In this document: in pieces, positions 1-60,147 of the stretch | Layout of the letters: every line of letters starts with the position of its first letter | Numbering within the stretch: position 1 is the first letter of the stretch | From: a virus | Lineage: Duplodnaviria > Caudoviricetes | Reading direction: 5' to 3' (one strand) | Length of the DNA: 60,147 nt | IMG/VR virus record: IMGVR_UViG_3300043433_000128 | Location: 1 to 60,147 of that record | Notes under the pieces: model-generated | What the model was told of the DNA's origin: nothing | Database searches by the model: none | Seen by the model: the letters and a program-made list of their open reading frames with translations, nothing else | Translations under genes and position numbers: made by a program

Positions 1-1718
1 AATTGTAAACTTTTTTTATTTTTGATTAAGTCTTTTGCAAAATCAATAGCTTGTTTTTCATTACCGAATTTCTTCATTGCTCTAACACCATCAGAATAAT
101 GAACTTCAAAACCTTCATCGACTGAATATAATTTTAAAACCATAGATTCCATTGCTAATTCTAAGTCTTTATCTTTATCTGATACGACTGCATCTAATTC
201 AGCTTCTAAAGCTTTCTTTTTAGCTGTCATTTCTTTTAAGGTATTTAATAATGCAGTTTTAGCATCTCCTTCAGCCGCTTTCCAACTAGCTGCAGTGTCT
301 TTCATTGCATTAGTAACTTTAGTCCACTCAGTTTGAATCTTATTAATAGATCTTGCTTCGTTTACGTCATCGTTTTCAACTGATTCGCTAACAGAATCTT
401 TTAAAGACTTTAATTCTGCTTTTAATTTAGAATCTAAGCTTCTTTCAATACCCCAGTTAAATGATGCTTTAACTAACATTTCTAATGGTAAATTACCATT
501 TTTCTTTCCGTATGGAGAAGTTCTAATCCAATCGATAAAATGTTGTGCTAATTCTTTTGACATTTTGATACCTTCAGCACTTGAAGAATCACCATCTACG
601 ATACCTTGAAGTAATTTAGTTGCCATTCCATGAGAACCTTCATTAACTTCTGATTCGTAAAGGCCTTCAAATTTATCATTAATTCTATATGCAATATAAC
701 CAATAATTTCGTCTAATTCAAACATTTCATCGCTTAAATCTTCAATTACGGATTTTGCGCAATCTAATAAAGCGTTCATTTCTTTAATTGGCACTAAACC
801 ACCCATTCTACTGATAGCAGATCTTGAAACATTATAATTAGCTTCAAACACATCGTCAATTACATCAAACTCAGATGCTTTGTCTTCTTTAACTTTATAA
901 GTTTTACCTTGAAATTCAAATTCTTCTTCTCCGTCTTCTTTAGCTTTTGTAACTGCTGCACCAAATGCATTACCTTCAGTTAAAAGTGATTCTGCAACTG
1001 GCTTTAATTCTTTATCTTCATAAGTGTCAGCCATGTACCATTTACCGTCTCTTTCGTCGTATAAATAAGCGTATTCTGCACCTGATTGATTTGCAACACC
1101 TTTTAAATATTTAGCTACGTTTTTAACGTCAGCTTTAGTAGTCATGTCACCTTTTTCATTTCTATCTCTTCCGTAAAATAACGTGATGCCTTTTTCTGGA
1201 TTACTGAAATCCATTGGTTTATCACCAATTTTAGCATCTAAGTACGAAATACCAGCCTTACCCAATTTTAATAATTGATCTACTGATTTTGCGTCTTTAT
1301 AATTTTTTAACAATGGTACCATATTTTGTGGATAACCATCATAGTGTACATAAGTTGATACAATTTTACCAGACTTGTCAATTTTACCAATTTGAGATCT
1401 TGTACCTTCGTTGATAACTGCTTCGTTTGTTAATTCTTCACCTTTTTTAGGATCTTCTTTTTTAGGCTCACCTAATTTAACAATATCTTTTTCGATTTCT
1501 TCTGCTTCATCTTCATTAAAGATTTTAGCAACTAAGGCATTTCTTTTTTCTTCATCTAATTCTTGTAGTGAAGTAACACCCATTTCTTCAAGAGCTGCAC
1601 CGATTTTAGATACGATTTCTGCTCTTTTGGCTTTACCTTCTTCGTGAAGTTGAGCTGCCTTTGTTTGGTTTTTAACCTCAGTAAAGGACTTAAATGATGA
1701 AATTTTTTGTACTGACAT
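1..1718 (-). CDS. Large acidic multi-domain protein, probable capsid-internal protein; 3' end runs off the window
   Basis: Not in ORF track (no stop in window). ATG at 1718 (MSVQKISSFKSFTE...) reads open to base 1. Contains a conserved phage domain GTRSQIG...YVHYDGYP...FYGRDR...EYAYLYD and modules separated by INE/LTE/VNE motifs. Confidence 0.8.
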   Translation of the reverse strand, partial: MSVQKISSFKSFTEVKNQTKAAQLHEEGKAKRAEIVSKIGAALEEMGVTSLQELDEEKRNALVAKIFNEDEAEEIEKDIVKLGEPKKEDPKKGEELTNEAVINEGTRSQIGKIDKSGKIVSTYVHYDGYPQNMVPLLKNYKDAKSVDQLLKLGKAGISYLDAKIGDKPMDFSNPEKGITLFYGRDRNEKGDMTTKADVKNVAKYLKGVANQSGAEYAYLYDERDGKWYMADTYEDKELKPVAESLLTEGNAFGAAVTKAKEDGEEEFEFQGKTYKVKEDKASEFDVIDDVFEANYNVSRSAISRMGGLVPIKEMNALLDCAKSVIEDLSDEMFELDEIIGYIAYRINDKFEGLYESEVNEGSHGMATKLLQGIVDGDSSSAEGIKMSKELAQHFIDWIRTSPYGKKNGNLPLEMLVKASFNWGIERSLDSKLKAELKSLKDSVSESVENDDVNEARSINKIQTEWTKVTNAMKDTAASWKAAEGDAKTALLNTLKEMTAKKKALEAELDAVVSDKDKDLELAMESMVLKLYSVDEGFEVHYSDGVRAMKKFGNEKQAIDFAKDLIKNKKSLQ

Positions 1719-1754
1719 ATTCTTTTTTTATTTTTTAATAAGTTATTATGTTAA

Positions 1755-3263
1755 TTATATATCTCCATCAAAATCCACTTTCTTTACAGTGTATTCGAAT
1801 TTCTCTTGTTTGTATATAGATTGCCTTACTTTTCCATGTTTATAAAGGTAATTATCCCACTCTATTGTTCTAATATCGTCAACGAAATCGACAATTAATA
1901 CTTTGTCTTTTGAGTGATGTTGTCTCAATCCACGACCAATTGATTGTCTAATAATTACTTCAGACTTAAATGATTCCGTGAAAAATATGTTGTGAATTTT
2001 TTTGATCGAGATACCTGTAGAGAATGTTCCAAAACTTGCAACAATTACAATTTCCTCTCCAGCTTCCATCTTCTTTTTATATTCCTCTCTAATATCTGAA
2101 GCTGTTCCACCATCAACATAGAATACTCGCTTATTACTTTCTTGTCGCAGTTTTTCATATAATCTTTGACCATGTTCGATACGATGGAAAAGCACTAGTG
2201 AATTTCTGGGTATTCTTGAAATTACGTTTGAGATAAAATTAAGTCTGGCATCGCTCGTGATTACGAAGTTTTGTTCTAATGAAAATACGTCCTTACTGTC
2301 ATATTTATTCTGTGCAAGTTCCATAAATGCAGTTCTCTGTTTTGGAGTTGCATAGTTCATTTCAATAACTTTAACGACGCACTGTGCAATATGTCCTTGT
2401 TCTTGTAAGAAACTTGCCTTAACTTCGCTAATAACAGGTCCTGTCTGACTCATTAAGGTTAATTTGTCTAGAGTTCCATCTTTTGGTATGGTACCTGAAA
2501 GTCCAAATCTATATTTTGCATTAACACATTTGCTCAGGATTTCTTTGATTGATGCTCCTTTTGCCTTATGAGTTTCATCAACAATAACTGCGTCGAATTC
2601 TGCAAAGTATGCTGCATCTTTTTTAATTAAAGATTGATATGTTCCAATGATTATATTTTTATTGTTTTTGACCTCTTGTCCTGCAAATATTTGTTGGATT
2701 CTTAAATCAATTCGGTTTCGGTAGTTATATTCATGAAAATCTTCATGAGCCTGTACTACTAATGAAACGTTCGGTACAATAAAAAGTATTCTGGTAGCGT
2801 GTTGTTTTTCAAGCATATATGCAACAGTCATGAAACTAATCAGTGTCTTACCAGCAGATGTAGCTAACTCTGCAAGACACTTTCTAAACTTTAAAATGTT
2901 ATATGCAGTCTCGATTTGATAGTCTCGAGGAGTGAACTGTGAACCTTTAAAGAAGTCTAATGCCCATTCTTCAAATTGTTCTGCGTTAATATTTGAGTCA
3001 ATAAGTCTTTTAATACCTTCGATTTTAAGTTCAAATCTGTATTCTTTACATATTGACATGATATGACGCCAAAGTCCGGCAGGAATCCATTTATCATCTT
3101 TAATATATGATACGTATCCATCCCAAACTCCGCGTTTTACAAGAGGGTGAAACCTCCAACTTTCTATTCTTTTGGTTAAAGAGATTCTAATCTGCTCTAA
3201 CTCAATTTCAGTAGCTTCATCAATTCTTAAATATTGATTGTCTTCTGTTAATGTTAAAATCAA
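1755..3263 (-). CDS. uvsW: UvsW-like SF2 DNA helicase
   Basis: PRDYQ, Walker A ATSAGKT, DETH box, GLSGT, QSIGRGLR; N-terminal WDG motif of T4 UvsW; TTG start. Confidence 0.92.
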   Translation of the reverse strand: MILTLTEDNQYLRIDEATEIELEQIRISLTKRIESWRFHPLVKRGVWDGYVSYIKDDKWIPAGLWRHIMSICKEYRFELKIEGIKRLIDSNINAEQFEEWALDFFKGSQFTPRDYQIETAYNILKFRKCLAELATSAGKTLISFMTVAYMLEKQHATRILFIVPNVSLVVQAHEDFHEYNYRNRIDLRIQQIFAGQEVKNNKNIIIGTYQSLIKKDAAYFAEFDAVIVDETHKAKGASIKEILSKCVNAKYRFGLSGTIPKDGTLDKLTLMSQTGPVISEVKASFLQEQGHIAQCVVKVIEMNYATPKQRTAFMELAQNKYDSKDVFSLEQNFVITSDARLNFISNVISRIPRNSLVLFHRIEHGQRLYEKLRQESNKRVFYVDGGTASDIREEYKKKMEAGEEIVIVASFGTFSTGISIKKIHNIFFTESFKSEVIIRQSIGRGLRQHHSKDKVLIVDFVDDIRTIEWDNYLYKHGKVRQSIYKQEKFEYTVKKVDFDGDI

Positions 3264-3280
3264 ACTTCATTCGATCTTTT

Positions 3281-3709
3281 TTACAACCTTGAAATATCTA
3301 GACGATTCTTTATTGCAAAGCCCATATTATCAAGTGTCTTAATTGATCCCTCAAAAAAACTTTTTTGAGTCACTAATAACTCAAGGATAGTTGTATCATC
3401 TGCGATGTCTGCTTCAACAAACTTTTCTCGCATTTTATCGGTTAATTTATAGTCATAGCTATAATATTCAACCCATTTATCTTTATATCTCTTGTCTACT
3501 GTTGCTTTTTGGGATTTGATACGATTCCCCATGGTTGCTAAGTGTTCAACCAGTATTTGGCGATAACTAAGCGTGTAAGCACTTACGCCTTCTAGATTAT
3601 TACCTATTTTTAATTCTTCGGTTAATCCTTTTATTTTAGAAGTCCAATCCTCTCTCTGTTTAATTAAATACTGATCAAGCTGCTGAATTTTATCTTTGGA
3701 TTCTGTCAT
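3281..3709 (-). CDS. uvsY: UvsY-like recombination mediator
   Basis: 142 aa helical protein adjacent to uvsW; C-terminal IKTLDNMGFAIKNRLD resembles the UvsY C-terminus. Confidence 0.7.
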   Translation of the reverse strand: MTESKDKIQQLDQYLIKQREDWTSKIKGLTEELKIGNNLEGVSAYTLSYRQILVEHLATMGNRIKSQKATVDKRYKDKWVEYYSYDYKLTDKMREKFVEADIADDTTILELLVTQKSFFEGSIKTLDNMGFAIKNRLDISRL

Positions 3710-3721
3710 ATAATTTTTGCT

Positions 3722-3940
3722 TTAAAAAAGTGAATTTCCCTTATTTGTTTCTTTAATGTATACCGAACTTTTAAACTTTGCCTTAAGTTTCGGTTTCGTC
3801 ATTGTAAATTCTTTGCCTTCATGAGAAATATTAGTTGACATGAAATCAATCATCAACTTTAGGTTTTTTCTCTTGTTTCTTTCGTTTTCAAAGTCTTCGA
3901 ATTGCTCTTCGATCATTTGTAAAAAATCTTTTTTTATCAT
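3722..3940 (-). CDS. Hypothetical protein
   Basis: 72 aa ORF overlapping the primase stop by 4 nt (ATGA-type coupling). Confidence 0.65.
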   Translation of the reverse strand: MIKKDFLQMIEEQFEDFENERNKRKNLKLMIDFMSTNISHEGKEFTMTKPKLKAKFKSSVYIKETNKGNSLF

Positions 3941-5061
3941 AAGTGATATGCATCAAGTTTTGAATCCGAAAAATAATCATTTATTTTAGATAAACATGAA
4001 TTCTTTGTAATCCATGCCGAAATAACTAAATCGTTTAAATCGCCTATTTGTTTAGGATATTTATCCCTTTCATTTTTGTCCATTTTCGATAGGAATTTAT
4101 CCCATTCCAAATCAATCTTAGTATCTTTAAAGAACTTTTCCCATGTAAAAATCTTCTTGCCTCGTTTTAGTTTCTCCATCATTTTCTTTTTACCAGTAGT
4201 ATCATTATCGAACATATATCGAATTGTCGGTATCTCATCAAATTCGGTAGTTGATCTACCTGCAGTTGCAAGTCCTATTGAATTTGAAATAAACATGGCA
4301 TCGATAGGTCCTTCAAACATTGTAACTTCTCTCTGAAAATCAACTAACATAACACCGAAAAGGGTGGAAAGTTTCTTAACACTTACTAATTCTTCTTCAC
4401 TTAGAGTTAACTCCAGCTTTGCCTCTTCATATATCTTTTCAAGGTCATATGTTAAATAACGAGAATTTGCCTTCTTTTCAAGGGATCTAGTTTGAAACCC
4501 GATCACTTTATCTTGAGGTGCTAGATTTAATACAACAATTCTTTTATCTTTTGGAGAATACATGAAGCGGTCTAATTTATTAGAAAGTAAACGTTTTCTT
4601 AGATAAAAGAATGCTGGATCGCCAGCTTCGACTTCTTTGAATCCAAACCATTCTCTAATTTGAGCTCGAGTTGGAGATAAATCATGTGTCATTTTAAAAA
4701 CATCATGCTCAAGAACTTCAATGTCATTGGTTTCCATTTTATGCTCTTGAATGTAATCAATAACTTGGATGGAATCATCAGTGCTTTGAAACTTGATGTG
4801 ATGATCTTTTAATAATTGGTATGCATTTGAATGTGTTGAACAGTTAAAGCAGTGGTATTGCAAAGTGTCCCAATACAAATTACCACGTTTCTTTTTATGG
4901 TCAGTACTTGAGTCACCGCAATAAGGACATGCCATCGTAATCCTACCTGGCATCTCTTTAATCATATGCTTGCTCGGCTCATGATGAGCTTTTACAATTG
5001 CTTGTTTTACCAAGCTCCTGATTTTTGCTTTAAGTTCCTCTGTTATTTTTTGATTTTGCAT
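3937..5061 (-). CDS. DNA primase, T4 gp61-like
   Basis: Zn finger CPYCGDS...HCFNC, TOPRIM motifs FEGPIDAMF and FDND, DLND. Start moved to ATG 5061 (MQNQK) because 5088 lies within the upstream terminator/promoter. Confidence 0.9.
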   Translation of the reverse strand: MQNQKITEELKAKIRSLVKQAIVKAHHEPSKHMIKEMPGRITMACPYCGDSSTDHKKKRGNLYWDTLQYHCFNCSTHSNAYQLLKDHHIKFQSTDDSIQVIDYIQEHKMETNDIEVLEHDVFKMTHDLSPTRAQIREWFGFKEVEAGDPAFFYLRKRLLSNKLDRFMYSPKDKRIVVLNLAPQDKVIGFQTRSLEKKANSRYLTYDLEKIYEEAKLELTLSEEELVSVKKLSTLFGVMLVDFQREVTMFEGPIDAMFISNSIGLATAGRSTTEFDEIPTIRYMFDNDTTGKKKMMEKLKRGKKIFTWEKFFKDTKIDLEWDKFLSKMDKNERDKYPKQIGDLNDLVISAWITKNSCLSKINDYFSDSKLDAYHL

Positions 5062-5066
5062 ACTTA

Positions 5067-5092
5067 TTATATATGAAAAAAGGGCCAAGTTT
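5067..5092 (-). promoter_or_regulatory. Putative class-II (middle) promoter AAAC-N15-TATATAA for primase
   Basis: Exact motif and spacing shared with six other intergenic sites. Confidence 0.65.
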
Positions 5093-5104
5093 ACACTTGA
5101 CCCT
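5076..5104 (-). terminator. Intrinsic terminator after ssb
   Basis: AGGGTCAAGT-GTAA-ACTTGGCCCT followed by a T-run on the minus strand. Confidence 0.8.
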
Positions 5105-5124
5105 CTAATCTTACCTAAATTATA

Positions 5125-6060
5125 TTAAATATCTAAATCATTTAAGAAATCATCTAAGTCGTCAGATGAATCTACGTTTGTAGAACCTGGGCTTGATGTC
5201 ATTGATTCAGGGAATTCAAAATCTGAAGATCCACCCGCAGTCTCAGCTACTTTTTCAGTCTTTGCTGGTGATTTTTTAGCAGCCTGTTTGTTAACAACGC
5301 TATCTAAAGAATCTCCTGGGTTTAAATAGTTTCTTAAGATACTATTAACGAAATCTAATGTTTCTTGATCCCATGCTTTGTATTCGTATGGCTCTAAACT
5401 TGGAGCTGCATCTAATTCAGCTTTAATTGTTGCCATAGTTTCTGCATTTCTTTCTGCTGGAGTACCGCTCATATCGATTGGACTCGTTTTAGAAGAGAAT
5501 TTAGATTTATCGTAGTTGTTAAAATCTCCTTGGCGAGTAATAATCAACTCAAAGTTTTTACCTGCAAATAAGTCAAATACTTGAGTTGGCTCACCAAATG
5601 CTGGTTTTAATTCTTCGTCAATTTTCTCTTTGATTTTATAACCAAATTTAAAGATCTTATATTGACCTTCTAATTCTGGGTTTTGTGGGTCTTTAATAAT
5701 CTTAACAAGAGCAAAATATTGTTCACGTCTTTTAAGTTTATCACTCATTTTACGGTCAACAGCTGAATCGCTTTTACGTAATTTAAAGAATACGTCTGCA
5801 ATAGGGCATTTGTCACCAACTGTCGATGGAGAATCTACCATTTTACCATCACCGTTTGCATTCGTCAACCAGTGTACGTATTTTTTTACTAATGAATTTC
5901 TTGGGTTTGAAGGGTTTGGAACGAAGCGAATCATTGCTTTGTATGTTCCATCTTTACCATCGTCCGCTGTGGGTTTGTAAAGATCGCTTCCAGATGAAGC
6001 TTGTGTTTCGTGAGTTTCAACGTCTGATACTCCTAGGTTAAAAATGTCAAAATCTGCCAT
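5125..6060 (-). CDS. Single-stranded DNA-binding protein, T4 gp32-like
   Basis: MIRFVP, CPI, KIFKFGYKI, FDLFAGKNF, NYDKSKF and acidic tail DDLDDFLNDLDI; next to primase. Confidence 0.9.
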   Translation of the reverse strand: MADFDIFNLGVSDVETHETQASSGSDLYKPTADDGKDGTYKAMIRFVPNPSNPRNSLVKKYVHWLTNANGDGKMVDSPSTVGDKCPIADVFFKLRKSDSAVDRKMSDKLKRREQYFALVKIIKDPQNPELEGQYKIFKFGYKIKEKIDEELKPAFGEPTQVFDLFAGKNFELIITRQGDFNNYDKSKFSSKTSPIDMSGTPAERNAETMATIKAELDAAPSLEPYEYKAWDQETLDFVNSILRNYLNPGDSLDSVVNKQAAKKSPAKTEKVAETAGGSSDFEFPESMTSSPGSTNVDSSDDLDDFLNDLDI

Positions 6061-6137
6061 GTCTTTAATTGCTTTAATTTTTGTTAATACTTTAATTGTT
6101 CTAAGTTTTTAAGGGCCCTTTAATTAACTTATGATAG

Positions 6138-6163
6138 TTATATAGAGAATGAATATTTTGTTT
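6138..6163 (-). promoter_or_regulatory. Putative class-II promoter AAAC-N15-TATATAA for ssb
   Basis: TGAAAC AAAATATTCATTCTC TATATAA on the minus strand. Confidence 0.65.
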
Positions 6164-6292
6164 CACTTTCTATAATAATATATATCTTTTTTATTTGGGA
6201 AATGTGACACCTGAAGACTCTCTTTTTTGTTTATAAAATATTTTTAAGTACTTTTGAAACAAAAACTCACATAGTGAATATAACTAAAGTCT

Positions 6293-6949
6293 TTAAGCCT
6301 CTGGGTAAAATAAACTTCTGGCTAAATGATTTAAAAAGTAAGCGTCCACTAAGTCATCAAGAGGTTTCGGAACTTTTTTAACCGAACCGATTTCGTTTTG
6401 ACAGAATCTAAGCAGTGACGAGTTTTCCAACGAAGAATCATTAAGAATATTTTCCAGGAATTTAACCCACAGCTCGTCCTTTTTCATGTTACCCTTTCCA
6501 GCATGTTTCTTAATTGTCGAAGGAGCAATTGTCATCATGTCTAAGACTGTAAGCCTCGACATCATTTCCATTTTTAAGATTGCGGCTCCAGCAGCCATGT
6601 CAATAATATTATTAGTCCCAGCAGAAGAACCATAAGAAGAACCTTCAAAAGCAATCACAAAAGGAGTTTCATCGCCTGTAATTTCAATAATCATATTAAT
6701 GATATCGTTCGCTGTTTGAGTGTGTCTTTGGATCTTAATCATTTCGCTTTTTGAGTAAGCTTCATTATTAGTCCAGTCAGGTTGATGAGAGATCTGTGTA
6801 TCTTCAAGAAGATTTAATTCCTCTTGAATCTTTTGTTCTGCTTTAGTTCCAGAATTAGGTTTTAAATACCCAATAAAATTGTACTTGTTATCTGAAAAGA
6901 TACAAATACCTGGAGAATTTAACGAAAAGTCAATTGTTACGAAATTCAT
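6293..6949 (-). CDS. RuvC-like Holliday junction resolvase
   Basis: IDFSLNSPG, FEGSSYG, IAPSTIKKHAGKGNMKKDEL, DDLVDAY: RNase H-fold acidic residue pattern of phage RuvC. Confidence 0.8.
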   Translation of the reverse strand: MNFVTIDFSLNSPGICIFSDNKYNFIGYLKPNSGTKAEQKIQEELNLLEDTQISHQPDWTNNEAYSKSEMIKIQRHTQTANDIINMIIEITGDETPFVIAFEGSSYGSSAGTNNIIDMAAGAAILKMEMMSRLTVLDMMTIAPSTIKKHAGKGNMKKDELWVKFLENILNDSSLENSSLLRFCQNEIGSVKKVPKPLDDLVDAYFLNHLARSLFYPEA

Positions 6950-7318
6950 TTAAATGTTTTTACCAAGAGAAGCACCAAGAGCGGCACCAACTAATCTTGA
7001 AGTTAGCATGTCATACATAATTCCACTTTGGATTCCTAAGATATTTGCAACTGTTTTACCGATAGTTTTACCAAGCGCAAATCCAGCAAGTCCACCAAAG
7101 ATACTTCCTAAAATACCTTCATTTGTTATTTGCTCATTAAATGCATTAATGTCATAAGATCCGTCCTCTTTTCTATAGGTCTTAGAGAATTCCTCTAGAG
7201 CAGCATCAACTTTAGCTTCAAGTTCATCAGTCCATTCAGTTTGAAGAGACTCATTTAATATCTGTAGTTCGACTGGTGTCATGTTTTGCTCAGCCATATA
7301 ATCTAAAAATGTTTTCAT
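6950..7318 (-). CDS. Small virion/internal protein with glycine-zipper hydrophobic C-terminus
   Basis: N-terminus MKTFLDYMAE resembles the T4 capsid-targeting sequence; C-terminal GxxxG repeats. Confidence 0.6.
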   Translation of the reverse strand: MKTFLDYMAEQNMTPVELQILNESLQTEWTDELEAKVDAALEEFSKTYRKEDGSYDINAFNEQITNEGILGSIFGGLAGFALGKTIGKTVANILGIQSGIMYDMLTSRLVGAALGASLGKNI

Positions 7319-7331
7319 ATACTTATATATC

Positions 7332-7883
7332 TTAATCTATTTCTAATGCAATATTAAATTTATTATAATAGAAGTTTAAATCAAATGTTGTAAATTCAGC
7401 GACATTAGAACTCATGTTTAAATCAAGTTCTGAAATCGAATTCATTATTGGTTTTTCAAATACAGCACTGATGATATGAATTCCTTCAGCATCCATGATT
7501 TGTAATTTAATATCGTTTATCCAAGGTTCTTTTACTGCTTTAGAATAATAATAAAGAAGCGTATCCTGCATTATCCAATAATTAATGTAACCATCTAAGA
7601 GCTGCATTGTAACTTTAAACTGACGATCAATTGTGTTTTGTATCGGAATAGAACCTCTATGATATGTTATTGTACCGTCGTTTGGTGAAACTTGAATCGG
7701 ATCAAAAGATATTCCCGGAAGATTAACACCTTGAATTGAATAGTTTATAAAATCAATTGGCTCAGTAATTAAATTACCTGGCATTCTATTCAAATACTTG
7801 CGATATTTGTCAGCAACTTCCTTAGGAATAAAAGTCCTTGGGAATTTAAAATTGAATAAGTTATTTCTACTATTTAAAATCAT
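7332..7883 (-). CDS. Tail-tube-fold protein, T4 gp3-like tail completion/terminator
   Basis: NFKFP...IQGVNLPGISF...FKVTMQLLDGYINYW pattern of the gp3/gp19 family. Confidence 0.6.
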   Translation of the reverse strand: MILNSRNNLFNFKFPRTFIPKEVADKYRKYLNRMPGNLITEPIDFINYSIQGVNLPGISFDPIQVSPNDGTITYHRGSIPIQNTIDRQFKVTMQLLDGYINYWIMQDTLLYYYSKAVKEPWINDIKLQIMDAEGIHIISAVFEKPIMNSISELDLNMSSNVAEFTTFDLNFYYNKFNIALEID

Positions 7884-9946
7884 TATACGATGTTAACATT
7901 ACCGAAGTACAATAGTGATTCTGTACTTCCATTTTTAATATTTATGTAAAATTTGTCTGCAAATTGATTAGCATCTGACTGATCAAATCTAACTGCAACA
8001 GCTTTCGGTATTTTAAAGAAAACTTCTCCAGCTCCCATATCAACTCCTGGAAATCCAGGGTCATGTGAAATTCTTTGTTCAATAGTTCCACTTTTAATTA
8101 TAAGAACCATGTCTTCAGCATTTACTAAACTGATCGACTTTAATGTATCTCCATCAGGTTGAACAACTTTAAACTTAATAAAGTTATCAGAAACCTTTGA
8201 TAGATTAATAGTACCAATTCCTTCTTTTTCATAGACAAATCCGTTAGTTGCAGAAGCATTTGCTCCATCAACTGTAACATTTGCACTTCCAGCCATAATA
8301 CCATAAGTATCGAGTGCTACAGGAACATATTTAGTTTCGCCAACAGTTGGTCTAATTGAATTAACAAAGGCATTAAGTTCTCTATTAACACTAGTATTTG
8401 GTAAGGTATTGTAAACTACAGTAGGAGCAAAACTTGAATTTAAGTTTAACTTCAATAATTTCTTACCATATTTTTTAGGCTGTCCATATATAATAGAAGC
8501 AACCTTTAATATTTGTGTATTATCGGTTTCATTATAAACTCGCATATTTACAGTAATCAAAAAGTTACTTGAAATCGAAGAGTTCATAATTACCGGCCTG
8601 AATACGATTGGTTTATCAAATTCTGAGGTTTGTGTAAATGTATTTGTAAAGGTGTTAATATAATTAAGACCTAACTGCTCGCTTACTTGAACTTCGTAGA
8701 AAACAGTTAAATCATCTCCTGGTGTTTGCATTCTACTATTAATATAGTTTTCAAATCCAGCTATTGATCCATCCTTTGTTCCAAAAATATTGAAGTAATC
8801 TCCATCAGTTGCATGTTCTATATTAACAGCTAAATCAACAAATTCGTCTTCTTGTGGAAGTACTACTGATTTTCCCTCTCCTAATTTAATATATTCGTAT
8901 CCATTGTCTACAAAAACTTCACTGATTAATTTAAAATCAAATTCATAATTAATAGAAGTTGGGATTGATTCTAAAGTTCCAGGAGAACCAAAGAACGTAT
9001 TTTTAAAATCTTCATTTGTTGTATTTGAAAACATTTGAACCAATGAAGGTACCTTGATTTCAATATATTTTGAATATGAAGTTTCTCCTAAAATAAAAGG
9101 GTTTGGATTTTGAATCTCAAAACTTGAGCTATTTAAGTAAACTGTTGAGTTAAAATAGTTATAAACACCAGAGTTTCTTTTAACTTTAGTTTGAAATAAG
9201 AATCCATCATATCCTCTACCACTAAAAGAATATCCAGTTTTTAAATGTAACTTAATTGTATCATACCATACAGCTTGTACTGTGTTTGAAGATACTACAC
9301 CAAGTCCTGTAGAATCAGTTCCATTCCATTCAGTAGAATCTAAATAATTCAAACCATTTGTAAGAAGAGCCCAAGTGCCATCAATTCCTCCAGGAACTGC
9401 ATAGTATCTTCCAGATTCTCCGGCGGCTGTTTTAATGTCATTTCCTGTTTGTGCAACTGGAACTGAAAATAGAGAATTTGCTCTATTTGAAACTTCTATT
9501 TGACCTCCAATAAATTCGAATCCTGAAAGATCAGTATATTCATAAGAATATTTTCCGTTTGTAGTTGGAGTATATACGTAAATTGAACCTACTAAAAATC
9601 CATTCCCATTAGGAATATTAAATCCAGCGATATTATCAATGCTTGAATCAGTTAGATCAAACTTGTAAGTTTTTCCATTTGCAAGTAATAATTGTCTGCT
9701 TGCAAAATTATTTATAACAACATATCCATTTGAAGCACTAACTGTAAATTCTACAACGTCAGCTCCAAGTTCATGGATTAAAAATCTAGAAGCACTATCA
9801 TCACCGTCAACAGTATTCAAATACTTAAGTTGACTTCCATTATTATCATTTTCGATCTTTACCAAATCCACATTTGATTGATCGTGATAGATGAATTCCA
9901 TTAGAACGTCATCGTCTATTCTTAGGAATCTTGATGATTTTGCCAT
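7883..9946 (-). CDS. Putative virion structural protein
   Basis: 687 aa beta-rich, N/S/T-rich ORF in the structural operon. Confidence 0.55.
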   Translation of the reverse strand: MAKSSRFLRIDDDVLMEFIYHDQSNVDLVKIENDNNGSQLKYLNTVDGDDSASRFLIHELGADVVEFTVSASNGYVVINNFASRQLLLANGKTYKFDLTDSSIDNIAGFNIPNGNGFLVGSIYVYTPTTNGKYSYEYTDLSGFEFIGGQIEVSNRANSLFSVPVAQTGNDIKTAAGESGRYYAVPGGIDGTWALLTNGLNYLDSTEWNGTDSTGLGVVSSNTVQAVWYDTIKLHLKTGYSFSGRGYDGFLFQTKVKRNSGVYNYFNSTVYLNSSSFEIQNPNPFILGETSYSKYIEIKVPSLVQMFSNTTNEDFKNTFFGSPGTLESIPTSINYEFDFKLISEVFVDNGYEYIKLGEGKSVVLPQEDEFVDLAVNIEHATDGDYFNIFGTKDGSIAGFENYINSRMQTPGDDLTVFYEVQVSEQLGLNYINTFTNTFTQTSEFDKPIVFRPVIMNSSISSNFLITVNMRVYNETDNTQILKVASIIYGQPKKYGKKLLKLNLNSSFAPTVVYNTLPNTSVNRELNAFVNSIRPTVGETKYVPVALDTYGIMAGSANVTVDGANASATNGFVYEKEGIGTINLSKVSDNFIKFKVVQPDGDTLKSISLVNAEDMVLIIKSGTIEQRISHDPGFPGVDMGAGEVFFKIPKAVAVRFDQSDANQFADKFYINIKNGSTESLLYFGNVNIV

Positions 9947-9960
9947 TTCTTTATAATTTT

Positions 9961-10794
9961 TTAAAATCTAAGCCATTTTGGGGACCAATATAATCCAATT
10001 CCAATTTGAGGTCCTACTGTTATTACGATATTTGGTGTTAAATTAATCCCATATCCAGCGCCGATACCAATAGAAAATCCAGCTTTCTTTTCATTTTTTT
10101 GATTTAGTTTATCGTTAACTAAATTAATATTTTCAATATTTGTAAATTCAATTCCAGGGTAAGGTGTTGTTATCTTTAGTGAGTTAACTCCATTTTCGTT
10201 TAAGATTGCGGCTTTTAACTCAATACCTTGTTCGAAATCAAATCTATTAGAAGTTACTGTAAGATTATTTGTTTTTGTATTTCTTAAAACATCTAATGTT
10301 GCATTAAACCTTCTCCAATTATATTTATCCCAATTTTTATCATCACTGAATTTAATTGTTGATGTCGAATCAGTTATTTTAATCACAGTACCTTTTGAAT
10401 TAATGATTGAATCTTTAACTCTAATCTCTGTTCTTAATAGTGAATTTATATTCTTAATGTCTTTATTCAAATTAAGAGCCTTTTGATAATCTGCAATCGC
10501 TTTTTTATTAGCGTCATTTAAAGAATTAATATCGAATTCATACGCTAATTTTTGAGCAACTAATTCTCCATTTTCGTTTCTTACAATTTTAATAGTATCT
10601 TGACTAGCTTTATAATTATTAAGTTCTCTATTAGCAACAACTTCTACCTGCTTAATTTCTCTTTTTAAGGAAGCATTAGAATTACATTGTTGTAAAAAAA
10701 GCAGAATAAACACTATAAGACCAATATAAAGAATATCGGTCTTAGTTAGTTTTAGATTTTTAATCCAATTTATTATTTTAGTAATGTATATCAT
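9961..10794 (-). CDS. Membrane-anchored coiled-coil protein, possibly spanin-like
   Basis: N-terminal TM helix followed by QQC, coiled coil, C-terminal amphipathic beta hairpin ending in Phe. Confidence 0.5.
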   Translation of the reverse strand: MIYITKIINWIKNLKLTKTDILYIGLIVFILLFLQQCNSNASLKREIKQVEVVANRELNNYKASQDTIKIVRNENGELVAQKLAYEFDINSLNDANKKAIADYQKALNLNKDIKNINSLLRTEIRVKDSIINSKGTVIKITDSTSTIKFSDDKNWDKYNWRRFNATLDVLRNTKTNNLTVTSNRFDFEQGIELKAAILNENGVNSLKITTPYPGIEFTNIENINLVNDKLNQKNEKKAGFSIGIGAGYGINLTPNIVITVGPQIGIGLYWSPKWLRF

Positions 10795-10806
10795 ATTTTT
10801 AAAATA

Positions 10807-13302
10807 TTAGAATCCGCATTGTAACCATGTATTACCTCCATCAGAAGAGTATTCTAAAGATATTCCGGCAGATCCAAATGTACCTCCACCACCGGTACTA
10901 ATGTTAGCATTACCTCCATCAGAAGAGTATTCTAAAGATATTCCGGCAGATCCAAATGTACCTCCACCACCGGTACTAATGTTAGCATTACCATACATTG
11001 TTACGAGTACGTTATCTACTGCATTAAATTGAGATGGAGAAGCCGATATTGTCTGTGGCGTTGTTGTAACTGTAGGGAATGTTCCTGTAAAGTTGTTACC
11101 ATTAAAGCTACATCCAGCAGAACCACCATTTATGTAAGTGTTTGATGATAATCTAAATCTAACAACTGCACTAACACCAGGTCTAACTCTCATTGTACCA
11201 GAACCTGATATTGATATTGGGCTACTGCTTCCAGATCCAGTATAAGTGAAAGTGCCTCCATTATTACCTTGATTTACAAGGTCAGTATATACAACAGCGG
11301 ATGCATTAATATACGCAAATATTTGATATGTTCCTCCTGGATTATATTGACCAAAATTATTATCTTTGATGATATAGTCTATAGTTTTTCCATTTCCATT
11401 AAGATCTATTACCGAATGTTCAGTGAATTGGCCAACACCAGTATTTGCTATAGTTGTAAATGAAAAATTAGATAAACTTGGGCTAATAAACTTATAGAAA
11501 TGATCTGACGCCTTAATTCTATATTTAATATATCTAACGCTACCATTAACTGCAGTTACAGTGCCTGTTGTCATTAATGTTCCGGCTGAATTAGGATCAG
11601 TACCTAAATCATACACTTCAAATACTGAACCATCAGTTATTCCATCAACCGATGCATACGATACAGGAGTTGGGTATGTTACTGTGCTTTCTGGTATTAA
11701 TTCTACGTCGTTAGTGCTATCCCATGTAATTCCTCTCATTGCGCCAGGTGCTCCATGCGCTGAAACTTGTACTGTTAATGTAAATGTATTTGGGTAAGTT
11801 CCTGAACCCATAACAACATTTGTTACTGAATATCCAGTACCTGCTGTAAATCCAAGTGCGCTTAATTGTGTCGCGAAATAATAACCAGCAGCTGCAGTTA
11901 CTTGAATAAATGTTGTATATGAACTTCCTTGTGTTGCAGGTCCATATGCTATTTGCTGTGTTGGTGAACCAGAAACTGTATTATTTAAGTCATCTACTGC
12001 ATATAAGTTATTACCAGAAGGAGCTTGATTTCCTCCCATATCTTGCCAATAACAATCTTCATCTCCTAAATAAATTATCTGAGGAAGCTTTTTAATTTTA
12101 AAAGTACCTCCTGAATATGTAGAAATTGGAGTATCTGTTGTTGCTACTGTTGAAGAAATTCCATAAACATTAGGAGCTGGATTTGTAGCACTCATGCTAA
12201 TATCTGCACCTCCAACTAAGTGGACGTCATTATTAAGTACGTTTGCTGAACCTTGACTGTTTAAATTTATAGTACCTTGATTATCTTGTATTGTATATGA
12301 GAATGAGTTTAGATCCGGAACTGTATGTTGTAACTGTGAATTTGATCCTAACCAAGTTTTTCCATTACAAATATACCAGCCAGCATAATCATTAATTCCT
12401 TTACCAACACTTATTTTTAAAATGTCATCAATATTTGCTAAAGTTACTGTTTCTGAATTTACAAAATTTGAATTGTTGCTAAAAACAGACGGTAAAATCG
12501 AAACTATAGTTCCATAAGGTACTACTCCTCCAAGTTCATCGATACTTTTAAATACAACAGTACCATTATTATCGGAAGCTACTGCAATTTTATCCGCAGC
12601 TGCATTTGCATTTCCAATTTTTAATTGACCGTTAATTGTAACAGGTCTGTCAAATTCAACATCTCTATAATATGTAATACTAGCATCGCTTATGTTTAAT
12701 AATTCATTTCCAGTTGTGTTGTCAACGAAAATGTGTTTTTGAGCATGCCAAATAAGTGAAGTGTTTGCAATATTTTGGAATCCCATCGTAAACTTGTTGA
12801 TGGAATTTTGAGTGTCGTTTTCCATTCTAAAGTTGAATGAATTTCCAACAACATCAGAACTTGTAAATCTTAAATTATGTAAATAATTTGTTCTTCTATT
12901 AATAATCCACTGGTATGGTAATTGACCAGAAACTTGATTTTGGCCAACACCATATTCAGGATCAGTACTGATAAATCCAATACTAACTACTGGCGGATGT
13001 GTACTAATTGCTGGATTATGTATAGGTAAGATAGTATCTACAGGAACTGCTCCACCACCTGCTATATTTTTCCAATATGCTGTATTATTTGCTCCTTGAG
13101 TTCCTTCAGGTCCAGTTAAACCGATAGGACCTTGATAACCTTGAGCTCCTGTAATTCCAGTTGCTCCTTGATCACCAACAGGCCCTGTAAGTCCCATTGG
13201 TCCACCTCCATTAGCGACTAACTGATCAAAATTATAATTAATTTTGTCAAGCTTAATATTATCACTATCAGATAAATTTATCTGTTTCAGGTTTACTATC
13301 AT
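10807..13302 (-). CDS. Tail fibre-like protein with short collagen segment and collar domain
   Basis: KINYNFDQL anchor, about 12 G-X-Y triplets, collar motifs VPYGTIV / GWYICNG / VPDL, G/S/T-rich beta C-terminus. Confidence 0.75.
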   Translation of the reverse strand: MIVNLKQINLSDSDNIKLDKINYNFDQLVANGGGPMGLTGPVGDQGATGITGAQGYQGPIGLTGPEGTQGANNTAYWKNIAGGGAVPVDTILPIHNPAISTHPPVVSIGFISTDPEYGVGQNQVSGQLPYQWIINRRTNYLHNLRFTSSDVVGNSFNFRMENDTQNSINKFTMGFQNIANTSLIWHAQKHIFVDNTTGNELLNISDASITYYRDVEFDRPVTINGQLKIGNANAAADKIAVASDNNGTVVFKSIDELGGVVPYGTIVSILPSVFSNNSNFVNSETVTLANIDDILKISVGKGINDYAGWYICNGKTWLGSNSQLQHTVPDLNSFSYTIQDNQGTINLNSQGSANVLNNDVHLVGGADISMSATNPAPNVYGISSTVATTDTPISTYSGGTFKIKKLPQIIYLGDEDCYWQDMGGNQAPSGNNLYAVDDLNNTVSGSPTQQIAYGPATQGSSYTTFIQVTAAAGYYFATQLSALGFTAGTGYSVTNVVMGSGTYPNTFTLTVQVSAHGAPGAMRGITWDSTNDVELIPESTVTYPTPVSYASVDGITDGSVFEVYDLGTDPNSAGTLMTTGTVTAVNGSVRYIKYRIKASDHFYKFISPSLSNFSFTTIANTGVGQFTEHSVIDLNGNGKTIDYIIKDNNFGQYNPGGTYQIFAYINASAVVYTDLVNQGNNGGTFTYTGSGSSSPISISGSGTMRVRPGVSAVVRFRLSSNTYINGGSAGCSFNGNNFTGTFPTVTTTPQTISASPSQFNAVDNVLVTMYGNANISTGGGGTFGSAGISLEYSSDGGNANISTGGGGTFGSAGISLEYSSDGGNTWLQCGF
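10831..10992. repeat. Perfect 78-bp tandem duplication (2 copies plus ATTACC microhomology)
   Basis: 10831-10908 is identical to 10909-10986; encodes NANISTGGGGTFGSAGISLEYSSDGG twice. Confidence 0.95.
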
Positions 13303-13336
13303 TTCTTATTCTATATTTAGATTATATATTCCTTTT

Positions 13337-15661
13337 TTATGGACACTGGAATGGCAGTGTGATTGTACCATACGTTTGATCTATCGCTGAAGAATGTACT
13401 GCTTCGATTCCCATTCCATTTTCATAGATTCTTCTAAATTTTAAAGAAGATCCAGGTGCATTTTGACTAATAATATTAACAAGTGGTGGAGTAACTGGAT
13501 TAAAGCTTCCAACGTTTGGTAACCAATTTTGATGTACAAAAATTCTGGATCCTTCAACATATACGGACCAAAGAGCTACTGTAATATCATAAATAACATT
13601 AACGTCATCAGTTTCAACATAACAAGTTTTCCAATTTGAAAATGAAGGTATCACGTTACATGCTGCATGTCCACTAGTACTTGATGTTGTAAGAGGATTT
13701 GAAGGATTTGGGAATCCAGCGTTAAACATTAAAATATATTTAGTAACTAATGTTTCACCTTGAAAACTAGAACCATCCCAATATCTTCTAACACCAGGGC
13801 TTCCAGATGTTACTTCACGATACCAACCTTCTAATAGAATAAAATTATTTTGATCTAATATTTGAGTTGCAGTTTCAAACGACGTAGTATTTATTATATA
13901 TGTTGATAGCGAACCATTCTGAGAACCACTAATTGCTAAATCGGTAATTTCTCCATTTAATTCCTCGATGTTTTCATGGTAAACTAAATCAACGTAAGTT
14001 GATGTTAAAACAGAACATGTTGTCGGCAAACTAAAAGTAGCAGTTACATTATTCCATTGTCTCCAGACCTTCTGTCCACTTTGAGAAATTCTCATATAAA
14101 AACCTGAAGCTGCAAAATTAGTTGTTCCTGCATTATATAAGTATACACCAGGAAGAGTACCTGAATTTTCCCAATTTGTAATTGCTCCTCCATTCCAAGA
14201 ATATTGAATTGTAGTCGGAGTAATAATATTACAAATTTGAGTTCCTCCTCCGTTTGTTACCCTATAAACTAAATCAATATTAGTTGTTACTGGTGGCGGT
14301 GGCGGTGCACTTCCATCAGCATTAACCCATGTTAAATCATTTCTTTCTAAATAAACAATATGAACCATTCTACTTGCGTATAGTTCTACATTACCACCTG
14401 AAGTGCCTAAGTCTATTGTATCATTTGGTGTAGGTGATGTGTTATTATCTTCCCATACATTCGTGAACTGTGTTGTATATTCACCAACACCACTATATAC
14501 CGCTTCCATCGATATATCATAACCTCCAATTATTATTGGGGCATTATCTCCATTAGTAACCAACTCTTGTCCTCCTCCATTTGAAGCAATCGTATAATTA
14601 AAAGAATTTAAGTTCGGTGTTAAATACGATGAAATATTTGTGTCAAACTGCCAAGTTTCTCCATTACATAAATACCATCCTTCAAAATCAGTACCTATCT
14701 TTCCTCTACCGTATTTATTTTTCAGTGGTGGATTTCCAGGATCTTGATTTACAGTTTCATTTAGATAAAAGTTGTTTGAATTAAAATCCTCTTCTCTAAT
14801 TGAAATAATCGAACCTATTGGAAAGTTTTCAAAAACACTTTTCTTATTTTTCCAATCAGTTGTACCGTTAGTATCTGAAGAAACTAATATAAACCCCTCT
14901 GTAGGAGTTTTATCATATATAAATGTATCGTTTGATCTGAAATGAGCTCCAGAATCTACTATTGCTATTGATTGTTGCTGGCCACCTCCATAATTATTTT
15001 GACTAATTTTTATTAGTGAATACTTAAGGTCATGCGCAAATTGAGGATTTCCTAGATTTCCAATTGTATTTAATTTAGTATTTTCAGCAAGATGTATTAA
15101 TTCAAATCCAGCATCAGAAGTTACAAATTTACCAATATGAAGTTCTACCTGTCCGTTATTATTTAAAAGTCTCCAGTCAGAAACTTTACCATCATGTTGT
15201 AATCTTAAGTTTATTTTTGGACTTAAAGGATCGTTAGTTACTTTAATATTTGAAAGCATCGAATATTGATTGTAATCAGCAACACCAGTATATAATGGAT
15301 CTGTTGAATCAATACCAACTCTCATTACTATTGATGAATATTGAATTGGCGTTAAATCGTTTTTCTTTGGGAATAAATATTCAACATCATTTGTAGTATC
15401 ATTATAATAAATCCAATCATCAGGTGCAAATTGACCCTGTGGCCCTTGATTTCCTTGAGGACCAATATAACCTTGAGGACCTTGAACTCCTGTTGGACCA
15501 AACGGACCATCAATACCAGCATATCCCTGAGGACCTGGAATTCCACCGTTTGACAACTGAGTAAAATTAAAATTAATCTTATCAATCTTGTCTTTAGACC
15601 ACCAGGCAGTACTGTTTGGATCTAGATCACTCTTAAATATTTCTTTAATATTAATAGCCAT
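13337..15661 (-). CDS. Tail fibre-like protein, paralog of 10807-13302
   Basis: KINFNFTQL anchor, G-P-Q collagen triplets, FPIGSII / GWYLCNG / TPNLNSF collar, poly-Pro hinge. Confidence 0.75.
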   Translation of the reverse strand: MAINIKEIFKSDLDPNSTAWWSKDKIDKINFNFTQLSNGGIPGPQGYAGIDGPFGPTGVQGPQGYIGPQGNQGPQGQFAPDDWIYYNDTTNDVEYLFPKKNDLTPIQYSSIVMRVGIDSTDPLYTGVADYNQYSMLSNIKVTNDPLSPKINLRLQHDGKVSDWRLLNNNGQVELHIGKFVTSDAGFELIHLAENTKLNTIGNLGNPQFAHDLKYSLIKISQNNYGGGQQQSIAIVDSGAHFRSNDTFIYDKTPTEGFILVSSDTNGTTDWKNKKSVFENFPIGSIISIREEDFNSNNFYLNETVNQDPGNPPLKNKYGRGKIGTDFEGWYLCNGETWQFDTNISSYLTPNLNSFNYTIASNGGGQELVTNGDNAPIIIGGYDISMEAVYSGVGEYTTQFTNVWEDNNTSPTPNDTIDLGTSGGNVELYASRMVHIVYLERNDLTWVNADGSAPPPPPVTTNIDLVYRVTNGGGTQICNIITPTTIQYSWNGGAITNWENSGTLPGVYLYNAGTTNFAASGFYMRISQSGQKVWRQWNNVTATFSLPTTCSVLTSTYVDLVYHENIEELNGEITDLAISGSQNGSLSTYIINTTSFETATQILDQNNFILLEGWYREVTSGSPGVRRYWDGSSFQGETLVTKYILMFNAGFPNPSNPLTTSSTSGHAACNVIPSFSNWKTCYVETDDVNVIYDITVALWSVYVEGSRIFVHQNWLPNVGSFNPVTPPLVNIISQNAPGSSLKFRRIYENGMGIEAVHSSAIDQTYGTITLPFQCP

Positions 15662-15664
15662 TAA

Positions 15665-18600
15665 TTATGCTTGTATTTTAACATGGACTTTGAAATTATA
15701 GGTATACCCACGTCTTTTATTATATATCAGTCTAAAACTTAAGCCATCATTTTGATAACTTTGAATATTGAAGTTTGTTAATTTATTAAAACCATTTTCA
15801 GTTAATTCAGAAGTATTCAAAACAGATATAAAATTAGTAGCAAGATCTTTTCCTTCAACTCCATAAATATCAATGTTATCAATAATAAATCTTGTTGAAA
15901 TATTTGCATTTGCATACAACTTTAAATCATCATCAATAGAAGATTTATCCCCAAACGAATTTATCGGATTTACATACTTCTTAAATTTAATTCTAATTCC
16001 ATCTTCAATAAGTTCTCCTAGTATTGCATCCGGTAAATAAAAATCAGCGATAACTTGATATTCGTCTTCAAACCAATGTATTGTTTCAACATTAACATTA
16101 TTGACCCTAACCTTGTCAAGTGATTCTAATGTTTTTTCTTGAACATTAGTGAATTTTGTAATGTCATATGAATCCTTAACTTTCATGATCGTTGAAACCA
16201 TAAAGTTTTTCTTTTCTACGGGACTTAATGTTCCATGTGCTGTTCTAAATGCACCTCCTGGTAAAGATTTAATAAAGTAATCGTTAGCATATTTCGATTT
16301 AAACAAATTAATATTCTTTTTATCAATCGCGATCTCTCCAATAACTGGATATAGCGGCAATTTATCAGAAGTTTGAGAAAGTTTTAAAATACTTTTTGAA
16401 TCCTCGTCATTAACTTTATGATAAAAATAATTATTAATAAATCCATAATCAGAGCTATTGTTCTTATATGATTCAAATGCAACTCCTCTATTATTATTAG
16501 AATTATAAATAATAAGATTTCTATCACTTATTTGAGGAAGTTCAGGCGGTGTTGGCTGGAATGGTAATACCTTTCCGGCGTGAATATCTGTAAAACTTAT
16601 TACATTATTGAAAAGCGGATTATAGTCTCCGTTCATTCTTCTCAACATTGCGATATATCCTCCATCTTCTCTATCTACAATTATACTTCCAATTTCTCCT
16701 GAAGATAATCGATACGCCTTTGGTCTATCAGGATCAGTCTCTGATTTAATTATAGATGGTTTAATAACATCCACTCCAGATTCTATCGAAAGAACAAAAT
16801 CATTATTTGTAATTTTACCTGATTTATCAACGTTAATATAATTAACTTCTCCAAATTTATTAAATCTATTTGCGAAATTATAAGCATTTATTTCGTTTAA
16901 TAAATTTGCAAACTCGTTTTTACCACCCTGATAGTATTTAAAAATATAACTAGCAGAAGGTACTAAAGAAAAATCTTGTGGATTTAATCTAACTCCACCA
17001 GGAACTTCTTTACCAGTTGCGGTATCAAAAAGATACGGCCATCCTGAAACAAGAACGCTTTCATCATTTAAAATACTAACAACTTTTACAGCATAAGTAT
17101 CTCCTAATGCTGTAAAATATATCCAAGAATATTCACCAAATTCATCAGGTCTTACGTATTTTGTAAATTTAGCAGTACCATCAATAACTGAAGGAGCTGA
17201 AGCATTTAAAACAGCTTCATCATTTATTCCAGAAAAACTAGAGTTTTGAAAATCAATAAAGAATGGAATATCAGTATTTAAAGGTAAACCTGTTCCGATA
17301 TCGTTAATATCTTTTAAGGTATACATTAAATACCTGTTTATTTCTCCCTCTTTATTTTCAACAACATTTAGCTCGATAACTATACAAATAAATTTGAAAG
17401 CATCATTTTTCACAGTGCTTACAACCACTGAATTGTTGGTTATTGGGTTTCCATTGGAATCAACTTCCATATAGTAAGAAAATACAACTCCAAACTTATA
17501 ATCCGTAACATTCGAATCTGATATAAATTCAGTTGGTACTTCCTTTATATTTTCTTTTCTTTTTAAATAAGAATATCTAAGTCCTCTAAAAACGGTAGAA
17601 GAATTTTTAATACTATTTCCTTCATCAAATTTAGTCCATAATCTCTTGGCTGTATTATCATACCAAATATCATCGACCATATCATAATATCCATTCCAAT
17701 TAAAGTAAGATTCAAAATAATTAAAAGACGTATCCTTTAATTTGTTAACACTAACACCACCGTCACCGGCAAAATCAGTGTAATTATTAAAATCAAGCCT
17801 ACCATTACCTTGTAAACTTTTTGGAATTCTATTAATATGGAAATGTTCCATGTTCATATACTCAACCTTTCTTGGAGAGTCAATTTCAATATTTGGAGAA
17901 AGATTATCTTCACCAAACGCCTCATTAACATTTAGTATGTATGGCAAGTTTCTTGCATTAGATGCATCTTTGAGATTAAACTTACAAATTGTTGGAACCA
18001 TTCTACTATTTAAAGCAGTTTCCTTTAACTTGTTTTCATTCAATCTATCGTATTCATTTCTAATAATTCTAGCAGATGCTGTTTCTTGTATTTTTTCAGC
18101 TTCAAGAACATCGCTTAATCCTTCAAAAAATTCAAAGGCATCTATGTCAATTGGTATAAACTGAGGTTCATTTGGAGTTTCGGTTTGGTTTATGTAATTT
18201 GGATTTTTAATGATATATGTACCAGAATCATATTGTAAATCACCTATATTTGAATTTCTTTCTGAATAAAAATCAAAGTCAAAATCTTTAAAATCGTAAG
18301 CTGAAAATAAACCATGCTCCGTTCTATACACATCATATATTTCAAAAACGCTATCATTAGATAATGTCACCTTTGAATCTAGCACGATTCTATACGTATC
18401 AGTTTCAATTGGATCCTTTTCTATTTCTATGATTTGAATAAATTTATTATTGTCTTTTAATTTTACCCATTCTCCAACTTTAACATTTCCAATTTCACTT
18501 GATTTTACTAGAATCGACTGACCTTCACTTGAACCACCAATCATAGTATACATATCCCAATGTAAAAAGTTAGTTGTAATTCCAGGAGGAACTAGTGAAT

Positions 18601-20182
18601 TTGTTAAACCAACACTGTTTGCTTCTGCTGAATTAATTTCTACAAAATCAACAAGATTCTGTCCATAAACTCCAAATACACTTTGTCTTCTCTTATTGCC
18701 TGATAGAAAATCTTCAATGATAACAGAGCTTCCATCAACTCTTGTTTGATATGTTACAATCTCTCCATTTCTAATAGCTTGGGATATTGCAATTGCAATT
18801 TGTTGTAAACTTCCTTGTGTTGAGAATTTATTATTAACTGCTCTCGCTGCCGGTATATTAGAATCTGCTATAATTAAAAAGTCTCCTAAATTATAGTTAG
18901 AAATTTCAATTTCAGTTTTATCTCCAATAAATAATCTATCATTTGTTGAAGGTGTTGCAGTAACTGTAAACTTAATAAATCCTCTAGGATTTGGTTTCTT
19001 AGAAATTGAAGTTATTGTTTTTCCAGTTTTACCATATCCTCTAAAAAGAGAATCAATGTCTCCAGTAGAATTAATTAAAAACTTATTGTACTGAGAAATA
19101 GAAGAACCTTTTAAATTATAAAAAGTACCTTCTCTGTCTTTAACGTATCTTAAAGTAGGTATATTAAAATCAGCAGGAGTTGGGATCATATCAATATCTA
19201 TAAGTCCTGTTCCTGTTAAATCATATTGCGTTTGATATGTGTTTTGAACTATCTTAACGGATCCATCTGAATCAGCGACTTCACTTACAAAAGATCCTTC
19301 TGTTAAATCATCAACATATAATCCAAAGTATCTGTATATCTTGTAATCACTTGCGGTAACGTCATCAAATAAAAATTCCAGGTTAATTACATTAGCAATT
19401 GCAAGTCCATTTCTTTCAAAACCACCTGTAATTATCTCATTGCTAAAAAATTCAGGGTAATCTACTTGAGTGTAATATTTGTCGAACTGTTCAGCTTTAC
19501 TACTAAAACCTCCGTTTACTGTGTCAATTCCATTAAAGAATGATTGAGAACCCTCTTTAAAATTTACACTGATTGCTGCTTTTGGAAATTGTTTATCATT
19601 GATGTGATTCGATAAATATTCTCCTAATTTTGAAGAGTTACTTAAATCAAACGTTTTAACGATAGTTGCATTCTTAAGAATTTCTAGAATTCTATCATTT
19701 TGACCTAAAGTATCATCAGCATATTCTCTTTTATATTCAACATCTTCAATTCTGTAAACCACAAATTTAGATGGCATCTTTCTTTCAAGCCAAATCGGAG
19801 CAAATATTTTATATTGCTCATCATATAGTTTGGTTTCATTATGAATTGCACCATAATGATATTGATCTTCGTGTTGAAATTGATAATCAGAGTATACTGT
19901 TGTATCTGAAAACTTTCTAAGTACTTTATATTTTTCGATCGATGATAAACCTTTGTAGAAAGAAGCAATGTCGTATGAGTATCTTCCGGAAGATTTTAAC
20001 TCAAACTTTTGATATTCGATTCTTGAAAGTTCTTTACTTGCTCTAAATGAACTCAAAAACAAATCACCAATAGAGTTAACAACTAACTTTACATTAGTTG
20101 TTAACTTTGGGTTTGTTCTTAATATTGCGAAAGATTTATTATCTACTGAATTATCTTCAATATTGGTATTAATTGTAGCCAT
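15665..20182 (-). CDS. Large virion structural protein (probably baseplate/tail)
   Basis: ~1505 aa ORF in the structural operon; ATG 20182 (MATINT) preferred over GTG 20191. Confidence 0.6.
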   Translation of the reverse strand: MATINTNIEDNSVDNKSFAILRTNPKLTTNVKLVVNSIGDLFLSSFRASKELSRIEYQKFELKSSGRYSYDIASFYKGLSSIEKYKVLRKFSDTTVYSDYQFQHEDQYHYGAIHNETKLYDEQYKIFAPIWLERKMPSKFVVYRIEDVEYKREYADDTLGQNDRILEILKNATIVKTFDLSNSSKLGEYLSNHINDKQFPKAAISVNFKEGSQSFFNGIDTVNGGFSSKAEQFDKYYTQVDYPEFFSNEIITGGFERNGLAIANVINLEFLFDDVTASDYKIYRYFGLYVDDLTEGSFVSEVADSDGSVKIVQNTYQTQYDLTGTGLIDIDMIPTPADFNIPTLRYVKDREGTFYNLKGSSISQYNKFLINSTGDIDSLFRGYGKTGKTITSISKKPNPRGFIKFTVTATPSTNDRLFIGDKTEIEISNYNLGDFLIIADSNIPAARAVNNKFSTQGSLQQIAIAISQAIRNGEIVTYQTRVDGSSVIIEDFLSGNKRRQSVFGVYGQNLVDFVEINSAEANSVGLTNSLVPPGITTNFLHWDMYTMIGGSSEGQSILVKSSEIGNVKVGEWVKLKDNNKFIQIIEIEKDPIETDTYRIVLDSKVTLSNDSVFEIYDVYRTEHGLFSAYDFKDFDFDFYSERNSNIGDLQYDSGTYIIKNPNYINQTETPNEPQFIPIDIDAFEFFEGLSDVLEAEKIQETASARIIRNEYDRLNENKLKETALNSRMVPTICKFNLKDASNARNLPYILNVNEAFGEDNLSPNIEIDSPRKVEYMNMEHFHINRIPKSLQGNGRLDFNNYTDFAGDGGVSVNKLKDTSFNYFESYFNWNGYYDMVDDIWYDNTAKRLWTKFDEGNSIKNSSTVFRGLRYSYLKRKENIKEVPTEFISDSNVTDYKFGVVFSYYMEVDSNGNPITNNSVVVSTVKNDAFKFICIVIELNVVENKEGEINRYLMYTLKDINDIGTGLPLNTDIPFFIDFQNSSFSGINDEAVLNASAPSVIDGTAKFTKYVRPDEFGEYSWIYFTALGDTYAVKVVSILNDESVLVSGWPYLFDTATGKEVPGGVRLNPQDFSLVPSASYIFKYYQGGKNEFANLLNEINAYNFANRFNKFGEVNYINVDKSGKITNNDFVLSIESGVDVIKPSIIKSETDPDRPKAYRLSSGEIGSIIVDREDGGYIAMLRRMNGDYNPLFNNVISFTDIHAGKVLPFQPTPPELPQISDRNLIIYNSNNNRGVAFESYKNNSSDYGFINNYFYHKVNDEDSKSILKLSQTSDKLPLYPVIGEIAIDKKNINLFKSKYANDYFIKSLPGGAFRTAHGTLSPVEKKNFMVSTIMKVKDSYDITKFTNVQEKTLESLDKVRVNNVNVETIHWFEDEYQVIADFYLPDAILGELIEDGIRIKFKKYVNPINSFGDKSSIDDDLKLYANANISTRFIIDNIDIYGVEGKDLATNFISVLNTSELTENGFNKLTNFNIQSYQNDGLSFRLIYNKRRGYTYNFKVHVKIQA

Positions 20183-20247
20183 ACAGGACACTCTTTTTAT
20201 TTAGATTATATATCACAGATTACCGAGACATAAAATCAAAGAGTGGT

Positions 20248-23200
20248 TTACCACTGTGTTATCTCTGGATATGAAAAGTCAATCGTATTATCTGTTAAAT
20301 ATCTTCTACGTCCTTTGTTATTTCCAACATTTGTGTTATAGTTAGTTAACATTGAACTAGTAATATTATTAATGTTCTTACCTTGTGTTGTGTATTTAGC
20401 ATAAACTTCAATATCAAATTGGAATTCATTTTTACCTAAGTCTAAAATATCGATTCCGATCTTTTTAGCATATGTTAAATTTGTAAATACGTTTGTTGTA
20501 ACTCCACCAACTCTACCAATACCTGAAGATCCAGCACCAAAGTAATCTGTCATTCTATATTGGAAAACTAAGTCTAATGAAATTGCATTTGCGCTTCCAC
20601 CTGGAATAATTTTCTTACCATTTTTATTAGATGCGTTAACAACTAAAGATCCTAAATTAAGAGGCGCAATATATAGGAAAGATCCACAAGATCTACCACC
20701 TAATAAATATTTGTCTTCTGGTGAGAATCCATTTTTAATTGTTGTTCTAACTCCAGCAGATCCAGCATTATTTATAGTATCTAATAATCTAAATGGCGTT
20801 TGTTTCTTACCATGTAAATCATCAGCTCTTAATACTGCAGTTTTTGGCATACCAACCATACCATTACTAGCTATATTGATTGCAGAATTTCCAGAAAGTA
20901 ATAAAGGATGGTCGACATGCATAAATATTCCATTAGAATATGTTTGTTGTCCTACTGTTCCAATAGTTGTTTTATCTGGTGTAGTTCCAGTGGAAGATCC
21001 ATTATCAAATGAACCAGCCCAAATAAAATCAGATGCTAATGCTCCATTGTACGAATAAGCACTAATAGAAGCCGAAGAGAAATCAGTTACTTTTGTTGGT
21101 GAAACTACTGGTTCAGCATTAACACCCCAATTAAACGTTAAACCATACTCATAAGTATCATAACCAGTAGCATCGGATGGATCAACATCGCCGATTGTAT
21201 TCTCATTATACACATATAAATTATCATCATTTGCAATGTTTCTGAATCTTGAATAAATGAATTGACCGTTCAACTGAGTCGACTGATCTGGTCCATTATT
21301 AAAGTAATCTTCAACTGAACCCTGAATATTTTGATAAACTACAGGTACAAGATCATATTTTGCTTCTGACGTGTAATATGTATCGTTTGCATAAGTAGGG
21401 TCCTGAACTCCAGTTCCTAATCCAAATAGAGTATTAGTAGTTGAAACAGCTGCAGGTTTTGTAGTGTCTCCTAATATTCTTGCAATTAATTCTAAATCAG
21501 TTGCTTTAGTATTTGAAAGTTCTATTTTAAAGTTCTTAGTAACAATTGTACCTTTTCCATTTGCCGGAACTTCATTGACATAATATCCTGCAAATAATTG
21601 AACGGTTGTATTATTAGTTACTGGCGTAATGTTTCCATCTTCATCAATAATTCTTACCATTAATTCTCCAGTAGTACCTTCGATCACGGCTCTTAAACTT
21701 AATATTTCGTTTTGCAACGCTAATAGTTTTTCGTAAACAGTGATAGGTGCTTGTTGGTCTGTTAAGAATCCTGAAGCAATTGTATTTGCACTATGTGAAT
21801 ATGTTGTATCTCCAACTGTAAATGATTCTCCAACATGTGTAAATACTCCAGCTGCTTCTAGGTCTTGCTGAATTTGAACTTTTAAAGCATCCATTTCGTT
21901 TGCTTTAATTACAGTTCCTAAAGCATCTGTATTAATTTCACCTTGTGGGAATTCAATTTTGTAAATTTCAGACCATTCAGATTCTACTGGATTCGCAGGG
22001 AAACCAGCTTCTGAAATTGACTTAATCATAAATTCTACAACTTCTCCCGGCGTAATTGATATGTCTAATGAATTGAAGTTAACTGCGTTTGCATCCTCTT
22101 CACTTTCAATAATCCATTCATATTTTCCTTCAGCATTCATTTGTCTCTTTCTGACAGGTCCTAAAACCTCAACCCAGTTTGAGAATGCTGCTGTTTTTTC
22201 GGTTTGATTTGTAGCATCAACGAATTTAATTTGATCGACAGTTGCAGTTTTACCGGTAGTTGAAACATAACGGTATCTAATTTTAAACTGTACAACTTCT
22301 TGGGAAACTTGGTTTCCTATTTTTTTAGGTTCTGGGATAGCCCAAAATCCTCTAACTTTATATTTTGGATCAACTGTCTGTAAATCTGAAGATTCAGCAG
22401 AAGATTTGATTTCAGTAACTACTGAAGAAAACAATTTCGCTTCAGAATCTTTTTGTGAAATTAAAGAGTTAAGCTCATTTTTATGAATGTCTTTCTCTGC
22501 AGTTGAACTAAATTTCTTAGTGTTAATTAGAGATTTCTTTTGTTTGATTGACTCATCTAACTTTTTAAGTGTTTGTTCAGTTGAAATCTTATCAGCCTTA
22601 AGTTGTTTAATCTTATCGGTTGTAGTATTATCAGTAAGATGTTTATTTATTTGAACTACTTTAAAGTTTCCTGTGTCAATTACAGGTGCACTTGGAACAA
22701 TACCAACTGCTGCGGGTGGAATGTAATCTACCTTAAGCGATTTAATAAATTGTCCAAAATCAGAAACCTCATTTTTATAATATTCAGCAAGAGTCATCGT
22801 AACTCCTGACGTATTTGTGATTTCTAATTCATTTGAATAGAAACCAATACCTGGAGAATAGTTTTCTGCTGGTATTTTAGAAATTGGATCGATTGGTTTA
22901 ACAAAGACAACTTGTCTTTCATTAAAACCAACTTTAATTTCAATGTCTAAATTAGTATCTACGTCTTTATAGATTCCTAATTGATTTACTCCTAACTTAA
23001 CAGATTCAGAACCTTCTAATAATAACAACTCAACTTGTGATGTTGAATTATCAATTGAAACGATTTGGTATCTTGTTCTATAATTTCCTGAATTAACGAT
23101 TAATGAATCTCCAACTTTTAGAGTTTCAGTATCTTTAAGAGACTTTGTAGAGTCAGAATATGTTAATTTGTTAAGTGTATATAATTTAACGGTTTTTGTT

Positions 23201-23898
23201 TGAGAAATTCCATCAATAACTTGTGTTTTTTCAGCATTATCGATTTTGATAACGTCCAAAAATCCAGTGTACTGAATCATTCTCATCGGCATATCTAAAA
23301 CTTCAGCATCAATGTAGTGTAAATAACCATTGCTTGCTAATTCGTTTTTAAATGTAGCATAATCAATTTCGCTACCACCTTTATATATTTCGTCGAATGC
23401 AGTTACTGATCCTAAATCATTTTCATTAAATACAAATCTCTCAACATAAACCTTTTCGGTTTCTACTGGAATTTGACCAGTAACATCTAAGTTTACTGTT
23501 AATAATGGATTTAAAAAGTCTTCGAAAAACTCGTTTAATTTTGTACTAAATGTAGTTGGTGCTGCAAGATTTGTAATTGAAGGAGAAGGTCCTTTCAATC
23601 TTGCAGTATGGATAGTTCTATAAGATCCATCCTTTAATCTAACATTTGCATTAGATCCTTCAAGTCCACTAATCGAATTAATATTAGTATTTAAACGCTC
23701 AATTTCTCTCTTCAAATATCCGAATGCCGGTATTTGAATAGTTTCCATTGTGTTTGTCTTACTGTTGAAAAGGTCAATAACCACTGTTTCTTTATCAGTG
23801 GTTATTGCTTCATTAATTCTATTGAATGTTTCTAAAGAGTTAGTGTTTAACTCTAAGAATTGCTCAAGTAATTGTGATATTGAATTGCTAGCGCTCAT
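20248..23898 (-). CDS. Large virion structural protein with coiled-coil and FN3-like segments
   Basis: 1216 aa; coiled coil around aa 425-495 followed by VRGFW...IRYRY...SISEAG...SEWS (FN3-like). Confidence 0.6.
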   Translation of the reverse strand: MSASNSISQLLEQFLELNTNSLETFNRINEAITTDKETVVIDLFNSKTNTMETIQIPAFGYLKREIERLNTNINSISGLEGSNANVRLKDGSYRTIHTARLKGPSPSITNLAAPTTFSTKLNEFFEDFLNPLLTVNLDVTGQIPVETEKVYVERFVFNENDLGSVTAFDEIYKGGSEIDYATFKNELASNGYLHYIDAEVLDMPMRMIQYTGFLDVIKIDNAEKTQVIDGISQTKTVKLYTLNKLTYSDSTKSLKDTETLKVGDSLIVNSGNYRTRYQIVSIDNSTSQVELLLLEGSESVKLGVNQLGIYKDVDTNLDIEIKVGFNERQVVFVKPIDPISKIPAENYSPGIGFYSNELEITNTSGVTMTLAEYYKNEVSDFGQFIKSLKVDYIPPAAVGIVPSAPVIDTGNFKVVQINKHLTDNTTTDKIKQLKADKISTEQTLKKLDESIKQKKSLINTKKFSSTAEKDIHKNELNSLISQKDSEAKLFSSVVTEIKSSAESSDLQTVDPKYKVRGFWAIPEPKKIGNQVSQEVVQFKIRYRYVSTTGKTATVDQIKFVDATNQTEKTAAFSNWVEVLGPVRKRQMNAEGKYEWIIESEEDANAVNFNSLDISITPGEVVEFMIKSISEAGFPANPVESEWSEIYKIEFPQGEINTDALGTVIKANEMDALKVQIQQDLEAAGVFTHVGESFTVGDTTYSHSANTIASGFLTDQQAPITVYEKLLALQNEILSLRAVIEGTTGELMVRIIDEDGNITPVTNNTTVQLFAGYYVNEVPANGKGTIVTKNFKIELSNTKATDLELIARILGDTTKPAAVSTTNTLFGLGTGVQDPTYANDTYYTSEAKYDLVPVVYQNIQGSVEDYFNNGPDQSTQLNGQFIYSRFRNIANDDNLYVYNENTIGDVDPSDATGYDTYEYGLTFNWGVNAEPVVSPTKVTDFSSASISAYSYNGALASDFIWAGSFDNGSSTGTTPDKTTIGTVGQQTYSNGIFMHVDHPLLLSGNSAINIASNGMVGMPKTAVLRADDLHGKKQTPFRLLDTINNAGSAGVRTTIKNGFSPEDKYLLGGRSCGSFLYIAPLNLGSLVVNASNKNGKKIIPGGSANAISLDLVFQYRMTDYFGAGSSGIGRVGGVTTNVFTNLTYAKKIGIDILDLGKNEFQFDIEVYAKYTTQGKNINNITSSMLTNYNTNVGNNKGRRRYLTDNTIDFSYPEITQW

Positions 23899-23899
23899 A

Positions 23900-25840
23900 T
23901 TATCTTATAATTTCAAGTTCAAATGTCTTGTTTATTTCATCGACACATATAAACTCAGCGTATGGTTTTAAACTAAGAATGTTAGAAGTTTCTAAAGATC
24001 CTTTTAAAACCCAACCAGCATGTTTATCAGTGTAGATATTAATTTTGTATGTTCCTAACGATGGTATCGCATTTTTAAAAGCTAGTTTAATAACTTGTCC
24101 TTTTTTCCATGTATTAATACTATCGTCTAGGTATATATTCAAATCTCCTGTTAACACTCCGGAGTTTGTATTAATTCTTAGTAAGTTATCAAATGGCTTA
24201 ATTCTTGTAATCATACCAGTTGAGGCAGTTAAATTTAGGTTAAATAGATTTGAGTTATTTACTAAATTACCTGCAGTTCCTCCAACAATATCATATTCAA
24301 ATATATCATTTAAAGCATATCCATTATTATCATTTAAGATTTTAATGTTTGTTGGGTTCGTTTTATCAATTTTAACCCCATTTCCTGCGATTAAAACATC
24401 AGTGTTATATTGAACTTCAGTTGGTATACTTCCGCTAATAACTTGATTTAATCTAGCATTAACTGAAGTAATCATGTCGATAATTGAAGTTGATGTTGCA
24501 AAATTAAGAGCTGCATTTTCAAGAGCAACTTCTAATTCTGAAATTCTCGCTGCAAAATCAACAGCTTGATTTGATGTCATTAAAACATCTTCAACTTGTG
24601 CCAATCTATCAACAATTGATGCATATCTATTATTTGCTTCGACCATTAATCTTGCTGCATTTTCAAGGGCAGTTGTTGTGTCCAAGAAAATGTCCATTGA
24701 GAACGTCGAGTAATCATTAATGTTTGACTCTAATCCTACATTATCTAATGATGAATTAAATTTAACATTAAGTTTAAGTGCAAATGCATTACCATTTAAA
24801 CCAGTAACATCGTTTGGCTTATATTTGGTTAATTCTGGAATATACCAACCCGTTGTGTTTAGATCATTTTTAAAATTATCTAATAATATGATTCCATATA
24901 GATTCGTACTTCTATTTGCTACATTTGATTTTGAATATAAATCATAATAAACTAAGATTGCATTAAATCTAAAGTCTCCACCTCTTTTAGAATAATCTAA
25001 AAAGTTATTTAATTTAGGGTCAGTTGCAATTTTAGCATATATTGATTGATTCCATTCAATACCGTAATTATATGTGTTTTGATCTAGACTAATTTCACCA
25101 GTACCACCAATACCTACAGAATCAGCAATAGCATCCATTGTTAAATTAGCATCAGGATGTTGTTGTCCAAATCTACCATTGATTGCACCATTATTTAGGT
25201 TAACATCATATGCGCTTGCAGTAGTATTATAGTTAGATGATTTGAATAAAATATCTGGAGTATAACCAACAGAAGATGGAACGTTTACAAATATTTCATT
25301 GTAAGTATTTCCTTGATAGTTTTTATCATTCGAAACGTCGATATTTCCAAGGTATTTTACAAGTCTATTGTAATTATTACCAGCATTTGTAGTATCTTCA
25401 TTTTCGATTGCTCTTGAATATCCTGAAACTACTTGTTGTGAGTTTGCAGGTTTTACAGTAAAAGCACCTAAATGATGTAGCCATTTAAAGAAAACCTTTT
25501 CAGCGTCAGAAGAATAGATTGAACTATCAAAATCATCATCATTTAAGATAAAATTTTCAAAGTTCAATGCATAATTTTGCATTGTTTGGGCAAAATTCAC
25601 ATTTGCATCGGCATTTGGGATATACTGAGACCCAGAAGCTTGGTACATGTTTTTAAATTCAATGTAATTCTCACCGTTAGATAGTGTAGAAACGACAGGA
25701 AGCTCTAACAATGCAAACTTAGAATACTCAAAATTAATATCTGGGTTATAATAAGCTCTTGTAAGATCCCTTGCTGCACTTGAAAACGCGTACATAGTTC
25801 CTCCTTGTTCTTGAGGTATTCTTATTAATGGTGTTGCCAT
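23900..25840 (-). CDS. Virion structural protein
   Basis: 646 aa with a central coiled coil, in the baseplate operon. Confidence 0.55.
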   Translation of the reverse strand: MATPLIRIPQEQGGTMYAFSSAARDLTRAYYNPDINFEYSKFALLELPVVSTLSNGENYIEFKNMYQASGSQYIPNADANVNFAQTMQNYALNFENFILNDDDFDSSIYSSDAEKVFFKWLHHLGAFTVKPANSQQVVSGYSRAIENEDTTNAGNNYNRLVKYLGNIDVSNDKNYQGNTYNEIFVNVPSSVGYTPDILFKSSNYNTTASAYDVNLNNGAINGRFGQQHPDANLTMDAIADSVGIGGTGEISLDQNTYNYGIEWNQSIYAKIATDPKLNNFLDYSKRGGDFRFNAILVYYDLYSKSNVANRSTNLYGIILLDNFKNDLNTTGWYIPELTKYKPNDVTGLNGNAFALKLNVKFNSSLDNVGLESNINDYSTFSMDIFLDTTTALENAARLMVEANNRYASIVDRLAQVEDVLMTSNQAVDFAARISELEVALENAALNFATSTSIIDMITSVNARLNQVISGSIPTEVQYNTDVLIAGNGVKIDKTNPTNIKILNDNNGYALNDIFEYDIVGGTAGNLVNNSNLFNLNLTASTGMITRIKPFDNLLRINTNSGVLTGDLNIYLDDSINTWKKGQVIKLAFKNAIPSLGTYKINIYTDKHAGWVLKGSLETSNILSLKPYAEFICVDEINKTFELEIIR

Positions 25841-25862
25841 TTAAGCTTGATTTTTATTTTTA

Positions 25863-26426
25863 TTAATATACAACTATAGAATTCATCGCTGAAATAACAT
25901 AGAATAAATCAGTGATTGTAGAATATCTAAGTGTGATTGATCCTCCGTCCAAAACATCGATAGAAGTTGCTCCAGCGAAATTAGTAACATCAAATGCAAT
26001 ATCTCCACCTGAAGGAATTAATACAATTTCTTGTCCATTTTCAGCAGCAGAAAGTATAATTGGTGCAGAAAATTGAGGAGCATCTAAAATATAAGTTGCA
26101 GCATCATAACTTCCAGTAGGAAGTGTAAGTACTCCATCTTCGATAGAAGCGACTAATCCTTTATTAAAGAAAGCTTTTTGGGTGAACGTAGATTCTACAT
26201 TAGCGATTAATTCAGTTGTAGTAACTTTGAAGGTATCGATTGTTCCATTGTTTACTTTCAATGTACCACCTTTAACTTCTCCTGTTAATGAAAGAGTCTG
26301 AGTAGTTGTGTTCAATAACGATGCAATATCTGCTAATTCAGAGTTTAGAGCATTAAAATTGTTATTAATTACAATTCTAGACGAAGAAACACTATCAGTT
26401 CCTAAGATTGTTGTTATACTTGCCAT
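25863..26426 (-). CDS. Short fibre/baseplate appendage protein
   Basis: N-terminal ITTILGTDS...INNNFNAL anchor like the two fibres; beta-rich C-terminus. Confidence 0.55.
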   Translation of the reverse strand: MASITTILGTDSVSSSRIVINNNFNALNSELADIASLLNTTTQTLSLTGEVKGGTLKVNNGTIDTFKVTTTELIANVESTFTQKAFFNKGLVASIEDGVLTLPTGSYDAATYILDAPQFSAPIILSAAENGQEIVLIPSGGDIAFDVTNFAGATSIDVLDGGSITLRYSTITDLFYVISAMNSIVVY

Positions 26427-26427
26427 T

Positions 26428-29400
26428 TTAAATGATTTTTAATATATTTTTATTTATTGTGTTTTTATTTCCATTAACATCAGTTAACTCTAATTCAATA
26501 TTATAGTCTCCTTTATGTTTAAATAAGTATGTCAACCACATATTACTATAATATATATCATCAATATTTTGACTAATATTTTTTAATGTCCATTTTTGAG
26601 ATACTATCCCAGGCATATTAGTGGTATCGAAAGAAAATGTAACATGATTTAACATGTTAACTTCCATGTGGGTGTCAATAATACATATATCATTGAAATC
26701 TGGGTTATAACTCGTAAAATGAATTTCAGAACCTGCAACTATTACACCACCCGAAATTAAAGAAGCTATTTCAAATTCAGCATCTCCACCACCTGTTGGT
26801 ATTTTTACAAGATCATTTATTGTATATCCAAATCCTTGATTTGAAATTCCAAATGTATCAATAGCACCTGCAATATCTGAAAAGATATCGATAGTTAAAC
26901 CAGACCCTGTACCGTATACTGTAGGTTGATTTAATCCTGGCGAATATCCTGTACCTGGTGCTGTTAATATTATCGAATCAACTACTCCACTTACTAAAAA
27001 CCCAACACTAGAAAAATCATGTGTTCTAGAAGGTTCTTGAGCTACTGCAAGTATGTAAGTACATTCATCATTAATTCCATCTCCATTATTATCAACTAAA
27101 ACTGGGTTAAAGTTAAACTTTGAAAATAAAGGATGCGCTGTTGCACTTAATCCTGAAAGTTCATTAGCAACGTTAATCCAAGCAGTCAAATCTGTTGAAC
27201 CAGTAGGATATGTTGATGTTATTTGATATGTATCTGTTATTTCAATGTTTGTGACTGGATCAATTTGCTTAATATACATTGTAGAATATTGGTTCGAATG
27301 ACCCATATCCTGTCTAATGTCGAATTTAAACGAAGAGTTAATGTCAGCACCGACTCTCATCATGTCCCAATTAACTTCTTCACCATCATTCCAAATATGT
27401 GTTTTTAATTCTTTCCATTGGTATGGTCCTGCTGTTTCATTAAATCCTGAAACTGTTGAATTATCAACATATCTTCTAACAGTTGAGAACTCTACCCCAT
27501 TTTCAACATCGTGAACATAGTTTGCCCTGTCTAAAGTTAAATAGTATGTCGCTATAATACTATCAATGTCTGCTGTGTTCTCTCTAGACCAATCCCAGTC
27601 ACTACCTGCTACATCATAAGAATATTTGTATTGATTCCAATTTAATTTAGGAAGCATTCTTTGGAATAATCCATAAACTTCAACATTCTTGCTTTTTACT
27701 TCAAAATAGTCAGCAGCTTTATAAGAACTTCTTACATTATATAAATCATAAATTGCTAGTTCTACTGAATAATTCCCAGTATATGGAAGGACTATCGGAA
27801 ATTGTTGGTATTCTGGATGAAATTCTCCAGCATTATCAACATATCCAACACCACCTCTAAATGATTTTAAATATCCATTAGGTCCTGAAATTATCCATTC
27901 CATTTCATAGATTCCTTGTTTCCACCAGTTCTCCCATGTTAATAGGTGATTTCCAGTATCATCAGCATCCATATATGAAAATTCTGCAGAGTCCCATGAA
28001 TCAATAAATGATTCCGCATTTAATATTACTGGACATCCTACTGGAATCCCAACTAATGTATTAAATGTTGACATGTCAGTATTGTAATATCCATTATAGA
28101 AGTTTTGGATCGATTCGCTAATTTGTTCTCTATCCGTATTTGTAAGAGCTCCAAAATCTTGATAAATTCCAGTTAATCTATAATCAACCTTTCTTAAATC
28201 TTCAATAAATAATTGTCTCTCCTTTGGAAATCTACTAAAATCAACATTTTGTCCAGCGTTCTGTACTTTTATTGAGTGTTGGTTGTTCCAAACATTTAAG
28301 TTAAATTGAGAAAAGTAATCCCCTTCTCCAGTAATATCAACTATTTTTGCTTGAAGAGGTAGAAAATCTTTTTGAAGCTTATTCTTAAGTCCATATAATT
28401 TTATTAATACTTCGTCTGGAGAATAATCTGTCGATTCTTTAACTGTTGGGATATCCCATTCGTCAACTCCGCCGTCAGCCTCATTTAAACGATAAACAAT
28501 ACTAAAACGACTTGTCTTTTTAAGGTTAGAACTTGGAAGTTCATGTCCTTTATTTTTATCTGCTAAAAATCCAACAGCATCTTGATTTGGTACAGCAACT
28601 GCTTTTAATTTACCAAAGTTTTCAGATTGCTCGTTGATGTTTAACCAGTATTCTTTTAGGGTTAAGTTACTATAACCAAAGAAATCGATCGCATTTAAGA
28701 TCGCTTTATATGTTCCAATAAATGGTTTAATAGTACTTGCTTGTAATAATAACTCCTTTCTTTTTTGGTTTAATAACAACCAGTCTGGAGCCAATTCTTT
28801 AATATCTGAATCCTTAAGAATCATATAATCCTCAGGGCTTAATGTCATGCCGATATTTGAAAGCAATACTGCTAATCTTTCATCTTCCTCTTCAGTTTCT
28901 CCATAAATTCTAATTGTTGCAATAAGAGTTTCATTTCCATTTGCATCAATTTCAGTTATATCTAAAAGTCTAGTGTGGAAGTTGTCCTCATTACTCATTA
29001 GAGCAACATTACATTTAATCGGGCTTAATGGAAGAGAATTATTGATTATCTTTACACCATTTGAATTAACACCAGATGATTCACTAGAATCTAAAAGGGT
29101 AAATGTTTGAATACTATCCCTTTGAATCTCTAATTGACCGTCATTATTCTTTGTGCTATATAAAAATATGTCTTCACTAAAATCATATCCACTAAAAAAT
29201 TCAAACTTAAATGAACTAGTACCAAGATTTTCAGATATTGGAGTAACAAATTTAGTATTTCCTAAAGGTCCTACAACCTCTTCTAAAATATAAATTGTTA
29301 GAGTCTCGTACAAACCAACAGACACATTTGGTAAATAACAAACACCCTCCCATATATTCTTTTCAGAACTATATAGAAGGTTAAGGTCGTTGGACTCACT

Positions 29401-29430
29401 GTCAAAGAATCTTAAATTTTTATATGCCAT
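26428..29430 (-). CDS. Baseplate wedge protein (gp7-like) with PKD-like domains
   Basis: GTYKAILNAIDFFGY motif, GxYxVEL PKD-like ends; lies downstream of gp6/gp25 homologs. Confidence 0.65.
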   Translation of the reverse strand: MAYKNLRFFDSESNDLNLLYSSEKNIWEGVCYLPNVSVGLYETLTIYILEEVVGPLGNTKFVTPISENLGTSSFKFEFFSGYDFSEDIFLYSTKNNDGQLEIQRDSIQTFTLLDSSESSGVNSNGVKIINNSLPLSPIKCNVALMSNEDNFHTRLLDITEIDANGNETLIATIRIYGETEEEDERLAVLLSNIGMTLSPEDYMILKDSDIKELAPDWLLLNQKRKELLLQASTIKPFIGTYKAILNAIDFFGYSNLTLKEYWLNINEQSENFGKLKAVAVPNQDAVGFLADKNKGHELPSSNLKKTSRFSIVYRLNEADGGVDEWDIPTVKESTDYSPDEVLIKLYGLKNKLQKDFLPLQAKIVDITGEGDYFSQFNLNVWNNQHSIKVQNAGQNVDFSRFPKERQLFIEDLRKVDYRLTGIYQDFGALTNTDREQISESIQNFYNGYYNTDMSTFNTLVGIPVGCPVILNAESFIDSWDSAEFSYMDADDTGNHLLTWENWWKQGIYEMEWIISGPNGYLKSFRGGVGYVDNAGEFHPEYQQFPIVLPYTGNYSVELAIYDLYNVRSSYKAADYFEVKSKNVEVYGLFQRMLPKLNWNQYKYSYDVAGSDWDWSRENTADIDSIIATYYLTLDRANYVHDVENGVEFSTVRRYVDNSTVSGFNETAGPYQWKELKTHIWNDGEEVNWDMMRVGADINSSFKFDIRQDMGHSNQYSTMYIKQIDPVTNIEITDTYQITSTYPTGSTDLTAWINVANELSGLSATAHPLFSKFNFNPVLVDNNGDGINDECTYILAVAQEPSRTHDFSSVGFLVSGVVDSIILTAPGTGYSPGLNQPTVYGTGSGLTIDIFSDIAGAIDTFGISNQGFGYTINDLVKIPTGGGDAEFEIASLISGGVIVAGSEIHFTSYNPDFNDICIIDTHMEVNMLNHVTFSFDTTNMPGIVSQKWTLKNISQNIDDIYYSNMWLTYLFKHKGDYNIELELTDVNGNKNTINKNILKII

Positions 29431-29432
29431 TT

Positions 29433-29702
29433 TTATTTAACTTTTTTATCGTTCTTTCTAATAGTAAACGATTTGTATGCTTTTAAGTATGTTACTGAAT
29501 CTACCCAGTCCGCAACAACATGCTGGATTAGGATTATAAAGTCATTCATTGTATCATTCCTTTGTATGTATTTAGATACTGAATTTATAAGCATGTTTTC
29601 ACGGTAGTCATTTCCTTCATGAAGCCTTTGGTCCACTGCAGATAATCTACTGTCATATGATTTTACCTTTCGTACTCTAAATAAATTACTAAATAAATCC
29701 AT
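29433..29702 (-). CDS. Hypothetical baseplate-associated protein
   Basis: 89 aa, translationally coupled between gp6- and gp7-like genes. Confidence 0.6.
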   Translation of the reverse strand: MDLFSNLFRVRKVKSYDSRLSAVDQRLHEGNDYRENMLINSVSKYIQRNDTMNDFIILIQHVVADWVDSVTYLKAYKSFTIRKNDKKVK

Positions 29703-31522
29703 TATAGTGCTTTTCTATTTTGTGCTTGTACTCTACTAAAAATAGTATTCGGTACTGGTGGCTCATCAAAGTAAATTGAAAGTGCTGCCATTTCTCCCAT
29801 TTTCGCGTCATCTAAAACAACTGCTCCATCTCGATCTTTCCAACCTCCTCTGAATAAAGCAACCTCTTCTTTCTCAAGAATAATATCACCAAAAGAATCA
29901 AGGTTAATTACATTTTCTGGTAAAGCAGCTCCTTGTTCAAAGTTTACATTATTTACAGTAACAGTTCTTTTAAAGAATACGTATCTTTGTTTTCCATTTC
30001 CTATATCTTCAAGAATTGGAGTACTTGGTGTAACTGTAACAGTTTCACTTGTGTAATATCCATTTCGTCTAGCAGTTTCCTCTTTCTCTGAAACAAATCT
30101 AACATTTACTGAATCAATACCCTCAACTCCTTCTAAAAGAGCAATAATATCTGATTTTGGTAAACGATCTCTTCTTGTGATATTAATTAAATAGTCCGAT
30201 ATTTTAGAACGAATAGAAGTATAAAGATTTGCTTTATTGAATCCTTCGAAATAACGAACTTTAATATCCATTCTAAATAATTGAACTTTGGGTTCAACAA
30301 TTTTTACTTCAGTTGTTACCATTTGTTGTCCTGATTCCTCAAGAACTTTTAATATTCCGTTCTTCTCATCTTCAGAAAAGAAAAACTCTTCTTGATTAAT
30401 ATTAAAATAATCATTGTTTTTTGTAAGTTTTCTTGCAGTGTCTGGCAACATGAACAAATAAATTACATTATCATCATCAATATAACCATCTTCTGTTGTA
30501 TTGTACGCATCTAAATAAGAGAACATTCCATATCTTGAAAGAAATGATTCATAATTTTCAGGAGTAGCTAAAACAAAAGAGTGACTTTGCATTGGTGCAA
30601 TTAATTTAGTCAACTCAATAGGCTCTGGATCAGAACCCATAACAGGTGCTGTTGTGAATGATGCTTCTAATAATTGATTCAAATTATACGAATTTCCTAA
30701 AGAATCGAATCCTTCAGTTTCAAATTTAAAACCAAGGTCTTTAGAACCTGTTAAATTACCTTTAGATCCTTCAGTGATTACGTATTCAATACTAATACTA
30801 GAACCTTCAGGTGGAATCATACCAAAAGAACCATTTCCAAAATAAATATCAAGTCCTCCAGTAATACCGGTTTTAACCATATATCCTTTAGTATTGGCTT
30901 TCATGTCATACAGCGAATCATATTTTGTCCAAAGTTCGCTATTAACACTAACTTTAACCGAATGGTGATCTGTATTCTTTTTGATAATTAAATTAAATGA
31001 TTGTAATTTAGCACCAGTACCTGTAACTCCCTGTTTCTCAACTTTACCTTGAACAACCGGAATATAAATATATTCTGGGTTGCTTTTTTCAATTCTAAAT
31101 TGATCGTTGTTTGTTTTTAAAACGTAAGGTAAATTATTTTTAGTCGACTTAATAATTGTATTCGCTGGAATATTGATGGAGTCTCCTGCTATTTCATTAA
31201 AAGCACTAGTATTTAATCTTACTTTAATTTCTCCAATTGCTGAAGTTCCTCTAAATGGGTCATGACCTGCAAGTCTTGCAAGTCCATATATAGATTCTGG
31301 ATTTTGAGCTGTTAAAATGTTTTGCTCAACTGTAGCATCTTCAATGTAAAAGAAAACTAAGTTTGTAAGTTCTGTTAATACCTCAATAATTTGAGCGAAC
31401 GGTGATGATGTTGAAAACAAATCACCAGATCGACCATATAATCTACTAATATATGTCTTGGTATCAGCCAACATTTCGCTAGATTTAATCCTAGCCTTTG
31501 ATAAAAATTTAAGTTCTGCCAT
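29702..31522 (-). CDS. Baseplate wedge subunit, T4 gp6-like
   Basis: TAQNPESIYGLARLAG, IYFGNGSFGMIP, GSDPEPIE...AP, LATPENYE; follows gp25. Confidence 0.85.
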   Translation of the reverse strand: MAELKFLSKARIKSSEMLADTKTYISRLYGRSGDLFSTSSPFAQIIEVLTELTNLVFFYIEDATVEQNILTAQNPESIYGLARLAGHDPFRGTSAIGEIKVRLNTSAFNEIAGDSINIPANTIIKSTKNNLPYVLKTNNDQFRIEKSNPEYIYIPVVQGKVEKQGVTGTGAKLQSFNLIIKKNTDHHSVKVSVNSELWTKYDSLYDMKANTKGYMVKTGITGGLDIYFGNGSFGMIPPEGSSISIEYVITEGSKGNLTGSKDLGFKFETEGFDSLGNSYNLNQLLEASFTTAPVMGSDPEPIELTKLIAPMQSHSFVLATPENYESFLSRYGMFSYLDAYNTTEDGYIDDDNVIYLFMLPDTARKLTKNNDYFNINQEEFFFSEDEKNGILKVLEESGQQMVTTEVKIVEPKVQLFRMDIKVRYFEGFNKANLYTSIRSKISDYLINITRRDRLPKSDIIALLEGVEGIDSVNVRFVSEKEETARRNGYYTSETVTVTPSTPILEDIGNGKQRYVFFKRTVTVNNVNFEQGAALPENVINLDSFGDIILEKEEVALFRGGWKDRDGAVVLDDAKMGEMAALSIYFDEPPVPNTIFSRVQAQNRKAL

Positions 31523-31534
31523 CTTATTTATATT

Positions 31535-31888
31535 TTATACATATAGTCCAATTCCATATCTACCATCGATAGTTATGTCAATAAAGACCATATTTCTTTC
31601 TGTTTCTTGTGTAAATTCAACGCTTACACTAACTGGATATTTATACGAAAGTGGACAATATCTATCAATCCCAGCTTCAATCATCCCCTGTAACATCGTA
31701 TCATTATATCTAAATGAATAAACATAATCCTCAATGTTTAATCCAAAATCAGCATTCCCCATAACCTCTCCTTTATTCGTAAAAATAAGTGTTTCGATTT
31801 GGGTTAATAGCATTTGAATATCATCATCTGCTTGTAATTGTTCTGCATCAAAGTTCGGATCGCCCAGCGCTTTTATATATAATTCCAT
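31535..31888 (-). CDS. Baseplate wedge subunit gp25-like
   Basis: IETLIFTNKGEVMGNADFGLNI is the GPW/gp25 signature. Confidence 0.85.
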   Translation of the reverse strand: MELYIKALGDPNFDAEQLQADDDIQMLLTQIETLIFTNKGEVMGNADFGLNIEDYVYSFRYNDTMLQGMIEAGIDRYCPLSYKYPVSVSVEFTQETERNMVFIDITIDGRYGIGLYV

Positions 31889-31904
31889 AGTAATATATAT
31901 TTGT

Positions 31905-32735
31905 TTAAGAATGCATCATCCAGTCGGTACCTTCGTCTGATTTAATTTCTTCGATTAATTTGTCAAGTTCATCTTCGCCTAGACCTTTAATTAAATCTGG
32001 GTTAACTTGAATATTTCCAGGAAGCGTAAATCCAAATATTCCTAGTTTTTGTCCTAAAGAAATTTTGATTTTTGCTGCACAATATCTAAAGAAAGCCTCA
32101 TCTTGGAAAAGTGCACATTCTGGGATTGTTTCATAAACATTAAGAATTACATTTTTCTTAGGAGATTCTCCGGTAAATCTTAACTCATGTGTTAATTGGT
32201 TATAGTTATAACTTAATGGATTCTTCATGATTTGACGTGCTAAATCAAAGAAACTCTCGTTAATTACAAAATATTGTAAATTTTCAGCAGCAGCTCCAGT
32301 TTTAGTTCCACCATACATTCCTCCCATTAACATTCTTTCAATCGCAAAATCACCTTGAGTCCAGTTAATATCTTGAGATCCTCCCCAGTTAGAACCAACT
32401 TCTCCTAATCCATAAACTGAATACACTTCATTCCCTCCAGTTACTGGATCCATTCCAGGTAAGGTAAAACTTCTTGTCTTTTTAAAATGATCTGTTGAAA
32501 ATAATTCGATCGGTAAAACCATAAAGTTTTCTCGAACTGAATATTCATAGTTTTTATAGAACCATTTTTTAGCTCTTTTAACTATATTTTGAACTTCACT
32601 TTTAGGTAAATTCATTGGAATCATACAAGATCCTGTAATTTCGTCAGCTAATTCGTTAACAAACTCATTAAAACATCCACTATCCCATGTTGGATCCACT
32701 AAAGAATTTTGACCTCCTACTATTATTTCGCTCAT
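31905..32735 (-). CDS. Neck protein, T4 gp13-like
   Basis: C-terminal AKIKISLGQKLGIFGFTLPGNIQVN...EDELDKL matches the gp13 K.Q.G..L.KF...LPGG...N pattern. Confidence 0.75.
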   Translation of the reverse strand: MSEIIVGGQNSLVDPTWDSGCFNEFVNELADEITGSCMIPMNLPKSEVQNIVKRAKKWFYKNYEYSVRENFMVLPIELFSTDHFKKTRSFTLPGMDPVTGGNEVYSVYGLGEVGSNWGGSQDINWTQGDFAIERMLMGGMYGGTKTGAAAENLQYFVINESFFDLARQIMKNPLSYNYNQLTHELRFTGESPKKNVILNVYETIPECALFQDEAFFRYCAAKIKISLGQKLGIFGFTLPGNIQVNPDLIKGLGEDELDKLIEEIKSDEGTDWMMHS

Positions 32736-32750
32736 CTTATTATTTTATTT

Positions 32751-34043
32751 TTATATTGCCTGTGATTTAACGATTTCGACATCATTAAATTTTGCAAGTT
32801 TTTTATCAAACATACCCTCTCTGAAGATACCACCGTTCATAGTTCCTTTAAATGTTCCTTTACCATATACATAGCAATCGCTTGCAATACAAGATCCATG
32901 AACATAGGATCCATCAATTTTTGAACTGTTAATCTGTGTTGATGAATAAAAATTACAATAATGAATATCTGATCCATTAACGTCACATCCATACATATCA
33001 CACTCGGTGAATTCTCCTCTTAGAAAACAATCTACAAATTCATAACCTCTAAGATCTACACAATATTCTAATCGACCGTTTTTGACTTGAATTCTACCAG
33101 AATCCGAATCATAGTTAATATGTCCTTTAGAAAGATCGCCATGTGTAAATAGTTTCATCACTCTTTCTTTTACACTTTGCCAATAAAGATCGACTACTTT
33201 TGCATCTTCTTTTAAATCAACTGTAAATTTAACATCTTTCCAATTTTTTGAAATTGTTTTCCAATCTTTACGCGCATCAATAATTCTCTTATTTTCTGAA
33301 ATTATCTTTTTAAGCTCGATCGCATTTAATGAAGTGAAATCGGTATTTTCAGTTGATTTCCATAATTGAAGTAGGAACTGGTCAACTAAATGCAATATTG
33401 TAGTTGTTTTCTTTTCCCAATCTGCACCACCAACATATCTAAATTCAAGATAGTTTTTGTGTCTTTTATCGAAATTGATACCATAATATTTAGTATCTGG
33501 GTAAATAAAGTTTTGTTGGTTAATATAATTTCCATCAAAGAAATAAGTATCTTCTTTTGGAAGTACAAATTTGATAGATTTAGCATATGCTGAATTTTCT
33601 CTTTTTGGAAAGAACTTAAATACCTGCTCTTCATTAAAATCAAGAATAAATTTAAGAACATTCATTTTTGAAATTCTGTATTTATTCTCTATTTTAGATT
33701 TATCAAAAGAAAGGTTTAAGTGGATTGACGATCTGTCATTTGTATAGCCATTTTCTTCGATCCATTTACAAACATTGATAATCATCAATCTTGCTGCAAA
33801 ATATGGAAGAGCACCAGTAACAAGCTCTAATAATTTGGCTCCACCCGACATGTCAGGTTCAATTTTAAATTCATCTTGCGTTACTTCAAAGTCACTATGT
33901 GCCTTGTCTTCAACATGAATCTTTTTGCCTAGTAGTTTTGCTAACTTTTTAGCAGTTTCGTCTGCACTAAAATTTGAATAGAATTCAAATTCAACACCAA
34001 CTAAGGCGTTTTGTAAAACGTTTGAATCGTTTAGGTTATTCAT
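32751..34043 (-). CDS. Putative amidoligase (COOH-NH2 ligase family) with C-terminal beta-helix-like repeats
   Basis: GVEFEF, EPD, ELVT, SIHLNLS, KYYGIN, LEFR motifs; C-terminal Cys/Gly pentapeptide-like repeats. Confidence 0.7.
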   Translation of the reverse strand: MNNLNDSNVLQNALVGVEFEFYSNFSADETAKKLAKLLGKKIHVEDKAHSDFEVTQDEFKIEPDMSGGAKLLELVTGALPYFAARLMIINVCKWIEENGYTNDRSSIHLNLSFDKSKIENKYRISKMNVLKFILDFNEEQVFKFFPKRENSAYAKSIKFVLPKEDTYFFDGNYINQQNFIYPDTKYYGINFDKRHKNYLEFRYVGGADWEKKTTTILHLVDQFLLQLWKSTENTDFTSLNAIELKKIISENKRIIDARKDWKTISKNWKDVKFTVDLKEDAKVVDLYWQSVKERVMKLFTHGDLSKGHINYDSDSGRIQVKNGRLEYCVDLRGYEFVDCFLRGEFTECDMYGCDVNGSDIHYCNFYSSTQINSSKIDGSYVHGSCIASDCYVYGKGTFKGTMNGGIFREGMFDKKLAKFNDVEIVKSQAI

Positions 34044-34096
34044 TATTATCTAGATATTATTACTTAAGTTAAGTTATATATCTAAAATAAAATAAC

Positions 34097-34906
34097 CTAT
34101 ACCATAGAATCAAGCTTTGCTTGTAACTTTTTTAAGGTCTTTTGATAATCTACAATTGACTTTCTTTTCCATTCAATATTCATTTGTTTCCAAGAAGCGA
34201 TTCTTTTAGCGATTCCATTATCACGCTCTGAATTATAGAATGACTCGTCATTATTGTAGTTTTTAGCAGCATCTCTACTTACAATTTCATCCCACGTTGG
34301 CCATTCATACCATGATTCTTTAGAATTATCTTTAATAGATTGAACGACTTCAGCATCAGTTAATTTAGAATTTGTTTCAGCATCTTCAGTTGCTCTTTTA
34401 ATTCTAACTTCGTAGTTCTGAATTTCTTGGTTAAGTTTTTCAAGCTTAGACATTTTCTTAATCTTCTCAGAGTATTCTTTTGAAATTTCGCTAGCTCCTG
34501 TTTTAGGGATATTTGTTTTAACAATATATCTATAGTGAAGTCTTTGGATATTGTGACCACCTGCATAAATTGCTTCGGTCATAAAACTATAAGTAGTTCC
34601 TTCTCTTTGGATTTGAGAAGAGATTTCAATATTTCCTTTAGCACTTTTGCGAACATTAAGTGTTATTAGTGAATCTGTTGGTAGAGTATACATCTCTATA
34701 GATTTAACCATATCATAGATTAAGTTTAATCTGGCGCTTTCTCTATCATACTTAGTGAATTCCTGTTTGAACGTTTCAACAAACCATTTTTCAGTAGCAG
34801 CTACCATCTCGACGATTGTAGGTTCCAATGAATCTAATATAACGTTAACTATATTATTTTGATTGGATTCGTTAATGAATTGTCCGTATGTTTTGAATTT
34901 GTTCAT
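34097..34906 (-). CDS. Hypothetical protein with capsid-targeting-like N-terminus
   Basis: Likely start ATG 34906 (MNKFKTYGQFINE); conserved-looking core IYAGGHNIQRLHYRY. Confidence 0.65.
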   Translation of the reverse strand: MNKFKTYGQFINESNQNNIVNVILDSLEPTIVEMVAATEKWFVETFKQEFTKYDRESARLNLIYDMVKSIEMYTLPTDSLITLNVRKSAKGNIEISSQIQREGTTYSFMTEAIYAGGHNIQRLHYRYIVKTNIPKTGASEISKEYSEKIKKMSKLEKLNQEIQNYEVRIKRATEDAETNSKLTDAEVVQSIKDNSKESWYEWPTWDEIVSRDAAKNYNNDESFYNSERDNGIAKRIASWKQMNIEWKRKSIVDYQKTLKKLQAKLDSMV

Positions 34907-34921
34907 ATTGTATTTATCTTT

Positions 34922-35002
34922 TAATTTATATGTAAATATAAACAAAAAAACCCAGATCCGAAAATCTGGGTTGTTAAATTTATGTTAAAGTTATTAACAA
35001 TT
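34922..35002 (-). promoter_or_regulatory. Bipartite class-I element copy A (AATTGTTAATAACT ... TTATATTTACATAT)
   Basis: Same two boxes at 61-62 bp spacing at 50208-50288 and 54233-54314. Confidence 0.7.
34944..34972 (-). terminator. Intrinsic terminator after bS1 gene
   Basis: AACCCAGAT-TTTCGG-ATCTGGGTT followed by a T-run. Confidence 0.8.
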
Positions 35003-36213
35003 TATAGTTTTAAGAAAACTTTTCTTGTATCAACTTCAATTCTTATAACCTGAACGGTGATGTTATCATTTTTTGAAATTGAATTAATTTCAATACCATC
35101 AGGTAATTCAGATACGTGTAATAATCCAACAATACCATCTCCAATGTCAACGAATACTCCGTAATCCTTAACAGATTTTATAGTACCTTTAACTTCCACT
35201 GGGAATGATTTGTATTTATTTGCAATCTCCTTCCATGGATCTACTGTTTCAACATACTCTAATTGAGTTAATGTGATTTTCTCATCAGTGATGATTTCTT
35301 TTACAATAAAAGTAATCTCGTCACCTGGATTAATTTCTCTTGCTTTATGTTTCTTCGCAAATTCAGGGTTTAAGTCATTTGCATGGATCATTCCAGTTAA
35401 ACAACCATCAAACTCAACGAATACTCCGTATTTAGCAGAACCTGTAACGTTTCCAGTTTTAGTTTCTCCCATATTACTTCTAAGTTCTTCAACTTTACCA
35501 GGGATCAGTGCTTGTAAGTATTTTCTATGTGAAACGATTACTGTACCTCTTTCTGGAGAGTAACTCATAGGAACTACATACATTTGAGTGTTCAATACTG
35601 ATTCAAAGTCTGCAAGTTTGTTAATTCCTGCAAGAGAACCTGGCATGAAACAGTCAATACCTTGTACATTTACGAAATAACCTCCATTTGGAATCATTCC
35701 AGTTACTGTTCCAATATAAGCAGTGTTTTGTGTTTCTGCTGATTGTAACATTTTTCTTAATGCCGCTGCTTTGATTCCAGCTTCAACTGAACCTACGATA
35801 AATCCTCTTGAGTTTGAGCTTCTATCTGCAACGATTTCAACTGCTAATTTCTCTCCTGGGATTAATCTTGCTTTAGAGATTTTCGACTCTCTATTTACAT
35901 CAACATATACCATTTCTCTGTGGCCAATATCGATTGAAGCCCATTCTTGGTCAACTGAATATACAGTACCTGTATGAGTTTCTCCGATAACAACATTAAA
36001 TACTTGTGGTTCTGTTGATTCGAATCTTTCCATTAAATCAAGTAATTCTTGAGCATATGGAGCTCTTGAATAAACTTTAACACCAGCTGGCGCCTTAATG
36101 TGTAAATTTGGTTTTCTGAAGTTTGTTGGGCAATCTGCCAAATGTGCATCCCAATCAAAATCGGGATTTCCTTCAGTTGGGAATTGTTTTTTTGTTTTAA
36201 CGCCTTGTGACAT
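35002..36213 (-). CDS. rpsA: Ribosomal protein bS1 homolog (4 S1/OB domains)
   Basis: S1 repeats (GIDCFMPGS, YGVFVEFDGCLTGMIH, YGVFVDIGDGIVGLLHVSEL); N-terminal DFDWDA motif like Bacteroidota bS1. Confidence 0.88.
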   Translation of the reverse strand: MSQGVKTKKQFPTEGNPDFDWDAHLADCPTNFRKPNLHIKAPAGVKVYSRAPYAQELLDLMERFESTEPQVFNVVIGETHTGTVYSVDQEWASIDIGHREMVYVDVNRESKISKARLIPGEKLAVEIVADRSSNSRGFIVGSVEAGIKAAALRKMLQSAETQNTAYIGTVTGMIPNGGYFVNVQGIDCFMPGSLAGINKLADFESVLNTQMYVVPMSYSPERGTVIVSHRKYLQALIPGKVEELRSNMGETKTGNVTGSAKYGVFVEFDGCLTGMIHANDLNPEFAKKHKAREINPGDEITFIVKEIITDEKITLTQLEYVETVDPWKEIANKYKSFPVEVKGTIKSVKDYGVFVDIGDGIVGLLHVSELPDGIEINSISKNDNITVQVIRIEVDTRKVFLKL

Positions 36214-36259
36214 TGTTTTAATTTTAAAAAGGTTAATAATTAAGTTATATATTTATTTT

Positions 36260-38185
36260 TTAGAAAGTTGTTGGGCTTACACCAACCATCGGAATCGGTG
36301 GACCAGAAGGTACTATGAATCCACCAAGATATAAGAATTTAACTCCTAATAAATGTTTTGCACATGCAACTGCAACTGCAGAAGCAACAGACTTTGAGGC
36401 TACTGGCGTTAGTGGTTGCATTTTAAATCTCTTACCAGTATTCCATGCTTTTCTCAAATCATTAGCAAGGGCACTTTTATTACCATAAGATATTGGCGCA
36501 TATTTTCCTCCTAGTGGTGGAACAGAAGTACATGGTGTTATTGGCGGTGCTGGTTTAAACGGCTGGACTGCAGTGCTTTTCCAATAATCAATAATAGTCT
36601 GAGCCATTAAATCATATCCATCTCCTCCCTGTGAATCCTCTTCTAGATTTCCAGTCATAGAGTTACCCCATTTTCTTAGAAGGTCATACCACTTATTTTT
36701 TTCAGCAAGGTATCTTAAAACTTTACGTGTGTTTCTTTTTAATTCTGCATTCTCATAAATAAATTTATCAAAAAAGCTGGTACCACTATTATCTTTTTGT
36801 ATGTTTCTATCAGAATAGCCTTCCATTCGTTCATCTATTTCTTTAAAGTAAACAAATTTACAAATATCGGCAGCATTCAACCAATTAGGTATTCTGGTCT
36901 TATCATCAATATGTTCCTCTTGGAAGATGTACTCATTTATTGGATTTGGTATATTACTGGCCTTTGGTAGTCCATATAATTTTTTAATTGCATCTTCTTT
37001 TTTAAGAGTTTTATCTTCTGATAGAATTTCTTTAATTAAATCACTTTCTGACAGAGAGTTCTTATATTGATTCTCGTATTTTTTAAGTTCTGATTTAAAA
37101 CCATCTTCAATATCCTGCTTAGTAATTCCAAATACACTGGAAGAACCTTGTTTATTAAATTTTTCGATCAAATCATTTCTATAAGATTCAGCCTTTGCAA
37201 GTGCTTTTTTATGAGCAACACTGTCTTTTATATCATCATAAGTATTTCCTTTTACCCCTAGTATTTCAAATACTTTTGACTTTACTTTTTTACCAAAAGC
37301 TTTATTGTGACCGATATCTAGGCGATCTACCCATTCCCCATATTCCGGAGATCCATCATTTTGATAAACAACTCGAAGTGCGATATTTTTAGCACGTTCA
37401 TCATCAGTCATTTTAGGAATCGAAGGTCTTTGTTTTTTATCAACAAAAGGATCTTTAACCTCTTCAATAACAGTGACTCCTTCTGGTTTGATTTCAAGAA
37501 TTATCGTCTTGTTTATCTCTTTTAATAGGGTAGTCCCGTCAGGGCCATAAACGCCCTTAAAAATATAATTATAAGTTCCGGATTTGGTTGGTGCAAGTAT
37601 GTGTAGTACATTGTCTGTCGCAATCTGGATTGGTTGATCCACTCCATTGATAGAATATAATAATTTGTAGTTAATTCCTTCAGTAAATCCGGAAATTGTC
37701 ATGGTGACATATTTTTCAGGTTCTCCAGGCTTTGAAGCATCTTCTAATAAATTATAGTCAATTTCACCAATAACCGGTGGTTTCTCTTCTATTGGACATG
37801 TTGAAGGAAAGAATGGATAAAATATAAACTTTTCTAAGTTATCTTTATTTTTTTCAGTCCATTTCTCAAGTTCACAATAAGTATCGAAATTAGTATCTGG
37901 GCCTGGTGCCTTTTCAAACATGTCAGCATATTTTGAATTAGAGAATTTGCTTTCAAAATCTACTTCCTCTTCATCATAAATTTTCTTGAATGCTTTTTTA
38001 AAACCCTCTTCAAGAATTGGTTTTTGACCAGATTGATGAGTGTTTCCGAACATTGTTTGCGAGGTTTTTACGCTATTAAAATATTCACCAGCAAGAAATA
38101 CAGCAAATTCATCTATACTTGATGCACTCAAGCTAGATAATTTTGCAGATACTTTGTTAATAAAAATTGGCCATTGAGCAGGCAT
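36260..38185 (-). CDS. Spike-associated hypothetical protein downstream of gp5
   Basis: 641 aa; Pro-rich C-terminus, charged central region. Confidence 0.55.
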   Translation of the reverse strand: MPAQWPIFINKVSAKLSSLSASSIDEFAVFLAGEYFNSVKTSQTMFGNTHQSGQKPILEEGFKKAFKKIYDEEEVDFESKFSNSKYADMFEKAPGPDTNFDTYCELEKWTEKNKDNLEKFIFYPFFPSTCPIEEKPPVIGEIDYNLLEDASKPGEPEKYVTMTISGFTEGINYKLLYSINGVDQPIQIATDNVLHILAPTKSGTYNYIFKGVYGPDGTTLLKEINKTIILEIKPEGVTVIEEVKDPFVDKKQRPSIPKMTDDERAKNIALRVVYQNDGSPEYGEWVDRLDIGHNKAFGKKVKSKVFEILGVKGNTYDDIKDSVAHKKALAKAESYRNDLIEKFNKQGSSSVFGITKQDIEDGFKSELKKYENQYKNSLSESDLIKEILSEDKTLKKEDAIKKLYGLPKASNIPNPINEYIFQEEHIDDKTRIPNWLNAADICKFVYFKEIDERMEGYSDRNIQKDNSGTSFFDKFIYENAELKRNTRKVLRYLAEKNKWYDLLRKWGNSMTGNLEEDSQGGDGYDLMAQTIIDYWKSTAVQPFKPAPPITPCTSVPPLGGKYAPISYGNKSALANDLRKAWNTGKRFKMQPLTPVASKSVASAVAVACAKHLLGVKFLYLGGFIVPSGPPIPMVGVSPTTF

Positions 38186-38211
38186 AATATACGTTTTAGA
38201 AATTATATATC

Positions 38212-38931
38212 CTATTTACCTTTTTGTTGGTAGTCCTTGTGTGATGATTTTAAGCTACTAACTGTTGAAGGTGTTTTAGCAGCAGGAGGTCCTGAAGGAC
38301 CAACTCCAGTTGGGTGAAAATGGTTTTTATAATCATCTAATAGTTTATTCAACCATTTTTCTAGAGAAACTCCTCGAACTGCAGGTTCAGATTCATCTTC
38401 GCTACCCTCTCCAGTATTACTTAAGAATATGTTTCCAGAATCAAGGAATATCTTTTCACTCGTAGATATTTTAATAAAACCTTTTTCGTCAATTTGAATT
38501 AGGGGTCTTTCTTTTGCTCCACTTCCTCGAGTAATTACAAGTCCGTCATCTGGTGAGTGATAGATTCTAATGTTTCTTACCTCATCATATACTAATGAAA
38601 CAACATCATGTGCTGCGCCAGATGATTCTAGAACATCTTTCTTTAATGCTTTATTTTGATTGATTTGAAACCAATATTCTGGATGATATATGTTACCATT
38701 GTCGAATCTTACAGCGACAATAGTCCCAATGTTTGGTGTATTATGAGCACCGACAAAATCACGATTCATTGGAGTTGCCCATGGAATTGCATCATTCGGT
38801 AATTTATCAAACTTACCGAAAACTTTAACACGGCATCTTCCAAGAAACTTAGGGTCAGCATTATCCACAACCTCACCGATCCAGTGGGTTTCCCTAATAT
38901 TATCTTTGTCTAATTCTTTATCTGTTGCCAT
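38212..38931 (-). CDS. Baseplate central spike, gp5/VgrG-type OB fold, without lysozyme domain
   Basis: WIGEVVDNADPKFLGRCRVKVFG...IPWA; C-terminal HFHPTGVGPSGPP (HxH apex). Confidence 0.85.
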   Translation of the reverse strand: MATDKELDKDNIRETHWIGEVVDNADPKFLGRCRVKVFGKFDKLPNDAIPWATPMNRDFVGAHNTPNIGTIVAVRFDNGNIYHPEYWFQINQNKALKKDVLESSGAAHDVVSLVYDEVRNIRIYHSPDDGLVITRGSGAKERPLIQIDEKGFIKISTSEKIFLDSGNIFLSNTGEGSEDESEPAVRGVSLEKWLNKLLDDYKNHFHPTGVGPSGPPAAKTPSTVSSLKSSHKDYQQKGK

Positions 38932-40178
38932 TAATCGTAAGCATTTCCTAAGTTTTTAACTGCATTTTTTGCTCCTTTATCTAGGGCTTGTTTGACAGTA
39001 CCACCAGCGGCAACATTAGCAATATTTGATGGAATTACATTACCTAAATCTTTTGCAACCTGTTGTATATCTGATGCTTCATCAACTCTTTTAATAAAAT
39101 TTGAATATACGTTTTCAAATGATGGTATTCTGTTTACCGTTTTATCGCGGGCCATTTGAGCCAACTCTCTTTTCTTATCTTCCGCAAACTTTTTAGCAGA
39201 ATCTTTAGCTTTCTCAGATATTTCATCGATCTTACCTTTGAATTTATCTTTTGCAAATTCCATAGGAGATTTTGAAGTGGCATCAAAGAATTCTGAATCC
39301 GGAGCTGGTGATAATTGATTTGTTGTGTATGTTAAAGGATCAACTATTCCATTAAGTACTCTTGCTTCTACTTTCTTGCTAGCCTCATATTTAATAGTAA
39401 TAGCATTTGATACTGGTCCGTCAGGATTTTTAGAAAGGTCGGCAAAAATATTAGATCCAGAAGCCAAATCAAATTCACAATAATTTAATCCTATCATAAA
39501 ATAAGGTCGCCCACCAGTCCCCATGATTTTTTCATTTTCATTTGAAGTGTCAACTGTTGGTTTAATATTTGAAGGAAAATCTTTAAGAGCTGTATCTTTA
39601 TTAATTCCTCCTACTTTTGTTGCTGTTTTAGATTGAATTGTTCTAATTTCAGTAACATAAATCCACATTCTAAATTTTCTTAAATTCGCTGGTACAATAT
39701 AACCCCATTTACGCTCATCAAATATTGCTCTTCTATATAAATGCATTAAACCGGCAATTGGTAAATTTAATGATTCTAAAGTTTCAATTTCAATTTTTGC
39801 ATCATCTCCACCCCAGTAGCTATTTAGTGGATCATATTGTTGTAATCTTTCTAATCCCTTAAGCGATTGCCAGTACCATGGTAATTCCATGTTAATTGTA
39901 TAAAGAGCATCTCTAAATGCTTGAAGATCTTCTAATCTTTCTTTATAAAAAGAATTTTGACTTGCAACTATTTGTTTTGTTAAATCACTATCTTTCTCTG
40001 TCGACGTGGATCCGGCAAGACTTTCTATAAATCTTTCAGCAGGTCCTGCCAATAGTGGTGAATGTTCTTCGTCAAACCAGTCAAACATTAGTGCAAACGA
40101 AAGGTAAGTAGGATCCTGATATGGGTACTTCTTATATGAACCTTTTCTAAAGTCGTTTGGTGTTTTAAAATCTGACAT
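38931..40178 (-). CDS. Putative baseplate/tube-initiator protein
   Basis: Located between hub and spike genes; tube-fold-like segment WYWQSLKGL...IEIETLESL. Confidence 0.5.
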   Translation of the reverse strand: MSDFKTPNDFRKGSYKKYPYQDPTYLSFALMFDWFDEEHSPLLAGPAERFIESLAGSTSTEKDSDLTKQIVASQNSFYKERLEDLQAFRDALYTINMELPWYWQSLKGLERLQQYDPLNSYWGGDDAKIEIETLESLNLPIAGLMHLYRRAIFDERKWGYIVPANLRKFRMWIYVTEIRTIQSKTATKVGGINKDTALKDFPSNIKPTVDTSNENEKIMGTGGRPYFMIGLNYCEFDLASGSNIFADLSKNPDGPVSNAITIKYEASKKVEARVLNGIVDPLTYTTNQLSPAPDSEFFDATSKSPMEFAKDKFKGKIDEISEKAKDSAKKFAEDKKRELAQMARDKTVNRIPSFENVYSNFIKRVDEASDIQQVAKDLGNVIPSNIANVAAGGTVKQALDKGAKNAVKNLGNAYD

Positions 40179-40191
40179 ATATTATCTATCT

Positions 40192-42372
40192 TTATTTTTT
40201 CATTAGTTCAGCCTCTGCTGCTGCTTGAGCCTGTTTTAACACATCTTGTCCGTCTGTTCCTTCAACTTTACCATTCATAGGAGATTCGCCTTTATTTCTT
40301 TTAATAGCTTCACCAGATAAAGTGTATTTTCCTATATATGTTCCAGGTTCTTCACCACTTACTGTCTCCCATTGATAAACTTTACCAGAGTTAGATTCAG
40401 TTACAGCACCAGGATAACCAAAACGTTCTCCAGGTTTCCATTCTCTAAATGTCCATGATGAAGTTTCTTTAACTTCTTGGTCTTTATATGTTAATATAAC
40501 TTCAATGTCGTATTTACCTGTTTTATCTTTAAATGTATCTTTAGGAATCGTTGCCTCAGTATTCCATATTTTTTCATTCCACGCACTTCCTTCTTTTTTA
40601 TCTTCCATAAAAACCGAAGTTTCAGCTTCATATTCAGAAGGTCCTTTAAATTTAATTTTAACTTTAGGAGTTTCTGTTACTAACGATTTGTCGTCTGCTT
40701 TCCAAGATATTTTTATAGGCTGTTCAAACCAGAATCCTAATTTATAACTGCTAGCTCGTTTGATCCATTCAATATCTAATGAAAGAACTGGTTCTTTTAC
40801 CGGCTCTGGTGCTGGTTGTGGAGGCGTAGGGGCCGGTGGAGGCGCAACAGGTGGCGTTGGAGCAGGTGGTGGAGTAGTTGCAGGTGCAACTGTTTCCGGG
40901 TTAATATTGTTAACCCTACTCGGCCATTCCCTTCTTAATAGATTTAACTCTTGTTTTACAGAAGGAGCACCCGCTTTATATAGATATTTGAAGCCACCGA
41001 TTACGTAATATCCGCTTAAGAACTCGTCAACTATCATTTCACCTGGATTTAATCCGCCATTTTCTTTGTCGGTTGGTTTTGAATCAAACCCATCCTTTTC
41101 CTTTTTTTCTTTTACTAGATTTTCAGCATCTAGTCTTTGTCTTTCTCCAGTATAAATTACAACTGGGATTTTATGGTATCTATGAAGCGCTGGATTAAAT
41201 GTTGCTAATTCAATATCTAAAGACATTTTTGTAACTTCAGCCATATTCTGTACATTATTAATTGCAGAATACTCATAATTCAAATGTGTGTTTGAAGTTT
41301 CAGGATCTCCGCATTTTCTACCAACATACTTATATTTGATTTCGTTTTTATAGCGATCCTCATCTCTACGACCTTTCATCGGTTCTTCGATGTCCTTCAT
41401 ATTTTTACTAGCTAAAGGTTCGATATCATGAGAAACTAATCCCTCATCTGAATCATTTTCAAAATATTGAAGAACTCTTTTATATCCATTTTTTCGTGCT
41501 GAAGCTCCTGCTTTATTTTTAAGCGCTTGCTTTACTATAAATAAATTAGATCCTTGGTCTCTTTTATGATTAGTTAAAACGAGTGGTCTTTTTGTTTTAT
41601 TAACGCCTTCTGCTGGAGCCTGTGGAGTATCTGCTAATTCCTTTTCGAATGCAGCTATCATCTCCTCAATGTTTTCTTCAGAATCCATTAATTTATTTAA
41701 GTTAACATAGTTCACATAGTAATATGGGTCGATACAAAACGTCTGGAAGCTATCCTCGTCAATGTAGGAGTGGCGAACCAAATCTTCTAATGTATCAAAC
41801 ATAGAATTGTATGGTATAACCAGATTCATGGAATCATCAGTAGAATCAATGTTTGTTGCAACACCTAGTTTTAAATCGTTTGCTATTGATTCAATATGGT
41901 CTAATGAACCACCAACACCATAAGATTTACAATCTTCAGCATATAAACCTGGAACCTTTATTCTACCGGTGAATACATATTTATTTCCGCGGCCTTCTCC
42001 TCTTTGAGGCGGTGCAGAAGCATTCGAAATATCAAAATCGATTCGGATATCTTTGTATTGGTCTTTATCTAATGTACCCATTCTAAAATTAATAACATCG
42101 CCATCTCTTGGAAATGAATCAACTCCAAAAACACCTTCAGTATCTATGATTGATATGTCTATTGTCGGTACTGGAACTGTGCAATCTAATTCCATTGAAA
42201 GAATTTCCCAATCGCTAAAAGTATAACCATTGATTGATACCATTAAAATATAACCCTTGCTTGTATTTGCTTTCTCATTACCTTCACCTTCACCAAGCGA
42301 AGCAAATTTAACCTTGTCTAATTTAATAGTAGGTTCAGTTATAGTAAGAATATGATTGTCAATTGATGCCAT
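40192..42372 (-). CDS. Baseplate hub protein (gp27-like) with Pro-rich linker and extra C-terminal domain
   Basis: Position between gp53- and gp5-like genes; hub end motif LSGYYVIGG...QELNLLRREW followed by a PPPAPTPP linker. Confidence 0.65.
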   Translation of the reverse strand: MASIDNHILTITEPTIKLDKVKFASLGEGEGNEKANTSKGYILMVSINGYTFSDWEILSMELDCTVPVPTIDISIIDTEGVFGVDSFPRDGDVINFRMGTLDKDQYKDIRIDFDISNASAPPQRGEGRGNKYVFTGRIKVPGLYAEDCKSYGVGGSLDHIESIANDLKLGVATNIDSTDDSMNLVIPYNSMFDTLEDLVRHSYIDEDSFQTFCIDPYYYVNYVNLNKLMDSEENIEEMIAAFEKELADTPQAPAEGVNKTKRPLVLTNHKRDQGSNLFIVKQALKNKAGASARKNGYKRVLQYFENDSDEGLVSHDIEPLASKNMKDIEEPMKGRRDEDRYKNEIKYKYVGRKCGDPETSNTHLNYEYSAINNVQNMAEVTKMSLDIELATFNPALHRYHKIPVVIYTGERQRLDAENLVKEKKEKDGFDSKPTDKENGGLNPGEMIVDEFLSGYYVIGGFKYLYKAGAPSVKQELNLLRREWPSRVNNINPETVAPATTPPPAPTPPVAPPPAPTPPQPAPEPVKEPVLSLDIEWIKRASSYKLGFWFEQPIKISWKADDKSLVTETPKVKIKFKGPSEYEAETSVFMEDKKEGSAWNEKIWNTEATIPKDTFKDKTGKYDIEVILTYKDQEVKETSSWTFREWKPGERFGYPGAVTESNSGKVYQWETVSGEEPGTYIGKYTLSGEAIKRNKGESPMNGKVEGTDGQDVLKQAQAAAEAELMKK

Positions 42373-42869
42373 TAAATAGTAATAAATCCGTTTCCGATAT
42401 TAATGTTAGAATCACCTTCTTTTAAAATATTAGGTGGTAATATTTGTTTTGCTCCATTTGCTTTTTGAGCTGCTTTTCTTTGTAGATATTCAATTCTTTT
42501 AGCATCTTTAACTGGAAGCCTTTTCGTGTCAATAAATTGGTCTCTAATTGAGATTTCATTTGCAGGTCCAACAAGTCTTATTGGTTTAATTGTGCTAAGA
42601 ACTGAAGTATTTACTGGAATTTCTAAAACATCTCCCTCTGCAATAATAAAAGGATTTGATATTCCATTCCATTTTAATATATAATCACAATAATCAGCGT
42701 CTCTATAATATTTTAAAGAGATTAAATCAATTCTACCAACTTGATCTTCAGTCACTGTATGTTCTGCTATAATATCTACGTTATTCGTAAAAATTACAGT
42801 TGGCATCGTAAAGACGTATTTAGAGCTATCAGTAGATCTTTGCTTTTTTTCTAGAGTATTAAATCTCAT
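42372..42869 (-). CDS. Baseplate wedge gp53-like (LysM-like)
   Basis: RIDLISLKYY...ILKWNGISNPF...GDVLEIP. Confidence 0.8.
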   Translation of the reverse strand: MRFNTLEKKQRSTDSSKYVFTMPTVIFTNNVDIIAEHTVTEDQVGRIDLISLKYYRDADYCDYILKWNGISNPFIIAEGDVLEIPVNTSVLSTIKPIRLVGPANEISIRDQFIDTKRLPVKDAKRIEYLQRKAAQKANGAKQILPPNILKEGDSNINIGNGFITI

Positions 42870-42884
42870 TATTGTTTTTTATTT

Positions 42885-44756
42885 TTATCCATTACTTACT
42901 TTTCTAAAGACATTAATAAAATTATCCTTAGTAACACCTGTTCTATCTTTGTTACCATAAGCACTAACATCTGTAGTTAGATTAATATCGGCAACATCGT
43001 CTGGTTGCAAGTAGAATCTACCCCTTCCCGAGTTAAACATTGATTCAATTTCAGCTTTATCTCTAGGGCGACCTGGTTTTAATTTAATTACAGCAACTAA
43101 TTTTTCCGGGAAATCCTGAACCGAATTAGCACCTTCAAATGTAATCTCACAATCAGTCATTGCTAAATTACCAATAACCATAATCGGGTCTAGCGGATTT
43201 CCAATTGTTAAATGCCAGTTTCCTGTTGGATCTCCAGTTAATAGCGATGCAGCAGCCTGGGCACCTTGTGGTGTGTTAAACATCTCCATAGCTGGACCAC
43301 CAATCAAGTTATTTATCATCTTGTTATCTTTTAATGCAGCAAGTGCTCCACTAGCATCTCCTTTAAGAAGTGCATCAAATGCATTCCCACCGCCTTTAAG
43401 GGCTCCACCAAATAGTTTACCCATATCTTCAACAATAGATCCTGCAAATCCAAGATAATCTCCAGATTTTAATTTGTTTAAATTTCCTAGTGGTTTTGCT
43501 GCTCCGCCTCCTCCTCCAATATATCTTACTGATCCTCCCCAGAATGGAGCATTATTATATGTAAGCGCTAGAAGATTTGATAATTGATCGAGCATCATTA
43601 ACTTAGGATTTGCTCCTTCAAAACTTCTTAATTCATATTCAAATCTTAAAGAGAATTCTTGGCTAAAATTAAGTCCCTGTTCCCTGATCAAAACCTTTTT
43701 AATAACGTTAAGAGGTCCAAATACGTGGTTTGGATATGTGTTTGAGAATTGGTCAAAATCAGCATTCTGATCTCTAGCATTTGATTCTACAGCTCCACGA
43801 CCTGCAGCACCATTAGCCATTGCAGACAATACCTTACTATTATTAACCATACTACCAAATTTACCAGCTGAAGCTTCTCTACTCGGTGATGTGATTGTTT
43901 GCATTTCTGATTCAGCTTCTTTCCATCCAAATCCATGTGAAAATTTAAGTATTTCGGCCATTGAATTTCCTGGAGCCTCTCCAAGCCAAGTAACTGCTCT
44001 TGCGATATCTGGTTGCATTAAGTCAACCATGTTTCCATCAGCACCCATTTGCTTTGGTGAAATAATATCATCAGCTGCTGGATATGCAAATCTCCTAAGA
44101 GTAATAAGCATACTGTTCGGTATTTTATTAAAATATTTAGCAAGTGCAAAATCAGAGTAATTGTAGCGATAACCCATATTCCCTGTTTTAGAACCGGTTA
44201 TTTCAATAATTTGAGTAACTGTAGGATTTATTAGTCTTTTAGGATCTATTTTTTGATAGATTGTTCCACCACTAGCACTACTAGCAAATCCGTTAGATTC
44301 ACCCTCAAGCGGAGTTCCTTTATAATTTATTAAAGAATAATTGTTGAAGTGAGAATATGGTCTTTGTAATGAAGGTACTGTTGGTCCTTTTGCTGGTTCA
44401 TTAGTTCCAGTGTTAGTAGTAGTTTCACTGCCCTTTGGTGTATAACTTTCAGATGGTTGAATATCCGCATAATATTTAGACCCTCCAGCACCAACAATTT
44501 TAAATTCGCCGTCTTTTCTAACTGCTCTATTTTTAGTATCGTCAAGTTTTACAGCAGATTTTAATCCATTACTTTTACCTCTAGTTCCAGAATGAACTCC
44601 ATCCGGTGTTCCACCGTCGATCATTCCAAATTCCTTACCGATAACATTATTATATGCACTAATAAATCCTTTACCTAAAGAACTGTCTTTTGCGACTTTG
44701 AATGAAGATTTTGCTTTATCAGCCGCTCTATCAAACCATCCTTTTTCTGTTGCCAT
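42885..44756 (-). CDS. Putative baseplate tail-tube cap/initiator (gp48-like)
   Basis: FSQEFSLRFEYELR, IGNLAMTDCEITF...FPEKLVAVIKL tube-fold pattern; directly upstream of gp53. Confidence 0.5.
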   Translation of the reverse strand: MATEKGWFDRAADKAKSSFKVAKDSSLGKGFISAYNNVIGKEFGMIDGGTPDGVHSGTRGKSNGLKSAVKLDDTKNRAVRKDGEFKIVGAGGSKYYADIQPSESYTPKGSETTTNTGTNEPAKGPTVPSLQRPYSHFNNYSLINYKGTPLEGESNGFASSASGGTIYQKIDPKRLINPTVTQIIEITGSKTGNMGYRYNYSDFALAKYFNKIPNSMLITLRRFAYPAADDIISPKQMGADGNMVDLMQPDIARAVTWLGEAPGNSMAEILKFSHGFGWKEAESEMQTITSPSREASAGKFGSMVNNSKVLSAMANGAAGRGAVESNARDQNADFDQFSNTYPNHVFGPLNVIKKVLIREQGLNFSQEFSLRFEYELRSFEGANPKLMMLDQLSNLLALTYNNAPFWGGSVRYIGGGGGAAKPLGNLNKLKSGDYLGFAGSIVEDMGKLFGGALKGGGNAFDALLKGDASGALAALKDNKMINNLIGGPAMEMFNTPQGAQAAASLLTGDPTGNWHLTIGNPLDPIMVIGNLAMTDCEITFEGANSVQDFPEKLVAVIKLKPGRPRDKAEIESMFNSGRGRFYLQPDDVADINLTTDVSAYGNKDRTGVTKDNFINVFRKVSNG

Positions 44757-44799
44757 TCTTGTTAAATATATTTATTAAGTATATATCTAAGAAACTGGA

Positions 44800-45387
44800 C
44801 TATTCTAAGTTATCGTAATCGGCAGATAGAGGTCTATATAATAGTTTTTCAAAATAACCCTTTTCTTTTCCAGCCCTTTCGCCCAAGAATTTTTTAATAT
44901 GAGCTTCAAAAACACCCTTACTTTCATAATGATATTTTCCTTTTGAGTATGTAGATCTATTTGTAAGTTCATATAAATCTCTAATTGCTTTCTCGACTAA
45001 AAAATCTTGTATGTTATTATATAACTCGCTAATTTCATTATATGTCCGAGTACATAACACAGAATCTACTACAATTAAAAATGATTCCCATTTAGAATCG
45101 ATATGCTCTTGAAATTCTTTTACGCTTGCTATTTTTTGACGAGCAATTCTAAATGAAGTAACTCCACCTTCGAATGTTTTTTCAAATCGCATATCAAACA
45201 TATATCTCTTAAGAAAATCAATATCATCGTAGAACTTTAGGATGCGAACCTGATACCTTGGCATTTTATCGTTAAATTCCACATCATGGATAATTGCTTT
45301 AACCGGAAACACTATATTGCTATATCGGTTGTTTGAAATTAGAACATGTATTTGTTCACCTTTTGAAAAAAGTTTATGTCTAATCAT
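44800..45387 (-). CDS. Hypothetical protein
   Basis: Likely start 45387 (MIRHK), coupled to the upstream stop. Confidence 0.65.
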   Translation of the reverse strand: MIRHKLFSKGEQIHVLISNNRYSNIVFPVKAIIHDVEFNDKMPRYQVRILKFYDDIDFLKRYMFDMRFEKTFEGGVTSFRIARQKIASVKEFQEHIDSKWESFLIVVDSVLCTRTYNEISELYNNIQDFLVEKAIRDLYELTNRSTYSKGKYHYESKGVFEAHIKKFLGERAGKEKGYFEKLLYRPLSADYDNLE

Positions 45388-45787
45388 TTTTGATAGTATT
45401 AACCGAATCAAAAAGAGTTATGATTCGTTCTTCGATTTTTTCTTTCGTGTTAATTACTGTTAGGGAGATTGAGTAATCTCTTTCGCTGTTTAATTGAACC
45501 ATTCCCTTAAAATTATTAATAATTTCAAAATCAAGGTTTTTAAACAAATAAATTACGCGGTTTACATTCATCGTATCAGAACGTAAACATCGCGTAATTT
45601 CATTGATTATTGTTAATCCTATAATTGAATTGCTTGGATCTTGGCCGTAAGGATCAGATTTAATAAGTTTATTTTTAATAGAAACGTGATCGATAACTTT
45701 TACCATATCCTTTTCCGTATTTCTTATAAACCTATTAAATTCTCTTCTTGACGGGCACAATACACATTCAATTGATAAATTATTCAT
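45380..45787 (-). CDS. Hypothetical protein
   Basis: 135 aa ORF in a tightly packed operon. Confidence 0.65.
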   Translation of the reverse strand: MNNLSIECVLCPSRREFNRFIRNTEKDMVKVIDHVSIKNKLIKSDPYGQDPSNSIIGLTIINEITRCLRSDTMNVNRVIYLFKNLDFEIINNFKGMVQLNSERDYSISLTVINTKEKIEERIITLFDSVNTIKND

Positions 45788-45794
45788 TTAGTTG

Positions 45795-46103
45795 TTAATC
45801 ATTTAAAGAAAGACGGTCAAGTTGTTTCTTTAAACTTTTTATTTTTTCAAGTTTCTCTTCAGAATTTGGAATGTAATCTACTCCCCAATCTTCGATAACT
45901 TTTATTTGGTGTTTGCTCTTTGAATTACCGAAAGATAATCCAATATCAACGCAAAGTTCGTTAATGAACCTTAATTTTGCGGTTGAATCTTCAAAATCAT
46001 AAACAGTTGTCGATTCAAAAGATTCTCCAGCTGAATTAATATTGTCATCAACAACAGTTTTTATAACACCATTATCTGCTAGTGTTATTTTAACTGTTTG
46101 CAT
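45795..46103 (-). CDS. Hypothetical protein
   Basis: 102 aa ORF overlapping the upstream stop. Confidence 0.65.
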   Translation of the reverse strand: MQTVKITLADNGVIKTVVDDNINSAGESFESTTVYDFEDSTAKLRFINELCVDIGLSFGNSKSKHQIKVIEDWGVDYIPNSEEKLEKIKSLKKQLDRLSLND

Positions 46104-46482
46104 TTGTTCTAGATTTTAATGAGTTAGACGCGTCTTTCATTAATTTTCTAGCTGCTTTTTTATCTTCTTTACGAGTTGCTTTATTCTTAATAGATAAACC
46201 AAAGAATGCCTCTTCAAGCATTGCAATTTCAGCGTCATTATAACCAATAGATGCCCATGTTTTTTTCAAATCATTTGCTTTAGTTTGTAAAGCATTTTCA
46301 GTTGCATCTAAATTTCTTTTAACGTTAGCTTCATGAGCTTCGTTTCCTGCTTCTCGCATCTTGTTATACCAAGCCTGTCCTGGTTCAGAAAATCTTCCAA
46401 ACATGTTTTTGATTTTCAAATAACCGATTGCTCTAAATTGAGCTCTTCTTTGTCTTCTAGACTGTGTCGTTGTTTTTGCCAT
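46090..46482 (-). CDS. Basic hypothetical protein
   Basis: Arg/Lys-rich N-terminus (SRRQRRAQFR). Confidence 0.65.
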   Translation of the reverse strand: MAKTTTQSRRQRRAQFRAIGYLKIKNMFGRFSEPGQAWYNKMREAGNEAHEANVKRNLDATENALQTKANDLKKTWASIGYNDAEIAMLEEAFFGLSIKNKATRKEDKKAARKLMKDASNSLKSRTNANS

Positions 46483-47059
46483 TATAGTAATTGTTAATAA
46501 AAATTGTTACTTCTTGTGTTAAATATTCTTGTAGTTTATTTATCTCAATTTGTGAGACTGCCACCTTGGCAATTGTACTAATTAAATTCTCTTTGTCCTC
46601 ATCTGCGTTTTCAATTAACATATCGAATATTTGTTTATTTGGTATGTTTAAATTAATCGTCGTTTGGAAGGGTTCCATGTTTTTCTTAGATAGTTTAGCA
46701 ACTAACTCTTCTAATGGAGATTTTTCTGGTTCAGTTTGAACTTCTTTTACAGCCTTTTTTACTGGTTTCTGTTCTGTTTTAATTCCGGCTGAAATTTCAT
46801 TTAATGATTGTGCTCCGGGAAAAGGTAACTCATCACCAACTACTTTTTCTAAGAATTCATCAATAACGTCATTAAAGATCTGAGATCCATCTGTAAAATA
46901 TGTAAATTTTGAATCGCTCTCTTTTACTTCAACTACTTTTCCAAAGTAATCTCCTTTTTTCCATTGATATTTTATAACAGTGTCTTTCACTAATTCCATT
47001 GTTTGCGTTTTTTGATAATTATATTCTTTTTTCGAAAATTGTTTCTTAATCCAATTCAT
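46457..47059 (-). CDS. Hypothetical protein
   Basis: ORF; start uncertain (47059 or 46999). Confidence 0.6.
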   Translation of the reverse strand: MNWIKKQFSKKEYNYQKTQTMELVKDTVIKYQWKKGDYFGKVVEVKESDSKFTYFTDGSQIFNDVIDEFLEKVVGDELPFPGAQSLNEISAGIKTEQKPVKKAVKEVQTEPEKSPLEELVAKLSKKNMEPFQTTINLNIPNKQIFDMLIENADEDKENLISTIAKVAVSQIEINKLQEYLTQEVTIFINNYYNGKNNDTV

Positions 47060-47252
47060 AGAACTCCGGATCATTTTCATTTCTATTATAGTATTTAGTT
47101 TCGAATTCCTCTATATAATCAATTCCTTCACTATTTCCCATCATTGCATCGACATTTTTAATATATCGAATATAGAAAGAATTGCTGCCATATTCTTTTA
47201 AATATGTTATAAGAACCTCCGGTTCTGGTATTATTTTTTTATTAAAACTCAT
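47046..47252 (-). CDS. Hypothetical protein
   Basis: Small ORF, start probably MSFNKK overlapping the dCMP deaminase end. Confidence 0.55.
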   Translation of the reverse strand: MSFNKKIIPEPEVLITYLKEYGSNSFYIRYIKNVDAMMGNSEGIDYIEEFETKYYNRNENDPEFYELD

Positions 47253-47757
47253 TCCATGCAATTACGTGTTCAACATCTATTCCTGCCGTTTTAAGTAACT
47301 CGACGCCGCTCATATCTCTATAATCTTCTGTGTAATATACTTTCTTAATACCGGATTGTATGATTAATTTTGCACAATCAAAACAAGGACATGTTGTTGT
47401 ATACAAATCAGCTCCTTCACAACTCATTGTTGATTTTGCAACTTTCATAATTGCGTTTGATTCAGCATGTAGAACTTCACGTTTAGTTACTTGTCGATGT
47501 GCGCAACCTGATTCAGTATCAGATATTGTCCATCCATTTTCTTCTAGTAATTCTGCTTGTTCTGGAAAGTCCCATCCTGTTTTTTCAACACATTCACATG
47601 CATTATCGAATCCATGTGGAGTTCCATTGTAACCAAATGAGATTACTTGTTTATCTTTAACAATAACACAACCCACTTTTCTACGCTCGGCATAGCTAAG
47701 CTTGGCGAACTGATATGCAACTTGCATATAAATTATTTCTGTCGGTATTTTAGGCAT
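47242..47757 (-). CDS. dCMP deaminase
   Basis: KVGCVIV, GYNG, HAESNA, PCFDCAK zinc motifs. Confidence 0.93.
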   Translation of the reverse strand: MPKIPTEIIYMQVAYQFAKLSYAERRKVGCVIVKDKQVISFGYNGTPHGFDNACECVEKTGWDFPEQAELLEENGWTISDTESGCAHRQVTKREVLHAESNAIMKVAKSTMSCEGADLYTTTCPCFDCAKLIIQSGIKKVYYTEDYRDMSGVELLKTAGIDVEHVIAWNEF

Positions 47758-47759
47758 AA

Positions 47760-47806
47760 AAAAAGTCTATATATGTTGTATTATATATAGACTTTTTATT
47801 TAGTTT
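47760..47806 (-). promoter_or_regulatory. Class-II promoter embedded in a 15-bp hairpin, possibly also a terminator
   Basis: AAAC-N15-TATATAA at 47781-47806; inverted repeat 47760-47774/47783-47797 followed by a U-run and the ATG. Confidence 0.65.
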
Positions 47807-47816
47807 AATCGGGAGT

Positions 47817-48296
47817 TTATTCAACGTCGTCCGCGTCAACAGCGTCCTTCATTTCTTTTATCTCATTTATTTTCTTAGCAAATGCTTCAGACATTTTATT
47901 TAAACATGCTTCATAAGCTTCTGTTTCCATGTCAGCTTTCATTTCTTTAAGAGTATTTGCTGCTAATCCAGCAACTAGTGATGCATTTTCAGCCATGTAA
48001 GTTTCTACAGTGTGCTCATCATGTGCATCTTCTTCCCAAACTTTAGCTTCAGATTTTAATGCTTCATAGCATTCTTTTAACATTTCAGAAACTGGTTTAA
48101 CGACTTCTTTAGCGCCATCATCAGTACCTAAATTAGCTTCTCCAGCCTCGTCAACACCTTGAATTTCTTCAGCTTCCTCTTCAGTCTCTTCTTTAGTTTT
48201 AACTTCCGGAGTTCCTTCAATAGATACTTCTGCTTCTATTTCCTCAGCTCTGTCCATTTCTGAAACAAAGTCTTCGAATTTTTTAATACTTGCCAT
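47817..48296 (-). CDS. Acidic protein, possible prohead core/internal protein
   Basis: MASIKKFEDFVSE capsid-targeting-like start; very Glu-rich; preceded by GATATATA. Confidence 0.6.
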   Translation of the reverse strand: MASIKKFEDFVSEMDRAEEIEAEVSIEGTPEVKTKEETEEEAEEIQGVDEAGEANLGTDDGAKEVVKPVSEMLKECYEALKSEAKVWEEDAHDEHTVETYMAENASLVAGLAANTLKEMKADMETEAYEACLNKMSEAFAKKINEIKEMKDAVDADDVE

Positions 48297-48338
48297 AATT
48301 TAATATTTTTTTATAGATTGTTATAGATTTTATATATC

Positions 48339-48647
48339 TTATTTTTTCAAGTAATTAAAACTATCTGATAAAAAGTAATCTCGTATACCAAGATAGTGAA
48401 TTAATATAAAGAATATAGAACCTCCCGGTAGCAGAAATATAGTCGCCAGTCCGAGAGTTTTGCTAATATTTTTAAGCTGTGAAACTACATGTTTTCCCTC
48501 TTCTTTTGTCAACTTTCTTTTTTCAATAAGAGCTGAAGTTATAAGTTTAGACATGTCTTTTGTCTCAATACCCTCTTTTTTGAGAGCATCTATAAATAAA
48601 CTGACATCTTTTTTAATTTTGTCAAGTTCAATCGTTTTTTGTTTCAC
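48339..48647 (-). CDS. LETM1-related small membrane protein
   Basis: KLTKEE...QLKNISKTLGLATIFLLPGGSI...LSDSFN resembles the C-terminal motif of Bacteroidota LETM1-related proteins; start uncertain (GTG). Confidence 0.55.
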   Translation of the reverse strand: MKQKTIELDKIKKDVSLFIDALKKEGIETKDMSKLITSALIEKRKLTKEEGKHVVSQLKNISKTLGLATIFLLPGGSIFFILIHYLGIRDYFLSDSFNYLKK

Positions 48648-48663
48648 AGAATATTCTATATTT

Positions 48664-49581
48664 TTAGCTATATATTAAGGTAAAATCCTTTTCGTATTTT
48701 TGTAGGGCCAATTCTTTTGCTTTAGCTTCTATTTCAATATCAAGTTCCATTCCATAAGTTTCGATGTACTCATATAAGTAATCTGCATGTGCTCTGATAA
48801 TAGCACTAGAATCTTCATGTAATTTCTTTGCACTTGAATAGTGGCATAGCTGTCGAATGCCTTCGGGCCATGTTGAAGCGGCTAGTCGAAGAGCATCTTC
48901 TTCTGGCATCGGATCTTCATAACATCTATGGTGATGGTAATCGAATGTGATTGGTGTTCCTATTGCCTCATAAATTCGATATAAATCCGATACTGAATAC
49001 TGTGCAGGTTTATCATCATTCTCGACAACCAATCTTGACCGTGCTGATGTAGATAACAATTTAAAGTTATCGATAAATCTCTGTATTGCAGCTTCTTTGT
49101 CACCATAAGATCCACCAACATGAATATTCATTGAATAATATTGATTAGCAGGAAGCCCCATTGTGTCCATGATAAATGCATGCTGGTCTAATTCTTTGAT
49201 TGTTGTATCTACTGTTTTTTGAGTTGGACTTGGTAAAACACAGAACTGACCTGGATGGAATCCAACTCGCTGACCATATTTTTGAACAAGAGAGCCGGCG
49301 CCTTTAAGTAAATTTTCGATTATTGACCAATTTGGTAAATCAGTAAGTTCATATTCAGACATCCATGGAAACATACTTGAAGACATTCGATACACTTTAA
49401 CTCCGTTCTTATTATTCCATTTAATAATTTCAATCATGTCTCGAACGTTTGCTTCTGCAAGTTCACCAGCATATTTGATTCCTCGAGCATCAAATGTTTT
49501 CTTAATCATCGAGCGGCCAATTTTTATGCCAGCTTTGTCTAGTGTTAGATTGATACAACAGTATCCGTAATTTACATTCAT
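48664..49581 (-). CDS. uvsE: UV damage endonuclease
   Basis: GYCCIN, YRMSS, HPGQF, NIHVGG, LVVENDDK, FDYHHH, HYS, HAD, EAKAKE. Confidence 0.93.
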   Translation of the reverse strand: MNVNYGYCCINLTLDKAGIKIGRSMIKKTFDARGIKYAGELAEANVRDMIEIIKWNNKNGVKVYRMSSSMFPWMSEYELTDLPNWSIIENLLKGAGSLVQKYGQRVGFHPGQFCVLPSPTQKTVDTTIKELDQHAFIMDTMGLPANQYYSMNIHVGGSYGDKEAAIQRFIDNFKLLSTSARSRLVVENDDKPAQYSVSDLYRIYEAIGTPITFDYHHHRCYEDPMPEEDALRLAASTWPEGIRQLCHYSSAKKLHEDSSAIIRAHADYLYEYIETYGMELDIEIEAKAKELALQKYEKDFTLIYS

Positions 49582-49586
49582 ATATT

Positions 49587-49612
49587 TTATATTAGATAAC
49601 TTAAATTAGTTT
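49587..49612 (-). promoter_or_regulatory. Class-II promoter AAAC-N15-AATATAA for uvsE
   Basis: Motif with exact spacing 5 nt upstream of the ATG. Confidence 0.6.
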
Positions 49613-49917
49613 AGAACTGGCATTCCAACATTGTACATCAGTTGTGCAAAGAATTTAAAACCTTTGTATGAAATTCCATCTGCACTTCCAATAGCTCTCA
49701 TCAAATCATTATTTACGAATGCTTGTACAAATCCACCACCTGGATAACCAATATCCCATTTAGTACAAAGTATTGAAGTACCTATATTAATGATGTGGGC
49801 TTTTTCATCTTCAGTTAAATTTGCTAAAGTTAACCATCCGATAGTACTACCTGCATTTTCATCAAAATATCTCGTTACTAATTCTTTTATTACTTGTATT
49901 TTTTCAAAAGTTTCCAT
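49606..49917 (-). CDS. Hypothetical protein
   Basis: 103 aa; PGGGFVQAFVNNDL...AD motif typical of a small phage family. Confidence 0.65.
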   Translation of the reverse strand: METFEKIQVIKELVTRYFDENAGSTIGWLTLANLTEDEKAHIINIGTSILCTKWDIGYPGGGFVQAFVNNDLMRAIGSADGISYKGFKFFAQLMYNVGMPVLN

Positions 49918-49921
49918 ATGA

Positions 49922-50194
49922 TTATTGATTTAAAGTTTCTAATTTAGGGTAACGATTACAGATATCGAAGATTCTGATAATTTTTGATGCTAATTCTGTT
50001 GTTAATTTTAGGGCTTCAATTTGAAGATCTGCATATAAATATCCATCAAATAAACCGTAAAGTTTGTTTTGAATATTGAAAGATGCTTCATCTTCGATTT
50101 CTTCTGAGTACGATACTTCTTTAATTAAAGAAAGAATTTCGAATCGAGTTTCATCATTCATATTTTCGTGTCTGTCAAAATTTGTGTAAGTCAT
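49922..50194 (-). CDS. Hypothetical protein
   Basis: 90 aa ORF directly below class-I element B. Confidence 0.65.
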   Translation of the reverse strand: MTYTNFDRHENMNDETRFEILSLIKEVSYSEEIEDEASFNIQNKLYGLFDGYLYADLQIEALKLTTELASKIIRIFDICNRYPKLETLNQ

Positions 50195-50207
50195 AATTCG
50201 TTTGTTT

Positions 50208-50288
50208 TAATTTGATATGTAAATATAATCAAAAAACCCGACATAAAAAAATGTCGGGTGAATTATTTTCAAAAAGTTATTAACAATT
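50208..50288 (-). promoter_or_regulatory. Bipartite class-I element copy B
   Basis: AATTGTTAATAACT ... TTATATTTACATATCAAATTA. Confidence 0.7.
50231..50259 (-). terminator. Intrinsic terminator
   Basis: ACCCGACAT-T6-ATGTCGGGT followed by a T-run. Confidence 0.75.
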
Positions 50289-50632
50289 TACTTCCAAAAA
50301 ATTTGGATGCATACAAGTACTAAGGATATTATTAATGAAACGACCGTTTTTGTAGTTAGAGGTTCTCCCATTATGATGTAGGTTAATATTGAAAAGGCAA
50401 CCATTCCTGTCGCAAATCCTAAAAACCTACCGGGCCATATCTCTCCTCCATAATATTCAGCAACTAATCGAGTTGCAACAATAAACATATAAGATATTGT
50501 GCTTCCTCCTATCAGTGCAACTATGATTGGATTCTTTTTAAACCATGGCCATACGAATTGACCATTAGTTTGAAACCATATCATCGATTGTCCTAATAAA
50601 AATAATAGGATTCCATATATTAGACTCTTCAT
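50288..50632 (-). CDS. Small 4-TM membrane protein (SMR/DMT-like)
   Basis: 114 aa with four hydrophobic segments; GEPLT loop before the last helix. Confidence 0.6.
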   Translation of the reverse strand: MKSLIYGILLFLLGQSMIWFQTNGQFVWPWFKKNPIIVALIGGSTISYMFIVATRLVAEYYGGEIWPGRFLGFATGMVAFSILTYIIMGEPLTTKTVVSLIISLVLVCIQIFWK

Positions 50633-51264
50633 TAGAATAATGAGGTGGTCTCGGTTAAAAGGTGTGATATAAAACTAGGTCTATGAGATTCACTAGGACC
50701 CATTTCTTTAATTGCTTTAATATGTTGTGCTGTTCCATATCCTTTGTTTGAATTCCAGCCATATCCCGGAGTTTCAATGTCCAAATCTTTCATCATAGCA
50801 TCCCTTTCGGTTTTTGCTAAGATACTTGCAGCAGCAATTGAGATATATTTATTGTCTCCACCTACTATTGTATCAAATGGCATACCTTCAAATCCATGAA
50901 ATTGATCTCCATCGACTAATATAAAATCAAATTTGAATTTGGATTGGACATTTTCTAGACAACGCTGCATTCCGATTAAGGTGGCTTTAAGAATATTTGT
51001 TGATTCTATTTCATCTGGATAGATGTGTTCGATATGGTACGCTAGTGCATTCTCCTCAACAATTTTTCTAGCATCTTTTCTTTGCTGTTCATTAAGTAAT
51101 TTAGAATCTTTAATTAGTGGATTCTCAAATCCAAATGGCATAATACATGCTGCGACTGTAACAGGTCCTGCAAGAGCTCCGCGACCTGCTTCATCAAGCC
51201 CAATTTCTATAACTGATTCGTCACCAGAATATGATGACTTTAATAATATTTGTCTAGTTTCCAT
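50632..51264 (-). CDS. rnhB: Ribonuclease HII
   Basis: GLDEAGRGALAGPV, DSKLL, VDG, IAAASILAK, NKGYGT, HRPSF. Confidence 0.95.
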   Translation of the reverse strand: METRQILLKSSYSGDESVIEIGLDEAGRGALAGPVTVAACIMPFGFENPLIKDSKLLNEQQRKDARKIVEENALAYHIEHIYPDEIESTNILKATLIGMQRCLENVQSKFKFDFILVDGDQFHGFEGMPFDTIVGGDNKYISIAAASILAKTERDAMMKDLDIETPGYGWNSNKGYGTAQHIKAIKEMGPSESHRPSFISHLLTETTSLF

Positions 51265-51309
51265 CTATATATTTTTATACATATTATATAGATGGATTCT
51301 AGATTGTTT
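51253..51309 (-). promoter_or_regulatory. Class-II promoter within a 19-bp inverted repeat covering the rnhB start codon
   Basis: AAAC-N15-TATATAA at 51284-51309; arms 51253-51271 and 51285-51303 (17/19 match). Confidence 0.7.
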
Positions 51310-51311
51310 CT

Positions 51312-52022
51312 TTATTTTTCAGGATTATCAATTCTCCATTTGTCGTAACGATCTACAACTTCTTGAAGTATTTTAGCTCTAACAATATCTTTATTTCCGA
51401 AGATATGTTCTCCAACACCATTTACGCCTTTCATTAATTGCATAAATCCAGGTAATCCAGCATGTGCTTTAGGTATATCATATTGACTAACGTCTCCAGT
51501 TACTAGAACTTTAGAACTTTTACCCATTCTTGTTGTGAATAACATTAATTGCTTGAATGTTGCATTTTGAGCCTCATCTAAAATCATGAAGGCATCATCA
51601 AAAGTATCTCCTCGCATGAAAGCAAGTGGTTTGAATTCTATTAAACCATAATGAATAAGGCTTTCGATTAATTCATCACCTGCAATTTTCTTAAAGTTAG
51701 AAATATAAGATTGCATGTATGGATCAATTTTATCGGCAATATCTCCTGGTAAGAATCCTAGTTTTTCTCCAGATTCTTGGATTGGTTTACATAAAATAAT
51801 CTTCTTGACCTTTTTTTCAGCAAGTAACAATAAGGATGTGTAGCATGCAGTAAATGTTTTTGAGGTTCCGGCCGGGCCGGAACAAAATGTGATTTGATTC
51901 TTAAGAATCTGTTGGACGTATTCTCTTTGATTGTCTCGTAAATTAACATGTTTGATATTGTCTTCTTTAACTGACATTCGTTTAACACTAGGTGTTGGTT
52001 CTGAATTAGTCTTTTTCTGCAT
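51312..52022 (-). CDS. phoH: PhoH-like ATPase
   Basis: GPAGTSKT, EKLGFLPG, FMRGDTF, ILDEAQN, GDVSQYD, DIVR. Confidence 0.93.
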   Translation of the reverse strand: MQKKTNSEPTPSVKRMSVKEDNIKHVNLRDNQREYVQQILKNQITFCSGPAGTSKTFTACYTSLLLLAEKKVKKIILCKPIQESGEKLGFLPGDIADKIDPYMQSYISNFKKIAGDELIESLIHYGLIEFKPLAFMRGDTFDDAFMILDEAQNATFKQLMLFTTRMGKSSKVLVTGDVSQYDIPKAHAGLPGFMQLMKGVNGVGEHIFGNKDIVRAKILQEVVDRYDKWRIDNPEK

Positions 52023-52036
52023 AAATTGAGATATAT

Positions 52037-52294
52037 TTAGTCGCCCGCCATTATGACAAGGTCTTTCAATTTCTTAAGTGTTTCGCATTTTTCGTATTCT
52101 TCGAGCGCAACAAAATACTCGATTAGGACATCAATGAATTTACTTCTTTGTCCGATTCCATGTGGAATATCGATTGTACTTTTACCATCTTGGTATACAA
52201 CAAACCTATTAACGGTTTTTGTAAAGTTGCGGGTAATTATGTAGTAGCTGGATCTCATCAGAGAGTCTCTTTCCTCTCCTGTTATATTTTCCAT
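52037..52294 (-). CDS. UVR-motif small protein 1
   Basis: C-terminal YFVALEEYEKCETLKKL. Confidence 0.65.
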   Translation of the reverse strand: MENITGEERDSLMRSSYYIITRNFTKTVNRFVVYQDGKSTIDIPHGIGQRSKFIDVLIEYFVALEEYEKCETLKKLKDLVIMAGD

Positions 52295-52411
52295 CTTTTA
52301 ATATTGTTTTTATTAGAAGCCACTTAAAGTAGCAATCTAATGTATATATTTAGATGGCAATGTATTTGTCAATCTCCGGGTGAAAAATGGTACTATACCA
52401 TTATATTATAG

Positions 52412-52594
52412 TTATTCGTCCTGGAATGATTGTCTATATTTTGCCTTGCTTTTTTCTGATCTTTTAGTGACAGAAGGTTTTACATATTCCTCTCTTTCCC
52501 TAAGTTCTTTAAGCTGTTTGGTGGCAAAAGTTTTGTGCTTTAAAGTTTTAAGCGCCTTTTCTATATTTTGATTATCTACTTTAATTATAAGCAT
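52412..52594 (-). CDS. rpsU: Ribosomal protein bS21, Bacteroidota-type
   Basis: MLIIKV...NIEKALK...K...ELRER..YVKPSVTKR....KAKY (60 aa); true start 52594. Confidence 0.9.
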   Translation of the reverse strand: MLIIKVDNQNIEKALKTLKHKTFATKQLKELREREEYVKPSVTKRSEKSKAKYRQSFQDE

Positions 52595-52842
52595 GAAAGT
52601 TTGTCTATTATTTTTTTGAGTTCTTTGCACTTTTCATATTCTTCTCTTTCTTTAAAGAAATTCAGTACATTTTGAACACCTTCTATTTTATCTTCAACTG
52701 GAGCGTTATGATTTAATGCTCCCATCTTGTCTTTGATTATAGAACTATATATTAGTTCCATCATATCTTCTCTTGAAGATTCATGTAACTTTTTAATGAA
52801 TTTTGTTTCGTTGTTTTCGTACTCGTCTAAATCATCCATCAC
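52585..52842 (-). CDS. UVR-motif small protein 2
   Basis: C-terminal FFKEREEYEKCKELKKI. Confidence 0.65.
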   Translation of the reverse strand: MMDDLDEYENNETKFIKKLHESSREDMMELIYSSIIKDKMGALNHNAPVEDKIEGVQNVLNFFKEREEYEKCKELKKIIDKLSCL

Positions 52843-53660
52843 AAATTTTTAATCTTTTTAAGTATTTCAATTTGGTCTTCGGTTAAATGAATCGGTAAAG
52901 TTCTAAGCTTCACCATTAAATTACCAAATCCTTCTTGATTATATATTGGCATTCCTTTGTCAACAACCCTGAGTATTTTAAAATCATGAGAACCTTCTGG
53001 GACTTTAATCTTTACAGTGTGTACTTTTGTTTTAACTTCAAAATCACCTCCTAATAACATATCAATCCATGATAGACTGAGGTCGACATAAATATCATTA
53101 CCATTTACTATTAAATCAGCATCTGGTAGAACATTTATTGTTAAAATTACGTCTCCTGCTGGGGCTCCGGTATTGATTGGGTGTTTTGCTCCTCTTCCAG
53201 GGACCTTGAGTTTAGTTCCGTTTGGAATTCCTCTAGGGATATTAATATTGAAGCCGCCAGTTCCGACATCGACATATCTTCTTGTTCCTTCATAACTTTC
53301 TTCTATTGTTATATTTAGTGACACTCTGACATCAGAACCTCTAGCATTTCCGCCAAATGATTGATTAAACATATCGGTGAAATCTCCGCCAAATGTAGAA
53401 AACAGATCTTCCCATTGATCACTATTATATGCTCTTTGGTCTGGTCTTCTAAAAGCAGTATATCCAGAATTCTTGTTATCGTGTAGTTTTCTTTTTGTAG
53501 GATCTCCTAAAATCTCGTAAGCTTCTGAGATTTGTTTGAACTTAGTGTCATCCCCTCCAGTTTTATCTGGATGGTGTTCCTTTACAAGCTTTCTATATGA
53601 TTTTTTAATATCATCTTGTGAAGCATTTTTAGAAACGTTAAGAGTTTCATAATAATTCAT
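52839..53660 (-). CDS. dnaJ: DnaJ/CbpA-type co-chaperone (no zinc finger)
   Basis: NYYETL, HHPDK J-domain, G/F region, C-terminal IPRG...KGMP...GNLMV. Confidence 0.92.
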   Translation of the reverse strand: MNYYETLNVSKNASQDDIKKSYRKLVKEHHPDKTGGDDTKFKQISEAYEILGDPTKRKLHDNKNSGYTAFRRPDQRAYNSDQWEDLFSTFGGDFTDMFNQSFGGNARGSDVRVSLNITIEESYEGTRRYVDVGTGGFNINIPRGIPNGTKLKVPGRGAKHPINTGAPAGDVILTINVLPDADLIVNGNDIYVDLSLSWIDMLLGGDFEVKTKVHTVKIKVPEGSHDFKILRVVDKGMPIYNQEGFGNLMVKLRTLPIHLTEDQIEILKKIKNL

Positions 53661-53664
53661 TAGG

Positions 53665-53877
53665 CTATTTTGAAGAGTTTGGTGCTACTGTTTTTACCCT
53701 AATAGTTTGTTTTCTTTCAGGAATAGGTCGGGTACGAACTTGTTTTTTCGCGTTCTCTTTTTTCTCGGCAATTTGAGATTTTTTATGGATATTAATTTCT
53801 CTAACTTGCTTATTTTCTAAAAGTGTCGCGATGCGCTCTAAACTATCCGCAATTCTTTTTAATGTTTCGTCTTCCAT
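53665..53877 (-). CDS. Hypothetical basic protein
   Basis: 70 aa; LKRIADSLERIA coiled coil. Confidence 0.6.
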   Translation of the reverse strand: MEDETLKRIADSLERIATLLENKQVREINIHKKSQIAEKKENAKKQVRTRPIPERKQTIRVKTVAPNSSK

Positions 53878-53915
53878 ATTACTTTATTACTTTATTACTA
53901 TATTATATATTAAAG

Positions 53916-53938
53916 AAAAAAGGAGCTTAGGCTCCTTT
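53916..53938 (-). terminator. Intrinsic terminator
   Basis: AAAGGAGC-CTAA-GCTCCTTT plus T-run; the stop codon of the upstream gene lies in the loop. Confidence 0.75.
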
Positions 53939-54220
53939 GTTAATTTCGTCTAATATCTTTTTAATCTTAGAACATTTTTCATATTCCTCTAATTCTACAA
54001 ATATAGCTAACATATCATTCAGCGTATTTACCAGAGGTGCGATGCTAATTCCTCGATAAATCATCTCATGAATATCAATTCCATTTTTGATTATCATGTT
54101 ATAGTTTTCGTTTGCTAGCTTAAGTTTTAAATCATATAATATTTCTTGCATACGAGTATCTTTTAATATTGATTCAATGTCGAATGTTTCTTCAAATCCT
54201 TCGTAAAAATCGTCTTCCAT
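53927..54220 (-). CDS. UVR-motif small protein 3
   Basis: C-terminal IFVELEEYEKCSKIKKI. Confidence 0.65.
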   Translation of the reverse strand: MEDDFYEGFEETFDIESILKDTRMQEILYDLKLKLANENYNMIIKNGIDIHEMIYRGISIAPLVNTLNDMLAIFVELEEYEKCSKIKKILDEINKGA

Positions 54221-54232
54221 AGTTGTTATCTT

Positions 54233-54314
54233 TAATTTGATATGTAAATATAAACATAATATTTCAATCGGTAAAACTTTTTATGTTAATTTTTTGTTAA
54301 AGTTATTAACAATT
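54233..54314 (-). promoter_or_regulatory. Bipartite class-I element copy C
   Basis: AATTGTTAATAACT ... TTATATTTACATATCAAATTA, with two extra TTAACA repeats 11 bp apart. Confidence 0.7.
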
Positions 54315-55133
54315 AACCTTGATTGCTTTAGATTGAATCTCATCTATTTTAGATTGTATTGTATTATTTTCTAAAGATTCACTATAATGTATTGCTAATC
54401 CTGCATTTTTATTTGATTCGCTATTTCTTTGAGCATATAGTCGATATCTTTCTTCAACATATTCTTTGCCCATAAATTTATAATGTAATAGTTTTATAGG
54501 AAAATCATTAAATGTTTCTAAAACCTCAAATTGCATTTTCCATCTACCCCATGGATGTCCATTCCATTCGCCAACTGGTCTAATTTCAACCGGAACTGGA
54601 TGTACTATATCTCCATTTAATTTAGAATTTAGTTCAATCTCATGGCAACCTTCAATCCATTCTAAAGATTCTATTAGGTTTGGATTAATTAAAATGGGCT
54701 TCGAATACCATGGATCTGGAGTTCCATGCCCGATTTCATCGTATATTTGACCATGAGATTCTGGAAAACTTTGTGATACCATTTGAAACCCTGCTGGAAA
54801 TATTACGGGTGAATTTGATTGTTGCAAGAATTCGATAATATTTGGGTGTATTATAAATTCATCACAGTCACTTACAATAATATAATCCGCTTTTCCTTTG
54901 GCCTCTTCAATACATTTATGCTTTAAATCTAAATGGACATAATCGTCAAAGGTTTCTCCGGTACTATATGTTCGAACTTCAACATTATCCCATTCTCTAC
55001 ATAGTGTTACCGTGTTATCTGTTGATTCATTATCTAGGACAATTATTCTTTCACAAAAACTAGAATAGTGTCTTAGATAATAAGGAAGCATACGCTCCTC
55101 ATTCCAGACTGTTACATATGCCCATATCTTCAT
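54306..55133 (-). CDS. Glycosyltransferase family 2-like
   Basis: WNEERML, VLDNESTDNT, DCDEF (DxD), GCH, LLHYKF. Confidence 0.85.
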   Translation of the reverse strand: MKIWAYVTVWNEERMLPYYLRHYSSFCERIIVLDNESTDNTVTLCREWDNVEVRTYSTGETFDDYVHLDLKHKCIEEAKGKADYIIVSDCDEFIIHPNIIEFLQQSNSPVIFPAGFQMVSQSFPESHGQIYDEIGHGTPDPWYSKPILINPNLIESLEWIEGCHEIELNSKLNGDIVHPVPVEIRPVGEWNGHPWGRWKMQFEVLETFNDFPIKLLHYKFMGKEYVEERYRLYAQRNSESNKNAGLAIHYSESLENNTIQSKIDEIQSKAIKVNC

Positions 55134-55135
55134 GG

Positions 55136-55861
55136 TTACGAAAGTATTGGTAGACCTGATATTTTTAACATCACGTTCATTGTTGCAACAACATCACCTT
55201 CGCAATATTCTTTAATCTTTTCTAGATTTCCATTCCAATATTCTGGTGTTGTATTTTCAGCCTTCATGATTAATTTAGGGGAAGGAATGTTAAGACAATC
55301 ACAAATTAAATCAAGGGAAGTACTACTCCATCCTGCAAATTTCCATATCTCATAAGTATCTAATAAACAGTTTTCCCATGGTTTTTTCTTTTGTAAATGA
55401 AATTGAACAGGAACTTTAACGCCATTTATAATGGCTCTTTTTATTAGATATGGAAAATCAAAGTTTTTAATATTATGTCCAATAAATTGAATTCCTGGAT
55501 TTGCATTAAAAATCGATTGAGCGGTTCCCATAAATTCTTTAAGAATTTGAGCTTCGTCATCTCCATAAAAAGACTTAATTTTTGATGATGAAAACTCTCC
55601 GCTTTCATCAAATTTTATTTGACCAATAGAGATAACAATAATCTTTCCGAATTCTGGAGATAATGCTGACATTCTATCATAAAGTTCGCTATCACTAAGT
55701 AATCGTAATTGTGATTCTGTAGATCTGTGTTGTTCTGCTTTTTTAGACCAGTATTTTTCAATACTTGGTTTTGTTGCTTTAAATGAATCATAACTATTGA
55801 ATTCTGAAACGGTTTCAATATCGATAAACAACATCGATTTTAATTCTTTTTGACTATACAT
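55136..55861 (-). CDS. PolB-like 3'-5' exonuclease (DEDDy)
   Basis: FIDIET, PEFGKI, GHNIKNFDFPY, KPWE, YCEGDV. Confidence 0.85.
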   Translation of the reverse strand: MYSQKELKSMLFIDIETVSEFNSYDSFKATKPSIEKYWSKKAEQHRSTESQLRLLSDSELYDRMSALSPEFGKIIVISIGQIKFDESGEFSSSKIKSFYGDDEAQILKEFMGTAQSIFNANPGIQFIGHNIKNFDFPYLIKRAIINGVKVPVQFHLQKKKPWENCLLDTYEIWKFAGWSSTSLDLICDCLNIPSPKLIMKAENTTPEYWNGNLEKIKEYCEGDVVATMNVMLKISGLPILS

Positions 55862-56093
55862 CTTTTAAATCTTTAGAAATATTATAAATTGATACAGGAT
55901 ATCGGCACTTAGTTCCATTCCGATCTTTATCGTCTGTCATCCAAAACCAAGCATGTCCATAGTGTTTAGTTAAACTTTCATTTAATTCAATAATCGGACC
56001 AAACATAGGACTTCCCGCAAATCTAAAATGATAACATTCTCCTACCTTTGGTTTAACTACGTATATCTTCTGTTCTTTTTTATTCTTTGCCAT
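55854..56093 (-). CDS. Hypothetical protein (possibly SH3-like)
   Basis: 79 aa ORF with a class-II motif upstream. Confidence 0.6.
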   Translation of the reverse strand: MAKNKKEQKIYVVKPKVGECYHFRFAGSPMFGPIIELNESLTKHYGHAWFWMTDDKDRNGTKCRYPVSIYNISKDLKDV

Positions 56094-56100
56094 ATACTAA

Positions 56101-56126
56101 TTATATGGATATTTTTAAAAAAGTTT
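56101..56126 (-). promoter_or_regulatory. Class-II promoter AAAC-N15-CATATAA
   Basis: Exact spacing, 7 nt upstream of ATG 56093. Confidence 0.6.
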
Positions 56127-56346
56127 ATAGTTCAGATAAAAAATCTAGGTGGTCGTGAGATTGTCTAAGTTTTAAATAATCGGTGAATGATATAGACAAT
56201 TCAACCCACCCTCCTGTTATTGATTGAGGTACATCAGAAATACTGATAAAATAATGAGGTACTTCTTTTGTTCTATCCAATAAGAAGTCGACCATAAGAT
56301 CGACTTCTCTATTGTGAACCCATATTTTAACGAATATGTTATTCAT
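56125..56346 (-). CDS. Hypothetical protein
   Basis: 73 aa, overlaps the glycosyltransferase stop. Confidence 0.55.
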   Translation of the reverse strand: MNNIFVKIWVHNREVDLMVDFLLDRTKEVPHYFISISDVPQSITGGWVELSISFTDYLKLRQSHDHLDFLSEL

Positions 56347-58168
56347 TTTCAGTGTATGTTATATTTGCAGCCATTTCAGATTCTCCGTATCTAGGTTCTG
56401 TATTTAAAGGTGCTTCAGGATTTTCATCATAAGCCCAATCCTTTAAACCAAGTTCTTCAAATCTATCTTTGATTTGTTCATTATAATAATAAGAAATTGT
56501 TCTTACTCTTCTTTGAATATCAGCTCTAGCTAAATCGTGTGTGTTTTGTCCAGTTGCGTTATTGTATAAAAATTGAACATATCCTAATTTAGGAATTTTG
56601 CATGTTATTGTTTTTAAGAAAGTTCTTACGATCAATTCATAATCATCTGCTATTGTAAGATTTCTATTATGTCCACCAATTTCAAAATAGGTCGATCTTC
56701 TCCACGCTCTTACGTGGTTTGGAACACCAACAATATGTCTAATTGTTTTGGGATTGATATTATGTTGAGTTGCAACTTTCATCATCTGTCCATTATACTC
56801 CTCATCTCTATAAGATCCATACGCAAAAGCAAATCCTTCAGGATATGTTTGACATTCCCAATTTTCATTAACCTCTAACGTGTCATTAAAAAAGAATCCA
56901 GCCTCTGGATGTTTCTTTGCTGCTTTATATAAATCTTCAGTACACCATGGAACTAATAAATCGTCATGGTCTAATTCTGCAAGAATAAATCCTTTAGCAA
57001 GAGTACAACATCTCCACTTTACTTCTCCGATATTACCTCCACTTTTTTCTCTAAAGTCATATAATTTAACTCGAGGATCTTTACTCGCAATTTCTTCAGC
57101 GATTTTTAAGGTTTTACCACCATCTGCTGAATCGTTTACCAGTACCCATTCCCAATTTGAATAGGTCTGATCTAGTAATGATTTGTACGTGTTCCAGAGT
57201 TTATCTCCAGTGTTATATATTGGAGTAAAGTATGAAACCATTTCTGAATCTTCAAGTGAATCCGGGCTTAACATCGTGTTCATAGAACATTGATATGCTG
57301 ATTGACCTACCTCTTCGATAGAGACATTATTTGGAATATTAATCCATTTTCTACGAAATTGTAGAGGCATTGCAGCAAGGTATGGAAATTCTTGCCAACT
57401 TTCTCCACGAGAAATAATACAATCAGGTTTAAAAACAGAAAGATGTATATTTATATTTTCGTCAGATTTTAGATATTTTACTTCTAAATTATCGGCTTCA
57501 TAATATAAAACTTTATATGATTTTAATTCTGGTTCATCTTGACCTATATAAAGAATCTTCGGAACTTTAGCTGATGATTTCTTTTCAAGTGCATTATAAT
57601 AACATAATACATTTTCAATAAAATAGAATTGCTCTGGATTTTTGTTATGTAATTTTTCTATAAATTCTCCATCTGCAGTATATCCTGAACCATACAAATT
57701 ATCTTTATGTAAGCTTGAGTGTATAAGCCATTGTGCTAGATCAATTTCTCTTACTCTAACATTTTCAGGTTTTGCATATCTAATGTCAACTCCTGAAAAA
57801 TCGATACCTCCGACTTTTTGTGAAAAGATAACCGCTTTTTTATCTTCTAACTTTGCTTTTTTAATGGTACTGTAGAAATTTTCATGCAGAATATTATCAT
57901 CATCTAAGTGATAGATCCAACCTTCTAATTTTTGAATTATCGGGTTTAATTGGCTTAGTCCCCATCCATCCCCTTTTCTAAAGTGGAATTGTGTATTTTC
58001 ATCGCTTAGTCTATTTAATAATTCGGCATCAATATCTTTTAATACTTTTGTGTCGAATACAATGTGCCAAGTTACTTTACATCCTTTTGGTATGTTGTTA
58101 AAAACAGAATCCCTAACCTTTTCTAAATTATTTAGTCTAGTGCTTCTAGTAATTATTTGAAATTTCAT
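56339..58168 (-). CDS. Two-domain glycosyltransferase (GT-A + GT2)
   Basis: N-domain YHLDDDN...ADGEF; C-domain TPIYNT, QTYSNWEWVLVND, ELDHDD, ADDYEL. Confidence 0.88.
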   Translation of the reverse strand: MKFQIITRSTRLNNLEKVRDSVFNNIPKGCKVTWHIVFDTKVLKDIDAELLNRLSDENTQFHFRKGDGWGLSQLNPIIQKLEGWIYHLDDDNILHENFYSTIKKAKLEDKKAVIFSQKVGGIDFSGVDIRYAKPENVRVREIDLAQWLIHSSLHKDNLYGSGYTADGEFIEKLHNKNPEQFYFIENVLCYYNALEKKSSAKVPKILYIGQDEPELKSYKVLYYEADNLEVKYLKSDENINIHLSVFKPDCIISRGESWQEFPYLAAMPLQFRRKWINIPNNVSIEEVGQSAYQCSMNTMLSPDSLEDSEMVSYFTPIYNTGDKLWNTYKSLLDQTYSNWEWVLVNDSADGGKTLKIAEEIASKDPRVKLYDFREKSGGNIGEVKWRCCTLAKGFILAELDHDDLLVPWCTEDLYKAAKKHPEAGFFFNDTLEVNENWECQTYPEGFAFAYGSYRDEEYNGQMMKVATQHNINPKTIRHIVGVPNHVRAWRRSTYFEIGGHNRNLTIADDYELIVRTFLKTITCKIPKLGYVQFLYNNATGQNTHDLARADIQRRVRTISYYYNEQIKDRFEELGLKDWAYDENPEAPLNTEPRYGESEMAANITYTENE

Positions 58169-58185
58169 ATTATATTATTAAGTTA

Positions 58186-59133
58186 TTATACGTCAAAAAA
58201 GAACATGTGGAAGAATCTTGAGTTATCTATTGCATCTCCAAAATACTGAGTAGCAGCATGGATGTTCTTAGCATCGAACAATACTAATCTATTATAAACA
58301 TTTCCAACCTCATCTATTTTTTCAAAATGAGTTCCATCATAAAAATTCATCTCAGCATTTTTACCCTGGAAAGCTCTAACATAGTTTATTGTTTTTCTTT
58401 TCTCATCATTAAAGCTATAATCACCGGTAACTTTACTTCTGTAGAAAGCAGTTCCAGTTGATGGTGGAGCGTCTGGCGTTAAGAATACGATTCCAGCGTA
58501 AGTTTGATTATCTACATGGTAAACAATCGGCTGATCTGCTGTACAGAATTGAAATATACCATTTGCATATGCATCATAATTCCAGTTATAGATTGGTTTT
58601 CCAATTATCTCTTCAAGCTTTTCTTTCATACCATAGATTGAGAATCTATTGATTGCTCTTTCCCCTTTGTGATATGCTGAAGGTGAGAATTCAATTTCTT
58701 TTATTGCCCATTCTCTAATAAAATCCGGATCTTTGTAAAAGTTATCTACGACGATAACTCCCTTATTTTCATTTGAAACACCAGAATAATATGATACCCA
58801 TTTAGCAAAAGATTCAATTTCATAAGAAGTTCCTGTTGTTCCATTCGTATCTTCTGTTGATACAATTACCTTCTTAAAAATATCTGTTTTTCGGATGTTT
58901 ATTTCGAAACCGATATTAGTTTCTTTTAAATTAGGATAAAAATTAGATACATCTGTTCTTTCATGAAATTTACATGATGCCTTTCCATCTTTTACAAAGA
59001 TGTCAGTTACTTTGCTATAATCTGCTGCAAAGATCCAGCCTTTAATTAAATATGATGTTGGTTTCTTTTCTACCGAATCAACATACATTAATATGTTTTC
59101 GGAAGTTGTTAAATGTGATATAATGTCTGCCAT
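58186..59133 (-). CDS. 2OG-Fe(II) oxygenase-like protein (DUF6445-like) with N-terminal Ig-like domain
   Basis: VVDNFYKDPD, HVD, YNRLVLFDAKNIHAA, RFFHMFFFD; HxD...H iron triad. Confidence 0.7.
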   Translation of the reverse strand: MADIISHLTTSENILMYVDSVEKKPTSYLIKGWIFAADYSKVTDIFVKDGKASCKFHERTDVSNFYPNLKETNIGFEINIRKTDIFKKVIVSTEDTNGTTGTSYEIESFAKWVSYYSGVSNENKGVIVVDNFYKDPDFIREWAIKEIEFSPSAYHKGERAINRFSIYGMKEKLEEIIGKPIYNWNYDAYANGIFQFCTADQPIVYHVDNQTYAGIVFLTPDAPPSTGTAFYRSKVTGDYSFNDEKRKTINYVRAFQGKNAEMNFYDGTHFEKIDEVGNVYNRLVLFDAKNIHAATQYFGDAIDNSRFFHMFFFDV

Positions 59134-59138
59134 ATTTA

Positions 59139-59164
59139 TTATATGATTAAAATTAGATTAGTTT
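59139..59164 (-). promoter_or_regulatory. Class-II promoter AAAC-N15-CATATAA
   Basis: Exact spacing, 5 nt upstream of ATG 59133. Confidence 0.6.
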
Positions 59165-59193
59165 ATTATCATACTACATTATTATATATCAAT

Positions 59194-59219
59194 AAAAAAG
59201 GGGACCTTACGATCCCCTT
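59194..59219 (-). terminator. Intrinsic terminator after the fibre gene
   Basis: AAGGGGATC-GTAA-GGTCCCCTT plus T-run. Confidence 0.8.
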
Positions 59220-59239
59220 AGTTTTAATATGAAATTAGA

Positions 59240-60147
59240 TTATTTTTTAAGTAATTCAATTTCTGCTTTTAATTCATTGATTGCTTGAATCAATAAAGGT
59301 ACGATTTTTTCGTATTGTACTGTGATGTAATTTTCTCCAGTTTTAGAATTTCCATTCTCGTCCATATCAAATGGTGCTGGTTTAATTACTTCAGGTAATA
59401 CTTCTTGAATCTCCTGAGCGATTACTCCGACTTGTTGTCTATAATCATTATATCCAAACTCTTCTGCTAATTTGTTTTGAGTATAAGATACACCTCTTAT
59501 TTTTCCAACTTTTTCAAGTGCATTTTCGATAGGTTCGATATTATCCTTAAGTCTTCTATCTGAATAATATGCGATGATATCGTTAGTTGCAACAATTTGA
59601 CCAGCAACGTTAGTAGGACCAACGCCAACTCCTAAAGAGTTAAAATGCCAATTGGCACCCCAACCTCCACCACCAGCAGGACCTGTTGCTCCTGTCGCTC
59701 CAGTAGGACCCGCAGGACCTTGAGGTCCAGTAGAACCAGTTGATCCAGTAGGACCAGCAACTCCTTGGAAACCTTGTGCTCCAGTTGAACCTGTTGATCC
59801 AGTAGATCCAGTTGCTCCGGTTGGACCAGCAACTCCTTGGAAACCTTGAGCTCCAGTTGCACCAGTTGCTCCATTGGTTCCATTAGTTCCAGCAGCACCA
59901 GTAAATCCTTGGAAACCTCTAGCACCCTGAGCTCCAGTAGCTCCAGCGGCTCCAGTTGAACCTGTAGCTCCTTGCGCTCCAGTAGCTCCAGCGGCTCCAG
60001 TTGAACCTGTAGCTCCTTGCGCTCCAGTTGCACCGTTAGTTCCATTGGTTCCAGCAGCACCTTGCGCTCCAGTTGCTCCTTGAGCTCCAGTTGCTCCATT
60101 GGTTCCATTAGTTCCAGCAGCACCAGTAAATCCTTGGAAACCTCTAG
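59240..60147 (-). CDS. 3' part of collagen-like tail fibre with C-terminal peptidase S74 intramolecular chaperone
   Basis: Not in ORF track (start outside window). Reads (G-X-Y)n GAT/GAQ/GST/GTN...[17 protein letters not shown]...[21 protein letters not shown]...GVIAQE...[15 protein letters not shown]; stop at 59240. Confidence 0.9.
59673..60147 (-). repeat. Collagen-coding 9-bp-period repeats with internal exact duplications
   Basis: Roughly 50 G-X-Y triplets; a ~58-bp block recurs near 59865-59922 and 60090-60147, and a 45-bp unit is tandemly repeated around 59931-60027. Confidence 0.9.

Follow-up and report, generated by a model that had tools for sequence, protein, structure and literature searches.

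Three small open reading frames in a 60,147-nucleotide stretch of tailed-phage DNA (the window, analysed at its full length) end in the same motif, EEYEKC, and lie around the genes for ribosomal protein bS21 and a DnaJ-type co-chaperone, an arrangement that raises the question of what these proteins do and to what partner their common tail might be directed. A sequence-only reading had described three ORFs of 85–97 aa with dissimilar heads, had taken them for paralogs interleaved with bS21 and dnaJ, and had proposed that they dock on host ClpC or UvrB through a UVR-like tail. The description proved correct: translated in six frames, the window yields EEYEKC exactly three times, each time in one of these ORFs, here named U1, U2 and U3 (Table 1). 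Scored with a profile built on their common C-terminal portion, the three reach 44.2, 47.3 and 48.5 bits and the next best ORF of the window 3.5 bits; the overall identity of the three, 26–29%, comes almost entirely from the tail, the heads being dissimilar. A candidate fourth copy at 47904–47921 (E.YE.A) was rejected at a family profile score of −1.3.

Table 1. Features of the conserved block in the window.
Feature	Coordinates	Strand	Description	Basis
RNase HII	50632..51264	-	end of conserved block	Pfam RNase_HII 6.3e-36
PhoH-like ATPase	51312..52022	-	start 14 nt downstream of U1 stop	Pfam PhoH 2e-62
U1	52037..52294	-	85 aa; most conserved paralog	ORF and orthologs
rpsU (phage bS21)	52412..52594	-	likely start ATG 52594; longest ORF from GTG 52630	Pfam Ribosomal_S21 1.2e-12
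U2	52585..52842	-	helical, 84/85 aa, EEYEKC hairpin at C-terminus	ORF and orthologs
DnaJ-type co-chaperone	52839..53660	-	273 aa	Pfam DnaJ 7.3e-23, DnaJ_C 6.2e-29
s70	53665..53877	-	70-aa ORF between U3 and dnaJ; helix-like N-terminal part, Lys/Arg-rich tail	
Terminator-like hairpin	53919..53938	-	overlaps U3 stop codon; 8 pairs, then T run	consensus scan; pattern match only
U3	53927..54220	-	97 aa, all-helical, EEYEKC hairpin at C-terminus	ORF and orthologs

The neighbours were confirmed by Pfam to be what they had been called, with rpsU reaching 47.8 bits where the cut-off is 27 (and matching PHROG 21469 at 2e-07), and with the DnaJ carrying both a J domain with its HPD and a C-terminal client-binding domain; no zinc-finger (Cys-rich) family is listed for it by Pfam, which places it with the DnaJ proteins that lack this domain. 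The reported gene overlaps are real as well. The last base of dnaJ is also the first of U2, the TGA of the one running into the ATG of the other (TGATG). U2 and rpsU likewise overlap, with the stop of U2 falling 10 nt into rpsU if the latter starts with the ATG at 52594. U2 itself has a GTG start that yields 85 aa, its orthologs using the ATG at 52839 that yields 84 aa. U1 overlaps no gene and is separated from rpsU by a 117-nt gap. A scan for sigma-70-type promoters returned 34 sites in comparison with 32.2 in shuffles, which is no excess. A 29-nt stretch upstream of U3 recurs in many RNA-library contigs and is not repeated within the window; contigs from RNA libraries also cover the block, by which transcription is not proven. 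In one relative's contig the s70 stretch is swapped for 179 other letters (run X20).

Conservation of this arrangement was assessed over 80 sources, being 79 related viral loci and the window. Of the 79 loci, 68 preserve the order U3-(s70)-DnaJ-U2-(bS21)-U1-PhoH-RNaseHII; DnaJ and RNase HII are each present in 68, PhoH in 67 (in the order U1-PhoH-RNaseHII), s70 homologs in 47, and bS21 stands between U2 and U1 in 51. The hairpin ORFs fall into three conserved ortholog groups, with 69 U1 sequences in 69 sources, 65 U2 in 65 and 82 U3 in 71, and this retention in 65–71 of the 80 sources is far beyond chance. The linkage that had been proposed for the U ORFs is thus firm with respect to DnaJ but not to bS21, which is absent from 17 of the 68 ordered modules, in which U2 still adjoins U1, and it does not extend to other phage lineages, whose family members occur without DnaJ, bS21 or Clp genes. 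We infer that bS21 joined the module later, as a passenger placed between U2 and U1, and does not belong to its core.

The hairpin family itself is large. All 226 hairpin ORFs of the window and the 79 loci carry, at most 14 residues from the C-terminus, a shared 36-residue helix-turn-helix hairpin with the signature L..M(L/I)..F.E.EEYEKCA.LKKI, and in AF2 models the hairpin blocks (U3 H61–76 and H80–96; U1 H49–63 and H67–82) are predicted with a mean pLDDT of 90–96. The heads in front of it differ: the U3 model (pLDDT 85.5) has helices at 9–46, 50–55, 61–76 and 80–96, and in U1 (pLDDT 76.6; H6–23, E32–36, E39–42, H49–63, H67–82) a helix and a beta hairpin with an invariant I-P-H precede the EEYEKC hairpin, which is followed by a conserved tail with GD as its last residues; the U1 alignment has 29 invariant columns and a mean column identity of 63%. 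A second Cys is found within the last three residues of 41 of the 65 U2 orthologs, and no second conserved Cys occurs in the U1 and U3 alignments. No cross-links join the three ortholog groups at E 1e-3. A profile of the hairpin detected 1187 clusters (50% identity) at E ≤ 1e-3 among 1.84 billion representatives; most of the best 150 of these are 35–155 aa long and six are 207–313 aa, the match lies near the C-terminus in all of them except one (P0177), and their recognisable heads include one HU and one LPD38. For U3, 31 metagenomic homologs were found. U1, U2 and U3 are anciently diverged paralogs of this large family of small proteins, which is seen only in phages, and the ortholog groups and AF2 models bear out the earlier idea that the three are paralogs whose heads vary and whose C-terminal hairpin is shared.

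Reference collections returned little for this family. With tblastn against 50,697 GenBank phage records there was no match for U3 (E ≤ 1) or U1 (E ≤ 10), and only one chance match for a 143-aa family member; the U3 alignment, scanned against one genome each of 185,579 species, gave no relatives. Neither Pfam nor PHROGs matched U1, U2 or U3 above a curated cut-off or with a convincing E-value, and among the 150 family representatives PHROGs gave three matches, each to a different head family. Matches of 15 of these 150 to DHR-2_Lobe_A (E ~0.005) were set aside as a chance likeness of helical hairpins. Searches of the PDB with sequence profiles of four family alignments (A2, A3, A6, A7) yielded nothing or chance hits at E > 0.4, Foldseek with the U3 model gave no PDB match at E ≤ 0.001 and generic helical or TPR-like hits only, and a wide fold search (VIA) with the U1 model reached at best a Z of 6.5, all with generic helical bundles. 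BAG-domain hits of the same model (Z 5.5–5.8) were dropped, being tied with unrelated bundles. Other phage lineages carry single family members of ~140 aa, in contexts (endolysin, phosphoesterases, DUFs) that offer no functional lead and that hold no Clp, DnaJ, PhoH or S21 homolog within up to 8 kb on each side.

Whether the hairpin is related to the UVR domain, as had been claimed, was examined with the Pfam profile PF02151 and by comparison of alignments, and the claim stood in part. PF02151 did not match U1, U2 or U3 at E ≤ 1 (the curated cut-off of 21.5 bits was not reached), the six-frame translation of the window at E ≤ 10 or any of 38 hairpin segments at E ≤ 10, and it matched only 2 of the 150 family representatives at E ≤ 0.1, with a best E of 7.9e-4. 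Aligned by hhalign with 38 true UVR domains, the hairpin gives P 0.0017 over 36–37 columns in one register, with an hhalign probability of only 16%; none of 400 column shuffles reached this score, a larger 188-sequence family profile gave P 0.0016 with 0 of 150 shuffles as high, and a TPR_1 control scored 9.05 at P 0.12. In full-length UvrB and UvrC alignments it is the UVR motif that gives the hairpin its best local match, and the same holds, in the same register, for phage ClpC. With the middle domain of phage ClpC the hairpin aligns over 14–15 columns at P 0.008–0.011 (1 of 150 shuffles as high), where the true UVR set reaches P 6.8e-7 over 30 columns; two Nitrospirota ClpC sequences gave no alignment with the hairpin profile. 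The nearest named Atlas cluster to both U1 and the U3 tail is viral and has PF02151 in 32% of its members, its score of 0.83 serving as a lead only.

Residue by residue, the true UVR set (A4, 38 sequences) is invariant at E26, A28 and R32. The hairpin keeps the Glu; an invariant Cys replaces the Ala, and mostly Lys the Arg, so that two of the three invariant residues are exchanged. This Cys is invariant in all alignments made (A3, A5, A6, A7, A8) and its spacing, as read from the alignments, places it within the hydrophobic stripe of helix 2. Common to the phage proteins and to UvrB, UvrC and ClpC are a helix-turn-helix hairpin of ~36 residues, predicted for the phage proteins, and the turn signature [ED]-[FY]-E-[KR]-x-A-x-[LI] in one register; in UvrB, as in the phage proteins, the hairpin stands at the extreme C-terminus. 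The phage hairpin differs in having no Pfam match in the window, in the change of Ala/Arg to Cys/Lys, in a P of ~0.002 as opposed to 7e-7 between true UVR sets, and in its confinement to small phage proteins. The kinship thus appears weak but specific, and by these alignments the hairpin is probably a very divergent UVR-type hairpin.

A candidate partner was found in the relatives. They encode a ClpC-like ATPase of 656–687 aa that matches the Pfam families AAA, AAA_lid_9, UVR, AAA_2 (5.8e-72) and ClpB_D2-small, with its UVR match at 267–295 reaching 21.7 bits against the cut-off of 21.5; PF02151 is above cut-off on the middle domain in all four large relatives searched with it. Clp_N is not among the best 25 of 39 Pfam families, and D1 begins ~30 residues from the N-terminus in 15 of 15 sequences. 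An IGF tripeptide at 519–521, conserved in at least 90% of these 15, lies in what we take to be the [LIV]-G-[FL] loop for ClpP docking. The protein accordingly has the parts of a ClpC-type Hsp100, namely two AAA+ modules, a UVR middle domain in the D1 small subdomain and the [LIV]-G-[FL] loop, and ClpP genes are likewise found in 5 of 5 large relatives. By these predicted domains, an N-domain-less ClpC-like unfoldase with a canonical UVR middle domain, together with ClpP, is newly found in the relatives of this phage. The earlier protease-adaptor idea thereby becomes more concrete, but with a phage-encoded ClpC-like ATPase and ClpP where host ClpC had been proposed. In one relative, a canonical UVR motif also forms the C-terminal end of a 251-aa protein, which shows that a head with a C-terminal UVR hairpin is a design that occurs in this lineage.

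Of 47 records that carry the module, 25 contain the ATPase gene, among them all 16 whose sequence reaches 25 kb or more upstream of U3; there it lies 6.6–33 kb upstream of U3, a position outside the module that was counted against docking on ClpC. The window contains neither ClpC nor ClpP, its contig ending 5.9 kb upstream of U3, and 0 of 8 records of DnaJ-less lineages, one of them a complete 67-kb genome, carry the ATPase. Since the ATPase is universal in the lineage, its co-occurrence with the module is not independent evidence. A complex prediction for ClpC-like residues 180–385 with U1, both of relative G042 and run without controls, gave a median of 0.28, the mark being 0.32, and weighs on neither side of the question of binding.

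On these sequence comparisons we tentatively read U1, U2 and U3 as putative adaptors or regulators, each built of a head and a hairpin, that would dock on a partner of UVR type, most likely the phage ClpC, a reading that we consider possible rather than probable. The hairpin would be the docking module and would pair with another UVR-type helical hairpin, as other UVR hairpins do, the most likely partner being the middle domain of the ClpC-like unfoldase of the phage itself and, in phages devoid of a ClpC of their own, a host Hsp100. Each head would recruit its own clients or partners to the unfoldase and ClpP, or would switch the unfoldase on. The U proteins would work alongside the phage DnaJ, itself dependent on host DnaK: an HSP70 gene occurs in 0 of 5 large relatives, and the phage DnaJ must therefore act with a host partner.

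UVR domains pair with each other, and the C-terminal domain of UvrB pairs with itself and with UvrC, and the UVR likeness of the hairpin also suits a somewhat unlikely alternative in which the hairpins would pair among themselves, in homo- or hetero-oligomers that join the three heads and perhaps act with DnaJ, PhoH or another partner. Paralogs with a nearly invariant hairpin that are always encoded together (three hairpin ORFs per locus in 56 sources, four in 11), in a fixed gene order and with each ortholog group in 65–71 of the 80 sources, point in this direction. Many other phage lineages carry a single member, however, and ten sources have one hairpin ORF; hetero-oligomers are therefore not the general function, whereas homo-oligomers could still form. 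Were the hairpin not UVR kin at all, it might be an independent fold centred on the invariant Cys, with a metal-bridged or redox site possibly shared by subunits. That the Cys is invariant where true UVR has an invariant Ala, that U2 orthologs often have a second C-terminal Cys, and that the window proteins lack a PF02151 match and reach so low an hhalign probability all argue for such a fold. We nevertheless regard it as distinctly unlikely, given that UvrB, UvrC and phage ClpC are all matched best at their UVR motif, in one register, that shuffles and the TPR control fall short of this score, and that the Cys occupies the UVR Ala position in the hydrophobic stripe of helix 2; one Cys per hairpin is moreover insufficient for a metal site, U1 and U3 being devoid of a second conserved one.

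Gene position suggests a further role, in which the U proteins would be modulators of the phage DnaJ, with U2, made in step with DnaJ, tuning its J-domain or client binding and U3 and U1 acting likewise. The small protein CbpM of E. coli, said to be MerR-like, regulates the DnaJ-like CbpA and is encoded just downstream of cbpA; here the stop of dnaJ and the start of U2 share a base, the order U3-DnaJ-U2 is found in all main arrangements, DnaJ is kept in most loci, and the large relatives have no HSP70 of their own. The parallel with CbpM is nonetheless one of gene position only, no U protein being above any Pfam curated cut-off and no sequence relationship to it having been found. Several other lineages, too, carry the family with no DnaJ within up to 8 kb on each side, and only U2 is coupled to dnaJ, U3 being followed by the terminator-like hairpin and U1 lying behind the 117-nt gap, so we hold modulation of DnaJ to be decidedly improbable. 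Still less probable, to the point of being very remote, is that the hairpins dock on host UvrB/UvrC or host ClpC, as the sequence-only reading had it, or help to load phage bS21 onto host ribosomes. The weak UVR likeness, the overlap of U2 with rpsU, the presence in the window of a gene for the UV-damage endonuclease UvdE, by which DNA repair matters to the phage, and the need of a host partner in lineages devoid of phage ClpC speak for it. On the other side, the 17 modules without bS21 keep U2 next to U1, nothing ties the U proteins to repair genes, and no U3 relative was found in the 185,579 species genomes; the bS21 genome scan gave only ~40%-identical Nitrospirota matches, which are useless for assigning a host.

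Docking of the U proteins on the phage ClpC can be extended to a bolder form, which we think unlikely: the phages would possess a self-contained degradation system of N-domain-less ClpC and ClpP, in which the hairpin trio mimics the UVR middle domain, docks, targets and activates, the heads choose the clients (perhaps host proteins, DnaJ-bound clients or PhoH partners), and the more than 1000 related proteins would be general viral tags that plug heads into host or viral Hsp100. If true, docking on ClpC would provide phages with a compact, modular way to steer protein unfolding and degradation through a 36-residue C-terminal tag to Hsp100. A function would thereby be assigned to a very large phage family (1187 clusters at 50% identity), for which the searches made here in Pfam, PHROGs and GenBank phage records gave no common family and no phage match, and docking would explain how a ClpC devoid of an N-domain is regulated, adaptor control of ClpC being otherwise understood mainly through that domain. 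Even without the mechanism, the conserved U3-DnaJ-U2-(bS21)-U1-PhoH block aids annotation of large freshwater phages, with bS21 as an optional insert, and cautions against inferring function from the neighbours of bS21.

Known systems offer partial parallels. In plastids, a CLPC1 trap was enriched in UVR-domain proteins; the adaptor CLPF has a UVR domain, as have EXE1/2 and UVR2–4, and McsA is named in the domain legend (PMC8889267). These plant proteins join an unrelated head or body to one UVR-type hairpin, as the phage proteins do, and CLPC1 has a UVR middle domain, as has the ClpC-like ATPase of the phage lineage (PMC8889267); the phage proteins are much smaller (85–97 aa) with a divergent hairpin, and the phage ATPase lacks an N-domain. 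SPO1 Gp53, a 25 kDa phage adaptor-like factor for host ClpC (PMC6873191), is likewise small and of phage origin, and in the infected cell its proposed role is to redirect a ClpC/ClpP protease; it acts on host ClpC, whereas the candidate target here is phage-encoded. Chaperone and protease genes of large phages, including ClpP, ClpS, DnaJ and ClpA/ClpX, have been surveyed (PMC7824862), and the combination of DnaJ, ClpP and an Hsp100-type ATPase in one large phage agrees with our relatives; the part of that survey considered here makes no mention of a small hairpin family or of an N-domain-less ClpC with a UVR middle domain. Chaperones and Clp protease were also noted in freshwater Bacteroidetes phages that encode bS21 (PMC9723584), which resemble the present phage as large freshwater phages with this gene. 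In those phages bS21 lies on the reverse strand inside a block of structural genes (PMC9723584), whereas here it lies on the same strand as its neighbours, between U2 and U1 and near DnaJ and PhoH.

The sequence-only reading had placed three small ORFs with a common EEYEKC tail around bS21 and DnaJ, with dnaJ, U2 and rpsU (the bS21 gene) overlapping, and this arrangement is confirmed. The module-region genes all lie on the minus strand (see the table), and in a six-frame translation of the window EEYEKC occurs three times, confined to U1, U2 and U3, which score 44–48 bits against a profile of the shared tail, the next window ORF scoring 3.5 bits. The stop codon of dnaJ shares one base with the ATG of U2 (TGATG), and the U2 stop lies 10 nt within rpsU; U1 is preceded by a 117-nt gap and overlaps no gene. 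Within this gap TTGACA and TATATA, separated by an 18-nt spacer, were read by eye and are absent from the consensus-scan list, and a small hairpin after rpsU was likewise read by eye.

Features of the module block and neighboring observations in the window
Feature	Position	Strand	Remark
DUF6445 protein	58186-59133		upstream of U3
Family-2 glycosyltransferase	56339-58168		upstream of U3
PolB-exonuclease-like gene	55136-55861	-	first of block in reading order
Family-2 glycosyltransferase	54306-55133	-	between exonuclease gene and U3
~30-nt stretch	54231-54264		just upstream of U3
U3	53927-54220	-	97 aa
s70	53665-53877	-	70-aa ORF between U3 and dnaJ
DnaJ	52839-53660	-	J domain and C-terminal domain; Pfam match
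U2	52585-52842	-
bS21 (rpsU)	52412-52594/52630	-	Pfam match; two candidate starts
TTGACA/TATATA	52344-52373	-	read by eye
U1	52037-52294	-
PhoH	51312-52022	-	Pfam match
RNase HII	50632-51264	-	Pfam match; end of block
UvdE UV-damage endonuclease	48664-49581	-	Pfam 1.2e-58
dCMP/cytidine deaminase	47242-47757	-	Pfam 3.2e-24

U3 has 31 metagenomic homologs, and scanning IMG/VR with the U3 alignment returned 79 distinct viral loci, in which, together with the window, an iterated tail profile identified 226 ORFs. In all 226 the hairpin lies at most 14 residues from the C-terminus, and their length is nearly always 60–120 aa. Clustering on the N-terminal part only gives three groups with zero cross-links at E 1e-3, those of U3 (82 members, 71 sources), U1 (69 members, 69 sources) and U2 (65 members, 65 sources), with conservation by far the highest in U1 (29 of 85 columns invariant). 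The U1–U3 genes are real and old, and the family combines variable heads with a fixed C-terminal hairpin. The order exonuclease-(glycosyltransferase)-U3-(s70)-DnaJ-U2-(bS21)-U1-PhoH-RNase HII recurs in 68 of the 79 loci, so that the proposed linkage holds for DnaJ and in part for bS21, which is absent from 17 of these 68 modules. There U2 directly adjoins U1 (at a spacing of only 94 nt in one such locus, L160), and bS21 is therefore an optional insert. Because all 68 loci were found via U3, at identities down to ~30%, their synteny represents conservation within one diverse lineage and not independent co-occurrence. The remaining 11 loci represent other phage lineages with a single family member each, and DnaJ, PhoH and S21 were not found in them; a second scan yielded further lineages with single members of ~140 aa, whose fetched flanks (up to 8 kb per side) contain no module genes.

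Several features of the block vary or border it. A glycosyltransferase adjoins U3 in only 14 of the 79 loci, and only 47 have an s70 homolog; in a 2599-nt contig of a related strain (sequencing run X20), window positions 53661-53837, the s70 stretch, are swapped for 179 unrelated letters between colinear flanks. Eleven loci (L022–L026 and L032–L037) carry a second, divergent U3-group copy of ~100 aa with EKYERC upstream of the exonuclease gene, and their genomes are the same ones that lack bS21. UvdE and the deaminase are encoded downstream of the module, at a distance of a few kb.

The hairpin had also been taken for a UVR motif (PF02151), as in UvrB, UvrC and the ClpC middle domain. A direct match is missing: PF02151 was not found for U1, U2 or U3 at E ≤ 1, nor at E ≤ 10 in the six-frame window or 38 hairpin segments, and UvrB, UvrC and ClpC were not among the PDB profile matches. 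The family lies outside PF02151 as defined. Its likeness to UVR is weak but specific. Of 150 family representatives, 2 match PF02151 directly. Using hhalign, a 38-sequence hairpin alignment and 38 true UVR domains collected from unrelated genomes (UvrB, UvrC and ClpC genes) align over 36–37 columns in one register, EEYEKCA.LKK over.DFERAA.LRD, with a score of 16.65 (P 0.0017, probability 16%) that none of 400 column shuffles reached (highest 14.0 and 15.1); the TPR_1 control, likewise a [YF]-E-x-A hairpin, scored 9.05 over 11 columns. A 188-sequence hairpin profile gave the same result (0 of 150 shuffles reaching the score), and against full-length UvrB and UvrC alignments the best local match falls exactly on the UVR motif; against a two-sequence ClpC alignment no alignment was obtained. 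At P ~0.01, the match of the hairpin to the middle domain of the phage ClpC is far weaker than that between true UVR sets (P 6.8e-7). AF2 predicts the hairpin with pLDDT >90, and the nearest named Atlas cluster for U1 and for the tail of U3 is viral, with PF02151 in 32% of its members, which is a lead only. The hairpin is probably a very divergent UVR-type hairpin.

Searching 1.84 billion cluster representatives with the 38-sequence profile gave 1187 family representatives at E ≤ 1e-3. The best 150 of these 1187 are mostly 35–155 aa long (six are 207–313 aa) and carry the match near the C-terminus in all but P0177; their heads include HU DNA-binding in one (2.6e-10) and LPD38 in another (2.5e-30), these being P0145 and one other of P0032–P0181, and only three of the 150 have any PHROG match. 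A group of 207–256-aa proteins beginning MA(I/V)KI likewise ends in the hairpin. No relatives were found among 185,579 prokaryote species, each represented by one genome, or in 50,697 GenBank phage records, nor was the string EEYEKC found in the literature searched.

Each of five large relatives (133–234 kb) encodes ClpP and a two-ring Hsp100 of 656–672 aa, and HSP70 was not found in these five. Domains of this ClpC-like ATPase comprise AAA, AAA_lid_9, UVR above the Pfam cut-off, AAA_2 and ClpB_D2-small, with Clp_N not among the best 25 of 39 Pfam families listed. Across 15 sequences the first AAA+ ring (D1) starts ~30 residues from the N-terminus, the conserved features include an IGF tripeptide, and the sequence in the middle domain runs QDYEKAA.FRD; this domain is matched by PF02151 in four of four large relatives. 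In the relatives, the ClpC-like partner of ClpP has a UVR middle domain but lacks an N-domain. A census of 47 module-bearing records, with 24 of the 74 remaining loci left out, located the ATPase in 25, always 6.6–33 kb upstream of U3. It is present in 16 of 16 records that extend 25 kb or more upstream of U3, and in 22 of 23 that extend 20 kb or more. ClpP and the ATPase were not found in the window, which has only 5.9 kb upstream of U3 and a completeness of 24% (CheckV). In G084, the contig of locus L071, the ClpC-like gene appears split into two open frames (11028-12555; 525 and 169 aa), possibly by frameshift or assembly error. Relative G037 encodes a 251-aa protein (L188:435-1190) with an unknown head and a canonical C-terminal UVR motif (PF02151, 28.1 bits), homologs of which were not found in the window or fetched loci.

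We propose that the hairpin would dock on a hairpin of the UVR type, with the middle domain of the phage unfoldase as the likeliest partner, and that U1–U3 would therefore act as adaptors or regulators. As precedent, PMC8889267 describes for plastids UVR-domain proteins enriched on trapped CLPC1 and a UVR domain in the adaptor CLPF; a phage protein appears in PMC6873191 as an adaptor-like factor acting on ClpC, and carriage of ClpP, ClpS, DnaJ and ClpA/X by large phages in PMC7824862. Docking of U1–U3 specifically on the ClpC-like unfoldase through the hairpin is the leading single reading, tentative and less likely than not. The ATPase occurs in none of eight records of the DnaJ-less lineages, a complete 67-kb genome included, which counts against a strict ATPase–hairpin link.

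Other explanations have to be weighed against docking on an unfoldase. The hairpins might pair with one another into oligomers, or the targets might be host UvrB/UvrC or the ribosome. The phage DnaJ comes without a phage DnaK, and the U proteins could modulate DnaJ in the manner of CbpM, a reading to be set beside the hairpin-bearing lineages in whose fetched loci no DnaJ was found. Finally, the UVR-invariant Ala and Arg are Cys and Lys in the hairpin family, and 41 of 65 U2 orthologs have Cys among their last three residues; the function might be centered on Cys and the hairpin unrelated to UVR, to be set against the specificity of the hhalign likeness.

The same DNA is present in freshwater and aquatic metagenomes from several studies. 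In the bS21-encoding phages described by Chen et al. (PMC9723584) the context differs from that in the window, with bS21 on the reverse strand inside the structural block. The only DNA-level likeness to a cultured phage is a 50-nt segment encoding part of the J domain, which shares 88% identity with Cellulophaga phage DnaJ genes (L001, Cellulophaga phage phi4:1, gp151) and is too short for host assignment. RNA-library contigs from two studies (90–95% identity) span PhoH to U3 and PhoH into U2, which does not prove transcription. The ~30-nt stretch just upstream of U3, which does not recur in the window when up to 3 mismatches are allowed, matches many different RNA-library contigs with a high summed depth of up to 817 and is possibly a regulatory element that related phages have in common.
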